From the IMG/VR virus record IMGVR_UViG_2526164602_000034: DNA of 39,455 nucleotides; one strand, 5' to 3'. The translations under genes and the position numbers were made by a program. Positions 1 through 39,455 of the stretch are shown here, one piece after another. The notes under the pieces were generated by a model. That model was not told the origin of the DNA. It made no database searches and worked only from the letters and a program-made list of their open reading frames with translations. The stretch's first letter is position 1. Every line of letters begins with the position of its first letter. Origin of the DNA: a virus (taxonomy: Duplodnaviria; Heunggongvirae; Uroviricota; Caudoviricetes).

Positions 1-7875: not shown

Positions 7876-8435
7876 TAAATATTCTCCTCTTCGTGACTGT
7901 TTGCATATACGTAAATAAACGTCTGCCATGCAGGCTTATAACGGTTCAGAATACATTCCAGCGCACCGCCTTCATAAATACGCAGCGGCGTGAGAATATC
8001 ATCCAGCACATTCATATTCCGGTAGCCGGTTTCACTGTTAATCGTGACAATACTGACCCACTGTGAATCCGGTGATGGCTGAATATCTATTTCATAACCA
8101 AACTCTGCCGCAAACCGGATATAAAATTCACGGTTAAGAGAGGGTTTCATCCGGTATTTATTCCCGGCATAACGCTGACGCTCCTGAATGGTTGCGCCGG
8201 TCATATCACATTCCGGTAACCCCAGATAACGCTCCCAGTCTTCCAGCAGCAGACGGGATGAATCAGGAAAACGTTCTGCCAGCATCTGGTTACCGGTCCA
8301 GGAAACACGCTCCGTGGAATGACTGAGGCCCAGGCACAAAGCCGCAAGAACGGATGACGGCCGCTTATCCCATGCCAGCCCGTCAGGCAGCAACTGCAAC
8401 AGGGCGCGCTGATGCGGGGTCAGGGTTACAGCCAT
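7875..8435 (-). CDS. Baseplate/tail protein (Mu gp48-like)
   Basis: 186-aa ORF immediately upstream of the fibre gene and downstream of the J-like baseplate gene, translationally coupled; assigned by synteny. Confidence 0.55.
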   Translation of the reverse strand: MAVTLTPHQRALLQLLPDGLAWDKRPSSVLAALCLGLSHSTERVSWTGNQMLAERFPDSSRLLLEDWERYLGLPECDMTGATIQERQRYAGNKYRMKPSLNREFYIRFAAEFGYEIDIQPSPDSQWVSIVTINSETGYRNMNVLDDILTPLRIYEGGALECILNRYKPAWQTFIYVYANSHEEENI

Positions 8436-9511
8436 GTGATTTCCCCCACGGTCAGCAACTCTGTATCTCCGGCCATCACGGACTTCAGCGGGCTGCGAAC
8501 TTCAAAATCCTCCAGTCCTTTCACCCCTGCAACAGCCCGCCAGAATGATGAAGGCAATACAAGTCCACCCGGCCGCGATTCGTTATAAAGCAGGTCTGTT
8601 AATGCCTGTTTTACGGCAGCCTGATTTTCCGGCGTTTTGGGTACAATCCTGATCTCAAACGCCACCGGCTTATTGGTCAGCTTAAACACGCTGATTGTCG
8701 GCCCAAGTGGCTGACCAACGGGCTGGCCCGTCGCCGGATCATCATGACTGCGGATATAATCCGCCACCCGCTTCACATCACCTTCTCCGGGGAAAATGTC
8801 AGGGTTATTATCCTGAACAAAAGTCACACCAACACTACCCGCCTCAGGCCATTCAGGCTTACACCATGCCCGCGTCACGCCCGGTACTTCCCGTGCCCAG
8901 CGTTCAAAATCATACTGTGTTCCCCCTGATGGCGGGTTCTGTACCCGGAATACCAGCCTGGACAGCAACTCCGGCACCGTTTCCACATCCGCACCACCGG
9001 TGAGTCCCGTGCCGGTGACCGTGGCTGTCTGGTTGATGCCCGCCTGTGGCGTGATAAAGGACAGGCGGGTTCCGGTCGGGGTATTTCCAGCGCGCCCCGC
9101 ACTTTCCGCCTCCACATTAACATTCAGTGTTCCGGCTTTTCCGGTCGCAGAGCCGGTGATGCGGTACACAACCCCATCGCTTCGCTGAAGGAGTACGCCT
9201 TCCGTGATCCCTGCATCCGTGGTCAGCATCAGTTGTACCGGTCCGTCAGCGCGGGAAGCCGGTTTACGGATGACACCCCAGAATGCGCAGTGTTTCAGGA
9301 GTTCGGCTTCATCAGCTTCTGTCGGAATTATCTGCCGGGAGATCCAGGCCAGATGTTCATGCTCCTGTGCTGACAGACCCGCCAGTGCATACGCAATGGC
9401 ATTCAGGGTGGTTTCATTCACGCCCGGCTGCGAACCGGGCAGGCGCTGGCTGATATCCTGTTGTGTCTGTGTGATCAGTTGCGCCAGTGGTAAGGGCTGA
9501 TAAGGCATCAT
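8426..9511 (-). CDS. Baseplate J-like protein (Mu gp47-like)
   Basis: 361-aa ORF in the conserved baseplate block; ATG at 9511 confirmed; overlaps neighbours. Confidence 0.7.
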   Translation of the reverse strand: MMPYQPLPLAQLITQTQQDISQRLPGSQPGVNETTLNAIAYALAGLSAQEHEHLAWISRQIIPTEADEAELLKHCAFWGVIRKPASRADGPVQLMLTTDAGITEGVLLQRSDGVVYRITGSATGKAGTLNVNVEAESAGRAGNTPTGTRLSFITPQAGINQTATVTGTGLTGGADVETVPELLSRLVFRVQNPPSGGTQYDFERWAREVPGVTRAWCKPEWPEAGSVGVTFVQDNNPDIFPGEGDVKRVADYIRSHDDPATGQPVGQPLGPTISVFKLTNKPVAFEIRIVPKTPENQAAVKQALTDLLYNESRPGGLVLPSSFWRAVAGVKGLEDFEVRSPLKSVMAGDTELLTVGEITWL

Positions 9512-9945
9512 TCCCCCTTCATATCAGCATAAAAAATCATCGGATGTCTGCTTCCGTCCGGCAGGGTGATTTTCACGGAAAGCGAAAGGCGAGCATGCCC
9601 CACACGCATGGCATGACATACCACGGATGTGGCAGCACCGCTTTTATGCAGCCACGCCAGCGCTTCATCAGCATAGGCCTGTGCACGGCTGACCACGGAG
9701 GACAGCGTCTTTTCACGGCTTAACAGCCAGAGACGGGAGCCAACGGGGCGCTCCCGGAAACTGTCTCCCCACCATCCCCGACGGTCACGGGTGCCGTCAG
9801 GGATTTCATCGGAATCCAGCGCCCGCCTGTCCGTAAACAGTGAAATAATGACCGCAGTCAGCAGGCTGTTATCCGTCAGAAGATCTGCGCCGTTCAGTTG
9901 CAGGGAACCGCAACCCTGATCCCAGACGACAGCAATATCAGCCAT
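9508..9945 (-). CDS. Baseplate protein (Mu gp46-like)
   Basis: Internal ATG at 9945 (MADIAVVWDQ...) overlaps the stop of the upstream gene by 8 nt; the track ORF extends further upstream into the neighbouring gene. Confidence 0.55.
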   Translation of the reverse strand: MADIAVVWDQGCGSLQLNGADLLTDNSLLTAVIISLFTDRRALDSDEIPDGTRDRRGWWGDSFRERPVGSRLWLLSREKTLSSVVSRAQAYADEALAWLHKSGAATSVVCHAMRVGHARLSLSVKITLPDGSRHPMIFYADMKGE

Positions 9946-10552
9946 TCTCTGGTCCTCCCGTTTTGCTGCCTTCACCGTTATCGTGATGCACATGACCTGA
10001 ATAGGTGATCCCGGCAATAACCGCTTCGGACATCGTGAACGTCCCCTGTGATCTTCCGGTGCCGTCAATGGACACATTGCCTTTGACATGCAGGTTCTTA
10101 TCCACTGTGACATTACCGGTAAAGTGAGCCTCCGGTGTATCCACCTGAACACCTTCATCGGCGTAAATCTCCAGCGTCTTACAGGTCACAATGATCCGGC
10201 CGTTCTTTGTCAGACGTATACGGTGCCCCTCATGGTGATACACGCCGGTATCTCCGGCGGTAAGTCCGGTCGGGCGACTGCGGCGGTCTTCCACCACAAG
10301 CACCACGGCCTGATCCCGTTGTCCGCCAGCACAGGCCAGAAAAACTTCCGCACCAGGCAGGGGGACGCTGATTTGCCCGTACTGCTGGGGGCGTTCAACG
10401 TCATCAAAGGTTTCACCATCCATACCGGTGATTTGCACATTCTGGATTTTCAGCGTGTCCGTTGTGCCGGTCAGTACACCACGCCCGAACAGCAGACGAA
10501 CACCCCGCATCACGGGGGCCAGAAGGCGGCTGATGACTTCGTCATTCATCAT
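9938..10552 (-). CDS. Baseplate assembly protein V / spike-like (Mu gp45-like)
   Basis: 204-aa ORF in the baseplate block; beta-rich sequence with HVHHDNGEG near the C-terminus. Confidence 0.6.
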   Translation of the reverse strand: MMNDEVISRLLAPVMRGVRLLFGRGVLTGTTDTLKIQNVQITGMDGETFDDVERPQQYGQISVPLPGAEVFLACAGGQRDQAVVLVVEDRRSRPTGLTAGDTGVYHHEGHRIRLTKNGRIIVTCKTLEIYADEGVQVDTPEAHFTGNVTVDKNLHVKGNVSIDGTGRSQGTFTMSEAVIAGITYSGHVHHDNGEGSKTGGPENG

Positions 10553-11666
10553 TGAATTTAATCCCCTGTTTTTTCATCTGTGCCCGCACGAAGGCGTCCA
10601 CGTCACCCGCATTTCCGCTTCCGCTGTTTCCCGGCTCTGCCGGAACAATAAAGCCGTCACGGGGTGCCAGAATCAGACGGGTGGTTTCGCCGTGATTTGC
10701 ATCCAGCGAAAACTCCACCTGACAGACAAGAAGATCACGCTCTTCCACTCCGGTGCGGGGAGCCGTGACAGCCGTCAGCAGGTTGATATCCCACAACTGG
10801 CCGTTCTCCCGAAACCAGTGCCGCACGGTGGCTGTCAGGCGCACAGAGCGGGCAACCGCCCGGCGCATTTCCCGGACAGCCCTCTGGCGTGCACCGTCTG
10901 CATCAACAGCATGATCCGCCAGCACAATTTTCGGTCTGTAACGGTGGATGGCACTGTCTGTCACCGTACCAACGGGTGCGGCCAGCGTTCCGGCTGTCAG
11001 TGCATCCCCGGCATGACCACCACCACGCCCGTGCCCCCGTACACGGTATTCACTGTGGCGCAGACGGTGATCCACGTTGTGATCCAAATCCAGCAGATTT
11101 TCGCCCAGCGTCAGCGTGTCGCCACGCTGACTGCCGGCCTGAGTGAAAACCAGTTCACCGGCGGCATTACTGGTTACCAGGACGCCTCTGTGTCTCGCGG
11201 CCCGTGTCAGCGCATCTGCCACGGTTTCTGAGTTTTCCAGTGTGAAGGTGGAAAAGGGCCGGGCTGCCGTTGCATCATTTACCTGCCAGCGCACCGTGAC
11301 CCCGAACGGAGCACACAAATCTGAAGCAATGTGCTCCAGCGTGCGGTTCCTCCACTGGCTGCCCGGATGAATGGCTGAACAGTCCACCAGGTCACCGGTT
11401 TTATCCCGTCCGCTGAGCGTGATCTGAAAACGCGTGGCGCTGATGCGCTGCCGGACCTGATCCAGCCAGCCAGTGATCACAGGCTGACCGTCAATGCGCA
11501 ATTCCAGAGACTGACCGGCACGGACGGATGACGGAAGGCGTACACCGGGCATCATTACCCCCAGTTCAAAGGAGCCCGCCAGATGTTCAAGAGAGCGACG
11601 AACACTCACCGTCAGCCAGCCGGAAAAAATCTCACCGCCCAGATACAGTTCAACCCTGCTGCTCAC
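10542..11666 (-). CDS. Baseplate hub / tail protein (Mu gp44-like)
   Basis: 374-aa ORF between the DNA-circularisation-like gene and the V-like gene; synteny. Confidence 0.55.
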   Translation of the reverse strand: MSSRVELYLGGEIFSGWLTVSVRRSLEHLAGSFELGVMMPGVRLPSSVRAGQSLELRIDGQPVITGWLDQVRQRISATRFQITLSGRDKTGDLVDCSAIHPGSQWRNRTLEHIASDLCAPFGVTVRWQVNDATAARPFSTFTLENSETVADALTRAARHRGVLVTSNAAGELVFTQAGSQRGDTLTLGENLLDLDHNVDHRLRHSEYRVRGHGRGGGHAGDALTAGTLAAPVGTVTDSAIHRYRPKIVLADHAVDADGARQRAVREMRRAVARSVRLTATVRHWFRENGQLWDINLLTAVTAPRTGVEERDLLVCQVEFSLDANHGETTRLILAPRDGFIVPAEPGNSGSGNAGDVDAFVRAQMKKQGIKFNDE

Positions 11667-13020
11667 TAATCACCTCCACTGAATGGCCTCCGGGAATGAA
11701 CAGCGGATCAACAATACCGTTACGGCGCACAAAACGTTGCCAGCCGGTACTGTTCCCGGTGGCACGGTACAGGGTCACCAGTGCAGGCTCGGTGGTACGT
11801 ACAGTCACTACTGTTGCACCGGGTAGCTGAACTCCCCGTGTATTCAGATCCTCTGTCAGTGCCAGTCTGGCATCACGAAGCGTCAGCGCCGTGGCGGTAT
11901 ACCCCTGCCCGGACAGTGTCATCACCTGCCGTTCGAGCGCTTCGCTTAAGTCACGGTTAATGCGCTGAAGATCAACTGAACTTTCCAGCCAGACAGGCCA
12001 GGTACGGTGGGCTGCGTCACTGTCCGGCAGGGTTTCCTGACTGAGAACCTGATCCAGCAGTTTTCCCACGGTCTGTGCCTGGGCCACCACGGCAGCACTC
12101 TGCATTACCGCCCGTATCAGACGAATATTCTTTTGTGCTGCCGGTGTCAGACCGATGAGAGTCTGCGGATTATCCTGCTCATCCAGCACGTAACGCAGGG
12201 AAGATAATGTCCTGTACAGTTGCGGCATTCCCTGAGAGAAGGCGGATGTCGTCCGGCCGATACTGCCACCGGGCCGGGTATTCAGGCCTCCTGAAGACAG
12301 TGACGGCAGCGATGGCAGGGTGATCAGGGCACTGAAAAGCCCCGCAAAAGATGAGGCCATGCGGGAAGGTGCTGTCAGTAATGCCGTGGCATTCCCTTTC
12401 AGCGCCGTGAACGTGGCAGTAAAGGCACTGATATCCTGTACAATCCCCATGCCGGAAACGGCATTTTCCAGGGCGGACACCTTATCGCTGATGGTTTCGG
12501 TCATTGCCTGGACATCGTGCATTCCGTCAGAAATCACCGTCCAGCCCGCTTCCAGGGTTTCAAAAACCTTCCCGAGCGCGGTGGTACTCTTCTGCTCCAG
12601 AATGGCGGCCGTGTCCTGTGTGACAGCAGGTGCGGTATCATCACTTACCGGCGTGACATTAATGGTGAACTCAACCACGCCCTGTTCAGCAGCGTTATAA
12701 CGACTTTCAAAGCTGTTTATCAGCACATTTAACGTGCCGTAATCCGGGTGAAGCAGCTCCCCGGCACCGGGAGCACGAAGGGCATCACGCAGACGATTTC
12801 GCTGTGTCTGAACATCATCCCCCATCACAAGTACACTGAACGTAAATTCAGCCAGTTTAGGTCCCAGATCGTCTGCACCACCGGTTTCCCGTAACGGATA
12901 TTCCCGACGGACAATGTTTCGCCCGCCACGTTCGCGCTGCTCACGCCAGACGAGGAACGGCACACCACGGAACGCACCACGACCGTCACCAGAGGCCATA
13001 ATTCCCTCCGTTCCAGACAT
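11650..13020 (-). CDS. Tail protein, Mu P-like (DNA circularisation protein family)
   Basis: 456-aa ORF directly downstream of the tape measure gene, as Mu gp43. Confidence 0.6.
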   Translation of the reverse strand: MSGTEGIMASGDGRGAFRGVPFLVWREQRERGGRNIVRREYPLRETGGADDLGPKLAEFTFSVLVMGDDVQTQRNRLRDALRAPGAGELLHPDYGTLNVLINSFESRYNAAEQGVVEFTINVTPVSDDTAPAVTQDTAAILEQKSTTALGKVFETLEAGWTVISDGMHDVQAMTETISDKVSALENAVSGMGIVQDISAFTATFTALKGNATALLTAPSRMASSFAGLFSALITLPSLPSLSSGGLNTRPGGSIGRTTSAFSQGMPQLYRTLSSLRYVLDEQDNPQTLIGLTPAAQKNIRLIRAVMQSAAVVAQAQTVGKLLDQVLSQETLPDSDAAHRTWPVWLESSVDLQRINRDLSEALERQVMTLSGQGYTATALTLRDARLALTEDLNTRGVQLPGATVVTVRTTEPALVTLYRATGNSTGWQRFVRRNGIVDPLFIPGGHSVEVISEQQG

Positions 13021-15061
13021 TCACATCCAGTCCGTGACCGGACGTGTCATCAATATCAATACTGCGAGCCTGCCACCCTTCCGGGGCAACCAGCTCCACA
13101 CGGGCAGAGGCTTTTTGTACCGCCTGTCCACTGCTTTCATCATCACTGCCCCGTAATTTCTGCCAGGCTTCAGTCAGCCATCCCCCCAGATAGTTACCGA
13201 GATAGCTGCCCACCGTAGAACCAATGGCAATCCCCACAGGTCCGGCTGCCGCCCCCAGCGCACCACCGGCAATACTGCCTGCAAGAGAGCCGACCGCTTC
13301 TCCCTTGTCTGTGGCACTGGCGCTGCCATCCAGCAGAACCGGGGCTGCCATCGCGCCAGCCCACAGGGCACCTCCACCCAGCCGGCCGGCCAGTCCACCG
13401 GCACTGCGGAAAAAGCCGGAGAAACGCCCCAGCCCCATGCGGCTACCGACAGACGAAAGTAACCCACCGGCGCGCCCCATCATGCGCCCCCAGAACCCTG
13501 CCCCACCAGAAGAGGGAGACGGTGGCACTGGGGACGGTGGCAGGGGAGGCGTGACCGGTCTTCCGCGCCCCGGTCCGCGTTTCCTGCGGCCCCGCCCCTG
13601 ACGTCCGCCTGAGGATGTATCGGTCGCGCCGGTGCCGGACAGTCCTCCTGTGGGCCAGTTTGTTACAAGTACTGGCTGAACGGCTGCCGGATTTACCCCG
13701 GTAAGAAAGTTTATAAAACGTTGCCCTCGTCCCTGATATGTGCCTGGTGGTGTTCCGGCCGGAGGAGAGCGCCGGAAAGGTGAGGTCAGGAAGGCCGCCG
13801 CTGATAATCCGTATCCCAGCAATGCAGCACCCGGACGTATAATCCCCGTTCCGACAGCCCGCGCCATTTTCAGGGCACGGGTGGCGAGATACATGTACAG
13901 CAGGTATTTCGCGGCGGTCTGTGCCCCCTGACCAATGCGATCCAGCGCATCACCATAGCCCGCATCCCGCAGAGCCTGAAGCGTGTCGCGTACCTTTCTG
14001 ATCGCCTGATAAAACCCAGTCACTGCATCACGGGCATACTCAAAGCCCTGGTTCATGGCTGATGCCGTGCTTTCCGCCAGGGAATGGTAACTGCCATCAG
14101 ATTTGGCACTGTCAACCCATGAAAGAAATCCCCTGAGATTACCCTTCAGTTTTTCAAATGGCCCACTGTCCATCACATCCCGGGCAAACTGGTCCCAGAC
14201 GTCACCCATCATGGCCGTCAGGCCACTCCAGGAATTCATTGCGTCCTTTTGTGCTCCCCTGGCCTGTTCCGCCAGCGTCTGAAATAACAGGCGAATACTG
14301 TCCGGCCCAAGCAGCCCTTTTTCACCAAGTTTTCTGACCACTTTCTGGTCCACACCCAGACGATCAGCCAGCACGCGGTAGGCATTAATGCCGTAGGTGG
14401 CAAGAATATTTGCATCCGCCGCCTGAATACTGCCTCTTGCATACATCTGTTTCAGTTGCAGGGATGCCCCCTGTGCATCGGACAGTGACCAGCCGCCCAC
14501 GGCACCCTGATCCTGAAGCATGGTGACAAAATTTCGGGCCTCCCTGTCACTCATACCAAAGCCCAGACTGGACGTATATTCCTGCATGACGCCAGCCAGC
14601 CCCCAGGTGGTTTCCTTCGCATTCTGTATTGCCCACCTGCGGACATCATCAGTTTTCGCCCGATCCCCTTTGTAAAGGGAGTTCAGGCGAATCATATAGG
14701 TTTCCATCTCCGCTGCCGGGCGAATAAATCCCCGGTTAAAGCCATATACAGCAGCACCACCGGCCAGCATTCCGTAAAGATTGCTGATCCGCCCGATGGT
14801 GCCGGTAATACTGCCCTGAAGACGGTCAAAATCAGAAGTGACATGGCGGATACTGCCCCGCACCCCGGCCAGCGTGCGCTGCATCCTGCTTCCGAGTACA
14901 TCTGTTTCCTGCCCGGCACGGCGGGCAGCATTTCCCAGGCCACCCAGCCCCGCCTGGCCGGAGCGTGAGAATGCCCCCAGCTCCTGTGACCACTGGCGGG
15001 ATTTGGCTGAGATATTGCCGAGCAAATCAACTATCAGAGATGCTCTGAGATTTCGGGCCAT
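12986..15061 (-). CDS. Tail tape measure protein
   Basis: 691 aa, the largest tail ORF, between chaperone/tube and baseplate genes; Gly/Ala/Ser/Pro-rich low-complexity C-terminal half. Confidence 0.75.
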   Translation of the reverse strand: MARNLRASLIVDLLGNISAKSRQWSQELGAFSRSGQAGLGGLGNAARRAGQETDVLGSRMQRTLAGVRGSIRHVTSDFDRLQGSITGTIGRISNLYGMLAGGAAVYGFNRGFIRPAAEMETYMIRLNSLYKGDRAKTDDVRRWAIQNAKETTWGLAGVMQEYTSSLGFGMSDREARNFVTMLQDQGAVGGWSLSDAQGASLQLKQMYARGSIQAADANILATYGINAYRVLADRLGVDQKVVRKLGEKGLLGPDSIRLLFQTLAEQARGAQKDAMNSWSGLTAMMGDVWDQFARDVMDSGPFEKLKGNLRGFLSWVDSAKSDGSYHSLAESTASAMNQGFEYARDAVTGFYQAIRKVRDTLQALRDAGYGDALDRIGQGAQTAAKYLLYMYLATRALKMARAVGTGIIRPGAALLGYGLSAAAFLTSPFRRSPPAGTPPGTYQGRGQRFINFLTGVNPAAVQPVLVTNWPTGGLSGTGATDTSSGGRQGRGRRKRGPGRGRPVTPPLPPSPVPPSPSSGGAGFWGRMMGRAGGLLSSVGSRMGLGRFSGFFRSAGGLAGRLGGGALWAGAMAAPVLLDGSASATDKGEAVGSLAGSIAGGALGAAAGPVGIAIGSTVGSYLGNYLGGWLTEAWQKLRGSDDESSGQAVQKASARVELVAPEGWQARSIDIDDTSGHGLDVNVWNGGNYGLW

Positions 15062-15187
15062 ACTTACTGCTTCGTTCTGATGATTTTTTCTGTCTGTCGG
15101 CAGTGCCGGTAAAGTTGCGACAGGGGGAGGTTAAGCGCCCATTCCGGACCGCTTTTTGTCACCATCCCCAGGATAATTGCCGCTTCT

Positions 15188-15664
15188 TCAATCTGATCCC
15201 GACACTGCGCCTGATCGCCCCCGGTCAGCTGCCAGCTTTCCGGCAAGCGCGGTATCCAGCAGGCTGACCGCTGCCATCAGGCGGGAGAGATCGCGCTCGC
15301 TTAACTGTCCAATCTGACGGGGTGACAACGGACCTTCAATGTCTCCCACTGCGGCAATCTGACGGCGCAGCAGTGCAACACCGCGTAACGACGGAGACGC
15401 TATCAGCATCGGGCCATTGTTTGTCTCCACCACGCGCTCGGCTTCTGCTTCTGCGTCAATACTGTCTTTCGCTGTCAGTTCCCGGAACGTGACACGATAT
15501 TCACGGGTCTCACCAAACGGCAGACCATCAAGCAGATCCACATATCCCTTTGCCAGTTGCTCTGTCAGCCCGGCAGTGCGTGGATCAGCCCCCTCAAGTG
15601 CTTCCCGGATTGCCTCCATCACGGCTGCCTCGGAAACTGCCGTTTTTTTCTTACGTGTGGTCAT
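15188..15664 (-). CDS. Tail assembly chaperone-like protein (Mu gp41 position)
   Basis: ATG at 15664 with AGGA about 10 nt upstream (the track ORF starts at an upstream GTG); lies between the tube and tape measure genes. Confidence 0.5.
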   Translation of the reverse strand: MTTRKKKTAVSEAAVMEAIREALEGADPRTAGLTEQLAKGYVDLLDGLPFGETREYRVTFRELTAKDSIDAEAEAERVVETNNGPMLIASPSLRGVALLRRQIAAVGDIEGPLSPRQIGQLSERDLSRLMAAVSLLDTALAGKLAADRGRSGAVSGSD

Positions 15665-15678
15665 TTTATTTTTCCTGA

Positions 15679-16044
15679 TCACTGAACACGGGTACTGGAG
15701 GCGCTGGCGAACTTCACGGAGATCTCCCCGCCACCGTCAAGCGAGGCCGGTTCACTGCTCCAGGCCTTCGTCATCATGTGGACTTCGCCGGTATCCGCCA
15801 CAAACTCGATAGTGACCGCAGTCCAGTTGTTGATTTCATCGGCGGCTGGTGAACCTTCTCCGCCTGCCGGAAATTTGCAGTCCAGCGTCGCTTCACGTGG
15901 TTTCTGGCGGTAACCATAGACTTTCGCGCCTTTCACCACTTCACGTTCAAAACCAGACGGAGAAAATGTAGCCCCCTCAAGCGTCTCGTATTCCTGACCG
16001 TTCACACGGATAGTGGCCGTACCCTGATACTGTTTTCCGCTCAT
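15679..16044 (-). CDS. Tail tube protein
   Basis: 121-aa ORF immediately downstream of the sheath gene, the typical myovirus sheath-tube pair. Confidence 0.65.
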   Translation of the reverse strand: MSGKQYQGTATIRVNGQEYETLEGATFSPSGFEREVVKGAKVYGYRQKPREATLDCKFPAGGEGSPAADEINNWTAVTIEFVADTGEVHMMTKAWSSEPASLDGGGEISVKFASASSTRVQ

Positions 16045-16052
16045 GCCTTACC

Positions 16053-17555
16053 TCACAAAATGAAACGGATCTGTGCTGCCAGGAAGCGGAACTGGTTAAC
16101 CAGATCCGGCGTGCATAACACGTCAAGACGGTTTCGATCTGACGCATTACGCTCCACAAGCAGATTCTTTTTAAAGGTGTCCAGATTTTCGACCAGCCCG
16201 AGTTCCACCCACTCTTCACCCAGCGAAATTAACTGAAGCTTCATGATCTCCGGCGTCACGATATTCTGACCGGCACGAACGGGCGTCCCGTCATCAGCCA
16301 GTTTATGGCGCGGAAAACGTTGTGTGATAAAAGTACGCAGGGAATAACGCAGCCAGGAGAGGGTGTAGATGGTTTCCACATCCAGATAGCTGGGATCACT
16401 TTCGCCGTACACGTTCTGGCGATACATGGTCACCTGACGTTCGATCTGAACCACATCACCGGCAGCCACACTGACCGTGGCAATCCCTCCCCACAGCAGA
16501 CTGTTACGCTCTTCACGCGTCAGACGATCGGCCGGAGCCGGGGCCATGCGTGACGGAAGCGCCAGCGTCTGAAGCGGACGCGCAGGATCTGCTCCCAGAG
16601 AGGGTGCACAGGTGGCACAGACCGCCGCTGCCCAGAGGTAATCCGGTTCAGGGGCTTTGGGAATGGATGTGCAGGTCGCCAGAAAATCATTGCGTTTTGC
16701 CCCGAATGCCTGCACCTCACCAAACGTGCCGGTATGTGCCAGCCACAGCACGCCGTCAGACATTTTGGCCGGTCCCCAGCGTTTCAGAAGCTCATCACTG
16801 ATGATTTTCAGGTTTGCATCATCCTTATAGGGCATGACGACATAGTTGTACTGGCGATCGCCCATACCCGCCACGCTTCGGGTGATATCCGGGTTAGCCG
16901 CTTTTTGTTTCGGATAGGCTATAGCGACCTGTATTCCTTCCGGGGTTGCTTCCCCGTCGTGATAGTTCAGGCGCACATCATGAACGGAGCATTCACCGGT
17001 AAAGCGGGCGGTGATCCCCAGAGACCCTTTCAGACCTGCGCCATTATCACCACTTCCTGCACCAGAGGAGGCCGTGAAGGGCGCGTCAGGATCGGCATTG
17101 ATCAGCGCGGCCAGCTCGTCGGTCAGTTCTTTGCCTTTCTTACCTTTTGGTGCCGGGAGTGTATAACGCCGCCCCCCCACGCAGGCATAAACAATCCCGT
17201 CACGGGTGACCGTTCCGGTCAGATTCATGGCCGCAGCCGTTGCCTGTCCGGTGCCGTTCCCCTGAGCAATGGCATACAGTTCAGCATCAGGATTGATGGC
17301 GATAAATTCCGCCACCATCAGGGCAATCATGGAGCCGCGCCCCCAGAGTTCTGTTGCCTGAGACGCACGGGTGATCCTGACCGGAACATCCAGAACACCG
17401 GCACCGTCCACGGCATTCTCTTTCATTCTCGCCTGACCAAACAGCAGCACACACTGACGCTGTGCCGGAGTGCCGGTGACAGCCATGGAGTTATTAAACT
17501 CAACCTCAATCAGCGGTATACGGCGGTCATTACCGATCCCGTCAAAATTAATCAT
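16053..17555 (-). CDS. Contractile tail sheath protein
   Basis: 500-aa ORF preceding the tube gene; size and position as Mu L. Confidence 0.7.
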   Translation of the reverse strand: MINFDGIGNDRRIPLIEVEFNNSMAVTGTPAQRQCVLLFGQARMKENAVDGAGVLDVPVRITRASQATELWGRGSMIALMVAEFIAINPDAELYAIAQGNGTGQATAAAMNLTGTVTRDGIVYACVGGRRYTLPAPKGKKGKELTDELAALINADPDAPFTASSGAGSGDNGAGLKGSLGITARFTGECSVHDVRLNYHDGEATPEGIQVAIAYPKQKAANPDITRSVAGMGDRQYNYVVMPYKDDANLKIISDELLKRWGPAKMSDGVLWLAHTGTFGEVQAFGAKRNDFLATCTSIPKAPEPDYLWAAAVCATCAPSLGADPARPLQTLALPSRMAPAPADRLTREERNSLLWGGIATVSVAAGDVVQIERQVTMYRQNVYGESDPSYLDVETIYTLSWLRYSLRTFITQRFPRHKLADDGTPVRAGQNIVTPEIMKLQLISLGEEWVELGLVENLDTFKKNLLVERNASDRNRLDVLCTPDLVNQFRFLAAQIRFIL

Positions 17556-17797
17556 TGCGGTTTCTCCTTATCGGATGCCGGTTGGGCGACCGGTTTTTCT
17601 GTCGCAGTCGTTGCATCCGCAGATACAGCCGGAGCCTCTTCAGCGGCTTTTTCAGCCTGAATGACATCGCCGTCATCAAGACGCCGACACCAGAACGGCG
17701 TAAAGGGCTTTTCCTCCCCCTCCTGTGCCAGCGGGCGCATTGTGTCGGGATCACGAATCAGGCGTCCCGGCGCGGGTTTGATAAAGATGGTTTTCAT
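17552..17797 (-). CDS. Hypothetical head-tail region protein (Mu gp38 position)
   Basis: 81-aa ORF translationally coupled to the sheath gene; acidic C-terminal tail. Confidence 0.45.
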   Translation of the reverse strand: MKTIFIKPAPGRLIRDPDTMRPLAQEGEEKPFTPFWCRRLDDGDVIQAEKAAEEAPAVSADATTATEKPVAQPASDKEKPQ

Positions 17798-18358
17798 TTA
17801 CAGTTCCTCCGGCGGTTCGACCGCCGTTGTCGTGTTCCCCGGCAAATCAATATGTGCCTCAAACGGCGGCGTACCGGGCGGCTCCACAAAGGTTTCGTAA
17901 TGACGCAGGAAGTCGTCCAGCGAGCTGGTATCGGTCAGCGGTGCGATCATTTCCTCGCAGGAGAAATAAAGCGCATACATCACCGCACCACTGTCCGCCT
18001 GGGTTTCGGTGTAACCGTTGACCGCCTTTTCAAAGTAAAGCGGTGAGGTTTTTTCTGTTCTGAAGCCGTTAAGCACGGCAATCAGCCGGGCCACAATCTG
18101 ATACAGTCCGGGACGGCTGGCCTCACGCCCGTTGAGCATGTCGCCGATGACGTAGAACACCCAGTGACTGACCAGGCGACCACGGGTACGGCCTTCACCG
18201 GCACCCAGCCAGGCAACGTAGATCGCCGGGGCGTTAATCAGCATGGTGCGCAGTACGCTGTCGCTCCAGTCGCCGGGATGCGTGTCAACAGACACCAGTT
18301 CATTCCCGAAATACTCACGGATACGGGCGATGTATGCCTGTTCGGTTTCCGTAATCAT
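17798..18358 (-). CDS. Hypothetical virion protein (Mu gp37 position)
   Basis: 186-aa ORF in the conserved head-tail joining block; synteny only. Confidence 0.45.
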   Translation of the reverse strand: MITETEQAYIARIREYFGNELVSVDTHPGDWSDSVLRTMLINAPAIYVAWLGAGEGRTRGRLVSHWVFYVIGDMLNGREASRPGLYQIVARLIAVLNGFRTEKTSPLYFEKAVNGYTETQADSGAVMYALYFSCEEMIAPLTDTSSLDDFLRHYETFVEPPGTPPFEAHIDLPGNTTTAVEPPEEL

Positions 18359-18774
18359 ATGAAGCCCTTCTGGTTGCGCCCGAATACCGCTGCATCAGAC
18401 TGAACCTGTGGTAAATCCCCGGATTCAGGGGCCGCACCGTTCGTATCCACACCGACCGGCACATTGCCGTTCATGACATCTTTCAGCCAGGCCAGCGCTT
18501 CACGGTAACGGTCACGCGCCTGATCGGAGGCTCGCTGATCGCACAGGTAATAAAAGGCAATCGCGCAACAGTGCTGAACAAGAACGGCCGGAATAACCTC
18601 CAGCGGCAACGTGTAACGGGCGGACAGATAGCTGTCGATAAGGGCTGACGCATCTGTCAGCGCCCGGTTCAGCTTGCGCGTGTCCGGCTCATCCGAACGG
18701 GGCACAGCCAGTAACGGCCTGAGCAAATCCTCGCGGTAACGCGCCCGCATATCGGTTTCAGTGGCGTAATTCAT
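18355..18774 (-). CDS. Hypothetical head-tail connector-like protein (Mu gp36 position)
   Basis: 139-aa ORF, 4-nt overlap with the downstream gene; synteny only. Confidence 0.45.
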   Translation of the reverse strand: MNYATETDMRARYREDLLRPLLAVPRSDEPDTRKLNRALTDASALIDSYLSARYTLPLEVIPAVLVQHCCAIAFYYLCDQRASDQARDRYREALAWLKDVMNGNVPVGVDTNGAAPESGDLPQVQSDAAVFGRNQKGFI

Positions 18775-19151
18775 GCACGGGCCTGTTCCGCTTTGTTACC
18801 GGTCTTTTTCCGGGGAGCATCCTGTCCGGCTTCGGCTTCGGCTTCGGCTTCGGCTTCGGCTTCGGCTTCGGCTAAATCTGTACCGGCCACTGCATGAACC
18901 ACACCCGCCACGCTCCCCGCATCATCAGCAGACGTCTGTAGTATTCGCACAGTGAGGCATGGCTCCTCCTCCAGTCGGGCAAGCTGCTCCGGGGTGACCT
19001 CAACCTGCTGACGTCCACGCGTGAACAGGAACCCCGCACGACGAAACGCCGAACGACTGCAACGCACTTCTGCCAGCACCGTGACAGAATTGTCACCACT
19101 GACCTGAAGACCTGAATCATCTGTTGCTGCCACAGTGTGATGTTCATTCAT
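18771..19151 (-). CDS. Hypothetical protein with (Ala-Glu)n repeat, downstream of the major head gene
   Basis: 126-aa ORF containing AEAEAEAEAEAEAEA encoded by the hexanucleotide repeat; position as Mu gp35. Confidence 0.5.
   Translation of the reverse strand: MNEHHTVAATDDSGLQVSGDNSVTVLAEVRCSRSAFRRAGFLFTRGRQQVEVTPEQLARLEEEPCLTVRILQTSADDAGSVAGVVHAVAGTDLAEAEAEAEAEAEAEAGQDAPRKKTGNKAEQARA
18828..18872. repeat. Perfect hexanucleotide tandem repeat (GGCTTC), 7.5 units
   Basis: ggcttc repeated from 18828 to 18872 on the plus strand, in frame within the minus-strand ORF. Confidence 0.9.
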
Positions 19152-19194
19152 ATTTGCCCTCCGCAGGGGCCGGGCCGTAAGCCCGGCTCACCGT

Positions 19195-20142
19195 TTACAG
19201 ATAATCCGCGACAACCAGCTCCAGCTTACCCTTCATCTCGTTAGAGACGGTTGCGTTTCCGTCTGCGAACAGTTCACGCTCCAGCAGCTGCACCGCCTGT
19301 TTTTCCAGCGAGGTGGGGACAACAATATGGGTGGGTTTAATGCCGAGTTTGCGGCCACCGTCAGCGGTAAATTCGCGCATGGCTGACCAGCCGTGCCACA
19401 GTGCATCCAGCGTCAGCGGTGACTGCATCATGTAGGCCATCTGCCAGAAGCCGTAGCCCACATTGCGACGGGCGGATGCACCAAACACAAATTCGTTATC
19501 GGTGAATGCGCGACCTTCATCGACTTTGGTCTGGGCAACCAGTTCAGCCTTACGGCGATCCTGATAAATCAGCGGTTTTACCGCGCGGGAGCAGTCAAGC
19601 AGATACCAGGCCGGACCGCTGTAATCAGCCTGTGCGCCGACAGAGCCGGTTTTTGCCACAAACATATTGCTGACCATCTGCGCATCCCCGGAGCCATCCA
19701 CTTTGGGGTAAACCGGATGTTCGGTATCAAAGAAGTTCTGACCGTCATAGCAGGCCGCACTGATCCCGTCACGCAGGGCAGCAAAGACCAGCTCATCCGG
19801 TTGTACCGCCGCAGCGCGCCCCATCTCCTGGAACAACGGGGAATAAATACCGAGGTTGTCGTCTTCGAAGTCATCGCGGCTAATGGCGACAGTGCCTTCA
19901 AAAGTTTTGTTCACGATGGCATAGCCATAGGCTTTCATCTTCTCGATGACGCGGGAGCCGATCCACTCACGGAACTGCGGGAACTGCCCCAGCCAGCCGT
20001 AGGTGTTGGATTTCGATGTGGAGGGCACGGTCATCGCAATTTTTTTATACTGCGACGGGGCCATGGACATCCCGGCCTGAAAATCAGAACGGTAGCCCGT
20101 CATCAGGGCTGTGATCATCGCCGGTGTAATCGGGGTAGGCAT
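19195..20142 (-). CDS. Major head (capsid) subunit, Mu T-like
   Basis: 315-aa ORF directly downstream of the I protease/scaffold gene; size and order as Mu T. Confidence 0.75.
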   Translation of the reverse strand: MPTPITPAMITALMTGYRSDFQAGMSMAPSQYKKIAMTVPSTSKSNTYGWLGQFPQFREWIGSRVIEKMKAYGYAIVNKTFEGTVAISRDDFEDDNLGIYSPLFQEMGRAAAVQPDELVFAALRDGISAACYDGQNFFDTEHPVYPKVDGSGDAQMVSNMFVAKTGSVGAQADYSGPAWYLLDCSRAVKPLIYQDRRKAELVAQTKVDEGRAFTDNEFVFGASARRNVGYGFWQMAYMMQSPLTLDALWHGWSAMREFTADGGRKLGIKPTHIVVPTSLEKQAVQLLERELFADGNATVSNEMKGKLELVVADYL

Positions 20143-21266
20143 TATTGCATTTCCTCTTTCATTTTCAGGAACTCGGCTTCGGTTTTACCCAGCAGTTTGG
20201 CGGCCGCGATATCTTCAGCCGACAGCGCAGCGGTGGCAGTCTTTTTATCCGGCACGGTCACGGTGTCGGTCTGAAGAGAGGTCAGGGCCGCAACCGGCTG
20301 GCGGGCGTCAAGCTGTGCAGAAAGTGCCGCAACGCCAATCTGCCCGCCCAGTTGTTCCAGATAGCCGCGTTCGCTTTTGAAGATGCGCCCTTCGGATTCA
20401 GCCTTGTCCAGCACCTGCTCCAGCGTGGTGCTGCCGTGCTGCGCCGACAGCGCAACGTATTCGGTACGCAGGGCGTTATACGTTTCAACGGGCACGTATT
20501 TCGTCAGATCAATAATGCCGCCAGCCGGTGTGCCTTTTGCGGTTTCCAGCTCTGCCGACAGACTGGCGACCTGTGTTTTCAGGTTGTCGTGTGCATCCGC
20601 ACGGGTTTTGATCCCGGTGAGGGCAGACAGCGCCGCCGTGCCCAGCTCCGGCGTAAATTCGTCACCGTCAGCCACGGTCAGACCGAGCGCCGTCAGCAAC
20701 TGGCGTAATTGCTCATTCATGGAGGTATCCTTTAAAGGAGGGTTTAAGGCGTTATAAAGGTCATCCGCCGACAGTGCGGCGACAGGATTCATGCCGGTCA
20801 GACCGGGGTCACCGGTAATAGCCAGCATCCGAAGTTCGACAGGTTCGCCGGTGCTCTCGTCATAGCCAATCACCGGTGAAAACCAGGGGAATTCGTTATT
20901 ACGCAGATGTTCAAGGGCCGGAGGGTTCCACTTCGGGCGCACCTCGAAACCTCGCTCTTCACTGAAGCGAAAATTCTCCGGTGAGGCCATCACAAAACCG
21001 GCAGCCGGTGCCGGATGTCCCTCAATCAGGGTCTGGTGGTTGTAGTCAATTTTCACCGGCTGATTGAGCGCCACAACACGGGAGACCATGCGCTCAACGG
21101 CTGCATGGTTGATCAGCCAGCCTTCCGCCGGTTTTTCCGGGCGACCGTCACGGGCCTTTACCCGACCGGCTGGCATGATCTGACACCAGTCACCGTCCCC
21201 GTCTGCGGACAGGCTGATGGCATTCAGAATGGCATAAGCAAGTTTGGGCGTGTTTTTCGTCTTCAT
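20142..21266 (-). CDS. Head maturation protease / scaffold, Mu I-like
   Basis: 374-aa ORF with Ala/Leu-rich coiled C-terminal half (scaffold-like), upstream of the major head gene; ATG at 21266 confirmed. Confidence 0.7.
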   Translation of the reverse strand: MKTKNTPKLAYAILNAISLSADGDGDWCQIMPAGRVKARDGRPEKPAEGWLINHAAVERMVSRVVALNQPVKIDYNHQTLIEGHPAPAAGFVMASPENFRFSEERGFEVRPKWNPPALEHLRNNEFPWFSPVIGYDESTGEPVELRMLAITGDPGLTGMNPVAALSADDLYNALNPPLKDTSMNEQLRQLLTALGLTVADGDEFTPELGTAALSALTGIKTRADAHDNLKTQVASLSAELETAKGTPAGGIIDLTKYVPVETYNALRTEYVALSAQHGSTTLEQVLDKAESEGRIFKSERGYLEQLGGQIGVAALSAQLDARQPVAALTSLQTDTVTVPDKKTATAALSAEDIAAAKLLGKTEAEFLKMKEEMQ

Positions 21267-21442
21267 TCCGGCAGCATAGGCCGGGAATTTTCAGGGCGGG
21301 TTTTGCGGGATTTCAGGAAGTGCTTCCAGGGGAAAAATACAAAGGCGCTTCACGCAGATTTTAAAGCCCGTTAAATACAGGTTAGAAAATCACGACACGC
21401 GCCTGAAGGGGGTAAGGTAATGCATTTGCATACCTTAAACAA

Positions 21443-21916
21443 TTAAGGCGTTTCTGTGGCCTTTTTAAAGCGTTTTCTGATTTCGTCCATGATCTCCTGC
21501 TCTGCCACCTGATCAAAACCCATATACGGACGTGCACCAATGGCCGCCGGTCCAGGCGGCATACCTGGCAGGCCACCCCACTGATGAATGGCCGCATAAG
21601 GCTCATTTGATCCAATCAGCGCCCAGGTATCGCCATAATCCGTGGTCAGGCGTCGGGCCAGATCGCCGTTCAGCGTCAGGATTTTGCCGGGCATGTTTCC
21701 CTTACGGGTACGCCACTTGCGGTAAGGATCTGACCAGTCATGCCAGCGTTCGCCGTCCGGCTCTTTTTCCTGTTCAAACGCCATTTCTGACGATGACAGA
21801 AGGCTGGACGCCACACTGCGGGCCAGGTCTTTTCCACCACCCACAAACTGAAGCCGGGCAAAGACCCGCTGGAGACGCGCAACGTCCACCACCACGGCTG
21901 CATCGATGGATGACAT
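21443..21916 (-). CDS. Virion morphogenesis protein, Mu G-like
   Basis: 157-aa ORF between the F-like and I-like genes. Confidence 0.65.
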   Translation of the reverse strand: MSSIDAAVVVDVARLQRVFARLQFVGGGKDLARSVASSLLSSSEMAFEQEKEPDGERWHDWSDPYRKWRTRKGNMPGKILTLNGDLARRLTTDYGDTWALIGSNEPYAAIHQWGGLPGMPPGPAAIGARPYMGFDQVAEQEIMDEIRKRFKKATETP

Positions 21917-21954
21917 GTTGCCTCCTTAAAACTATCTGATTAAAATAAATACAG

Positions 21955-22034
21955 GCCGGTGTACTCTTAACTGGTAAAGCGGCATAAACCCTCAGGGGTC
22001 ATATGTTTATGCGGGTTCGACCCCCGTCACCGGC
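21955..22034. other. Structured intergenic element between the F-like and G-like genes (nested inverted repeats)
   Basis: Outer 7-bp inverted repeat GCCGGTG (21955-21961) / CACCGGC (22028-22034); inner 8-bp repeat GCATAAAC (21982-21989) / GTTTATGC (22005-22012); small stem CGGG-TTCGACC-CCCG at 22012-22026. Confidence 0.45.
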
Positions 22035-23360
22035 TTACAATTTACCTTCCAGTAGTTCCAGCTTTCCGCCCTCTATTGCTTTTTCAATATCAAATTTATT
22101 TACCCGGTAAGCATTAATTACCACATCCAGCTTATCCGGCTGGCGCTTCACACCATAAGGCGCATTGACGGCAATCTTTGCCGTTCCGTCACGGGTTTCA
22201 GTGATGTAAAGCAGGTTCTGATGGACATGATCCCACAGCACGGCATCGGGGGCAGCCAGCATGGCGGGAAGCTGCGCGAAATCCTCCGGCGTCAGGGCGA
22301 TACCGTCATTCTGATGTTTCACACTGTCCGCATGGAGCACATTTTTACCGCTCATCGCCAGCAGGCGGGCCGGTGGCGTTCCTGTCCGGCTTTCCACTGC
22401 CTGCGCAATACTTTCGGTCATAAAGCCCAGCGTGCGGATATCGTGACCACCGCGCCGGGTTTTCATGATATTTTTTGCCCAGATGCGGAACGCCAGCTGC
22501 CGCTCCGGGCTGTTGTTCATCTCCTGAACCACCATTTCCCGTAACGCCGGGCTTTTCACCTCGATCAGTTTACGGATCAGCGCCTGGTCTGTGCCGAACG
22601 CCGCCGAACCGGGGTTATATGACCAGCCCACATCCGGTGTCATGGTTCTGGTGCCATCTGAATATGTGGTCACCGGCATTTCTCTGACTTCTCCGGTCTG
22701 TTTATCCACGCCAGCCTCAACATTGCGGGTGGAGAGATGATCCTCACCGGATGAAACGGATAACCCCATTGCATCCAGACGGGCCTGAGACAATGGCCGC
22801 ACACGGCAGCGGCAGTTCCAGCCATTGGGTGGGTAGTGTGTTTTCCAGAACGGATCATCATAGCGGAATACCAGACCGTTAAGGGTGGAATGCGACGGGC
22901 GGGTACGGCTGTCCATGACCGCCACATACTGCCAGAACGGATGCGTGTCCGTGTTGTTCATCATCTGCGTGTAACGCCCGGCATTGTAAGCCACGCGGGT
23001 GTTCACGTTGTAAATCAGCGCCAGACGGCGGGGACTGCCCAGCTGTACTTCTTCTGCGTTACCGGCGCTGTCCACCACAATCTGCTTCCCCCACCATCCC
23101 AGCTTTTGCAGGCGGGGTGTCAGTGTGCGGATAAATGCTTTCTGTGAAATCCCCTCATCAATGGCCCGTTGCACTTCCGCCTGTAGTGTGGTCAGTACGT
23201 CCAGGCGTGCCGCTTTTGCCGCCGTGAACGATCGGGCATGAACATCTGCGTCTGTTTCGAACCAGTTCCAGCTGATATGCGCCCCTTTGGCGCGGAAGTA
23301 TGCCACCGCCTCTTTTGAGGGAAGGGTGGCGGCATAACCTAAATCAATCCCCTGTGCCAT
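22035..23360 (-). CDS. Head morphogenesis protein, Mu F-like (SPP1 gp7 family)
   Basis: Contains HYPPNGWNCRCRVRP, the characteristic motif of this family; follows the portal gene. Confidence 0.8.
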   Translation of the reverse strand: MAQGIDLGYAATLPSKEAVAYFRAKGAHISWNWFETDADVHARSFTAAKAARLDVLTTLQAEVQRAIDEGISQKAFIRTLTPRLQKLGWWGKQIVVDSAGNAEEVQLGSPRRLALIYNVNTRVAYNAGRYTQMMNNTDTHPFWQYVAVMDSRTRPSHSTLNGLVFRYDDPFWKTHYPPNGWNCRCRVRPLSQARLDAMGLSVSSGEDHLSTRNVEAGVDKQTGEVREMPVTTYSDGTRTMTPDVGWSYNPGSAAFGTDQALIRKLIEVKSPALREMVVQEMNNSPERQLAFRIWAKNIMKTRRGGHDIRTLGFMTESIAQAVESRTGTPPARLLAMSGKNVLHADSVKHQNDGIALTPEDFAQLPAMLAAPDAVLWDHVHQNLLYITETRDGTAKIAVNAPYGVKRQPDKLDVVINAYRVNKFDIEKAIEGGKLELLEGKL

Positions 23361-24942
23361 CCAGCATCCCCTTCATTTCCGCAGCAAACATGGCATCACT
23401 GAGCAGCGTCATCAGGCGGGAATCATCCATTTCACGGTAAAGGGCAGGCAGGTCTGCCAGCGCATCCGCCAGCCCCCGCGTTCTGATGGCATCAATGACC
23501 GGCTCCAGCAGCGGGTCGATAGCGTCCTGTAACCGGCGGGCAGGCACCGCATCCCCCATATCGTCCAGTTCATCACGGGGGCTGCTTTTCGCTTCCGGCA
23601 GTCGGGCTGACAGCGCCGTCTGCTCTGTCTTCTCCTGTTTTTCCGGTGGCATCTCTTTGTCTGTCTGAGCAGGTTCATTGCCACTCTGACGGACACGGAA
23701 GATGGCTTCACCGGGGGCAGGCTGTGGAATACCGGTCTGGTCCCGTACCCAGGGATCAGGAATATCCATCCCCGTACTGAGCTGCATCACCGCACTGGTG
23801 ATTTTGGTGATATCCCCCGGCTCTTTTGTCTGGAAACAGATACGCGGCAGGCGACGGATATCTATGGCGTGGGCGGTGTTCAGGGCATACAGCGGATACA
23901 CCAGATCGCGGTTCAGCGTGGCGGCCAGCTGACGTAAATCAGAATCCCTGATTTCCCGGCGCACCTCGTTATGCACCTCACCCAGTGAGCGCGCGCCTTT
24001 GTCTCCGGCTTCCGTGGTCAGCGTGCCGCCGAGGATAGCTTTGGAGATGGAACGCTCCCCCCACGAAATCATGGTTTCAAACGGATCGGCCTGACCGTTC
24101 GCGGCTACCTGAAACTCCAGCGACATCCCGGCCGGGATGATCCCGCCTGTACGTCGCCCGATATCCATCACCGCCCGCATCAGGGCGCTTTTCTGCTCCG
24201 ATGTTGCCCCGGACGGGTATTTACCGACCTTCATCGGCAGGCCGTACACCTCCAGAAATTCAGCCAGATCGCGCACGGAATAGTTTTTGAAAATGAACGG
24301 CCAGATAAGCGTTCTGACAAGCCCCGTCGCACCACCGTAACCGGTGCGTGAACGTGACTGATGCACTACCCAGCCAAAGGGCTGAAACGCCACCCCGGCA
24401 TGGCTGCCGTCACGCAGCCGCAGTTCGCTCAAATCATCCGGGTTAAGGCAGAAATGCCCGCTGTCACGCCAGCGGATGGCGCGGATGATGTGCATTTTAC
24501 CGAGCATCCCGTGCTCAATCTCCATGCAGGAATAGCCCTTCAGGATGGCATCCGTGGCGTCAAACAGCATGGCATCAAACCAGTCGGCGGAATGCAGATA
24601 TTCGTCGAGCATTTCCGCGTCCTTTTTCTCATTCGCGCTGGCGTTCGGTGGCGGCTCAATACTCCAGGGCACGCTCTGAATGGCAAGACGTCGCTTGCCC
24701 AGCTCTGCAAAAAGGTGGGTATCCTTTTCTTCAATGTCAGCCGCCAGATCGGACTGGGCAATCAGATCGCCACGTTCAGCCCCGCGAAGGCACTGCGCCG
24801 CCCGGTTCGGGGTGATACCCGAGGCCGGATGTTCAATATAACGGCTGGCAATCTGCGGAATATCCAGCACGGCACTCTGCATCTCCGGGTCAAAGGAGAA
24901 AGGTTTTCCGTCAAGATCAATTATGCGTCCCACTACCAGCAC
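23344..24942 (-). CDS. Portal protein (Mu H-like)
   Basis: 532-aa ORF between the terminase large subunit and F-like genes, overlapping both. Confidence 0.75.
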   Translation of the reverse strand: MLVVGRIIDLDGKPFSFDPEMQSAVLDIPQIASRYIEHPASGITPNRAAQCLRGAERGDLIAQSDLAADIEEKDTHLFAELGKRRLAIQSVPWSIEPPPNASANEKKDAEMLDEYLHSADWFDAMLFDATDAILKGYSCMEIEHGMLGKMHIIRAIRWRDSGHFCLNPDDLSELRLRDGSHAGVAFQPFGWVVHQSRSRTGYGGATGLVRTLIWPFIFKNYSVRDLAEFLEVYGLPMKVGKYPSGATSEQKSALMRAVMDIGRRTGGIIPAGMSLEFQVAANGQADPFETMISWGERSISKAILGGTLTTEAGDKGARSLGEVHNEVRREIRDSDLRQLAATLNRDLVYPLYALNTAHAIDIRRLPRICFQTKEPGDITKITSAVMQLSTGMDIPDPWVRDQTGIPQPAPGEAIFRVRQSGNEPAQTDKEMPPEKQEKTEQTALSARLPEAKSSPRDELDDMGDAVPARRLQDAIDPLLEPVIDAIRTRGLADALADLPALYREMDDSRLMTLLSDAMFAAEMKGMLDGTGD

Positions 24943-26597
24943 CCCCGATCAAATTCATGATATGCCTCATCGTCATCACGATAACCGCCCTCCATTGCCC
25001 GCGACCGCTCCGGCAGCGCCTGACAGGCTGATTCATCCAGGATGAAGCCCTCCATGTATGACGCCCGGTTTGCCATACAGAGCGCCACGGCAAAATCACC
25101 ATGGCGGCGGGCGTTCACAGCCGTTGCGTTCTGGTCCTTCGTACGCCCCTTGTCGATTTGCGGGATACCGTTCACCACCTTCACATGGCGCAAATCATCA
25201 AGCGTGGTCTGATGGCGGGCGACGAGGATATTCTGATCCTCAAACTCGGCCTTCAGTTTTGGCATCCACTCACCGTACCACTTCGGCGATAACATCACGC
25301 AGTCGATGATGTCCGGGCCAAAGGCCAGCAGCGCGGCTTCGGCCAGATAGCCGCCGTTACCGGTGGCGTCGAACGCCGCACCGACCAGCGCCGGAACGCG
25401 GGTCAGGATGTACATCATCACCTGCTCCTGCTGGGCATACGGCAGGTTGCGCAGCTCCACGCGAAACACCTCGCGTTTTGCCAGGGATTCAGTGATTTCC
25501 AGCAGCACAAAGCAGGACAGGTCACCGGTGCGGGCAAAGTCTTCCCCGAAGCTGAAGCGGGAACGGGGATTTAACGCCTCTAAAAGCGGTTTTAAATGTT
25601 CTTCACACCAGGTTAAAACTTCCGATTCACGCAGCCATGCGGCACGGCTGATGAAGTCGTCCGGGGCTTCAAACGTCAGAATCGGGATGTCGCGGAGCAT
25701 CGCCATTTCAATAAGCGCGTGAGGAATATAGGCACCGCCGGATTTTTTCGGGATACAGCCGTATTCCTCGTCGGCATCCTCACGGGTCGGGGCGTTTTTG
25801 TAGAGATCATCACGCCACTTCTGCTCGCTTTCCGGTGACCATTCGCGGCCGGTGACATAACAGATACGACGGTACAGCCCGTCCGCAATGGCATCATCCA
25901 GGGTAATGCGGTGGACGCTGTAATCCTTGCGCCCTTCGCGGGCTTCCTGAATGTACTGATTAAACAGATTATCGACGCCGTTATGCGTGGAGATAATACG
26001 CACGCGCGCGCCCCACATGGTAAGCGCCATTGCCGCCTTGAGAAGCTCATCCAGTGACTCGTGGAACGCGGCTTCATCAATCACCACATCCCCCTGAAGG
26101 CCGCGCAGGTTTGACGGACGGGAAGACAGTGCCTGAATTTTGAATCCACTGTTCGGAAAGCGGATCATGTAGGTCAGAATTTCTTCTTTTTTATCCCGAT
26201 CCCAGAAGGTCTGCTCATACACATCAGCATCTGCCAGCTGGTTAAAGGCACGGGAGAACAGTGCACAGGCAGAAATATATTCCAGCGCCATCTCCTGCTT
26301 TGACCCCACATAAAACACATTGCGGCCACCACGCCGCTTCGGTTTTGCAGCGGTAATGACGTTACGCCCGGCTTCCGCCCAGGTAAGCCCGGTGCGGCGG
26401 GATTTTTCCGCGATGCAGACCTCGCTTTCATCCTCAAACCAGCGGGCCTGATAATCCAGAAACACCGGCATATCACCGGGCAAATCAAGGCTGTCCGGCA
26501 CATCCACGCCCAGCAGGGCTTTTTCACCGGCCAGATCAATTTTGCGGGTGGAGACGGTATTCGTCAGTAAGGGTGAGAGTTCTTCGGCGTTATTCAT
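24933..26597 (-). CDS. Terminase large subunit (Mu E-like)
   Basis: 554-aa ORF at the start of the head block, preceded by the small-subunit-like gene. Confidence 0.7.
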   Translation of the reverse strand: MNNAEELSPLLTNTVSTRKIDLAGEKALLGVDVPDSLDLPGDMPVFLDYQARWFEDESEVCIAEKSRRTGLTWAEAGRNVITAAKPKRRGGRNVFYVGSKQEMALEYISACALFSRAFNQLADADVYEQTFWDRDKKEEILTYMIRFPNSGFKIQALSSRPSNLRGLQGDVVIDEAAFHESLDELLKAAMALTMWGARVRIISTHNGVDNLFNQYIQEAREGRKDYSVHRITLDDAIADGLYRRICYVTGREWSPESEQKWRDDLYKNAPTREDADEEYGCIPKKSGGAYIPHALIEMAMLRDIPILTFEAPDDFISRAAWLRESEVLTWCEEHLKPLLEALNPRSRFSFGEDFARTGDLSCFVLLEITESLAKREVFRVELRNLPYAQQEQVMMYILTRVPALVGAAFDATGNGGYLAEAALLAFGPDIIDCVMLSPKWYGEWMPKLKAEFEDQNILVARHQTTLDDLRHVKVVNGIPQIDKGRTKDQNATAVNARRHGDFAVALCMANRASYMEGFILDESACQALPERSRAMEGGYRDDDEAYHEFDRGCW

Positions 26598-27178
26598 CAG
26601 GCTTTACCCAACAGAATCCCCTTAATACGGGACTCAAGCTGTTCACTCATCCCGTCCACGCCGCGCAGCTCGTCGGTGACCGCGTTTGCCATCTCTTCAG
26701 CAAATGCGGCCCGGATTTCTTTTTCACGCTTAATGCTGCGCTCGGCGGCACTTTCCGCACGCTGTGCTGACAGGAGGATGTCTTTGATGAGGCGCATATC
26801 CACGTCGCTGTCGCTGTTCAGAGATTCGGTCGCGGCACGCAGGCGGCGGTACATCAGGGCGCGGGACATTTCCAGAATCAGCGCTGTGGTTTCACCGGTC
26901 GGCTTGTCCCCCAGTTCGGCCATCATGGCTTTTGTCTGCTCGCGTAAATCACGCAGGTTACGGGCAATCAGCTCATTACGGGAGGCTTCCCGGCTGATGG
27001 CCGCCGGTGAAAGCTGCTGCTCTTCCGGCAGGCCCGCCTCACGGATCAGACGGTTGATTTCCTCACGGATCTGGACCTGCGTCAGACGTTTTTCACGCAG
27101 CATTTCCAGCAGCGGCTTACGGATGCTGTCGGGGAGCAAATCCACCTTGCGTACACGACCACGCGTCGGCTTGTCCAT
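26597..27178 (-). CDS. Terminase small subunit-like protein (Mu gp27 position)
   Basis: 193-aa highly charged helical protein immediately upstream of the large terminase, start overlapping the upstream gene. Confidence 0.55.
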   Translation of the reverse strand: MDKPTRGRVRKVDLLPDSIRKPLLEMLREKRLTQVQIREEINRLIREAGLPEEQQLSPAAISREASRNELIARNLRDLREQTKAMMAELGDKPTGETTALILEMSRALMYRRLRAATESLNSDSDVDMRLIKDILLSAQRAESAAERSIKREKEIRAAFAEEMANAVTDELRGVDGMSEQLESRIKGILLGKA

Positions 27179-27180
27179 CG

Positions 27181-27471
27181 TTACCCCCTTGCGCGTGGTT
27201 TCTTCACACCCGGAACGCAGACCCGGCCTTCCGCCACATCCTGCCCACGACCGGTCAGTTCCGCGATGAAATAACCGTTAATCAGAACGCGTTTGCGCAC
27301 CAGTCCCTGCTCGGCAAGCCAGGCAATGTGGGTGTGAACGGTGTCGCGGGACACGCGGTGGCCGTAATCATCCAGACAGTCCTGGAGCACGGATTCACCC
27401 AGTTCACCGTTGTAATCTGCCAGCGACCGCAGAATGACCAGACGCTGATCTTCAGTAATGAAATCACTCAT
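27181..27471 (-). CDS. Hypothetical protein, possible DNA-binding (Mu gp26 position)
   Basis: 96-aa ORF; helix-rich N-terminal region, basic C-terminus. Confidence 0.45.
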   Translation of the reverse strand: MSDFITEDQRLVILRSLADYNGELGESVLQDCLDDYGHRVSRDTVHTHIAWLAEQGLVRKRVLINGYFIAELTGRGQDVAEGRVCVPGVKKPRARG

Positions 27472-27776
27472 TGCGTTTTTTTCCTTACAGCCTGCTCCAG
27501 CAGCAGTTCGTTCTGATAGGAGACAGAGCGGAGCGTGGCGTTCGTGGTTTTCAGTTCACCCCGCAGGGTCACGATTTCCACATTCAGACGGTTGACCTCG
27601 GCTTCTGTCGGCAGTGACGACAGGCGGGTTTCCACCTTCTCAACGCGGTCGGAGAGTTTTTCAAAGGCCTCGCGGGGGACAAACGTTTTGCGCATCAGCG
27701 CCATGAATATCCCGCCAGCGGTTGCCGTCGCCGAAAGGATCGGCACAACATAATCTTTAACGATGCTGACCCACAT
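27468..27776 (-). CDS. Hypothetical membrane-anchored protein (Mu gp25 position), possible lysis accessory
   Basis: N-terminal hydrophobic segment VVPILSATATAGGIFMALM followed by a coiled-coil-like region. Confidence 0.45.
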   Translation of the reverse strand: MWVSIVKDYVVPILSATATAGGIFMALMRKTFVPREAFEKLSDRVEKVETRLSSLPTEAEVNRLNVEIVTLRGELKTTNATLRSVSYQNELLLEQAVRKKTQ

Positions 27777-27984
27777 GACGGGCCTCCATGATGTTCTGGC
27801 AGTTCACACAACGGATGGCATCCGGCACAGCAACAAGACGTGCGGCGGGGATCTCTCCGCCACAGTCCGCGCAGACACGTCTGCCCGGCGTATCCACTGC
27901 CTGGCGCTTACGTGTCAGCCGGTTACAAAGGGCGCGTTCTGATCCCCGCTCCATCACAGCCTGAGCACGATCTGAATCATCCAT
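27757..27984 (-). CDS. TraR/DksA-family C4 zinc-finger protein
   Basis: CADCGGEIPAARLVAVPDAIRCVNC: two CxxC pairs with the spacing typical of phage TraR-like proteins. Confidence 0.7.
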   Translation of the reverse strand: MDDSDRAQAVMERGSERALCNRLTRKRQAVDTPGRRVCADCGGEIPAARLVAVPDAIRCVNCQNIMEARHVGQHR

Positions 27985-27993
27985 ACCTTTTCC

Positions 27994-28365
27994 TTACTTC
28001 GTTTTTCCTGCCGGAACAGCAGGCGTTCCGGCCATATCAGTAAATTCATGTTGTCGCCGCGTCTCCAGACGACGAATACTGGCCTTGTCCACGTTGCAGT
28101 TCTTGATCACCGCCAGCAGTTGCAGGTTGTAAGTGACCGATGCCCCAAACGTGAACGGCTCCGGCGCAGGAGGGACCAGGCAGTCAGCCAGCCATTCAGC
28201 GGGGATCGGCACCGGCTTCACAGGCACGTATTTCACAGACGGCCCGGCGCACCCGATCAGCCACATCATCAGGAACAGGGGCAGAGGCCGCAGGCACTGC
28301 TGCCAGCGACCGGCGGACAACGCTCTGCTGCCCCTCGCTGTGCTGAATGTTCTGTTGTTTTTCAT
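27994..28365 (-). CDS. Putative o-spanin (Rz1-like lipoprotein), overlapping the i-spanin gene in another frame; start uncertain
   Basis: Lipobox LIGC after hydrophobic LPLFLMMW, proline-rich mature part; extends beyond the Rz-like stop (overlapped architecture). The ATG at 28365 would give an unusually long signal. Confidence 0.4.
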   Translation of the reverse strand: MKNNRTFSTARGSRALSAGRWQQCLRPLPLFLMMWLIGCAGPSVKYVPVKPVPIPAEWLADCLVPPAPEPFTFGASVTYNLQLLAVIKNCNVDKASIRRLETRRQHEFTDMAGTPAVPAGKTK

Positions 28366-28546
28366 TCGTGGCCGCCTCACTGATTTGTGAAATGAGTTGC
28401 AGGGTGTGCTGCTGATTTGCCAGCACCTGACGCGCCTCATCCCGCTCACGCACAAGCACCTGATTATTGTCTTCAAGGCGCTGCGTCTTCTGGTGCATTC
28501 CCCATATAGCGGCAACCAGTACAGCGATAATCCCCAGCGCCGCCAT
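28196..28546 (-). CDS. Putative i-spanin (Rz-like)
   Basis: N-terminal transmembrane segment MAALGIIAVLVAAIWG followed by a Gln/Glu/Arg-rich coiled coil; directly after the endolysin; start chosen at the ATG at 28546, the track ORF starts further upstream. Confidence 0.5.
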   Translation of the reverse strand: MAALGIIAVLVAAIWGMHQKTQRLEDNNQVLVRERDEARQVLANQQHTLQLISQISEAATNEKQQNIQHSEGQQSVVRRSLAAVPAASAPVPDDVADRVRRAVCEIRACEAGADPR

Positions 28547-28658
28547 GCACGCCCCGGCAATCAGGGCCGGTAAGGCATTATTCACCGCAGCCACAGGACA
28601 CCCCGTAACAGCAGTACCGCACACAGCAGCGCTATCATGAGCGGTCGCCAGAAGCGGT

Positions 28659-29159
28659 TCAGACTTTCGGCAAGTCGTAGCGACATAACCATTCATCCGC
28701 CGAACGGCGGGCCTCAAGGCCGGGGAGTTTCACCCCCTTTGAATAAATCCAGCGGATATACTGCTTACAGGACGCGGGCATCTGCCCGGCATTGATCAGG
28801 CGCAGAAGCGTGGAGTTGCGAAAGTTCGTTTCACCGGCCCAGAAGATCCACGAAGCCAGCGCCACCGTCTGACCACGGGTAAGCGGCACCTGAACACGCC
28901 GATCAATGGCCGCAAAGGCCCATTTCATGTCCTTTTCCAGTAGTTCCAGGCATTCTTCATCTGTCAGGGTCATACCCGGTTTCACATCCGGGCCGGTATG
29001 GCCGTAACAGATGGTGGGTGTACCGGTGGGATCGATATACGTGGAGTTTTCTTTCCCTTCCCAGTAACCGGTGTAATGCGTGGCAATCGTGAACGTCCCG
29101 GCACCGGCCAGAACAAGGGCAATCAGCTTTTTACGCAGTGGTGCGGGGAGTTTTGGCAT
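28659..29159 (-). CDS. SAR endolysin (T4-lysozyme-like, GH24), Mu lys-like
   Basis: N-terminal signal-anchor-release-like segment LIALVLAGAGTFTIATHY, then catalytic triad spacing E(x8)D(x5)T in YWEGKENSTYIDPTGTPTICYGHT. Confidence 0.85.
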   Translation of the reverse strand: MPKLPAPLRKKLIALVLAGAGTFTIATHYTGYWEGKENSTYIDPTGTPTICYGHTGPDVKPGMTLTDEECLELLEKDMKWAFAAIDRRVQVPLTRGQTVALASWIFWAGETNFRNSTLLRLINAGQMPASCKQYIRWIYSKGVKLPGLEARRSADEWLCRYDLPKV

Positions 29160-29160
29160 T

Positions 29161-29198
29161 GTTACGCTGTCTCATGATGTTCTCTGAGTCAGCGTAAC
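29161..29198. promoter_or_regulatory. 9-bp perfect inverted repeat immediately upstream of the endolysin start
   Basis: GTTACGCTG (29161-29169) and CAGCGTAAC (29190-29198) separated by 20 bp, within the 71-bp gap between the Mor/C stop and the lys ATG. Confidence 0.35.
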
Positions 29199-29230
29199 GG
29201 TGAAGGAGAGGCGGCAGGCTTTGCGGAATA

Positions 29231-29656
29231 TCAGAAAAGTGGCGGTTGCGTTCTTGCCAGATGCAGACGGCGCTGTTCGCGTATGACGGTATAAATCTGG
29301 GTTTCTGACATCCGGTAATGGCGGCGAAGGGATTCAATTTTCTCGCCCCGGTCCCAGCGCGAAAATATCTCATTGTTTCGCAGCTCGGCAAAGAGAGATT
29401 CCCCGACCGGCAGGTAATAACCCCGTCCGCCCATATAGGCTGCCTGAGCCGCAGCCACCTTGCGTGCCAGTTTACCGGCCAGTACCGGCTCAATCCCCTG
29501 ACGCTGAAGTTCTGCGCCGGTGACTTCAACCAGTTCTGACAGGGTCCGCGGCCAGTTCTTTTTGAGAACATCATCAGGGATGTCATCAAGGCGGTCGATA
29601 AGGGCGTGCAGTTGCTCACTGTCACCACCAAACATGCTCATCTGAGTTTCTGCCAT
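29231..29656 (-). CDS. Mor/C-family transcriptional activator (middle/late gene activator)
   Basis: 141-aa protein at the Mu Mor/C position (after gemA, before lys) with C-terminal HTH-like region; only one family member is present here. Confidence 0.7.
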   Translation of the reverse strand: MAETQMSMFGGDSEQLHALIDRLDDIPDDVLKKNWPRTLSELVEVTGAELQRQGIEPVLAGKLARKVAAAQAAYMGGRGYYLPVGESLFAELRNNEIFSRWDRGEKIESLRRHYRMSETQIYTVIREQRRLHLARTQPPLF

Positions 29657-29686
29657 ATCAGCCTCCGGTTCTCGCGTTCCCGGTAA

Positions 29687-29720
29687 GTTTAAAATAAAAA
29701 TCCCGCGTTGTGGCGGGATT
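29687..29720 (-). terminator. Rho-independent terminator at the end of the early operon
   Basis: On the minus strand AATCCCGC-CACAAC-GCGGGATT followed by TTTATTTTAAAC, 5 nt after the gemA stop. Confidence 0.65.
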
Positions 29721-29725
29721 TGGGG

Positions 29726-30235
29726 TTAACGGGGAAGTGATTTTTCATACTGCCTGCAAACGGCGTCATACCCCATCAGCGTGCGTTCGGGCATTCCCAT
29801 CGCGGCCAGCATTTTGCGGCGGTGCCATCGCTTGAGACGCTCCAGCACATCTGAGGCCAGGGCGGGGTGTTGCTCCAGCCACTGCCAGTTTGCCACACCT
29901 TCGCCGCCGTTCTGCGCGGCCGTCTGCGATTTCACCCAGCGGTTAAGGGCGGTTTCCGCACCATCGGTGATAAAGCCCTGCCGGTGCATCACCTTCCAGA
30001 TGGCGCGAATTTTGGCGGTCACCGTACCCGGTTTTAAGGCCCGGTTAACCGGGTTCTGACGCACTTTAAAACCGCGTTTTTTGAAAACATCCAGCACGCG
30101 GGATAACTCATCCGGTGACATATCCCGGCAGCTGGTTTTGCCGGTGGCTGCCAGCAGCGCGGATGTATAAGTCTCATCATCCAGGGCAAGCTCGCGCTTT
30201 GCCACATGAATGGCGGATATCAGTTTTCCTCTCAT
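29726..30235 (-). CDS. gemA: GemA-like protein (Mu gp16 family)
   Basis: 169-aa ORF at the end of the early operon immediately before the terminator and the Mor/C gene, as Mu gemA. Confidence 0.65.
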   Translation of the reverse strand: MRGKLISAIHVAKRELALDDETYTSALLAATGKTSCRDMSPDELSRVLDVFKKRGFKVRQNPVNRALKPGTVTAKIRAIWKVMHRQGFITDGAETALNRWVKSQTAAQNGGEGVANWQWLEQHPALASDVLERLKRWHRRKMLAAMGMPERTLMGYDAVCRQYEKSLPR

Positions 30236-30528
30236 ACCGTATTTACCTTTTTACGGACATGGAAAGCCTTTTCTGCCTCATCCCACCGGGCATGGTGTGT
30301 TGGTGGAATAATCATTATGTGCCAGCCATCTCTGGTTGTTATCCGGCAGAAAAACTCACCGCTATATAACACAATGGCCTGCTGAATGAGCGCATCAGCC
30401 GCCCGTTCAACCGGATGTCTTTTATCAAAAAAGCAGATGATTTTTCGACATAACCACCGGGTAATAACAAATGCGCCGAAAAAGGATGTGATATATAAGC
30501 ACCAGAACAACAGAGAACTATTGTCCAT
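30232..30528 (-). CDS. Hypothetical membrane protein
   Basis: 98-aa ORF with N-terminal hydrophobic segment LLFWCLYITSFFGAFVI; 4-nt overlap with gemA. Confidence 0.45.
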   Translation of the reverse strand: MDNSSLLFWCLYITSFFGAFVITRWLCRKIICFFDKRHPVERAADALIQQAIVLYSGEFFCRITTRDGWHIMIIPPTHHARWDEAEKAFHVRKKVNTV

Positions 30529-30715
30529 TATCTTTCTCCTTATTCACTCTTCTGCGGCATTCGGCACAGTCATCAGGGCTTTCAAATGTATCCGGCTCGC
30601 GATTATGAGCCAGATATAACCACCGTCCACATATACTGATATTTTCGCCTGTTTTAAAAAAATGATGCTTCCTGGCCATTAGTGGCCGCGCCCATCCAGC
30701 GGGTAGACTATTCAT
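30518..30715 (-). CDS. Hypothetical small protein with Cys cluster
   Basis: 65 aa; ICGRW...CAEC possible zinc-binding arrangement; overlaps neighbours. Confidence 0.4.
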   Translation of the reverse strand: MNSLPAGWARPLMARKHHFFKTGENISICGRWLYLAHNREPDTFESPDDCAECRRRVNKEKDNGQ

Positions 30716-31082
30716 TTGCTTTATCCTCCATGCTGGACAGAATCATATGTATTAATGTCGGGCGTGGAGATATACGCATTTCATTAAGCGTCTGAAGGGC
30801 AGCAACAGCTGCCTGTTTATCGGTGCCTTTGGCAATTTCAGCAAGAGAATGCACAATCCATAACGGACTTAACGCCACGGCTGAATCCAGAATCATGTCA
30901 TCCATAATAATTTCTGGCATATCCCGTTTGTCACATTCTTTATCCATAAAAGAAACGATTTTTTCTGCATCTTCCGGTTTCATGCCTCCGGCGATGAGAA
31001 TTTTACGATATTCATAAGACGATCTTAATTCAATACTCATATTCATCTCCTGTAACTCTGACAAGGTCGTGATTTTTCTCAT
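30708..31082 (-). CDS. Hypothetical protein
   Basis: 124-aa ORF in an operon-like array with overlapping stop and start codons. Confidence 0.45.
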   Translation of the reverse strand: MRKITTLSELQEMNMSIELRSSYEYRKILIAGGMKPEDAEKIVSFMDKECDKRDMPEIIMDDMILDSAVALSPLWIVHSLAEIAKGTDKQAAVAALQTLNEMRISPRPTLIHMILSSMEDKANE

Positions 31083-31264
31083 TTATGTTTTCCAGTAATA
31101 CGGATATATATGTCGATAAGAAGATTCATAATAAACAGGAAGAGCGACATCCTGATAAAGAACCATATATCCGGCATCATGGACAGATTTCCTGTAACCG
31201 CAAATATAAAACCAACCCCCCACACAGGAACGATAATTGCGAAAAAAACAAGTCTCCTTATCAT
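31079..31264 (-). CDS. Hypothetical small membrane protein (two hydrophobic segments)
   Basis: 61 aa; LVFFAIIVPVWGVGFIFAV and LFLFIMNLLIDIYI. Confidence 0.4.
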   Translation of the reverse strand: MIRRLVFFAIIVPVWGVGFIFAVTGNLSMMPDIWFFIRMSLFLFIMNLLIDIYIRITGKHK

Positions 31265-31812
31265 GTCGTTAACTCCCGTAATACAACATCTTCGGCAGTC
31301 CGACGACGGTGATAAATAAAACTCACCGTGCCCTCGGATAATTCAAATTTCTCGCCGATTTCCCTAAAGGTAAGACGCCGTGGTGATTCAGCATCCCGTA
31401 ATTCACGAATAAGATGAACATCATCGTCAGGTATGCGGGTAAAAGGCAGTAATTCTCCGTATTTTTTCATGCTTACGCCAATATATCGCGCCCGATTGTG
31501 GACAGAATCCCGGTCTCGCCCCAGATATTCTCCTATTTGCTTACCGGTCATCGTCCTGGCATTTTTTCGGATAAATTTATCTTCATCAGGTTTAAATCTG
31601 AGGCGTTTGCATTTGAGCAACTCCGGGTAAGTACCGCGTAATAAAACAATCCGGTTATGTACACCCCAGAAACTTCTTTTTATCCTGACAGCAATATCCT
31701 TAACCGGGGTGGATGGATAAAGCGCAATCAGCAGCGCATCTTCTTCAGGTGTCCATGCGCGAACATGAGCGGGTGCACGGCCTTTTCTCCCCATGGGTTG
31801 TAATTTCATCAT
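31261..31812 (-). CDS. Hypothetical protein with repeated helix-turn-helix-like modules
   Basis: 183 aa; WTPEEDALLIALY, TMTGKQIGEYLGRDRDSVHNRARYIG and LTFREIGEKFELSEGTVSFI resemble sigma region 4 / LuxR-type HTH units. Confidence 0.5.
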   Translation of the reverse strand: MMKLQPMGRKGRAPAHVRAWTPEEDALLIALYPSTPVKDIAVRIKRSFWGVHNRIVLLRGTYPELLKCKRLRFKPDEDKFIRKNARTMTGKQIGEYLGRDRDSVHNRARYIGVSMKKYGELLPFTRIPDDDVHLIRELRDAESPRRLTFREIGEKFELSEGTVSFIYHRRRTAEDVVLRELTT

Positions 31813-31815
31813 GCA

Positions 31816-32331
31816 TCACCCCCCGACTCGCTTTTCGGCAGCATAAAACTCATCAGACAGAATTTCGGTCATTTTCCGTTTTGCGGAATCATCTTCGCAC
31901 TGAAGGTAAATAACATCGTCAACGCAGAACCACTTCACGGGACCATGCAATATTGCTGAGAAGTCAATACCCAGCCAGAACAACAGTGCATCGGTTCTGG
32001 CATACGTGACGGGCGAATATTCACGCCACAGACTGTTAAGTTCGTCAGAGGCAACGCGCAGGGCTTTGGGAATACGTGATGTGCGCGGTGTGCAGCTCCA
32101 GCCATTCGACGCAGTCGGTTTTCGCCATAAGTCGCGATGAAAAGGATATTTGTCATCCATAAAGCGCAGCCCTTTAAAACAAAAGCCACTGATACCGGAT
32201 ACAAATACCGACCGGCACGCAACATTCAGCACGGCCTCAAGGCGTTTTGCCTCATCCTTAACTTTCTGGCAGTCCTGCTGATATTTTTGCCACGCGGCCA
32301 GCGCGGAAGGGTTTGATGTTTTAAAGAACAT
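31816..32331 (-). CDS. Hypothetical protein
   Basis: 171-aa ORF, same strand and tight spacing with neighbours. Confidence 0.45.
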   Translation of the reverse strand: MFFKTSNPSALAAWQKYQQDCQKVKDEAKRLEAVLNVACRSVFVSGISGFCFKGLRFMDDKYPFHRDLWRKPTASNGWSCTPRTSRIPKALRVASDELNSLWREYSPVTYARTDALLFWLGIDFSAILHGPVKWFCVDDVIYLQCEDDSAKRKMTEILSDEFYAAEKRVGG

Positions 32332-32864
32332 TACGCCACCTCCGCAGATATCCCGGCAGGTGCAGCCGTCCGGTCAACAATCAGGTAACGCAGAACATGT
32401 TCGGTGATATTCCAGCCGCTTAAACCGCAGATAATGACACCCAGGCGAATGTCGATATACGCCATCACAAACTGGGGCACGCCTTCTTTCATGGCCTGCT
32501 CATCAACTTCAACCACCACATAAACGGTTTCGCAGGTCAGTACGCCCTGAGCAAATTCCCACGCCATCGACGGAATATCATGCCCCTCAATCCACGGCAG
32601 GGATTTTCTGAAGCTGCACCACTGAACATCATCAGCCGCACCTTCCTGGCTGCATTTGCGACGAACCGGCTGCACCGGGCGGGGACGCGGAATATCATAA
32701 AAACCGTTACATTCCGTCAGCACCCCGGCATCGACCGCATCACGCAAAAAATAAACCATCGAGGATGGCGGCATATTCATTTTTTCAGCCAGAATGCCGC
32801 AGGTCAGACGCCCGTAAATACTCAGCCAGTTTTTAACCCCTTCAAGCACTTTTGCATCAATCAT
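32331..32864 (-). CDS. Hypothetical protein, possible N-terminal winged-helix domain
   Basis: 177 aa; start overlaps the stop of the upstream gene. Confidence 0.45.
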   Translation of the reverse strand: MIDAKVLEGVKNWLSIYGRLTCGILAEKMNMPPSSMVYFLRDAVDAGVLTECNGFYDIPRPRPVQPVRRKCSQEGAADDVQWCSFRKSLPWIEGHDIPSMAWEFAQGVLTCETVYVVVEVDEQAMKEGVPQFVMAYIDIRLGVIICGLSGWNITEHVLRYLIVDRTAAPAGISAEVA

Positions 32865-32867
32865 GAA

Positions 32868-33410
32868 TTATTCCTCCGTCAGCGCCACATATTCAGAATG
32901 TTTAATTTCCTGGCATTCTTCAGGAATACACCCTTTTATTTCCCTGCCATAAGCGCCTACTTTAAACACCACGCACAGGGCATCACGGGAGAGCGACGGG
33001 GTCCACCAGGAGTCCGTGTTAAACATGGAGGGGATTCTCATTACCCCCAGCTTTTCACAGAGCCAGACAAGGAAATCAGGACGCTTTCTTAACTCACGTT
33101 CAGCGGTTTCAATCATTGCGGCAATCGCCGGACCTTCAGGGCATGACTCATCAGGTCTGGCAATAAAGCACGGTCCGTCCCCGATAAAAGCCACATCATC
33201 GCGCTTACGCCAGCCCGCAGGCAGAGCACCAGAAAAATAAAACTCACTGATTACGTCCATGGCAAACGGCTTTAAGCGCAATCCGGCAGCGCCTGTATTT
33301 TTCAGTAATGCCCGAAGAATACTGTTGCGTAGCGGTAAAACAGTCTGTTGATATTTGGTGAAATATTTATTTGTCTGCACACGGTCTAATTTGAAATAAA
33401 AATATGCCAT
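32868..33410 (-). CDS. Hypothetical protein
   Basis: 180-aa ORF preceded by a 97-bp AT-rich gap after gam. Confidence 0.45.
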   Translation of the reverse strand: MAYFYFKLDRVQTNKYFTKYQQTVLPLRNSILRALLKNTGAAGLRLKPFAMDVISEFYFSGALPAGWRKRDDVAFIGDGPCFIARPDESCPEGPAIAAMIETAERELRKRPDFLVWLCEKLGVMRIPSMFNTDSWWTPSLSRDALCVVFKVGAYGREIKGCIPEECQEIKHSEYVALTEE

Positions 33411-33507
33411 ATATCCTGTTCCTTATTTTCAGTTTACAGGCGCAGGCAGTCCCCTGACGCGAGCGCCATAATTAAAACGAAGTGATATTTAATTGATTAA
33501 TGCGGTG

Positions 33508-34038
33508 TTATTTATTCAGTCCGGCGTCCTGTTCAAAAGGCTCGACATAAAAACTTTCAGCGCCTTTATTCACCTTAATACCGGCAATCCCTTTCACCGC
33601 ATCCGGCTCCGCCAGGACCGCTTCCTTGTTCACTTCCTCTTTCGTGCGGATAAAACGCTCAAGGCCCATACGGCGCAGCATTTCAATCACACCTTCCACA
33701 TCACGACTGACGCTGCATGATGGATTCCCCAGTCGCCATGACACCGTTCCGGTGGTCAGATTGGCAGTTTTGGTTTTGCCGCCGTTCGTCAGCTCATCAC
33801 GGTTGGTTTTGCACCAGTCCTGAATCCCCTTAAAAAGCACTTTGATTTCTTTTTTAAGGTTTTCAATCTGCGGCGTATAACGGGCGGTGATTTCTGCCAC
33901 TTCATCATTCATCGCTGTTTCCAGGCGCAGCGCCTCTCGCTGAATATCGCCCAGGGTGCGGATATCGCGGCTGACCTCTTCACGGGTCTGCGGTGCCGCC
34001 TCTGCTGCGGCCTTTAATTTTGTAACGCGTTTTGCCAT
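33508..34038 (-). CDS. gam: Gam-like host-nuclease inhibitor (DNA-end-binding)
   Basis: 176-aa ORF in the early region in the Mu gam position and of the Mu Gam size. Confidence 0.75.
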   Translation of the reverse strand: MAKRVTKLKAAAEAAPQTREEVSRDIRTLGDIQREALRLETAMNDEVAEITARYTPQIENLKKEIKVLFKGIQDWCKTNRDELTNGGKTKTANLTTGTVSWRLGNPSCSVSRDVEGVIEMLRRMGLERFIRTKEEVNKEAVLAEPDAVKGIAGIKVNKGAESFYVEPFEQDAGLNK

Positions 34039-34049
34039 TTTGTTTTTCC

Positions 34050-34343
34050 TTATTGCAGTGTGCCTGATGCTTTATGCACGCGGTGGCGTTTAATGATGGC
34101 ATCCGCCCCAAAAGCCTGTACAGATGCCTGAAATTCCGCTGAGAGAAACTGAATAATTTCAGGGCTGTGATACTGGAGAATACTTGCATAAACGTCACAG
34201 AGTGACGTCGGCCTGTTATTCGTATCACGTTCTGTTTTTACATCCACACCAATCTTTTCATGCACTTCAACACAGTCATTGCCTGCCGGTTTTTCGTCAT
34301 GCGAAACATGCTTAAATTCAAAAATAACGCGTACTTTGCTCAT
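34050..34343 (-). CDS. Hypothetical small protein, tandem paralogue 2
   Basis: ATG at 34343 (MSKVRVIFEFKHV...); N-terminus matches the upstream neighbour MSKVVRIIFEYKEHV. Confidence 0.5.
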   Translation of the reverse strand: MSKVRVIFEFKHVSHDEKPAGNDCVEVHEKIGVDVKTERDTNNRPTSLCDVYASILQYHSPEIIQFLSAEFQASVQAFGADAIIKRHRVHKASGTLQ

Positions 34344-34347
34344 GGAA

Positions 34348-34620
34348 TTACCCCTGCTGATTAAATTCATTACCTTTAATAACCCCGGAACGCATGCTCA
34401 TATCTTTCATGAGCGCACTGGCTTTCATTGCCACAAGTTCAGCAAAGTCTCTGCTTTCCGCGAGCATAACCACCCCAAAAATCATGGCGGGTCCATCACC
34501 TTTCTGCTTTATCCCGGTTGAACGTATGTCCAGACTTACCCCCATGCGCACTGTTCCATCAGCGTTTTTATGGATAACGTGCTCCTTGTATTCGAAAATA
34601 ATGCGTACGACTTTACTCAC
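34348..34620 (-). CDS. Hypothetical small protein, tandem paralogue 1
   Basis: 90-aa ORF; shares the N-terminal MSKV-RIIFE-K-HV pattern with the next gene. Confidence 0.5.
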   Translation of the reverse strand: MSKVVRIIFEYKEHVIHKNADGTVRMGVSLDIRSTGIKQKGDGPAMIFGVVMLAESRDFAELVAMKASALMKDMSMRSGVIKGNEFNQQG

Positions 34621-34898
34621 CCTCTGGTCCTCGTTCTGTTTGGATAACTGACCCGGCGTCTGACCTCACGGCAGAACCGAATCATGGCATTAAAGGCTTC
34701 TTCCTCCGTCACCGCTTCCGGTATCCCCGGAACCAGTAACTGCTCCTGTTCATCACGTCCATGACGCGCCATAACCTCAATCACATGCCGTACCGTGGCA
34801 GGCTTTCCGGCAACTATCGGCAATGCACCTTCCGGCAGGACGTAACCAAACTCAATAAGACCACTCGACCACGCCCATGCAATGAGATTTTTTTTCAC
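34617..34898 (-). CDS. Hypothetical protein
   Basis: 93-aa ORF, 4-nt overlaps on both sides. Confidence 0.45.
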   Translation of the reverse strand: MKKNLIAWAWSSGLIEFGYVLPEGALPIVAGKPATVRHVIEVMARHGRDEQEQLLVPGIPEAVTEEEAFNAMIRFCREVRRRVSYPNRTRTRG

Positions 34899-34899
34899 C

Positions 34900-35166
34900 T
34901 CACACCTCCCAGTAAACCGTGCAGCCGCTGATGCGGGTGGCCTTCACACGGCGGCGCAGGCCGTTGGTCTGTATGGTGATTTCAATTTCACCGGTTCCCT
35001 GCACGTTGCCTACCGGCGGCGTGGTTTTCAGTGCAAAACGTTGTGGGTAGCGCTTACTGCGTTCCAGTACCGCACCGGCAAGTTCGGTCAGACGGCGCGC
35101 GCTGTTCAGGGAGTCGAATAAATTCATTTTGTTACCGCAGGATTGCATATTCATATAACACCTCAT
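34900..35166 (-). CDS. Hypothetical protein
   Basis: 88-aa ORF in the early operon. Confidence 0.4.
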   Translation of the reverse strand: MRCYMNMQSCGNKMNLFDSLNSARRLTELAGAVLERSKRYPQRFALKTTPPVGNVQGTGEIEITIQTNGLRRRVKATRISGCTVYWEV

Positions 35167-35394
35167 TTAGCTGACTTGTTTCGCACCAACAGAACGGCAT
35201 ATTCCGCTGTAAACGTCTGTCGCACCTTCGCGATCAAGTCCGGCAGATATCACCATTCGTGTGCGGTCATTAAATTCAAAAAGTAAATCGCCACATTCTT
35301 TATTTTCGGCCAGTGAAATCACCTTCACGTTATCGAAATTAACCAGGTAAAAGCGTCCGTAAATATCAGGAATATAAAATACCGCCATAATCAC
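35167..35394 (-). CDS. Hypothetical small protein at the Mu kil position
   Basis: 75-aa ORF starting 4 nt inside the end of the B gene, the position and size of Mu kil. Confidence 0.4.
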   Translation of the reverse strand: MIMAVFYIPDIYGRFYLVNFDNVKVISLAENKECGDLLFEFNDRTRMVISAGLDREGATDVYSGICRSVGAKQVS

Positions 35395-36323
35395 ACCTGT
35401 GAGAGTAATTCAGGGTTGGTATAAACCTCTTTAAAGGCCGCATTAATATGTTTTTCTGTCAGCGCCGCACCTTCACCGCTGGCGGTGAGCCACGCCTGGT
35501 TAAGCGTATGTGTCAGAACGCGTAACGCTCCCGGCTTTTCAGCGATAGCCTGCATGACGGCCAGCTCGGCCTCACCACTGATACCCCATGCCCTGGCAAT
35601 GGCCAGCACATCCGCCTTTTTGGCCTTGCGAAGTTGTTTTGTACGGGCAAGACGGCTGAACAGGCGCGATAAATCATCAAAGGCGCGGCGTCCACCTTTA
35701 AACAATCCGCGCGGGTTACCAATAAGCACCATCCCGATCCCCGTGGCGTCCTGAATTGCCCGGAGTTGCTCCAGACCGTCAATACCAAGATGATCCGCCT
35801 CATCCACAATCACCAGTCCACGCGTTCCCATCAGGCGACGGCGGATGGCGCGGGATAATGCCCCTTTGTTCGCGCGGGTGTAATCAATCCCCAGCGCATC
35901 GGCCAGCTCCAGCAGACACTCCGTGACGCTGGAGTGCGCGGGTGACAGGGTGATCATCCAGGTGTTTGGTTGCTCCTGGCAGTAATTACGGGCGGTGGCC
36001 GTTTTACCTACCCCCGGCACGCCCACAATGACGTTAATACAGCCCATCAGGCGAACCGCCTGAAACAGTGCGCGCAGCTCCTGAACTGTCTGCGTTTCCA
36101 CAAACTGCGGCGGTTCCGGCAGTGCGCTTTGTTTATTCCAGTTCTCATACCAGGAACGCAGGGAAGCAGCCACAGCGGCGTTATCGCCTTTATATTTCCC
36201 CTTGCGGAAAGCCGATAATGTGCCGTCGGAAATTCCCGCCTCTCTGGCGATGGCATACTGCGTCAGTACGCCGCCATCAATAAGTTCATCAATGGTCTTG
36301 ATTACATCGTTAATATCAGTCAT
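35391..36323 (-). CDS. B: Transposition ATPase, Mu B-like (AAA+ target DNA activator)
   Basis: KYKGDNAAV, LPEPPQFVETQTV, Walker A GVPGVGKT, Walker B VIVDEADHLG, KKADV and KPGALRV line up with Mu B. Confidence 0.9.
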   Translation of the reverse strand: MTDINDVIKTIDELIDGGVLTQYAIAREAGISDGTLSAFRKGKYKGDNAAVAASLRSWYENWNKQSALPEPPQFVETQTVQELRALFQAVRLMGCINVIVGVPGVGKTATARNYCQEQPNTWMITLSPAHSSVTECLLELADALGIDYTRANKGALSRAIRRRLMGTRGLVIVDEADHLGIDGLEQLRAIQDATGIGMVLIGNPRGLFKGGRRAFDDLSRLFSRLARTKQLRKAKKADVLAIARAWGISGEAELAVMQAIAEKPGALRVLTHTLNQAWLTASGEGAALTEKHINAAFKEVYTNPELLSQV

Positions 36324-36361
36324 ATTATTAACCTCTCATTTGATACCTTGTTTAATCAAAT

Positions 36362-36394
36362 AACCTGAGTCGCCGCTCGGGTTATTTTTTATTT
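36362..36394 (+). terminator. Terminator-like hairpin in the A-B intergenic region (plus-strand orientation)
   Basis: AACCTGAG-TCGCCG-CTCGGGTT followed by ATTTTTTATTT, overlapping the 3' end of the transposase gene. Confidence 0.35.

Positions 36395-39455: not shown

Follow-up and report, generated by a model that had tools for sequence, protein, structure and literature searches.

[quoted passage not shown]

Results

A hexanucleotide array within a Mu-like morphogenesis module

The stretch of phage DNA that was analysed, referred to here as the window, is 39,455 nt long and carries a Mu-like morphogenesis module on its minus strand. Within this module, a gene for a 126-aa protein lies between the genes for the major head protein and the gp36 adaptor, and it contains a tandem hexanucleotide array. 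In the order of transcription, the features are:

21443-21916, minus strand, gpG-like virion morphogenesis protein (Pfam, PHROGs)
20142-21266, minus strand, gpI protease/scaffold (Pfam, PHROGs)
19195-20142, minus strand, gpT major head protein (PF10124, E=6.6e-119)
19157-19162, minus strand, Shine-Dalgarno sequence GGAGGG of the 126-aa gene, 5 nt ahead of its ATG (read from the sequence, also visible in the folded RNA)
18771-19151, minus strand, 126-aa gene of the HI1506-related / Mu gp35 family (FluMu_N, phrog_3622, BLASTP to Mu gp35)
18828-18872, minus strand, hexanucleotide array, (GGCTTC)7.5 on the plus strand and (GCCGAA)n on the coding strand
18355-18774, minus strand, gp36 adaptor, whose start overlaps the stop of the 126-aa gene as ATGA
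17798-18358, minus strand, gp37 (Pfam, PHROGs)
17552-17797, minus strand, DUF2635 / gp38 (Pfam, PHROGs)
16053-17555, minus strand, tail sheath (Pfam, PHROGs)

Direct reading of the window gave seven GGCTTC units followed by GGC at 18828-18872, that is, 7.5 copies at 100% purity. Tandem Repeats Finder reported the same array at 18827-18873, with period 6, 7.8 copies, 100% matches and a score of 94; no second comparable array was found by this program in the 39.5-kb window, the next best score being 44. The longest period-6 self-match run at the array was 41 bases, compared to a mean of 7.4 and a maximum of 10 for period-6 runs in 200 shuffles of the window, and about 1e-20 runs of 41 bases would be expected by chance. 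Read in frame on the minus strand, the array encodes residues A94-A108 of the 126-aa protein, (Ala-Glu)7-Ala. In the translation, AGTDL precedes the tract AEAEAEAEAEAEAEA and GQDAPRKKTGNKAEQARA follows it, with the residues GQD directly after AEAEAEAEAEAEAEA. An earlier note, made from the DNA letters alone, had given the coordinates, unit, copy number, frame and encoded dipeptide of this repeat, and direct reading, Tandem Repeats Finder and translation agreed with it on every one of these points. It had also placed the repeat in a 126-aa gene just downstream of the major head gene, which holds with gpT at 19195-20142.

The prophage is Sp18-type and was inserted in ureC

The element is an Sp18-type Mu-like prophage of Shiga-toxin-producing E. 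coli (STEC). Window positions 957-38721 aligned with an Sp18-type Mu-like prophage at 97-99.9% identity, and the prophage starts at 957 (TGTATAGCGCGGCG...) with its mom/com end. Positions 1-956 matched urease genes (ureB/ureC) in STEC genomes at 100% identity. Since the ureB/ureC match ends at 956 and the prophage runs from 957, this prophage copy was inserted inside ureC. The 956/957 junction was present in 0 of 5426 complete E. coli genomes, among which no record covered at least 80% of window positions 1-1400. Prophage insertion sites differed between genomes. Annotations in LC727895.1 and LC727881.1 place this Mu-like phage within Stx1a- and Stx2c-converting prophages. The inserts in Stx prophages, together with the presence of up to 4 copies per genome, suggest that the element is actively transposing in STEC.

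The array is the MLVA typing locus EHC-5

The S5 Table of Hirai et al. 2023 (PMC10062581) lists primers for the Japanese MLVA scheme for EHEC (Izumiya et al. 2010). Both primers of one locus in that table, EHC-5, have exact sites in the window:

18922-18944, minus strand, EHC-5 forward primer site ATACTACAGACGTCTGCTGATGA, 0 mismatches, single site
18788-18810, plus strand, EHC-5 reverse primer site CCGCTTTGTTACCGGTCTTTTTC, 0 mismatches, single site

The two primers are convergent around the array and delimit an amplicon of 157 bp (18788-18944), and no chance match in the window is expected for either of them. The other primers of the 17-locus scheme did not match the window with up to two mismatches allowed. 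Because both EHC-5 primers match exactly and flank the array, the array is the published MLVA typing locus EHC-5, as defined by the primers tabulated in a later paper with Izumiya among its authors (PMC10062581). EHC-5 and the window locus are identical at the DNA level, with an allele of 7 units in the window and of 8 units in Sakai. The original paper by Izumiya et al. 2010 (Microbiol Immunol 54:569-577) is said to describe an MLVA scheme for EHEC O157/O26/O111 that includes EHC-5. The repeat is not new: EHC-5 is already part of routine EHEC fingerprinting and is used by Japanese public-health laboratories for O157/O26/O111.

EHC-5 shows variable copy number and frequent null alleles, which fit a variably present prophage. 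The location of the marker on a transposable prophage explains both the frequent null alleles and the genomes with multiple copies. Other VNTRs used for O157 MLVA, namely O157-3, O157-9, O157-17, O157-19, O157-25 and O157-37, likewise have a 6-bp unit, vary stepwise in copy number and serve outbreak typing. They are, however, other loci, and none of their primers matches the window. In contrast to most of these loci, which are rarely null in O157 data, EHC-5 is null in most strains, its carrier being a transposable Mu-like prophage. Literature searches for VNTRs of Sp18 in O157 and for HI1506 returned nothing, and a search for MLVA with Mu-like phage returned only Pseudomonas and Yersinia papers.

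The repeat varies from 1 to 20 units

Of the 5426 complete E. coli genomes, 228 contained matches to a 501-nt query from the region of the gene, at 267 places in all. The carriers of the EHC-5 locus include O157:H7, O26, O103, O111, O121 and O145 strains, and some genomes have 2-4 copies of the locus. Match lengths ranged from 471 to 579 nt; their offsets from 501 were mostly multiples of 6, with other multiples of 3 in a few divergent backbones. Perfect GGCTTC units between the primer sites were counted directly in 15 related loci, two divergent loci that lack a primer site being left out. The alleles so counted had 1, 4, 6, 7, 8, 10, 11, 13, 14, 15, 18 and 20 units:

1 unit, ECP19-798
4 units, 7_56_38A
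6 units, O26 RM10386
7 units, the window; the Mu-like insert in an Stx2c phage
8 units, Sakai
10 units, the Mu-like insert in an Stx1a phage
11 units, O103 RM8385
13 units, strain 121; 90-3040
14 units, strain 119
14 units plus two further GGCTTC units, with a GACTTC variant unit before each, OkiPb01692
15 units, strain 118
18 units, F7508
20 units, F1 E4

The flanks of the directly counted loci were identical or differed by only one or two bases, and no counted allele departs from the reading frame or loses the downstream tail. The earlier note had pointed to possible length polymorphism among lysogens, with unit changes that preserve the frame. Both expectations are borne out, the first by the range of 1 to 20 units counted directly and the second by all alleles counted in finished genomes, and the repeat number is clearly not constant across relatives. 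In 48 complete genomes with flanks that match the window at 100% identity, the inferred unit numbers were 7 (3 genomes), 12 (6), 13 (14), 14 (18), 15 (4), 16 (1), 18 (1) and 20 (1). The clustering of these identical-flank alleles at 12-15 units could reflect shared ancestry, many of them being from near-clonal cattle isolates, or a preferred length.

Three of the finished genomes are from cattle isolates 118, 119 and 121, which carry 15, 14 and 13 units, respectively. Each has a single copy of the locus, with the prophage at the same chromosomal site. Their flanks are 100% identical over 20,128 + 20,331 bp (40,459 bp), where the copy number is the sole difference, and the three isolates are a natural example of microevolution at EHC-5 and the best evidence for its speed. 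Published fragment sizing in O157, which is independent of sequencing, gave EHC-5 alleles of 0 (locus absent), 2, 3, 5, 6, 7 and 9-14. Published O157 17-locus profiles also include pairs that EHC-5 alone sets apart, such as CEC18128 (5) and CEC18136 (9).

Among database protein variants, interrupted tracts (AG, VE, SE, KA) were observed, and the minimal allele LAEAGQD is a common one, with 150 member sequences in P0057. One E. coli protein, the single-sequence cluster P0073, reads the repeat in another frame as KPKPKP (…AVWWFMQPAGTKPKPKPDEGYS…) and is in the normal frame again before the basic tail. This frame change could be due to two compensating indels or to sequencing errors; if real, it would mean that the sequence of the segment is barely constrained. 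Many database entries are labelled partial and end within or beside the repeat (P0056, P0062, P0064, P0068-P0072 and others). These indicate that short-read assemblies often break at the array, plausibly in genomes with several Mu-like copies of differing alleles.

The 126-aa protein is a truncated relative of Mu gp35 and HI1506

The 126-aa protein matched the Pfam family FluMu_N (PF17891) with 35.3 bits against a cut-off of 25.8, and phrog_3622 with E=2.4e-82. Its RefSeq name is 'HI1506-related protein', and the equivalent gene in Sakai, ECs_4975, is annotated within 'prophage Sp18, Mu-like phage'. BLASTP against Mu gp35 gave E=6e-12, with 56% identity over 36 residues of the N-domain. The sequence also matched PDB 2OUT, the NMR structure of HI1506 / FluMu gp35, with E=1.5e-4, and 2OUT was the top Foldseek hit in the PDB with a probability of 1.00. 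Foldseek returned no significant match in the PDB besides HI1506, and no solved virion protein with that fold. Only 14 relatives came up when the representatives were searched exhaustively with this one protein, and NCBIfam has no model for the 126-aa protein or Mu gp35. The parts of the protein on either side of the tract are:

18930-19088, minus strand, folded N-terminal FluMu_N domain, about aa 22-74 (AlphaFold2, 2OUT match)
18774-18827, minus strand, 18-aa basic C-terminal tail GQDAPRKKTGNKAEQARA, conserved among alleles (alignments)

AlphaFold2 gave a poor model from the single sequence (pLDDT 52.7), and the model based on a 28-sequence alignment was good for the N-domain only, with pLDDT of 82-89 for aa 21-70. 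From residue 76 to the end, tract included, pLDDT in this second model was below 50, a level that is no proof of disorder, as Ala/Glu repeats could be helical. On these models, the tract probably lies in a disordered, length-tolerant segment.

Alignments with Mu gp35 and relatives, including those from Edwardsiella, Erwinia, Mixta, Citrobacter and Salmonella, revealed the plan of the family: the N-domain is followed by a linker, which varies greatly in both length and composition, and then by a conserved C-terminal domain of ~45 aa. This last domain is helical and has the motif IRxAxAxL..NPxHFT..GxPxVxAV..LG...AAL. In the alignments and allele sequences, the ~45-aa domain was not found in the window protein or in any Sp18-type allele; in its place, Sp18-type proteins have (Ala-Glu)n and a basic tail of 18-21 aa. 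Because the C-terminal domain is missing and the protein ends 18 aa past the repeat, its sequence identifies it as a truncated, N-domain-only relative of the Mu gp35/HI1506 family. The earlier note had called the tract an acidic linker. This description stands in so far as the tract is at the position of the interdomain linker of its homologues, but not in the sense of joining two domains, since only the 18-aa basic tail lies beyond it.

The window protein shares with Mu gp35 and HI1506 a homologous N-domain followed by a variable unstructured segment. The gene of Mu gp35 also has the same position as the 126-aa gene, between the major head gene T (gp34) and the adaptor gp36. In contrast, Mu gp35 and HI1506 have the ~45-aa C-terminal domain that the window protein lacks, and Mu gp35 has no tandem repeat where the window protein has (Ala-Glu)n. 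The motif LAEAGG in the linker of Mu gp35 mirrors the minimal E. coli allele LAEAGQ(D), and this resemblance suggests that the array grew from a single Ala-Glu at the linker position. The NMR paper on HI1506 reportedly describes two domains with an unstructured linker of some 30 residues between them, and its authors are said to have suggested a nucleic-acid-binding role.

Discussion

Slippage and neutrality as the favoured explanation

We consider it highly likely that the array is a coding VNTR in the Sp18-type prophage, the same as EHC-5, and that it represents a slippage-driven, neutral length polymorphism in an unstructured segment. Slipped-strand mispairing during replication at the pure hexanucleotide array would change the copy number, mostly in single-unit steps, and the single-unit differences among the otherwise identical single-copy lysogens 118, 119 and 121 make slippage likely. 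The 6-nt unit corresponds to two codons, so that each change would add or remove Ala-Glu dipeptides only, with no frameshift and no on/off switching. Between the FluMu_N domain and the short basic tail, the chain would have no fixed structure and would tolerate such changes, so that alleles of 1-20 units could persist across serogroups and insertion sites. We infer that slippage is the mechanism and that length is neutral. The repeat would then be a fast-evolving, essentially neutral length polymorphism that serves as an epidemiological marker and not as a switch.

Phase variation was rejected on the basis of the 6-nt unit and of the frame, which is kept in all finished-genome alleles, P0073 being the sole out-of-frame exception. 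The phase-variable contingency loci of Haemophilus and Neisseria are likewise hypermutable simple-sequence repeats in coding regions that change by slippage. They, however, switch expression on and off by a shift in frame or promoter spacing, whereas the EHC-5 unit is a multiple of 3 and gives no switching. A role for the repeat in DNA structure was also rejected, as the single-stranded repeat folds worse than its shuffles (z = +2.35). With no stable structure in the single-stranded repeat, no hairpin need be invoked.

The conserved N-domain and basic tail that surround the tract across alleles leave room for an adaptive reading, in which their spacing may be of importance. The (Ala-Glu)n tract would then be an acidic spacer that sets the reach or charge balance between the two, and slippage would give the phage population a useful heterogeneity, for example in DNA or capsid binding. 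This would accord with the binding of nucleic acids that has reportedly been proposed for the HI1506 family, and with arrays that are remarkably pure up to 20 units. Such purity is, however, expected from frequent slippage alone, and no particular length is required, since alleles of 1-20 units occur across several serogroups and many insertion sites. The tract also has no predicted structure, and point-interrupted alleles exist, with P0073 even reading KPKPKP in another frame. Adaptive tuning of length is thus unlikely.

Copy number might instead change mainly by homologous recombination or gene conversion between Mu-like copies, or by repeated acquisition of the phage, and not by slippage. 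The genomes with 2-4 copies of the locus would provide the partners for such exchange, and the prophage is mobile, with sites that vary and include Stx phages and, in the window, ureC. Isolates 118, 119 and 121, however, are single-copy lysogens with the prophage at the same site and 40.5 kb of identical flanks, yet they differ by single units. The arrays are also only 6-120 bp long, and at such lengths RecA-independent slippage dominates. We therefore regard recombination or acquisition as quite unlikely to be the main source of the variation. Even less credible, to the point of being negligible, is an artefact of sequencing or assembly at a low-complexity site. It is true that many partial database proteins end inside the repeat, where short-read assemblies break, but finished genomes yield clean alleles with whole unit numbers, and an ordinary read is long enough to cross an array of up to 120 bp. 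The same allele range is seen in routine MLVA by capillary fragment sizing, a method that does not depend on assembly.

Relevance for typing

The EHC-5 repeat already serves the tracing of outbreaks of enterohaemorrhagic E. coli, and the present analysis adds context rather than discovery. One addition concerns the protein, a truncated Mu gp35/HI1506 relative whose tract is at the position of the family's disordered linker. The other is a direct demonstration that near-clonal isolates can differ in the tract alone over 40 kb. That EHC-5 can change while the surrounding 40 kb stay the same is useful when single-locus differences in MLVA are interpreted.

Possible role in the virion

A 2025 cryo-EM study of Mu (PMC11915804) found no cement proteins on the capsid and did not resolve gp35. 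The same study considers that gp35 may be an additional connector-related protein (PMC11915804). A role of the 126-aa protein in capsid decoration is unsupported, given the Mu capsid without cement proteins (PMC11915804) and the lack of any solved virion component with the same fold. The decoration protein of JBD30 differs in being Soc-like and is not a FluMu_N protein. One could imagine a head- or connector-associated protein in which the slippage-prone acidic spacer is a rheostat, its length setting the distance and charge that separate the FluMu_N domain from the basic tail, an idea that we hold to be very improbable. If it were true, the particles of each lysogen lineage would have slightly different DNA retention or stability.

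Other features of the prophage

On the minus strand at 19166-19188, between the gpT stop and the ribosome-binding site of the 126-aa gene, lies a GC-rich hairpin, GCCGGGC-UUACG-GCCCGGC, which is part of a longer stem (RNA dG -23.6 kcal/mol, z = -1.98) and lacks a T-run. Behind the abundant capsid gene, the hairpin may serve to stabilise the mRNA or as an attenuator. A gene of the recombinase family (Gin-like, 5343-5903) adjoins tail-fibre ORFs at 6297-6929 on the plus strand and 6964-7929 on the minus strand. By analogy, this region (5343-7929) resembles the invertible G segment with which Mu switches its host range.

What the first reader, a model, noticed from the sequence alone, without database searches (positions are those of the whole stretch)
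21955..22034. Nested inverted-repeat element between the F-like and G-like head genes
The 118-bp gap contains an outer 7-bp inverted repeat enclosing an 8-bp inverted repeat and a short GTTCGA-containing stem-loop, giving a multi-branched fold on either strand. It is too ordered to be spacer sequence and could be an RNA processing or translational control element, a protein binding site, or a remnant of an inserted element.
Basis: seen in the sequence. Interest (0 to 1): 0.4.

Follow-up and report, generated by a model that had tools for sequence, protein, structure and literature searches.

The report
Anticodon-less tRNA-like gene in Mu-like prophage
The "nested inverted repeats" are a small, separately transcribed gene for a tRNA-shaped RNA with no anticodon loop. 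In Mu-like phages it occurs only next to head proteins whose tail looks like an intact RNA-cutting enzyme, so it is probably that enzyme's RNA partner, most likely its inhibitor.

Summary
The repeats are real (window 21955-22034). They are the acceptor, anticodon-slot and T arms of an ~84-nt tRNA-like RNA gene on the + strand (21953-22036), antisense to the late genes F and G of E. coli O157 Sakai prophage Sp18. RefSeq already labels it "tRNA-OTHER". No paper on it turned up in the searches.

It has a canonical D loop and T loop, but the anticodon arm is a closed hairpin (UCAG tetraloop) and the acceptor helix is 9 bp with a paired "discriminator", so it cannot decode.

Forty-three distinct homologues were found, in E. 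coli, Salmonella, Citrobacter, Edwardsiella, Shewanella and Rheinheimera. They show 93% pairing, compensatory changes in 15 of 18 pairs, 38 G.U against 3 A.C, and a conserved -10 box 7-14 nt upstream. The hairpin is hypervariable.

New link: the gene is present only where F's C-terminal MuF-C domain keeps its LHADSxKH motif. That domain is a literature-predicted BECR-fold RNase. The split is 28 loci with both, 18 with neither and none with the RNA alone. The negatives, which include phage Mu, fall in at least five clades. Hairpin type also co-varies with a variable MuF-C helix.

Best reading: an uncleavable tRNA mimic that inhibits a virion-borne RNase. This is inferred and not shown.

The parts
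21918..21923 (+). Putative -35 hexamer TTGCCT of the tRNA-like gene. On the other strand it overlaps the Shine-Dalgarno region of G (GGAGGCAAC ATG).
   Evidence: Promoter scan: TTGCCT, 17 nt, TAAAAT, 9 of 12 matches, the only hit in 1.1 kb, with about 1 expected by chance. Sequence checked. Its conservation is confounded by G's ribosome-binding site.
21941..21946 (+). Putative -10 hexamer TAAAAT. The predicted transcription start is about 21953/21954, which is position -2/-1 of the RNA.
   Evidence: A TAnnnT box lies 7-14 nt upstream of position +1 in 33 of 36 distinct upstream contexts. These include phages whose F and G are only about 46% identical to the window's (TATACT, TATGCT, TATAAT, several with an upstream TG). 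The three exceptions are L039 and downstream copies of tandem arrays.
21953..22036 (+). The tRNA-like RNA gene (core 21955-22035). RefSeq calls it 'tRNA-OTHER' in other E. coli genomes.
   Evidence: Rfam RF00005 scores 31.4 bits. The family model R1 scores 85 bits, E = 1.6e-22, and this is the only copy in the window. PGAP annotation.
21953..21961 (+). 5' strand of the 9-bp terminal (acceptor-like) helix, AG-GCCGGUG.
   Evidence: It pairs with 22028-22036. Eight of the 9 pairs show compensatory changes, including -1:73 and -2:74.
21965..21980 (+). D arm UCUU-AACUGGUA-AAGC, with the G18 G19 equivalents. It is nearly invariant across the family.
   Evidence: Alignments A1 and A3. D-stem covariation between GCUU/AAGU, GAAU/AUUC and GAUU/AAUC.
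21982..22006 (+). Anticodon-slot hairpin: GCAUA/UAUGU lower stem, ACCC-UCAG-GGGU upper stem and tetraloop (21988-21999). There is no 7-nt anticodon loop. This is the hypervariable, type-defining segment (type A here).
   Evidence: Rfam alignment shows a 15-nt insert where the 7-nt loop should be. Every homologue folds to a single hairpin here. Types are listed.
22011..22027 (+). T arm GCGGG-UUCGACC-CCCGU. The G.U closing pair would be A.C on the other strand.
   Evidence: 99% of cells paired, GGUUCRA nearly invariant.
22028..22036 (+). 3' strand of the terminal helix, CACCGGC-UU. No CCA is encoded. It overlaps the stop codon of F.
22035..23360 (-). F-like head protein (441 aa): Phage_Mu_F domain plus C-terminal MuF_C domain.
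   Evidence: Pfam PF04233 (residues 58-187, E = 2e-29) and PF18819 (residues 347-434, E = 1.8e-8).
22059..22322 (-). MuF_C (PBECR) domain of F. The literature predicts it to be a BECR-fold RNase.
   Evidence: and PMC5512222. The fold search here was inconclusive.
22314..22337 (-). LHADSVKH motif, which carries the two histidines. It is present in every F next to a tRNA-like gene and deleted in every MuF-C-bearing F without one.
22065..22100 (-). Variable helix NKFDIEKAIEGG of MuF-C. Its sequence type co-varies with the RNA hairpin type.
   Evidence: The helix is placed by the AF2 models at H106-114.
21443..21916 (-). G-like virion morphogenesis gene, the downstream neighbour in the late operon.
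   Evidence: Pfam PF05069 and the ORF list.

Best explanation
The element is an independently transcribed gene on the + strand, antisense to the late operon. Its product is an ~84-nt tRNA-shaped non-coding RNA. The RNA keeps the tRNA body: an acceptor-like helix extended to 9 bp, a D arm with GG, and a T arm with GUUCGA, so an L-shape with an intact elbow is expected. The anticodon arm is sealed into a hairpin, so the RNA cannot decode, and with its paired 3' end it probably cannot be charged.

The gene is a genetic module with the C-terminal MuF-C domain of the adjacent head protein F. The literature predicts that domain to be a colicin-D-like (BECR-fold) RNase carried in the virion.

Most likely mechanism (inferred): the RNA is an uncleavable tRNA mimic that binds the RNase domain and keeps it inactive. 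It would do this in the lysogen and in the virus-producing cell. It might also protect cells that carry orphan copies against incoming phage. On this reading it is an RNA 'immunity factor' or antitoxin. The variable hairpin and the variable MuF-C helix would form the cognate recognition pair.

Shown here: the tRNA-like gene, its strand, its conserved structure and promoter box, and its strict co-occurrence and co-variation with MuF-C. Inferred: RNase activity, tRNA as the natural substrate, binding, and inhibition.

The confidence of 0.45 is for the whole statement including the inhibitor mechanism. That this is a conserved + strand tRNA-like RNA gene I hold at about 0.95. That it is functionally coupled to MuF-C I hold at about 0.65.
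For: 1. tRNA model hit with a 15-nt insert in place of the anticodon loop. ARAGORN rejects it.
2. Family of 43 distinct sequences: 93% of cells paired against 34-51% when the partners are slid, compensatory changes in 15 of 18 pairs, and none of 500 shuffles reaching the observed values.
3. G.U 38 against A.C 3, and a -10 box in 33 of 36 distinct upstream contexts, place the RNA on the + strand with its own promoter.
4. Every member has one closed hairpin in the anticodon slot, often capped by UUCG, UCCG or CUUG tetraloops.
5. Among Mu-like loci, 28 have both the RNA and the LxH(A/T)(D/N)(S/R)xKH motif in MuF-C. Eighteen with an alignable MuF-C have neither, because a 4-11-aa deletion removes both histidines. 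None has the RNA without the motif. The negatives fall in at least five separate clades, one nested inside a positive clade, and include phage Mu, which Iyer et al. call catalytically inactive (PMC5512222).
6. The only divergence islands between near-identical phages cover the RNA hairpin and the F tail. Hairpin type A goes with helix NKFDIEKAIEGG in two different phage lineages. Types B, C and D each have their own helix.
7. In MuF polymorphic toxins the immunity gene sits immediately downstream of the toxin domain (PMC5576092). Here that position is occupied by the RNA gene and there is no ORF.
8. Orphan copies exist without any F gene. Three tandem copies, each resembling one of the phage hairpin types, lie at the end of a satellite-like island. 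One chromosomal copy lies in Rheinheimera. Orphan immunity genes typically behave this way.
Against: No expression data were found, and none of the papers retrieved mentions the locus.

The RNA gene and the F tail are adjacent, so cassette swapping by recombination could produce co-occurrence and co-variation through linkage alone.

L017 and L024 have nearly the same MuF-C helix but different hairpin tops.

The convergent orientation means late transcription could collide with the RNA gene just when F is made.

Sealing the anticodon loop only makes sense as an 'uncleavable' design if the enzyme cuts there, and that is unknown.
Confidence: 0.45

Rival explanations
1. The RNA is a partner of MuF-C but not its inhibitor. 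It could be a substrate that MuF-C processes, a cofactor or guide, or cargo that MuF-C binds and carries into the capsid for delivery with the DNA.
For: The same co-occurrence and co-variation evidence applies. MuF-family proteins are virion components thought to be injected (PMC5512222). A satellite that uses Mu-like capsids could supply its own RNAs of several types.
Against: A chromosomal orphan copy with no phage nearby (L050) fits protection better than cargo. A sealed, tetraloop-capped arm looks designed not to be cut. There is no precedent and no virion RNA data.
Confidence: 0.2
2. The RNA is an independent accessory gene (a 'moron'). For example it could be a decoy that soaks up a host tRNA-targeting defence nuclease or another tRNA-binding factor. 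Its association with the F tail would then reflect only physical linkage within an exchangeable cassette.
For: It has its own promoter. It sits in the head-gene region where Pseudomonas Mu-like phages carry anti-CRISPR genes (own knowledge). It also occurs in a satellite-like island and on a chromosome. Adjacency alone can produce linkage.
Against: Across F proteins down to about 41% identity, neither the RNA nor the histidine motif is ever lost alone (0 of 46), although each is dispensable in Mu-type phages. Known tRNA-directed defence nucleases act on the anticodon loop (own knowledge), which this RNA lacks.
Confidence: 0.2
3. The RNA or its promoter regulates the late operon in cis. It could act as a cis-antisense RNA to the F-G junction of the late mRNA, or the convergent promoter could cause transcriptional interference.
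For: It is perfectly complementary to the late transcript between F and G and always convergent to it in phages. The -35 overlaps G's Shine-Dalgarno region.
Against: The RNA does not cover G's ribosome-binding site. Tightly folded tRNA-like RNAs are poor antisense partners. Covariation preserves the fold, which a pure antisense role does not require. The satellite and chromosomal copies are antisense to nothing. This reading also does not explain the link to the histidine motif.
Confidence: 0.07
4. One reading: a structured element within the minus-strand late mRNA that acts in RNA processing or translational coupling, or a protein-binding DNA palindrome.
For: The minus strand folds somewhat better than shuffles: z = -2.99, with none of 200 shuffles as stable.
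Against: G.U 38 against A.C 3 favours the + strand. The T-loop and D-loop consensus reads only on the + strand. A promoter box lies upstream on the + strand. The satellite copies are co-oriented with their neighbouring genes in the tRNA sense.
Confidence: 0.03
5. A decaying tRNA pseudogene, or the remnant of an integration site, with no function.
For: ARAGORN finds no tRNA. The anticodon loop is destroyed. In one island the first copy has a degenerate acceptor stem.
Against: The D and T arms are nearly invariant while the flanking proteins drop to 41-47% identity. Compensatory changes, a conserved promoter box and a conserved closed hairpin across several genera all indicate purifying selection.
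Confidence: 0.03

Closest known systems
MuF polymorphic toxin / polyvalent-protein systems: MuF N-terminal domain, variable C-terminal effector, immunity gene immediately downstream (Jamet 2017, PMC5576092; Iyer 2017, PMC5512222)
   Same: There is a MuF head-protein domain followed by a variable C-terminal domain predicted to be an RNase (MuF-C/PBECR). A small, co-varying gene sits directly after the toxin domain. Orphan copies occur elsewhere.
   Different: The downstream gene encodes an RNA and not a protein, and it is convergently transcribed. Jamet et al. treated Mu GpF as single-domain. No toxicity has been shown for this domain.
Type III toxin-antitoxin systems (ToxIN, CptIN, TenpIN): an endoribonuclease toxin neutralised by a structured RNA
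   Same: The proposed logic is the same: a protein RNase held inactive by direct binding of a small structured RNA encoded next to it. The tandem RNA copies in some loci (L009, L116) recall antitoxin repeats.
   Different: Type III antitoxins are short tandem repeats upstream of the toxin, in the same operon, and the toxin itself processes them. Here there is a single cloverleaf gene with its own promoter, downstream and convergent. The toxin belongs to a different predicted fold family and is a domain of a virion protein.
Colicin D-ImmD and colicin E5-ImmE5 (BECR tRNA anticodon nucleases with immunity proteins; ImmD is described as a tRNA mimic - own knowledge)
   Same: A BECR-type RNase is blocked by a molecule that imitates its tRNA substrate.
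Canonical and phage-encoded tRNAs (Rfam RF00005)
   Same: A cloverleaf with U8-A9, a GG-containing D loop, a GUUCGA T loop and a 5-bp T stem. It scores above Rfam's gathering threshold when searched locally.
   Different: There is no 7-nt anticodon loop in any member. The terminal helix is 9 bp, with positions -1:73 and -2:74 paired. No CCA is encoded. ARAGORN rejects it.
Phage immunity RNAs processed like tRNAs: P1/P7 C4 RNA and P4 CI RNA (own knowledge)
   Same: Small, phage-encoded, tRNA-precursor-like RNAs whose variable segment sets type specificity.
   Different: Those RNAs act by base-pairing to phage transcripts through exposed loops. Here most loops are 4 nt and no complementary target exists in the prophage. 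There was no Rfam C4 hit.
Other tRNA mimics with non-decoding roles: the bacterial Y RNA YrlA tRNA-like domain, Bacillus cereus 'tRNA-Other', the tmRNA tRNA-like domain (own knowledge)
   Same: A tRNA elbow (D-loop/T-loop) is conserved for recognition while decoding is lost.
   Different: The topology differs: YrlA closes the acceptor end and opens at the anticodon end. The partners differ (Ro/Rsr, SmpB). None of these lies in a Mu-like head operon, and none is linked to an RNase domain.

Membership tests
tRNA (functional, decoding) | Cloverleaf with a T loop (GTTCRA) and a D loop (GG) that form the elbow | tested here: met
   Rfam RF00005 scores 31.4 bits against a gathering score of 29. These positions are nearly invariant in alignments A1 and A3.
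tRNA (functional, decoding) | 5-bp anticodon stem closed by a 7-nt loop with U33 and an anticodon | tested here: not met
   A 15-nt insert replaces the loop and folds into ACCC-UCAG-GGGU. All 32 sequences folded have a single closed hairpin, mostly with 3-6-nt loops, and the more divergent members read look the same. ARAGORN finds no tRNA.
tRNA (functional, decoding) | 7-bp acceptor stem with an unpaired discriminator and a 3' CCA end for charging | tested here: not met
   Positions -1:73 and -2:74 pair and covary (GC, AU, UA, GU). No CCA is encoded. Post-transcriptional CCA addition cannot be tested here.
MuF polymorphic toxin-immunity module | N-terminal MuF (Phage_Mu_F) domain in a head-morphogenesis protein | tested here: met
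   PF04233, E = 2e-29, residues 58-187 of F.
MuF polymorphic toxin-immunity module | Variable C-terminal domain with toxic (here RNase) activity | tested here: inconclusive
MuF polymorphic toxin-immunity module | Cognate immunity gene immediately downstream that co-varies with the toxin domain | tested here: inconclusive
   The position and the co-variation are met, but the gene encodes an RNA and not a protein. Protection is untested.
Type III toxin-antitoxin | Antitoxin made of tandem short RNA repeats upstream of the toxin, in the same transcription unit | tested here: not met
   There is a single 84-nt gene, downstream of the domain and convergent to it, with its own promoter. Tandem copies are seen only in L009-type islands and in L116.
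Type III toxin-antitoxin | The RNA binds and inhibits an endoribonuclease toxin, which also processes it | not testable with these tools
   This needs biochemistry or genetics.
C4 / CI-type antisense immunity RNA | Exposed loops complementary to a target transcript in the same phage | tested here: not met
   There is no match to the hairpin with up to 3 mismatches elsewhere in the window. The longest exact match is 10 nt, on the same (+) strand and so not complementary. No Rfam C4 hit at E <= 10.
RNA anti-CRISPR (solitary repeat mimic) | Sequence and structure resembling the host's CRISPR repeat | tested here: not met
   Local alignment to type I-E and I-F repeats is no better than shuffles once the number of tests is considered; the best p is about 0.03 for the window.

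The most novel reading that the evidence does not exclude
A tRNA-shaped RNA with a sealed anticodon arm is the type-specific immunity factor, a pseudo-substrate inhibitor, of a virion-delivered BECR tRNase domain on the Mu-like head protein F. Phages carry matched RNase-RNA pairs. Satellites and host chromosomes collect orphan immunity RNAs, one of them next to a CRISPR array, as protection against the injected enzyme. This would be the first polymorphic toxin system in which the immunity gene is an RNA. It would also be a new class of protein-RNA toxin-antitoxin pair.
Probability: 0.4. Interest if true: 0.85.

Novelty: new variant of a known kind. Interest (0 to 1): 0.7.

Why it matters
Automated annotation already flags the gene as "tRNA-OTHER" in hundreds of pathogenic E. 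coli and Salmonella genomes, but none of the papers retrieved says what it is.

The comparative evidence ties it to the C-terminal domain of MuF. That domain was predicted in 2017 to be an RNase, and the papers retrieved here give it no known target, inhibitor or phenotype.

If the RNA is the inhibitor, three things follow. It gives a direct handle on what this widespread virion-borne enzyme does and points to tRNA as the likely target. It shows that an RNA gene can fill the immunity slot of a polymorphic toxin system. It also supplies natural matched and mismatched RNase-RNA pairs for specificity studies.

Even if the inhibitor idea is wrong, this is a well-supported new family of non-decoding tRNA mimics in transposable phages. 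The family has a hypervariable arm, and Rfam covers it only through the generic tRNA model.

Tried and rejected
- ARAGORN on the whole window found no tRNA or tmRNA.
- Rfam at gathering thresholds over the whole window missed the element. Only a local E-value search found the tRNA hit, and no other family matched.
- I searched for a trans target of the hairpin in the prophage. Nothing matched with up to 3 mismatches, and the longest exact match was 10 nt. Trans-antisense action was dropped.
- I tested the CRISPR-repeat-mimic idea. It was prompted by AUAAACC in the hairpin and by an orphan copy next to a CRISPR array. Similarity was no better than shuffles, so it was dropped.
- The first protein search, with the domain alone, returned only 15 partial proteins. 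The full-length search returned only relatives of 65% identity or more, so the alignment stayed shallow.
- The 132-aa ORF beside the Rheinheimera orphan copy is not MuF-C-like (hhalign probability 0.1).
- The strict DNA pattern found nothing in the species-representative genomes. A looser pattern was needed.
- Nine literature searches found no description of the RNA. The Pas sRNA preprint and the E. coli W genome paper were checked and are unrelated.
- I considered an intron-containing tRNA and rejected it. The inserts are 8-25 nt, differ in every type, and always close into a hairpin.
- I considered tRNA-Sec or tRNA-His mimicry because of the 8-9-bp acceptor helix. The helix length varies (9 to about 14 bp), and a D loop, variable arm or anticodon characteristic of tRNA-Sec was not seen.

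Full report
WHAT IS THERE

The window is the Mu-like prophage Sp18 of E. coli O157:H7 Sakai with flanking chromosome; the tested 1.2-kb stretch is 100% identical to NC_002695.2. The finding lies in the 118-nt gap between two late genes on the minus strand. These are the F-like head protein (22035-23360) and the G-like virion morphogenesis protein (21443-21916).

They are not just nested palindromes. GCCGGUG/CACCGGC is an acceptor stem, CUGGUA is a D loop, and GCGGG-UUCGACC-CCCGU is a T arm.

Rfam's tRNA model matches 21955-22035 on the + strand at 31.4 bits, above its gathering score of 29. To do so it has to skip a 15-nt insert where the 7-nt anticodon loop should be. ARAGORN calls nothing, and the whole-window Rfam search at gathering thresholds missed it. 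NCBI's pipeline annotates the same 81 nt as "tRNA-OTHER" in many RefSeq E. coli genomes, whereas the original Sakai annotation leaves the gap empty. The object is therefore visible in databases but uncharacterised. Nine full-text searches found nothing about it.

IS IT MORE THAN CHANCE, AND WHICH STRAND?

The single-sequence folding energy is unimpressive on the + strand: z = -1.4 to -1.6. It is better on the - strand at z = -3.0. The decisive evidence is comparative.

Pattern scans of viral, genome and metagenome collections brought in 43 distinct homologues. A covariance model built from the first 32 of them found the more divergent ones. On the scaffold of 18 base pairs, 93% of cells pair, against 34-51% when the partners are slid. 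Fifteen pairs show changes on both sides, and none of 500 column shuffles reaches the observed values (first set).

The terminal helix is 9 bp and not 7, because positions -1:73 and -2:74 also covary. G.U and U.G pairs outnumber A.C and C.A by 38 to 3. That is expected only if the + strand is the RNA.

A sigma-70-type promoter is predicted on the + strand: TTGCCT, 17 nt, TAAAAT, ending at 21946. A TAnnnT box, often with an upstream TG, lies 7-14 nt before position +1 in 33 of 36 distinct upstream contexts. This holds even in phages whose F and G proteins are only about 46% identical to the window's; the exceptions are L039 and downstream copies of tandem arrays. The predicted start (~21953/4) coincides with the first base of the 9-bp helix.

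The window holds a single copy: 85 bits, with the next hit at 12 bits.

ANATOMY

The D arm (GUACKCUUAAYNGGUAAAG) and the T arm are nearly invariant. The segment in the anticodon position is hypervariable in sequence and length. It always folds into one closed hairpin of 6-13 bp. The loops are frequently stable tetraloops (UUCG, UCCG, CUUG, UCAG, UCAU) and occasionally 6-18 nt long. No member has a credible 7-nt anticodon loop. The one copy that NCBI labels tRNA-Tyr has a 6-nt loop that happens to contain GUA.

Discrete hairpin "types" exist. The window's type A stem (AUAAACCC...GGGUCAUAU) recurs in a phage whose G protein is only 72% identical, in a metagenomic phage, and in a satellite-like island. 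Across these only the tetraloop changes (UCAG, UCCG, UCAA, UAAC). In contrast, phages with 89-97% identical flanking proteins carry entirely different hairpins. So the stem is constrained within a type, and types are exchanged between phages.

DISTRIBUTION

All but a few copies lie in the F-G gap of Mu-like prophages, always antisense to the late genes. Hosts include E. coli (229 of 5,426 complete genomes carry this F-G region), Salmonella enterica, Citrobacter, Edwardsiella, Shewanella and Rheinheimera. Phage Mu itself has no gap: F and G overlap, and the model finds nothing there even with filters off.

The exceptions are these:
- An ~8.4-kb integrative, satellite-like island in E. coli STEC17-183 carries integrase, Ash, Icd-like, RepA helicase, SSB, PerC and Mor-family genes. 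It ends in three tandem copies, each resembling one of the phage hairpin types. Similar arrays occur in metagenomes.
- One Mu-like phage carries the gene elsewhere in its genome.
- One chromosomal copy in Rheinheimera soli, and in a related MAG, lies beside a CRISPR array.

THE LINK TO F

When the window is compared with close relatives, the only divergence islands in an otherwise 92% or more identical region cover the RNA hairpin and the last 35-95 codons of F. That tail is Pfam MuF_C (PF18819).

Iyer et al. (PMC5512222) classify MuF-C as a "PBECR" domain. [quoted passage not shown] They note that Mu's own copy looks catalytically dead whereas its orthologues look active.

I read the F tails of 80 Mu-like loci fetched through their G protein. 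The results were:
- Every locus in which the model finds the RNA has LxH(A/T)(D/N)(S/R)xKH...G in MuF-C. That is 28 loci, counting one weak hit in L155, whose tail carries a variant of the motif (..RRH..).
- All 18 loci with an alignable MuF-C but no RNA lack the motif. A 4-11-residue deletion removes both histidines. They also differ at the NAPY and INAYR motifs, and their F stop abuts or overlaps G.
- No locus has the RNA without the motif.

On a tree built from the rest of F, the negatives form at least five separate clades, one of them nested inside a positive clade. Three further loci keep a histidine variant of the motif (RRH) but are negative for the tRNA-like model. Two more distant loci (L137, L139) have a different histidine-containing F tail. 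All of these hold other promoter-preceded structured RNAs in the same place, and L122 and L139 fold as cloverleaves with an 8-9-bp closing helix.

Finally, hairpin type tracks the helix that follows INAYR in MuF-C. Type A goes with NKFDIEKAIEGG in two different phage lineages, type B with KKEALLDDLRGG, type C with SRNTLIDAVQGG, and type D with xNMDKLKxDIxGG.

MECHANISM

In MuF polymorphic toxins, the gene immediately after the variable C-terminal toxin domain encodes its immunity protein (PMC5576092). Here that slot holds no ORF but a tRNA-shaped RNA gene with a constitutive-type promoter.

Characterised BECR toxins such as colicins D and E5 cut tRNA anticodon loops, and colicin D's immunity protein is described as mimicking tRNA (own knowledge). 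A tRNA body whose anticodon loop is replaced by a capped helix is what an uncleavable pseudo-substrate would look like.

I therefore propose that the RNA binds MuF-C and holds it inactive in the lysogen and during assembly. The hairpin and the variable helix would form the specificity interface. Orphan copies in satellites and chromosomes would act like orphan immunity genes. In concept this is closest to a type III toxin-antitoxin pair.

What is shown: the gene, its strand, its structure, its promoter box, and the co-occurrence and co-variation. What is inferred: RNase activity, tRNA as the target, binding, and inhibition.

CAVEATS

- Adjacency means that cassette swapping alone could create linkage. 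Against that, over the whole range of divergence sampled neither partner is ever lost alone.
- Two phages with nearly the same MuF-C helix have different hairpin tops.
- No transcript data exist.

The alternatives are scored in the rivals section: the RNA as cargo or substrate of MuF-C, an unrelated decoy, a cis-antisense regulator, a minus-strand mRNA element, and a pseudogene.

VERDICT

It was wrong on strand and mechanism.

The object is a member of a well-supported, previously undescribed family of anticodon-less tRNA mimics. Its coupling to the predicted MuF-C RNase is new as far as these literature searches show, and it can be tested directly. I rate it a new variant of a known kind, with interest 0.7.

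Noticed in passing
window 151-429 (-): Rfam 5_ureB_sRNA (RF02514) matches at 86.5 bits. The left end of the window is therefore host urease DNA outside the prophage.
   Followed up: no
L078 (NZ_CP075652.1 2238645-2246638); RNA copies at L009:2996-3079, 3100-3193, 3214-3298: An ~8.4-kb integrative island is inserted in mdtP. It carries integrase, HTH, Ash, Icd-like, DUF4222, RepA helicase, SSB, PerC and Mor-family genes and looks like a phage satellite, possibly of Mu-like helpers. It ends in three tandem tRNA-like genes, each resembling one of the phage hairpin types. PGAP misses the first copy and calls the third 'tRNA-Tyr', probably an artefact of GUA in a 6-nt loop. Similar arrays occur in L064, L071 and L073.
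   Followed up: partly
L050:5374-5452 (+) and L050:5640-8000; the same locus in L048: In Rheinheimera soli an orphan family member (74 bits) sits among ordinary host genes. It lies ~190 nt from the degenerate end repeat of a long type I-E-like CRISPR array with at least 37 repeats of 29 nt and 32-nt spacers. No phage F or G gene is nearby. This may be chance, or it may be a defence-island association.
   Followed up: partly
L116:1127-1435 (-): One distant Mu-like phage has three tandem, diverged tRNA-like copies (28.7, 23.4 and 19.4 bits) in the F-G gap. Its F tail reads ..LAHANRPKH...
   Followed up: no
L122:~1290-1400, L137:~1250-1350, L139:~1320-1420 (all - strand relative to G): In more distant Mu-like phages, whose F tails keep a histidine motif of another type, the F-G gap holds other antisense structured RNAs. 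These are preceded by a -10 box and closed by an 8-9-bp helix. L122 and L139 fold as cloverleaves without tRNA loop sequences (L122 z = -2.2, L139 z = -5.5); L137 folds as one long imperfect hairpin (z = -2.0). The 'RNA gene after MuF-C' arrangement may therefore be broader than this family.
   Followed up: partly
L044:2294-2367 (+) and L035: In one low-GC Mu-like phage (gpT and Mor present) the tRNA-like gene is not between F and G. It lies in a ~700-nt non-coding stretch next to a DUF2971 gene, and its terminal helix extends to about 14 bp.
   Followed up: no
window 21267-21442: A 176-nt non-coding gap separates G from the protease/scaffold gene I. In phage Mu the equivalent gap holds the annotated gyrase cut site. 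It was not examined here.
   Followed up: no
window 22035-22037 / 22035-22036: The stop codon of F (TAA, minus strand) overlaps the last two paired bases of the RNA's terminal helix, and the RNA's -35 overlaps G's Shine-Dalgarno sequence. The insert fits with no spare nucleotides on the F side.
   Followed up: yes

Follow-up and report, generated by a model that had tools for sequence, protein, structure and literature searches.

For decades, most of the open reading frames in the semi-essential region of phage Mu have had no assigned function, and the same question is raised by eight small genes lying between gam and gemA in a Mu-like virus, IMGVR_UViG_2526164602_000034: are they concerned with transposition and replication, or are they directed against the host? 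The analysis reported here narrows this problem for one lineage, that of prophage Sp18, but does not solve it. The window, meaning the whole IMG/VR stretch of 39,455 nucleotides, has a single mismatch in 5,101 nt to prophage Sp18 of Escherichia coli O157:H7 Sakai, in which the eight genes, here called o1 to o8 from gam towards gemA, are ECs_4953-4959 and ECs_5772. The sequence is present in 233 of 5,426 complete E. coli genomes, the Sp18 lineage occurring in approximately 4% of them and being common in Shiga-toxin-producing strains; the IMG/VR and genome loci behind these comparisons may include redundant or defective prophages.

The semi-essential early (SEE) region of Mu-like phages has been described as long, poorly conserved, and encoding small uncharacterised proteins (PMC8705779), and published accounts assign functions to few of its genes (PMC8705779, PMC3325207). 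In Mu, the SE region belongs to the long early transcript and its deletion raised host viability after infection from approximately 20% to 100% (PMC3325207). The early operon of Sp18 has the order repressor, ner, A, B, five small ORFs, gam, o1-o8, gemA, a Mor/C-like gene, and lysozyme, with mom and a Gin-type invertase at the opposite end of the window, and this order bears out the assignment of the interval to the semi-essential early region in a preliminary description of the sequence. The eight genes are in the early operon, downstream of A and B and upstream of gemA and mor; they are small, co-oriented, and poorly conserved among Mu-like phages, with only o2 and o3 common to Mu. When 31 distant Mu-like prophages were compared, only o2 turned up, and only once, while approximately 80% of 107 representative proteins from their equivalent zone had no Pfam match. 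Within the Mu-type SEE region of Sp18, o1-o8 make up the distal half.

The description of eight consecutive, tightly packed ORFs was confirmed, all on the minus strand and between anchors on that strand identified by Pfam. Upstream is gam, encoding the host-nuclease inhibitor (33508..34038; Phage_Mu_Gam, E=1.5e-41; ECs_4952), with 57% identity between the Sp18 and Mu proteins, and downstream is gemA (29726..30235; GemA, E=3e-30), with 44% identity to Mu GemA. The sole sizeable non-coding gap of the array is the 97-nt gam-o1 spacer (33411..33507), comparable to the 98-nt gap following gam in Mu; a scan of this spacer gave neither a promoter nor a terminator consensus. From o1 through gemA the spacings between neighbours are +3, -1, +3, -4, -4, -8, -11, and -4 nt if o6 is taken as a 124-aa ORF, the last being the overlap of the gemA start with the o8 stop. 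Each of the eight ORFs is preceded by a Shine-Dalgarno motif and falls in a PHROG family. Because of these motifs and pN/pS values of 0.13-0.39 across natural alleles for all eight, o1-o8 are regarded as real genes, evolving under purifying selection. The GC content is 0.37-0.46 in o4-o8 and 0.55-0.59 in the late region. Neither promoter-like sites (7, with 8.7 expected) nor terminator-like sites (8, with 7.4 expected) are enriched in the array. The terminator-like site consistent with the gene map is a hairpin and T-run (AAATCCCGCCACAACGCGGGATTT then TTATTTT; 29698..29721, minus strand) directly after the gemA stop, where, as a consensus-level prediction, the early transcript probably ends. 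The observation that Sp18 has more genes here than Mu is correct as a count, eight compared with five, but close relatives hold approximately five to eleven in this interval. Eight is therefore no special number, and the excess over Mu partly reflects the cassettes that this copy happens to carry.

It is fairly probable that the interval is an accessory region in which a conserved DNA-binding core and variable host-directed cassettes share one early transcript. On this reading the early promoter would drive a single transcript carrying ner, A, B, gam, and o1-o8, co-transcription being likewise a consensus-level prediction, and most of the eight genes would be translationally coupled; since the transcript probably ends after gemA, their products would appear within minutes of the start of lytic growth. 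During transposition-replication the products of o2-o4 would act beside Gam, on DNA or on transcription, while o1 and o5-o8 would be dispensable effectors of host takeover, exclusion, or counter-defence.

The distinction between core and cassettes comes from comparison of the gam-gemA interval among close relatives, in which o1 and o5-o8 are variable and o2-o4 constant. All of o2, o3, and o4 are present in each of the 35 lineage loci, whereas natural relatives exist without o1, o5, o6, o7, or o8. These three genes therefore do not fit the reading of the whole array as variable cargo; they form a conserved module with nucleic-acid-binding features, two of the three proteins (o2, tentatively, and o4) carrying winged-helix or HTH modules. 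The o2 protein (32331..32864; 177 aa; ECs_4954) is the orthologue of Mu gp11, with 67% identity to Mu_11 and a position directly upstream of the gp12 orthologue. It belongs to Pfam family PF25754 (Gp11_C; 136.6 bits with a cut-off of 27) and has a winged-helix-like domain N-terminal to Gp11_C, an assignment kept tentative because the model of o2 has low confidence (pLDDT 57). The o3 protein (31816..32331; 171 aa; ECs_4955) is syntenic with Mu gp12, has 53% identity to it over 168 aa, and is a member of PF26885, as are its homologues according to precomputed matches in 46 of 46 clusters. The predicted structure of o3, an alpha/beta fold, is the sole confident model among the eight, and comparison of this model with PDB structures gave no structural relative. 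The fold of gp12 may be a new one, conserved both in Mu and in phages unrelated to it. Proteins of the gp12 type also occur as solitary genes in non-Mu phages. The o4 protein (31261..31812; 183 aa; ECs_4956) is basic (pI 10.1) and belongs to the Mu gp9(E8)/phrog_323 family, with a phrog_323 match of E=1e-58 compared with E=1e-28 for Mu gp9 and 32% identity to gp9 over residues 66-166 (101 aa). Weak Pfam HTH/Myb matches at three positions agree with the three HTH-like modules noticed previously. Unlike gp9, o4 has three repeats and is located downstream, not upstream, of gam. A P2-like phage has an o4 homologue (36% identity) among the genes of its early operon. With their DNA-binding features, the three always-present genes may serve a core early function common to Mu.

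Variable slot 1 is occupied by o1 (32868..33410; 180 aa; ECs_4953; pN/pS 0.28). Among relatives this slot has three states: the 180-aa o1 type, a DUF5420 type in which a 196-aa protein takes the place of o1, or neither. The o1 protein matches phrog_2260 (E=7e-75), has 40% identity to SfMu ORF11 and 38% to a Salmonella "DUF5420 family" protein, and has a C-terminal motif, IKHSE(Y/F)-A-TEE, that is invariant among relatives. Membership of DUF5420 itself (PF17457) was considered and rejected for o1, which has no Pfam match at E<=0.1; SfMu ORF11 likewise has none, and the only match to PF17457 is that of the 192-aa allele of strain 2012EL-2448 (51.4 bits). Because of the 38-40% identity and the invariant motifs common to proteins named DUF5420 by NCBI, o1 is regarded as a distant relative at the edge of this family rather than a demonstrated member.

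Variable slot 2 extends from o4 to gemA. Approximately 11 families of small genes are found in this segment in at least seven arrangements among relatives, compared with approximately five families in the B-to-gam segment. The small, low-GC genes of the slot have been gained, lost, and swapped, while their order stays fixed. The o5-o8 set of the window is one of these arrangements and would supply a two-span membrane peptide, an acidic protein, a His/Cys3 mini-protein, and a membrane-anchored protein. Two small membrane proteins had been recognized, and both are upheld by hydropathy: o5 (31079..31264; 61 aa; ECs_5772; pN/pS 0.23) has hydrophobic segments at residues 1-28 and 32-58, and o8 (30232..30528; 98 aa; ECs_4959) has one at 4-24, a predicted N-terminal membrane anchor. 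Both genes are restricted to the Sp18 prophage lineage, in which the presence of o5 varies and one copy is frameshifted. The o8 protein matches phrog_17269 and occurs in two allelic forms with approximately 51% identity; its pN/pS of 0.39 is the highest of the eight.

The sixth gene, previously given as 124 aa, is corrected to 110 aa (o6; 30708..31040; ECs_4957), because a good Shine-Dalgarno sequence precedes Met15 and because PGAP and the homologues use this start. Consistent with the shorter form, the match to phrog_1988 (E=1e-44) covers residues 15-123 of the 124-aa ORF. The o6 protein is acidic (pI 4.9; pN/pS 0.21), is related to SfMu ORF14, and has 33% identity to the SfMu/YpM proteins. 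Alignment with an 11-gene variant places a deletion or recombination scar at 31041..31082 (minus strand), consisting of the retained start of an alternative cassette gene, H (ATGAGAAAAAT), and junction filler. The scar is the source of the 14 spurious codons by which o6 had seemed to extend into o5, and the array of the window is accordingly read from this alignment as a shortened form of the 11-gene array, derived by deletion.

The o7 protein (30518..30715; 65 aa; ECs_4958), recognized earlier as a Cys-cluster protein, is putatively zinc-binding, with the conserved pattern GW...H...C...CxxC, in which G7, W8, H18, C29, C50, and C53 are invariant, and with the lowest pN/pS of the eight (0.13). 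A Kunitz/BPTI domain was considered for o7 and rejected; the profile-BPTI match is weak (E=0.005) without a Pfam Kunitz match, and the invariant residues are three Cys and one His rather than the six Cys and three disulfides of the Kunitz pattern. The family comprises 435 clusters at 50% identity and is thereby defined as a large, unannotated family of zinc-type mini-proteins. Its members are found in Klebsiella and Pantoea phages, Sf11-like siphoviruses, 47-kb phage-plasmids, and near gemA in another Mu-like phage; one member directly precedes a gene for a DNA methyltransferase.

Comparison with characterized phages shows which of these features are shared. The Mu SE/SEE region, from kil to gemA, has the same early-operon position between B and gemA/mor, the same strand, and the same packing of small ORFs, with gam, gp11, gp12, and gemA orthologues in identical order; the 1-nt overlap of gp11 and gp12 is that of o2 and o3. 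The gam-gemA interval of Mu, however, has five genes (gp11-14 and Mu_54), of which only gp11 and gp12 are common to Sp18, and Sp18 has o1 and o4 in addition and another distal cassette, o5-o8. In Mu, mor overlaps gemA and is followed by a separate middle operon with C, whereas Sp18 has a predicted terminator and a single Mor/C-type gene. SfMu ORF11 and ORF14 occupy the gam-proximal position of o1 and the distal segment of o6, respectively, but are divergent and, in SfMu, are accompanied by a Mu-type gp13/gp14 cassette in place of o5, o7, and o8. Both were reported to have no homologues in Mu and D108 (PMC4406740). The term "uncharacterised" thus applies to the eight genes in that none has an assigned function, but not in the sense that all are orphans, since o2 and o3 have relatives in Mu, o4 in gp9, and o1 and o6 in SfMu. 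No function is known for the gp11 or gp12 families, so membership gives o2 and o3 a name only, and their Mu orthologues are likewise without a replication or transposition role. The array is therefore not a set of eight genes with Mu-like orthologues engaged in replication or transposition.

If the cassettes are host-directed, the purpose proposed for them in the preliminary description was host takeover and anti-defence. The anti-CRISPR loci of Pseudomonas Mu-like phages and the early accessory regions of T7-like phages are known hotspots for anti-defence and accessory genes, and the Sp18 region resembles them in having a fixed slot between conserved anchors that holds small, horizontally exchanged genes with fast turnover, but no marker of such hotspots was found in it. 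Position and gene turnover make an anti-defence role plausible. Its specific form, that at least one of o1 and o5-o8 inhibits a bacterial immune system, for example restriction-modification, CRISPR, CBASS, Thoeris, retrons, or Gabija, and that the turnover reflects an arms race, is possible but somewhat doubtful. The genes are predicted to be early, are small and low in GC, and are exchanged quickly between prophages that are approximately 96% identical; the divergence of the o8 alleles, the acidity of o6 and, judging by sequence, of the gene H product, the passage of o7-type genes across unrelated phages and phage-plasmids, the methyltransferase neighbour of one of them, and the presence of the classical counter-defence genes gam and mom in the same phage all fit. 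Variability among close relatives is as expected of host-interaction or counter-defence cargo. A link to a known family was not found. None of the matches of o1-o8 in Pfam, PHROGs, NCBIfam, or PADLOC was to an anti-defence (including anti-CRISPR and anti-restriction), defence, replication, or transposition family, and no relatives were found among PDB sequences. Neither the alternative occupants of the slot in relatives nor the 107 proteins from the 31 distant prophages belong to a known anti-defence family, and members of known Acr, Aca, Ard, or Ocr families are absent from the slot in the approximately 70 loci examined. Genes for exclusion or host takeover would, moreover, be expected to vary equally. 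A tentative extension is that the o4-to-gemA and o1 slots are a site for counter-defence or host-takeover cassettes in enterobacterial Mu-like phages and that one or more of o1, o5, o6, o7, and o8 encode a new inhibitor of an immune system; the o7 His/Cys3 mini-protein would then be a broadly mobile effector common to many phage types. If no cassette affects host defences, the region is ordinary phage accessory cargo.

Roles in host takeover, killing, or superinfection exclusion are also conceivable, if not especially likely; the small membrane proteins o5 and o8, possibly joined by o6 and o7, would then interfere with the envelope, with division, or with the entry of DNA, much as Mu Kil or the exclusion proteins of other phages do. 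The predicted membrane proteins o5 and o8 and the promoter-distal location of the genes in the early operon would suit such a role, and in Mu the SE genes are considered toxic to the host because the SE deletion raised viability (PMC3325207), but kil alone may account for that toxicity. None of the products resembles Kil or known exclusion proteins, and exclusion by a lysogen would require expression from a repressed prophage, and promoter-like sites are not enriched in the array. In screens for anti-defence, exclusion, or toxicity, the swappable cassette genes are the natural ones to begin with.

An auxiliary function of the whole array in replication, transposition, or regulation, with o4, for example, standing in for the missing separate Mor activator, is unlikely. 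The DNA-binding modules of o4 and, tentatively, o2, the conservation and coupling of gp11 and gp12 in both Mu and Sp18, and the single Mor/C-family gene of the window, behind a predicted terminator, are consistent with it. Otherwise intact relatives, however, have no o1 or o5-o8, gp12 is missing from Yersinia phage vB_YpM_3, and none of the eight proteins matches Mor, transposition, or replication families. The gp9 family is ruled out as a Mor substitute because Mu carries both gp9 and Mor. Decay of non-functional ORFs in a weakly selected region is highly improbable: the deletion scar, frameshifted or truncated copies in three loci, and an IS1 insertion in one relative show that erosion is continuing and would agree with it, but all eight genes have the Shine-Dalgarno motifs, pN/pS values, and PHROG families given above, and the metal-ligand residues of o7 are invariant in a family of 435 clusters.

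The genes between gam and gemA, called o1 to o8 in that direction, divide into a conserved core of o2, o3 and o4 and two variable slots, one holding o1 and the other o5-o8. Loci were compared by anchoring on GemA and Gam, and the set comprised 35 loci of the lineage of Sp18 (the Mu-like prophage of E. coli O157:H7 Sakai) together with those of Mu, SfMu, and two Mu-like phages of Yersinia. The preliminary description had proposed comparing the interval across Mu-like prophages for variable genes; o1 and o5-o8 do vary, but none of the 35 lineage loci lacks o2, o3 or o4. The o1 slot has three states, a 180-aa type, a 196-aa DUF5420 type, or no gene, and where o1 is absent o2 lies directly after gam, as in Mu. 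The segment from o4 to gemA is a mosaic of about 11 families (o5-o8 and the alternative cassette genes A-F and H) in seven or more arrangements, with the Mu-type gp13/gp14 pair among them, against only about five families in the interval from the phage B gene to gam of the same loci. The cassettes always follow the same order (o5, H, A, B, o6, o7, o8); in its longest form the gam-gemA interval has 11 genes. The separation of a conserved trio with DNA-binding features from two high-turnover cassette slots is new here. In one locus (L007, E. coli 2012EL-2448), IS1 has inserted into the variable segment, immediately upstream of gemA.

The Mu-like prophage in the window lies on the minus strand in the order repressor (38850, plus strand), ner, transposase A, B, five small ORFs, gam (33508-34038, minus), o1-o8, gemA (29726-30235, minus), one Mor/C-family gene, and the lysis genes. 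The observation of eight ORFs in this interval, at the positions given earlier (30232-33410, minus), stands with corrections, as does their number relative to Mu, which has five genes from gam to gemA. Spacings along the array are +3, -1, +3, -4, -4, -8, -11, and -4 nt, so that the tight packing described earlier is borne out by overlapping or near-abutting genes, except that the apparent coupling of o5 to o6 derives from a deletion scar. A Shine-Dalgarno motif precedes all eight ORFs and pN/pS among natural alleles is 0.13-0.39 per gene, and on these grounds o1-o8 are real genes. Their described features were also recovered: the two small membrane proteins correspond to o5 (two hydrophobic spans) and o8 (a single span), o7 is the Cys-cluster protein, with a conserved His/Cys3 pattern, and o4 carries the three HTH/Myb-like modules. 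The GC content of o4-o8 is 0.37-0.46, against 0.55-0.59 in the late region. An Rfam scan of the window found no RNA families in the gam-gemA interval.

The sixth ORF had been given as 124 aa, but the real gene, as called by PGAP, is 110 aa. In the window the first 11 nt of gene H survive, fused by a short junction to the sequence immediately preceding o6. The eight-gene array therefore derives from a longer one by shortening, and both the 124-aa ORF and the coupling it seems to have with o5 are the scar. The corrected gene model for o6 is new here.

Several of the eight have relatives in Mu or SfMu. The o2 gene is the orthologue of Mu gp11 (67% identity; Pfam Gp11_C, 136.6 bits) and o3 that of Mu gp12 (53% identity; PF26885 is found on o3 homologues), and the order and 1-nt overlap of o2-o3 are identical in gp11-gp12. 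The structure prediction for o2 was too poor for its C-terminal domain to be read. The o4 protein belongs to the Mu gp9/E8 family (phrog_323; 32% identity over 101 aa), but has three repeats where gp9 has two and is encoded downstream rather than upstream of gam. Identity to SfMu proteins is 40% for o1 (ORF11) and 33% for o6 (ORF14), for both of which the SfMu authors noted the lack of an equivalent in Mu and D108 (PMC4406740). The o1 protein falls below the threshold of Pfam DUF5420, which its replacement allele in one strain reaches. Both o5 and o8 were seen in the Sp18 prophage lineage only.

From 29275 to 34375 the window differs from Sp18 by one base in 5,101, and 233 of 5,426 complete E. 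coli genomes carry related sequence. The Sakai locus tags of o1-o8 are ECs_4953, 4954, 4955, 4956, 5772, 4957, 4958, and 4959, all annotated as hypothetical. Only ECs_4953 (o1) is mentioned in the literature, as 2.8-fold up in a stress transcriptome; searches with the RefSeq accessions and for DUF5420 found nothing. Sp18 has been described as Mu-like and apparently intact (PMC2669165), and its relatives as transposition-capable with strain-specific insertion sites, Sakai's Sp18 being located in the sorbose operon (PMC7430833). In the left flank of the window (1-978, plus) lies coding sequence for UreC, the urease alpha subunit (Pfam Urease_alpha, Amidohydro_1), covering its N-terminal 325 aa, with an Rfam 5_ureB_sRNA match at 151-429. 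Since homology to Sp18 begins at about 953, placing the prophage end near 951-953, this copy seems to be inserted in ureC. The prophage has a Mom-family DNA-modification gene (1085-1822, minus; PGAP ‘protein mom’) and a Gin-type serine invertase gene (5343-5903, minus; ‘recombinase family protein’) beside tail-fibre genes, as in Mu. Copies of Sp18-type Mu-like phage also occur inside Stx1- and Stx2-converting prophages (L002, H2).

The gam-gemA array is the distal half of the Mu-type semi-essential early (SEE) region, an already known kind of region. SEE regions are long and poorly conserved and encode small uncharacterised proteins (PMC8705779); they lie within the long early transcript and are toxic to the host when expressed (PMC3325207). 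The earlier interpretation of the array as a possible site of host-takeover or anti-defence functions is supported in part. No match for any of the eight was found to anti-defence, defence, replication, or transposition families in Pfam, PHROGs, NCBIfam, and PADLOC, or to PDB sequences; the PADLOC and NCBIfam models gave weak HTH noise for o4 and nothing else. Location gave no functional lead either: the alternative cassette genes A-H are all of unknown function, as are the genes beside gp12 homologues of other phages. Among 31 distant Mu-like prophages, in which the 4 kb before gemA held 220 ORFs in 107 clusters, o2 alone of the eight recurred, once. The Pfam families of that zone were MuB-type ATPases, Gam, DUF3164, DUF5420, Gp11_C, HU, DUF2786/7168, DUF2528, HNH, TrmB-type HTH, and zinc ribbon, with no known counter-defence family among them. 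A putative anti-defence role is a reasonable inference, the whole basis of which is position, size, and turnover, and roles in host takeover or exclusion fit the evidence equally well.

In 29231-29725 (minus) there is a single Mor/C-family gene, with identities of 39% to Mu C and 26-27% to Mor. It lies immediately upstream of the genes for lysis and behind a canonical predicted terminator that follows gemA at 29698-29721, where the early transcript probably ends. The window lacks equivalents of the overlapping mor and of the middle-operon genes gp18-20 found in Mu, so the transcription cascade may differ from that of Mu. Between B and gam (34050-35394, minus), the five small ORFs form a few families, single-linkage clustering pairing the 75-aa with the 93-aa and the 90-aa with the 106-aa product; the 88-aa product weakly resembles Mu Kil (33% over 39 aa, E=0.002).

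The o7 family, defined here, comprises 435 clusters at 50% identity, chiefly stand-alone proteins of 60-85 aa, with invariant G7, W8, H18, C29, C50, and C53. It is spread across many phage types and phage-plasmids; one homologue is encoded directly upstream of a methyltransferase gene and another near gemA in an unrelated Mu-like phage. In a search of longer homologues for Rosetta-stone fusions, DUF551 was the sole recognisable partner, and two long multi-repeat matches were discarded as spurious Cys-rich proteins. The family profile (o7, 30518-30715, minus) weakly matches Kunitz/BPTI (E~0.005; profile positions 12-52 against BPTI residues 13-52), but this is one-directional, and a Kunitz-like domain was rejected on account of the different cysteine pattern and the lack of a reciprocal match in Pfam. 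Similar spacing within a small hairpin-plus-helix module, not homology, is the probable cause of the match.

The o1 (32868-33410, minus) and o3 (31816-32331, minus) proteins are of similar length and resemble each other in a (F/Y)FK strand at the N-terminus and an EI..SE(F/Y).A motif at the C-terminus, and some BFVD matches of the o3 model are unnamed proteins about as long as o1. Distant paralogy was not adopted from these motifs, the hhalign probability being 0.2%, or 0.5% with a broader gp12 profile, where the alignment is collinear yet falls short of significance. Relatives of 22-95% identity all keep the o1 C-terminal tail, IKHSE(Y/F)-A-TEE, unchanged, which suggests a binding motif. The o8 gene (30232-30528, minus) has two allelic forms with protein identity of about 51% in prophages otherwise about 90-97% identical (the window, L008, L017, L024, L027, and L047), and its pN/pS of 0.39 is the highest of the eight.

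What the first reader, a model, noticed from the sequence alone, without database searches (positions are those of the whole stretch)
31261..31812. Early protein with three HTH-like modules
The 183-aa product contains three segments resembling sigma region 4 / LuxR-type helix-turn-helix units. A small multi-HTH protein expressed early could redirect host transcription or act as an additional phage regulator not described for Mu.
Basis: inference. Interest (0 to 1): 0.4.

Follow-up and report, generated by a model that had tools for sequence, protein, structure and literature searches.

The report
D5-like three-HTH DNA-binding early protein
This early gene of a Mu-like prophage encodes a small, very basic protein built from three helix-turn-helix DNA-binding modules; it belongs to an already catalogued phage family named after the phage T5 D5 protein, so it is a real but fairly ordinary uncharacterised phage DNA-binding regulator.

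Summary
The ORF 31261-31812 (-) is a real gene: ECs_4956 of the Mu-like prophage Sp18 type, dN/dS 0.08-0.27. The window copy sits in ureC. The three-module observation is confirmed. AlphaFold2 (pLDDT 84.5) gives three three-helix bundles. Modules 1 and 2 are a true internal duplication (hhalign E 3e-14) of Myb/SANT/GcrA-DBD type, in register with c-Myb R2R3. Module 3 is a four-helix sigma-region-4/LuxR-like HTH. The protein is not a sigma factor, a LuxR, AsnC or GcrA family member, or a defence protein. It belongs to PHROG 323, "transcriptional regulator, D5-like" (E 1e-58), and aligns collinearly with phage T5 D5 over all three modules. T5 D5 is a DNA-binding protein needed for replication and late transcription. 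Mu has a shorter two-module relative, gp9/E8, so "not described for Mu" is only partly right. Orthologues occupy fixed early-operon slots: after the gp12 homologue in Mu-like phages, and between a Dam-like methylase and replication gene A in P2-like phages. The recognition helices are the most variable parts, whereas one face of module 3 is nearly invariant. Best reading: an accessory, allele-specific dsDNA-binding regulator of phage DNA transactions. Its targets are unknown, and RNA polymerase redirection is unsupported.

The parts
31261..31812 (-). CDS of the 183-aa D5-like three-HTH protein (= ECs_4956 of Sp18), stop codon 31261-31263 included
   Evidence: ORF listing. 100% identity to the annotated CDS in Sakai and many other genomes. 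PHROG 323 E 1.1e-58. dN/dS 0.08-0.27.
31819..31824 (-). G-rich Shine-Dalgarno-like run (GGGGGG) 7-12 nt upstream of the ATG, inside the 3' end of the upstream gene
   Evidence: Read directly from the sequence. Function inferred.
31765..31812 (-). aa 1-16: conserved basic Pro/Gly-rich N-terminal arm (MMKLQPMGRKGRAPAH), predicted disordered
   Evidence: pLDDT below 50 for residues 1-12. G11 and H16 invariant; P6, G8 and P14 at least 90% conserved. Net charge +4. 0-1 non-synonymous against 3 synonymous changes between alleles.
31627..31764 (-). aa 17-62: HTH module 1, Myb/SANT-like three-helix bundle (WTPEEDxxL...; helices 22-31, 37-44, 48-59)
   Evidence: AF2 model. hhalign against module 2 E 3e-14. 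Family profile aligns to c-Myb R2. Pfam Myb_DNA-binding hit in 16 of 20 family members.
31471..31599 (-). aa 72-114: HTH module 2, Myb/SANT-like three-helix bundle (helices 75-84, 90-97, 101-110)
   Evidence: Aligns to the first module of Mu gp9.
31264..31440 (-). aa 125-183: HTH module 3, four-helix sigma-region-4/LuxR-like domain (helices 129-140, 149-156, 160-169, 173-181) with a nearly invariant face (DxDVxLIRxLRD ... LTFREIGEKF)
31816..32331 (-). Upstream gene, homologue of Mu gp12 (ECs_4955). The D5-like gene follows it directly in most Mu-like loci examined
   Evidence: tblastn to Mu, 53% identity, E 3e-57. gp12 hit at about -519 nt in most of the 44 Mu-like IMG/VR loci; the exceptions are L063, truncated at the match, and L083/L085, the most divergent, where gp12 was not detected.
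31079..31264 (-). Downstream 61-aa ORF (ECs_5772) whose ATG overlaps the stop of the D5-like gene (ATGA), suggesting translational coupling

Best explanation
The gene encodes a D5-like, three-module helix-turn-helix double-stranded-DNA-binding protein. It is made from the early (Pe) operon of an Sp18-type Mu-like prophage.

Anatomy:
- a conserved basic N-terminal arm;
- a tandem pair of Myb/SANT-type three-helix modules, spaced like c-Myb R2R3;
- a short linker;
- a four-helix sigma-region-4/LuxR-type HTH.

Proposed mechanism (inferred). The three recognition helices, one per module, read DNA. The R2R3-like pair would occupy adjacent major-groove positions, module 3 would extend the site, and the C-terminal helix may allow dimerisation. 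The reading surfaces differ between alleles, so each allele probably prefers different DNA sequences. The nearly invariant charged face of module 3 (helices 129-140 and 149-156) probably contacts a conserved partner.

By homology with phage T5 D5, the most likely role is a non-essential early accessory factor. It would bind phage and/or host DNA to modulate the early-to-late transcription programme and/or phage DNA replication. It is not a sigma factor.

Shown: gene reality, fold, internal duplication, family membership, synteny, conservation pattern.
Inferred: DNA binding itself, sequence specificity, the regulatory role, and timing of expression.
For: Gene reality:
- dN/dS 0.08-0.27.
- Present in 229 of 5426 complete E. 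coli genomes, almost always within the gp11-gp12 block.

Fold:
- AF2 pLDDT 84.5 with three three-helix bundles.
- Module 3 alone: GcrA DBD 6.1, then many sigma region-4 domains.

Sequence:
- Internal duplication E 3e-14.
- Family profile vs c-Myb R2R3 E 9e-6, in register over both repeats; vs a two-HTH CRISPR-repeat-binding protein E 1.2e-4.
- Pfam Myb in 16 of 20 members and Sigma70_r4 in 14 of 20.
- pI 10.1, net charge +13.

Family:
- PHROG 323 E 1.1e-58.
- T5 D5 scores 1.2e-71 on the same PHROG. It aligns collinearly over all three modules (hhalign 96.7%, E 3.5e-10).
- The T5 record describes D5 as a DNA-binding protein required for DNA replication and late transcription and involved in shut-off of expression (note cut off in the record) (McCorquodale 1979, cited in PMC12630848).
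- A 2026 preprint describes D5 as an HTH DNA binder that is mildly toxic when expressed alone.

Conservation pattern:
- The recognition helices are the most variable helical elements (1.76, 1.92 and 2.11 bits); only the module 1-2 linker (1.94 bits) is comparably variable.
- The scaffold and the module-3 face are conserved (0.25-0.53 bits).
- The two E. coli allele classes (73% identical) differ mainly in those helices.

Synteny:
- Fixed early-operon positions in Mu-like and P2-like phages.
- In T5 the gene sits inside the replication gene cluster.
Against: - No experiment exists on this protein or on Mu gp9, and no target DNA site was identified here.
- This protein scores below every Pfam gathering threshold.
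- Foldseek with the whole model gave no significant PDB hit; best E 0.07.
- T5 D5 is only about 24% identical and nearly neutral (pI 6.3 against 10.1), so functional transfer is weak.
- From memory, not from a paper read here: D5 binds dsDNA cooperatively and largely non-specifically. That fits poorly with allele-specific recognition helices.
- The variable helices could instead reflect evasion of host sensors, as with the retron that senses D5.
- Mu lacks a full-length homologue, so the full-length form is not universal in Mu-like phages; gene essentiality was not tested.
Confidence: 0.55

Rival explanations
1. Sequence-specific middle/late switch factor. The protein activates or anti-terminates expression of the single Mor/C-type activator gene, which lies directly behind a strong intrinsic terminator. 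It would thus take the place of Mu Mor in Sp18-type phages.
For: - A strong terminator (9-bp stem, T-tract) lies at 29721-29698 (-), between the GemA stop and the Mor/C-like start 38 nt downstream.
- In the early-region stretch that was compared, one Mor/C-family gene was found, closer to Mu C (39%, E 7e-31) than to Mor (27%, E 6e-12).
- The recognition helices vary between alleles.
- D5-like and Mor/C-like alleles co-vary in 9 of 10 prophages compared.
Against: - Strain M3 combines an A-type D5-like allele with a B-type Mor/C allele, so the linkage is not obligate.
- The Mor HTH regions of the two allele classes are nearly identical.
- Orthologues sit in P2-like phages. From general knowledge, those phages use Ogr-type late activators and have no Mor.
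- From general knowledge, many Mu-like phages manage with a single Mor/C homologue.
- No candidate binding site was identified.
Confidence: 0.12
2. RNA-polymerase-directed factor. Module 3 mimics sigma region 4, or the invariant face of module 3 binds RNA polymerase or sigma70. Host transcription is thereby redirected or shut off, in the manner of a GcrA-type or AsiA-type cofactor.
For: - The exposed residues of helices 129-140 and 149-156 are nearly invariant across orthologues from Mu-like and P2-like phages of enterobacteria. This fits a shared host partner.
- T5 D5 is needed for late transcription and shut-off.
- The GcrA DBD is the top structural match.
Against: - No sigma region 2 or 3.
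- No GcrA C-terminal sigma-interacting domain, and no GcrA Pfam hit.
- No interaction data of any kind.
Confidence: 0.12
3. Replication or DNA-metabolism accessory protein, possibly one that reads DNA methylation state. It binds phage DNA to assist or time replication rather than transcription.
For: - In 21 P2-like IMG/VR loci the gene lies 0.9-1.6 kb downstream of the start of a Dam-like D12 methyltransferase gene. In 20 of those 21 it also lies 0.5-2.4 kb upstream of replication initiator gene A. The one remaining P2-like locus is truncated.
- T5 D5 lies between the ligase genes and the DnaB-like helicase, primase and polymerase genes. Its record says it is required for DNA replication.
- In Mu-like phages the gene lies in the Gam-gp11-gp12 block.
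- The best structural match is the GcrA DBD. That domain prefers methylated sites (paper titles and abstracts).
Against: - The synteny may reflect a single P2 sub-lineage. The P2-like Citrobacter phage Shae_phiSM has the gene without an adjacent methylase.
- Sp18-type phages have no Dam-like gene nearby.
- From general knowledge, Mu-like replication is transposition driven by A and B with the host replisome.
- Nothing here tests methyl-DNA binding.
Confidence: 0.15
4. The ORF is not functional, or the HTH resemblance is a chance or compositional artefact.
For: This protein passes no Pfam gathering threshold. RefSeq labels it inconsistently: hypothetical, AsnC family, DNA-binding, SANT/Myb-like.
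Against: - Purifying selection.
- Thousands of homologues: 13,915 at E <= 1e-3 and 177 at E <= 1e-30.
- A confident structure model.
- A significant internal repeat.
- Conserved synteny.
Confidence: 0.01

Closest known systems
Phage T5 D5 protein (T5.118, YP_006946.1), founding member of PHROG 323 "transcriptional regulator, D5-like"
   Same: - Same PHROG: 1.1e-58 for this protein, 1.2e-71 for D5.
- Collinear alignment of all three HTH modules (hhalign 96.7%, E 3.5e-10, aa 17-171 against D5 71-232).
- Both are early phage proteins.
- D5 is a DNA-binding HTH protein.
   Different: - Only about 24% identity.
- D5 is 255 aa, with an extra N-terminal region of about 70 aa and an Ala/Lys-rich tail.
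- pI 6.3 for D5 against 10.1 here.
- D5 belongs to a virulent phage and sits in a replication gene cluster; it is required for replication and late transcription. This protein has no full-length homologue in Mu itself, so it is not a universal component of Mu-like phages.
- The role of D5 as a trigger of retron-Kva2 is untested here.
Phage Mu gp9 (E8, Mup09, 99 aa), an uncharacterised gene of the semi-essential early region
   Same: - Homologous to modules 2 and 3: hhalign 98%, E 2.8e-13; BLASTP 32% over 101 aa, E 6e-10.
- Same PHROG.
- Same operon type, the early region of a transposable phage.
   Different: - gp9 lacks the N-terminal arm, module 1 and the C-terminal helix.
- It lies upstream of gam, not after gp12. 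Sp18-type phages have an unrelated gene (PHROG 2230) at that place.
- The invariant LTFREIGEKF face is not conserved in gp9.
Eukaryotic R2R3 Myb / SANT DNA-binding repeats (Pfam PF00249, PF13921)
   Same: - Modules 1-2 share the W-T-x-E-E-D start, the three-helix bundle and the repeat spacing of about 52 aa.
- The family profile aligns in register with c-Myb and B-Myb R2R3 (E 9e-6 and 2e-5).
   Different: - This protein is below the Pfam threshold (16.6 bits against 24.4).
- Only the first of the three regularly spaced tryptophans is kept.
- It has a third module of a different type and comes from a phage.
- Prokaryotic relatives carry 3-9 tandem copies or are fused to helicases.
Caulobacter GcrA DNA-binding domain (PDB 5yiu)
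   Different: - No GcrA Pfam hit, and no detectable sequence match to GcrA in the PDB sequence search.
- No C-terminal sigma70-interacting domain.
- Three modules instead of one.
Sigma-70 region 4 / LuxR-GerE tetrahelical HTH
   Same: - Module 3 has four helices with the HTH as helices 2-3.
- Sigma70_r4 23.5 bits.
   Different: - Just below the Pfam cut-off (24.1).
- No GerE hit.
- No sigma regions 2 or 3, and no receiver or autoinducer domain.
- Not a sigma factor or a LuxR-family regulator.
AsnC/Lrp family (the name RefSeq gives many orthologues)
   Different: Below the cut-off of 27 bits. No C-terminal RAM/AsnC_trans_reg ligand-binding domain. The name looks like an over-annotation.

Membership tests
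PHROG 323, D5-like transcriptional regulators | Significant full-length match to the family profile | tested here: met
   E 1.1e-58, 200 bits, aa 2-182 on profile positions 80-256 of 319.
PHROG 323, D5-like transcriptional regulators | Collinear homology with the founding member, T5 D5 | tested here: met
   hhalign probability 96.7%, E 3.5e-10, 145 aligned columns spanning all three modules. T5 D5 hits PHROG 323 at 1.2e-71. The best tblastn hit of D5 in the window is this gene.
PHROG 323, D5-like transcriptional regulators | Double-stranded-DNA binding with an effect on replication, late transcription and early shut-off, as reported for T5 D5 | not testable with these tools
   Known only from the T5 annotation and cited literature. 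Needs biochemistry and genetics.
Myb/SANT DNA-binding domain (PF00249, PF13921) | Score above the Pfam gathering threshold | tested here: not met
   16.6 bits against 24.4 and 16.0 against 22.9 for this protein. However, 16 of 20 orthologues hit at E < 0.01, best 6.3e-9.
Myb/SANT DNA-binding domain (PF00249, PF13921) | Three-helix bundle with the HTH in helices 2-3, in tandem repeats of about 52 aa | tested here: met
Sigma-70 family sigma factor | Region 4 HTH above threshold | tested here: inconclusive
Sigma-70 family sigma factor | Region 2 (core binding and -10 recognition) | tested here: not met
   No Sigma70_r2 hit at E <= 10. TIGR02937 18.6 bits against a cut-off of 42.9, matching only aa 146-169.
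LuxR/GerE family (PF00196) | GerE-type HTH profile match | tested here: not met
   No GerE hit at E <= 10. Only fold-level similarity to EsrB, DesR, EvgA and StyR.
GcrA family (PF07750) | GcrA profile match with the N-terminal DBD plus the C-terminal sigma70-interacting domain | tested here: not met
AsnC/Lrp family | HTH_AsnC-type domain plus the C-terminal AsnC_trans_reg (RAM) domain | tested here: not met
   HTH_AsnC-type 20.1 bits against 27. No AsnC_trans_reg hit. The rest of the protein consists of two further HTH modules.
Known anti-phage defence proteins (PADLOC) | Match to any defence-system profile | tested here: not met
   No family for this protein or for seven neighbouring genes at E <= 0.01.

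The most novel reading that the evidence does not exclude
The D5-like three-HTH proteins may be a modular class of specificity-swapping readers of phage DNA. Allele-specific recognition helices would target phage-specific sites. The invariant face of module 3 would recruit a conserved host partner, such as RNA polymerase/sigma70 or a replisome component. In Sp18-type phages this could be the missing Mor-equivalent step, letting transcription reach the single Mor/C-type activator behind the terminator at 29698-29721. In P2-like phages it could couple the adjacent Dam-like methylase to initiation by gene A, a GcrA-like reading of methylation. The same surface might be what host retrons sense, as they sense T5 D5.
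Probability: 0.1. Interest if true: 0.6.

Novelty: new member of a known kind. Interest (0 to 1): 0.3.

Why it matters
The semi-essential early regions of Mu-like phages are still largely functionally blank (PMC3820752).

Placing this gene and Mu gp9/E8 in the T5 D5 family gives both a concrete, testable hypothesis: a multi-HTH dsDNA-binding factor acting on transcription or replication timing. It also corrects a misleading RefSeq name ("AsnC family protein").

The family is large: 13,915 profile hits, many with 3-9 tandem Myb-like repeats. It is conserved at fixed early-operon positions in transposable and P2-like phages. One member, T5 D5, was recently reported to trigger a retron defence system. 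Knowing what these proteins bind would therefore help both phage regulation and phage-defence studies.

As it stands, this is an annotation-level refinement, not a surprise.

Tried and rejected
2. Single-sequence phmmer against PDB sequences gave only chance-level hits, including PilT ATPases.
3. tblastn of the protein against Mu found nothing, and tblastn of Mu gp9 against the window missed the gene. The relationship appeared only with profiles and pairwise BLASTP.
4. I tested whether D5-like alleles co-vary with Mor/C-like alleles, as a hint of a shared regulatory circuit. 9 of 10 prophages agree, but strain M3 is recombinant and the Mor HTHs barely differ, so there is no usable signal.
5. 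The promoter and terminator scan of the early region gave counts no higher than in shuffled sequence. The only notable site was the terminator after GemA.
6. PADLOC gave nothing. NCBIfam gave only a sub-threshold sigma70-ECF hit.
7. A literature search for ECs4956 or Sp18 found nothing relevant. The DRT4 paper concerns T5 ORF55, not D5. The 1979 D5 paper (PMC353123) is not held.
8. I did not attempt de novo binding-site discovery. With no anchor it would have been a fishing exercise.

Full report
**Where the window comes from.** The target ORF (31261-31812, minus strand, 183 aa) is 100% identical in DNA to ECs_4956 (NP_312983.2, "hypothetical protein") of the Mu-like prophage Sp18 of E. coli O157:H7 Sakai. 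The same sequence occurs in many other STEC genomes. Homologous DNA is present in 229 of 5426 complete E. coli genomes. In the window the phage genes run on the minus strand. The order is repressor, ner, A, B, several small ORFs, Gam (33508-34038), ECs_4953, a gp11 homologue (32331-32864), a gp12 homologue (31816-32331), the target gene, four small ORFs, GemA (29726-30235), a Mor/C-type activator (29231-29656), and lysis genes. The window copy is not the Sakai copy. Its right end abuts the first 956 nt of ureC, and no complete genome in the collection has that junction.

- The ORF starts 3 nt after the stop of the gp12 homologue and follows a GGGGGG run. Its stop overlaps the next start as ATGA.
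- Allele comparisons give dN/dS 0.08-0.27, so it is a translated gene under purifying selection.
- AlphaFold2 on a 20-sequence alignment gives mean pLDDT 84.5. The model has three separate three-helix bundles (22-31/37-44/48-59, 75-84/90-97/101-110, 129-140/149-156/160-169), a further C-terminal helix (173-181) and a disordered N-terminus. pTM is 0.53, as expected for flexibly linked modules.
- The repeat is statistically solid. Sub-alignment profile comparison gives probability 98%, E 3e-14 for module 1 against module 2, and 77%, E 2e-5 for module 2 against module 3.

**What kind of HTH?** This protein alone passes no Pfam threshold. The best hit is Sigma70_r4 at 23.5 bits against 24.1 on aa 145-169, followed by HTH_AsnC-type, HTH_11, MarR_2 and Myb. 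Across 20 orthologues, Myb_DNA-binding is hit in 16, HTH_AsnC in 15 and Sigma70_r4 in 14.
- The family profile finds c-Myb and B-Myb R2R3 in PDB sequences (E 9e-6 and 2e-5). Modules 1 and 2 align in register with R2 and R3. It also finds a two-HTH CRISPR-repeat-binding protein (E 1.2e-4).

So modules 1-2 are Myb/SANT-type, and module 3 is a four-helix sigma4/LuxR-type HTH.

**Family.** The PHROG scan is decisive: PHROG 323, "transcriptional regulator, D5-like", E 1.1e-58 over aa 2-182.
- The name comes from phage T5 D5 (255 aa), which hits the same PHROG at 1.2e-71. It aligns with the family collinearly across all three modules (hhalign 96.7%, E 3.5e-10).
- The T5 record describes D5 as a [quoted passage not shown]. 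The primary paper is McCorquodale et al. 1979, cited in PMC12630848. It is not held in the library.
- A 2026 preprint describes D5 as an HTH protein that is mildly toxic on its own and triggers the type IX retron-Kva2 (bioRxiv 10.64898/2026.07.11.737809).
- From memory only: D5 was characterised biochemically as an abundant, cooperative double-stranded-DNA-binding protein.

**Relation to Mu.** Mu has no full-length homologue.
- The flanking genes match Mu gp11 (67%) and gp12 (53%). The target gene and ECs_4953 have no Mu counterpart.
- Mu gp9/E8 (99 aa), just upstream of gam, is a two-module relative. It falls in PHROG 323 at 5e-29. hhalign to modules 2-3 gives 98%, E 2.8e-13. BLASTP gives 32% identity over 101 aa, E 6e-10.
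- The Mu RefSeq record already labels gp9 "transcriptional regulator, D5-like".
- Sp18-type phages carry an unrelated gene (PHROG 2230) at the gp9 position.

So "a regulator not described for Mu" is half right. This three-module form and its position are absent from Mu. The family is present there, though uncharacterised.

**Distribution and context.**
- The word-indexed search found about 30 clusters in E. coli, Salmonella and Citrobacter. They are named AsnC family, SANT/Myb-like, winged-helix or DNA-binding protein.
- The exhaustive profile search found 13,915 proteins at E <= 1e-3 and 177 at E <= 1e-30. These are orthologues of about 180 aa plus many long proteins carrying 3-9 tandem copies of the module-1/2 unit. 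One has an N-terminal helicase.
- In phage records the two-module unit also turns up in mycobacteriophage regions annotated as HNH endonuclease or methylase genes, and in Vibrio and Klebsiella phages.
- An IMG/VR scan returned 65 loci, which I classified with marker genes.
  - 44 are Mu-like. The gene lies about 519 nt downstream of the start of the gp12 homologue and upstream of GemA and Mor, down to the 48%-identical locus L070. The 37%-identical loci L083 and L085 show only A and B.
  - 21 are P2-like. In these it lies 0.9-1.6 kb downstream of the start of a Dam-like D12 methyltransferase gene and (in 20 of the 21) 0.5-2.4 kb upstream of replication initiator gene A.
- Salmonella and Citrobacter prophages show the same P2-like arrangement.
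- The P2-like Citrobacter phage Shae_phiSM has the gene without a methylase.
- T5 D5 lies between the ligase genes and the helicase, primase and polymerase genes.

The gene is therefore a stable early-operon component in several temperate phage lineages, often next to DNA-transaction genes.

**Conservation pattern.** In the 20-sequence alignment, the third (recognition) helix is the most variable helix of each module: 1.76, 1.92 and 2.11 bits. Only the buried positions are fixed (V51, R54, L58; V104, R107, A108; A163, I166, Y167).
- Helices 1 and 2 of module 3 are almost invariant (0.53 and 0.25 bits). This includes exposed charged residues D129, D131, R136, R139, D140, E151, E154 and K155.
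- The short N-terminal arm is also conserved.
- E. coli prophages carry two allele classes that are 73% identical. The gene is a divergence island (63-80% nt identity) in a backbone that is 92-100% identical. Its synonymous divergence is high (dS up to 0.84), which would fit allele replacement by recombination rather than fast local evolution; dS of the flanking genes was not computed.

I read this as a conserved scaffold carrying swappable DNA-reading surfaces, plus a conserved face for a common partner. This is an inference. Evasion of host sensors could also explain the variability.

**Mechanism.**
- Most likely (confidence about 0.55): an accessory early DNA-binding factor of the D5 type. 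It would bind double-stranded DNA through three recognition helices and modulate phage transcription timing and/or replication.
- Rivals:
  - A specific switch factor for the single Mor/C-type activator, which sits just behind a strong intrinsic terminator at 29721-29698. The M3 recombinant and the P2-like orthologues argue against this.
  - An RNA-polymerase-directed sigma4 mimic. This rests on fold resemblance and the invariant face only, with no region 2.
  - A replication or methylation-linked factor, based on synteny with Dam and gene A, the T5 context and the GcrA-like fold.
- The "not a gene / chance" reading is refuted.

**Verdict.** This is a new, uncharacterised member of a known and already labelled phage family. 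It is not a sigma, LuxR, AsnC or GcrA family member. Interest is modest. The useful outputs are the link to T5 D5 and Mu gp9, the corrected domain typing, and a concrete set of experiments.

Noticed in passing
window 29698-29721 (-), with 29231-29656 (-): A strong intrinsic terminator (AAATCCCGC-CACAAC-GCGGGATTT followed by a T-tract) lies immediately after the GemA stop and 38 nt before the start of the Mor/C-family activator gene found in the early region. That activator is closer to Mu C (39%) than to Mor (27%), and the lysozyme gene follows it directly. Sp18-type phages thus seem to lack the Mu Mor-to-C two-step middle operon, and how this activator gene is transcribed past the terminator is unclear.
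   Followed up: partly
window 1-978 (+): The first 956 nt are the 5' part of ureC (urease alpha subunit, 100% identical to ureC in more than 590 genomes), and the match then stops. The Mu-like prophage of this window is therefore inserted in ureC, not in sorM as in Sakai. No complete genome in the collection has this junction.
   Followed up: partly
window 30232-30528 (-) (ECs_4959) and 29200-29800: Between the window and the otherwise 92-100% identical prophage of strain AST198 there are three sharp divergence islands: ECs_4959 (50% aa identity), the Mor/C-like gene with the end of GemA (about 76% nt identity), and the D5-like gene. This points to mosaic allele replacement in the early region.
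   Followed up: partly
L005-L010 and L064-L084 (P2-like prophages and IMG/VR contigs): P2-like phages show a conserved gene order: Dam-like D12 methyltransferase, 0-3 small ORFs, the D5-like gene, then replication initiator gene A. This holds in 20 of the 22 P2-like IMG/VR loci (two are cut short). The best structural match of the modules is the methylation-sensitive GcrA DBD, so this is a lead for a link to methylation.
   Followed up: no
proteins P0033, P0035, P0043, P0080: A very large prokaryotic or viral family carries 3-9 tandem copies of the same Myb-like unit (WTxEEDxxLxxxY...EIAxxLGRSxxSVxxRAxxLGL). One example is an 807-aa protein with an N-terminal ResIII/Helicase_C helicase and nine repeats. 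Their origin and function were not examined.
   Followed up: no
one search hits H22-H29 and H44 (mycobacteriophages Thibault, Bombitas and others): The two-module unit (aa 12-114) matches, at 35% identity, regions annotated as HNH endonuclease or DNA methylase genes in cluster-J-like mycobacteriophages. This suggests the module is reused as a DNA-targeting domain of nucleases or methylases.
   Followed up: no
window 3204-5243 (-), 5343-5903 (-), 1085-1822 (-): The late end of the prophage carries a Mom homologue (PF25680, E 4e-77), a Gin-like serine invertase (Resolvase plus HTH_7), and a 679-aa tail-fibre-region protein with a SASA (sialate O-acetylesterase-like) domain and DUF6645.
   Followed up: no
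RefSeq annotations of orthologues: PGAP names near-identical orthologues inconsistently: hypothetical protein, AsnC family protein, DNA-binding protein, or SANT/Myb-like DNA-binding domain-containing protein. The AsnC name is not justified, because there is no RAM domain and the HTH_AsnC hit is below its cut-off.
   Followed up: yes

What the first reader, a model, noticed from the sequence alone, without database searches (positions are those of the whole stretch)
34050..34620. Tandem paralogous small genes upstream of gam
Two adjacent ORFs of about 90-97 aa begin MSKVVRIIFEYKEHV and MSKVRVIFEFKHV and share a similar overall pattern, suggesting a local duplication followed by divergence. Duplicated, fast-diverging small early proteins are a common signature of host-interaction or counter-defence functions.
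Basis: seen in the sequence. Interest (0 to 1): 0.45.

Follow-up and report, generated by a model that had tools for sequence, protein, structure and literature searches.

The report
Duplicated small early genes in Mu-like prophage
Two neighbouring small genes just before gam in the Mu-like prophage Sp18 of E. coli O157:H7 are real but very diverged copies of one gene. They evolve much faster than their neighbours and are distantly related to phage Mu gene E6 (Gnarl2), a small protein recently shown to alter the host O-antigen. Their own function is untested.

Summary
On the minus strand, ECs_4950 (A, 34348-34620, 90 aa) and ECs_4951 (B, 34050-34343, 97 aa) lie directly upstream of gam in prophage Sp18 of E. 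coli O157:H7 Sakai. BLASTP sees only the first 17 residues. Family profiles align over 63-74 columns (E 1e-6 to 6e-8). With the N-termini removed, the match still scores P 4e-4, about 6 SD above column shuffles.

Related Mu-like prophages of Citrobacter, Salmonella and Serratia, and one E. coli lineage, carry a single B-like gene in the same slot. That single copy uses the leader that precedes A in Sp18, which supports a tandem duplication.

Both genes are hypervariable. A alleles are 100/92/81/55% identical and B alleles 100/60%, inside backbones that are at least 94% identical. dN/dS is 0.3-0.8, against 0.02-0.09 for MuB and Gam.

B is predicted confidently as a long beta-hairpin plus two helices, with no relative of known structure. 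A's model failed.

The nearest characterised relative is Mu E6/gp7, called Gnarl2, an O-antigen-altering accessory protein. The link is weak (hhalign E 1.4e-3, 71 columns, z about 5.7).

The most likely function is a small early host-binding effector, possibly acting on LPS. This is inferred, not shown.

The parts
34348..34620 (-). ORF-A = ECs_4950, 90 aa, GTG start (ATG in other alleles). Upstream copy of the pair; phrog_4107; basic (pI 9.45).
34050..34343 (-). ORF-B = ECs_4951, 97 aa. Downstream copy; phrog_2230. The AlphaFold2 model has a beta-hairpin (residues 4-21 and 24-39) plus helices 48-58 and 60-77, mean pLDDT 84.
34585..34620 (-). Conserved 5' module of A (codons 1-12, MSKVVRIIFEYK). 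Codons 2-12 are identical at DNA level in alleles whose proteins are only 55-80% identical overall. It is about 80% identical in DNA to the 5' module of B.
34312..34343 (-). Conserved 5' module of B (MSKVRVIFEFK). The first 32 nt are identical between the 100% and the 60% B alleles.
34628..34632 (-). GAGGA ribosome-binding site 8 nt before A's start. A's GTG (34618-34620) overlaps the TGA stop of ECs_4949 (34617-34619) as GTGA, an arrangement typical of translational coupling.
   Evidence: read from the sequence; ORF ends
34351..34355 (-). AGGGG ribosome-binding site for B, inside the last codons of A. B's ATG lies 4 nt after A's TAA stop.
   Evidence: read from the sequence
33508..34038 (-). 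gam (Mu Gam family), the next cistron downstream (context).
34617..34898 (-). ECs_4949, 93 aa, phrog_1518, the cistron upstream of A (context). It is an optional cassette, absent from some otherwise near-identical prophages.

Best explanation
ECs_4950 (A) and ECs_4951 (B) are two diverged tandem copies of one small early gene of enterobacterial Mu-like phages. Both are internal, tightly packed cistrons of the early operon (transposase A, B, kil ... gam), so they are made only on infection or induction.

Shown here:
- They are homologous beyond the N-terminus.
- Relatives carry one copy in the same slot, using A's leader.
- Both are real coding genes under purifying but relaxed selection.
- Both exist as deeply diverged allele cassettes that recombine independently inside near-identical prophage backbones. 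The cassette boundary sits at the conserved first 11-12 codons.

Predicted: B folds as a long two-stranded beta-hairpin packed against two helices. The conserved N-terminal strand is part of the core.

Inferred:
- The proteins have no catalytic features and act stoichiometrically by binding a host protein.
- The family is distantly related to Mu E6/gp7 (Gnarl2), whose expression shortens O-antigen in wild E. coli. The most likely target is therefore a step of LPS/O-antigen synthesis, changing the cell surface of the infected or induced cell (superinfection exclusion or receptor masking).
- The duplication and the allele diversity change or broaden target specificity.
For: Paralogy:
- hhalign of the family profiles gives 91-95% probability, E 1e-6 to 6e-8, over 63-74 columns.
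- With the N-termini removed, P is 4e-4, about 6 SD above 200 column shuffles.
- A and B are reciprocal best HMM hits among the 297 window ORFs.
- Three of the four secondary-structure elements of the B model fall in register with those of A's low-confidence model.

Duplication:
- 39 of 41 IMG/VR loci carry A then B, as do 226 of the 232 complete E. coli genomes that have the region.
- Citrobacter, Salmonella and Serratia prophages and E. coli locus L042 have one B-like gene in the same slot.
- In L042, B's body follows the leader that precedes A elsewhere. In Citrobacter the single gene overlaps the stop of the 4949-like gene exactly as A does here.

Real, fast-evolving genes:
- dN/dS is 0.33-0.43 for A and 0.33-0.83 for B, against 0.02-0.05 for MuB and 0.04-0.09 for Gam. 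Divergent alleles have dS 0.7-0.9 against 0.07-0.2 in the flanks.
- The allele combinations are mosaic.

Operon context: no minus-strand promoter-like or terminator-like site inside the region, and no Rfam match.

Link to Gnarl2:
- The Mu gp7 family against the merged A+B profile gives E 1.4e-3, 71 columns, score 22.2. The shuffle null is 10.6 +/- 2.0, maximum 15.8.
- Mu gp7 matches phrog_2230 at E 0.009 over residues 1-78.
- The hits are reciprocal top hits, though weak.
- Mu gp7 (NP_050611.1, NC_000929 4784..5047) is gnarl2. It downshifts O-antigen bands and raises T5 infection 1e5-1e6-fold in ECOR strains (PMC12373910).

From my own knowledge, not tested here: Mu adsorbs to LPS core, so an early LPS-altering function would be plausible for this phage type.
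Against: - The link to Mu gp7 is weak. Mu gp7 was not recovered at E <= 1e-3 by the HMMER search of 1.84 billion representatives. Shallow family profiles gave only E 0.05-0.16.
- At roughly 20% identity or below, function need not be conserved. Gnarl2's own direct target is unknown.
- The AlphaFold2 model of A is unreliable (pLDDT 47), so a common fold is not demonstrated.
- The same 100% allele pair occurs in strains named O157:H7, O145:H28 and O26. There is therefore no obvious one-to-one tie to an O-serogroup.
- No experiment exists on either gene.
Confidence: 0.5

Rival explanations
1. The two genes are not paralogues. Two unrelated small genes share only a 5' 'joint' of about 12 codons, a recombination linker or translation-initiation module that Mu-like phages use for cassette exchange.
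For: - BLASTP similarity stops at residue 17.
- DNA identity is about 80% in the first 50 nt and near random afterwards.
- The first 32-36 nt of each gene are invariant across alleles that are otherwise 40-45% diverged in protein, and allele boundaries fall there.
Against: - With the first 15-17 residues deleted, the profiles still align in the same register: P 4e-4, score 23.9, shuffle maximum 17.3.
- The upstream ribosome-binding regions differ.
- Length and the order of secondary-structure elements are alike.
- The N-terminal strand is the most conserved segment in every branch of the family, including the single-copy Salmonella genes. This points to a protein-level constraint.
Confidence: 0.1
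2. They are true paralogues, but they serve the phage's own DNA transactions, for example as accessory factors of Gam/DUF3164 end protection or of replicative transposition, rather than acting on the host envelope.
For: - The B-like gene always lies immediately upstream of the gam slot, whether that slot holds Gam or DUF3164.
- The genes are tightly packed in the same operon.
- A is basic (pI 9.45), which is compatible with nucleic-acid binding.
- The Mu semi-essential early region hosts replication-related functions such as arm and gam (PMC4553209).
Against: - Core DNA-transaction partners would be expected to be conserved. A and B instead show dN/dS 5-10 times that of Gam and MuB, with allele swapping independent of the gam allele.
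- In Mu itself gp7 is not adjacent to gam.
- There is no similarity to any DNA-binding family in Pfam or NCBIfam, and no sequence match in the PDB.
- The only tested relative has an envelope phenotype.
Confidence: 0.15
3. They are true paralogues that inhibit intracellular anti-phage defence systems (restriction, abortive infection and the like). The allele diversity would reflect an arms race with variable host immunity genes.
For: - They lie in a hypervariable cassette region of an early operon, next to kil, gam and a gene whose PHROG is labelled 'host nuclease inhibitor'.
- Presence/absence varies and deep alleles exist.
- The family is restricted to Enterobacteriaceae Mu-like prophages: about 12 genuine hits in 1.84 billion representatives.
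Against: - No match to any known anti-defence or defence model (PADLOC none; Pfam and NCBIfam none).
- Neither is an acidic DNA mimic.
- Overall dN/dS is below 1.
- The tested relative Gnarl2 acted through the O-antigen barrier, not an intracellular system.
Confidence: 0.2

Closest known systems
Phage Mu gp7 (E6, Mup07, NP_050611.1) = Gnarl2 of Silas et al., Nat Commun 2025 (PMC12373910)
   Same: - Small size (87 aa against 90 and 97).
- Same early accessory region between B/kil and gam of a Mu-type transposable phage.
- Collinear full-length alignment with an M-[AS]-K-V-hydrophobic N-terminal strand, a G/D-rich loop, a hydrophobic helix and a conserved Ser.
- hhalign E 1.4e-3 over 71 columns, z about 5.7, and a phrog_2230 match at E 0.009.
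   Different: - Identity is about 20% or less.
- It belongs to a different PHROG (10252, against 4107 and 2230).
- It was not recovered by HMMER at E <= 1e-3.
- It is single-copy in Mu and not adjacent to gam.
- The Gnarl2 phenotype (O-antigen downshift, T5 sensitisation) is untested for A and B, and Gnarl2's direct target is unknown.
Single-copy B-like 'hypothetical proteins' of Mu-like prophages in Salmonella enterica, Citrobacter braakii and Serratia (for example P0100, P0101, P0106; L044 6001-6294)
   Same: - 27-30% identical to B over the full length.
- Same slot after the 4949-like gene or kil and before the gam slot.
- Same N-terminal strand (MSNKxQVIFTFE) and the same YAxIL..NSPxII.FL..EF helix region.
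   Different: - One copy instead of two.
- Followed by DUF3164 instead of Gam in most loci.
- They contain poly-G tracts with length variation and frameshifts, which the E. coli genes lack.
Gnarl1 and Gnarl3 (small O-antigen-altering accessory proteins of lytic phages; Gnarl3 binds GalU)
   Same: Small stand-alone accessory proteins of 40-90 aa that are proposed to act by binding a host enzyme. They are a functional analogy only.
   Different: They come from other phage types. The paper groups the three genes by phenotype, not by homology.

Membership tests
Tandem paralogue pair (duplicated gene) | Statistically supported homology over most of the length, not only a short shared end | tested here: met
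   hhalign gives 91-95% probability, E 1e-6 to 6e-8, 63-74 of about 90 columns. With N-termini removed: P 4e-4, z about 6 against 200 column shuffles.
Tandem paralogue pair (duplicated gene) | Adjacent, same orientation, with single-copy relatives at the orthologous position | tested here: met
   A and B are 4 nt apart on the minus strand. Single-copy loci are L042 and L044-L052. The single copy uses A's leader.
Tandem paralogue pair (duplicated gene) | Same three-dimensional fold | tested here: inconclusive
   The B model is confident (pLDDT 84). The A model is not (pLDDT 47). The hairpin and the long helix coincide in register, but the segment that forms the first helix in B is a low-confidence strand in the A model.
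Mu E6/gp7 = Gnarl2 family | Sequence homology to Mup07 (NP_050611.1) | tested here: inconclusive
   In favour: hhalign E 1.4e-3, 71 columns, z about 5.7; A family against gp7 family E 2.3e-3; phrog_2230 E 0.009. Against: shallow profiles gave E 0.05-0.16, and Mu gp7 is absent from the HMMER hits at E <= 1e-3.
Mu E6/gp7 = Gnarl2 family | Small protein encoded in the early accessory region between B/kil and gam of a Mu-type phage | tested here: met
Mu E6/gp7 = Gnarl2 family | Expression downshifts O-antigen bands and sensitises O-antigen-positive E. coli to T5 | not testable with these tools
   The phenotype is described for Mu gp7 only (PMC12373910). No paper in the library mentions ECs4950 or ECs4951.
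PHROG families phrog_4107 (A) and phrog_2230 (B), both 'unknown function' | Full-length HMM match | tested here: met
   A matches phrog_4107 at E 1.1e-61 (1-90 of 90). B matches phrog_2230 at E 1.3e-40 (3-97 against 1-88 of 89).
Acidic DNA-mimic anti-restriction proteins (Ocr/ArdA type) | Strongly acidic protein (pI about 4) and homology to those families | tested here: not met
   pI is 9.45 for A and 6.58 for B. No Pfam, NCBIfam or PADLOC match.
Mu Gam / host-nuclease inhibitor (PF07352) | Match to the Gam profile | tested here: not met
   Only the neighbouring 176-aa gene matches PF07352. A and B have no Pfam match at E <= 1.

The most novel reading that the evidence does not exclude
A and B are two specialised Gnarl2-type effectors that each block a different host enzyme, or enzyme variant, of O-antigen/LPS assembly. 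The duplication plus the swappable allele cassettes, exchanged through the conserved 12-codon 5' module, would form a diversification system. It would let Mu-like prophages keep pace with the hypervariable O-antigen machinery of E. coli. Induction of Sp18-type prophages would then remodel the surface of O157, O26 or O111 cells.
Probability: 0.2. Interest if true: 0.6.

Novelty: new member of a known kind. Interest (0 to 1): 0.4.

Why it matters
If these proteins work like Gnarl2, a prophage present in about 4% of complete E. coli genomes (232 of 5426) would carry two small early proteins that change the O-antigen when expressed. Carriers include O157:H7, O26, O111, O145 and O103 strains. That would bear on phage susceptibility, superinfection exclusion and possibly serotyping of induced cells.

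The pair would also give a natural series of alleles (55-100% identical) for mapping specificity determinants of a protein class whose target is still unknown.

Independently of function, the work links three PHROG 'unknown function' families (4107, 2230, 10252) into one probable superfamily. It also shows a clear case of cassette exchange with a boundary inside the first 12 codons. If they do not work like Gnarl2, this is an ordinary example of diverged accessory ORFs in a phage early region.

Tried and rejected
- BLASTP of A against B found only the first 17 residues. BLASTP and tblastn against phage Mu proteins and the phage collection found nothing beyond Sp18-like inserts.
- Pfam, NCBIfam, PADLOC and PDB sequence searches gave no meaningful hit. 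The hit to an 'AI-designed TIM-barrel' (E 5e-4) has no matched stretch that passes on its own, and I treat it as spurious.
- The AlphaFold2 model of A was unusable (pLDDT 47), so no fold search was run on it.
- In the search of 1.84 billion representatives, three long hits (P0097-P0099; E 1.6e-16 to 1.3e-7) each match over 7-13 stretches. The two whose sequences I read, P0097 and P0098, are repeat proteins. I rejected all three.
- Shallow family profiles did not link Mu gp7 (E 0.05-0.16). The link appeared only with the merged, more diverse profile.
- Scans of viral and metagenome contigs for the 55% A allele (P0096) found nothing. Its locus was found by exact look-up instead.
- Literature searches for ECs4950/ECs4951, the Mu early region and anti-defence gave nothing specific. 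Only the locus-tag search 'Mup07' led to Gnarl2.
- An obligate co-evolving A-B heterodimer is made less likely because A and B allele classes occur in most combinations, and B occurs without A.
- Rejected ideas: a shared upstream translation-initiation region (the ribosome-binding regions differ), and an internal promoter, terminator or known RNA.

Full report
**What is there.** The window is the Mu-like prophage Sp18 of E. coli O157:H7 Sakai, 100% identical to NC_002695.2 over the tested 2 kb. The early operon runs on the minus strand in this order:
- transposase A, 36394-38484
- B, 35391-36323
- ECs_4947, 35167-35394
- a Kil-family gene, 34900-35166
- ECs_4949, 34617-34898
- ECs_4950 ('A'), 34348-34620, 90 aa
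- ECs_4951 ('B'), 34050-34343, 97 aa
- gam, 33508-34038 (PF07352, E 1.5e-41)

A starts with GTG, and that start overlaps the TGA of ECs_4949 (GTGA). B's ATG lies 4 nt after A's stop, and its AGGGG ribosome-binding site sits inside A. The region has no minus-strand promoter-like or terminator-like site and no Rfam match. Both genes are therefore internal cistrons of the early transcript.

**Are they paralogues?**
- BLASTP sees only residues 1-17 (12/17 identical, E 9e-4).
- At DNA level the first 50 coding nucleotides are about 80% identical, with two codon-sized indels and several synonymous differences. The upstream ribosome-binding regions are unrelated. A shared translation-initiation region is therefore not the explanation.
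- Word-index searches found only close E. coli relatives of each protein.
- A HMMER search of 1.84 billion representatives with a merged profile found about a dozen genuine relatives, all 41-98 aa. They include five B-like proteins at 27-30% identity from Salmonella and Serratia, and an A-like protein at 55% identity. Three long proteins with many matched stretches were rejected; the two I read are repeat proteins.
- With these added, hhalign of the A family against the B family gives 91% probability, E 1e-6, 63 columns. A local run gives 94.7%, E 6e-8, 74 columns.
- With the first 17 (A) and 15 (B) residues removed, the remainder still aligns in the same register: score 23.9, P 4e-4. Two hundred column shuffles gave 10.3 +/- 2.2, maximum 17.3. 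The reversed control scored 9.0.
- Among all 297 ORFs of at least 40 aa in the window, A and B are each other's only notable HMM hit.
- AlphaFold2 gives B a confident model (pLDDT 84, pTM 0.67): strands 4-21 and 24-39 forming a hairpin, then helices 48-58 and 60-77. The model of A is unreliable (pLDDT 47). It still places a hairpin (6-18, 24-35) and a long helix (56-73) where the alignment predicts them.

I conclude that the two genes are true, very diverged homologues at about 20% identity. Confidence is about 0.85. A common fold is not yet demonstrated.

**Was it a local duplication?**
- 39 of 41 related IMG/VR loci carry A followed by B. So do 226 of the 232 complete E. coli genomes that have the region.
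- Mu-like prophages of Citrobacter braakii, Salmonella and Serratia have one B-like gene in the same slot. It follows the ECs_4949-like gene or kil and precedes the gam slot.
- In Citrobacter the ATG of this single gene overlaps the stop of the 4949-like gene, exactly as A does in Sp18.
- One E. coli lineage (L042) has only B. There, the DNA upstream of B's ATG is the leader that precedes A in two-copy loci, and the sequence becomes B-type from the start codon on.
- True Mu-type prophages have one gp7.

The ancestral state is therefore one gene. Sp18-type phages have two, and the join lies at the shared 5' module. This is what a tandem duplication, or its reversal by unequal recombination, would leave.

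**How fast do they evolve?**
- In prophages whose MuB is 96-100% identical (one locus 82%) and whose Gam is 94-100% identical, A occurs in classes at about 100, 92, 81 and 55% protein identity. B occurs in classes at about 92-100 and 60%. The classes occur in most combinations.
- Nei-Gojobori dN/dS is 0.33-0.43 for A and 0.33-0.83 for B. It is 0.02-0.05 for MuB and 0.04-0.09 for Gam. The divergent alleles have dS 0.7-0.9, against 0.07-0.2 in the flanks.
- These are therefore real coding genes under relaxed but still purifying selection, and old alleles are shuffled by recombination.
- Codons 2-12 of A are identical at nucleotide level in the 100%, 81% and 55% alleles. The first 32 nt of B are identical in the 100% and 60% alleles. 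From the divergence elsewhere in the gene (about 0.3 per site, derived), roughly ten differences would be expected.
- The cassette boundary thus lies inside the conserved N-terminal module. That module is also the most conserved protein segment in every branch of the family.

**What are they?**
- No Pfam, NCBIfam, PADLOC or PDB-sequence relative exists for either protein.
- PHROGs places them in two separate 'unknown function' families, 4107 and 2230.
- The B model has no informative structural neighbour.
- A is basic (pI 9.45) and B is near neutral (pI 6.58), so neither is an acidic DNA mimic.

The useful lead is phage Mu gp7 (E6).
- It aligns collinearly with both proteins and matches phrog_2230 at E 0.009 over residues 1-78.
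- Its family aligns to the merged A+B profile with E 1.4e-3 over 71 columns. The score is 22.2, against a shuffle null of 10.6 +/- 2.0 with maximum 15.8.
- A and B are the top two, individually non-significant, hits of the gp7 HMM among the window ORFs. gp7 is the top hit of the merged and A-family HMMs among the ORFs of the first 11 kb of Mu.
- Against this, shallow profiles gave only E 0.05-0.16, and gp7 was not retrieved at E <= 1e-3 in the large search.

I put the homology at about 0.65-0.7.

Mu gp7 (NP_050611.1, NC_000929 4784..5047) is 'gnarl2' of Silas et al. (PMC12373910; preprint 10.1101/2023.04.06.535777). When expressed in wild E. coli ECOR1 and ECOR22 it downshifts O-antigen bands and raises T5 infection 1e5-1e6-fold. 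AP-MS did not reveal its direct target. The authors propose seroconversion for superinfection exclusion or receptor masking.

**Most likely mechanism.** A and B are made early after induction or infection. They probably act as small non-enzymatic binders built on a conserved scaffold (N-terminal strand and first helix) with variable surfaces. By analogy with Gnarl2, the best single guess is interference with O-antigen/LPS assembly. Duplication and allele swapping would then alter or broaden specificity.
- Shown: gene structure, homology, duplication history, evolutionary rates and cassette boundaries.
- Predicted: the fold of B.
- Inferred: the mode of action and the target pathway.

The rivals are a role with Gam/DUF3164 or transposition (supported by conserved adjacency to the gam slot and A's basic charge), inhibition of intracellular defence systems, and non-paralogy with only a shared 5' joint. 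They are weighed in their own sections.

The identical allele pair occurs in strains named O157:H7, O145:H28 and O26. This argues against a simple one-allele-per-serogroup relationship.

**Verdict.** This is a new, duplicated and hypervariable branch of a small Mu early-protein family whose type member has only recently acquired a phenotype. It is not categorically new. It is of moderate interest because it makes a concrete experiment obvious.

Noticed in passing
L044 6001-6294; L046, L048, L049, L051, L052 (alignment A10); protein clusters P0100 and P0106: B-like homologues in Salmonella and Citrobacter Mu-like prophages contain a poly-G tract at codons 22-25 (CAGGGGGGGGTA). It is G8 in intact genes, G9 or G7 in three frameshifted loci, and interrupted in one locus. 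A second G-run near the C-terminus accompanies 81-, 86-, 98- and 99-aa forms, each seen on many Salmonella contigs. This could be phase-variable on/off switching, pseudogenisation or homopolymer sequencing error. The E. coli genes have no such tract.
   Followed up: partly
window 34585-34620 and 34312-34343 (minus strand); L014, L034, L053: The first 32-36 nt of each gene are identical at DNA level between alleles that are only 55-60% identical in protein. Allele cassettes therefore begin right after codon 11-12. The cause may be a recombination joint or a nucleotide-level constraint on the start of the cistron.
   Followed up: partly
L044 6303-6941 (also L045-L049, L051, L052): In Citrobacter and Salmonella Mu-like prophages the slot occupied by gam in Sp18 and Mu holds a 212-aa DUF3164 protein instead (PF11363, E 6e-79). 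This suggests that Gam and DUF3164 are alternative cassettes at the same position.
   Followed up: partly
window 34617-34898 (ECs_4949) and 32868-33410 (ECs_4953); L010, L053: ECs_4949 and ECs_4953 are also optional or replaceable. In otherwise near-identical prophages ECs_4949 is missing, leaving only a short 3' remnant, and a 139-aa Mu gp8-like gene sits upstream of kil. ECs_4953 is absent or replaced by a protein only 24% identical. The whole stretch between B and gemA behaves as a cassette region.
   Followed up: partly
window 34617-34898: ECs_4949 is labelled 'host nuclease inhibitor' in RefSeq and in phrog_1518. It has no Pfam or NCBIfam match and no similarity to Gam, so the label looks unsupported.
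   Followed up: no
L010 3625-3996; proteins P0001, P0013 (116 aa): Where ECs_4949 is absent, gene callers extend A upstream to 116-123 aa through an in-frame ATG. The conserved MSKV start with its GAGGA ribosome-binding site is still present, so the longer forms are probably annotation artefacts.
   Followed up: partly
window 34279-34521 and 34394-34651 (plus strand): Two antisense ORFs of 80 and 85 aa overlap A and B on the plus strand. They are not annotated in RefSeq and were not tested further. They are probably chance ORFs.
   Followed up: no
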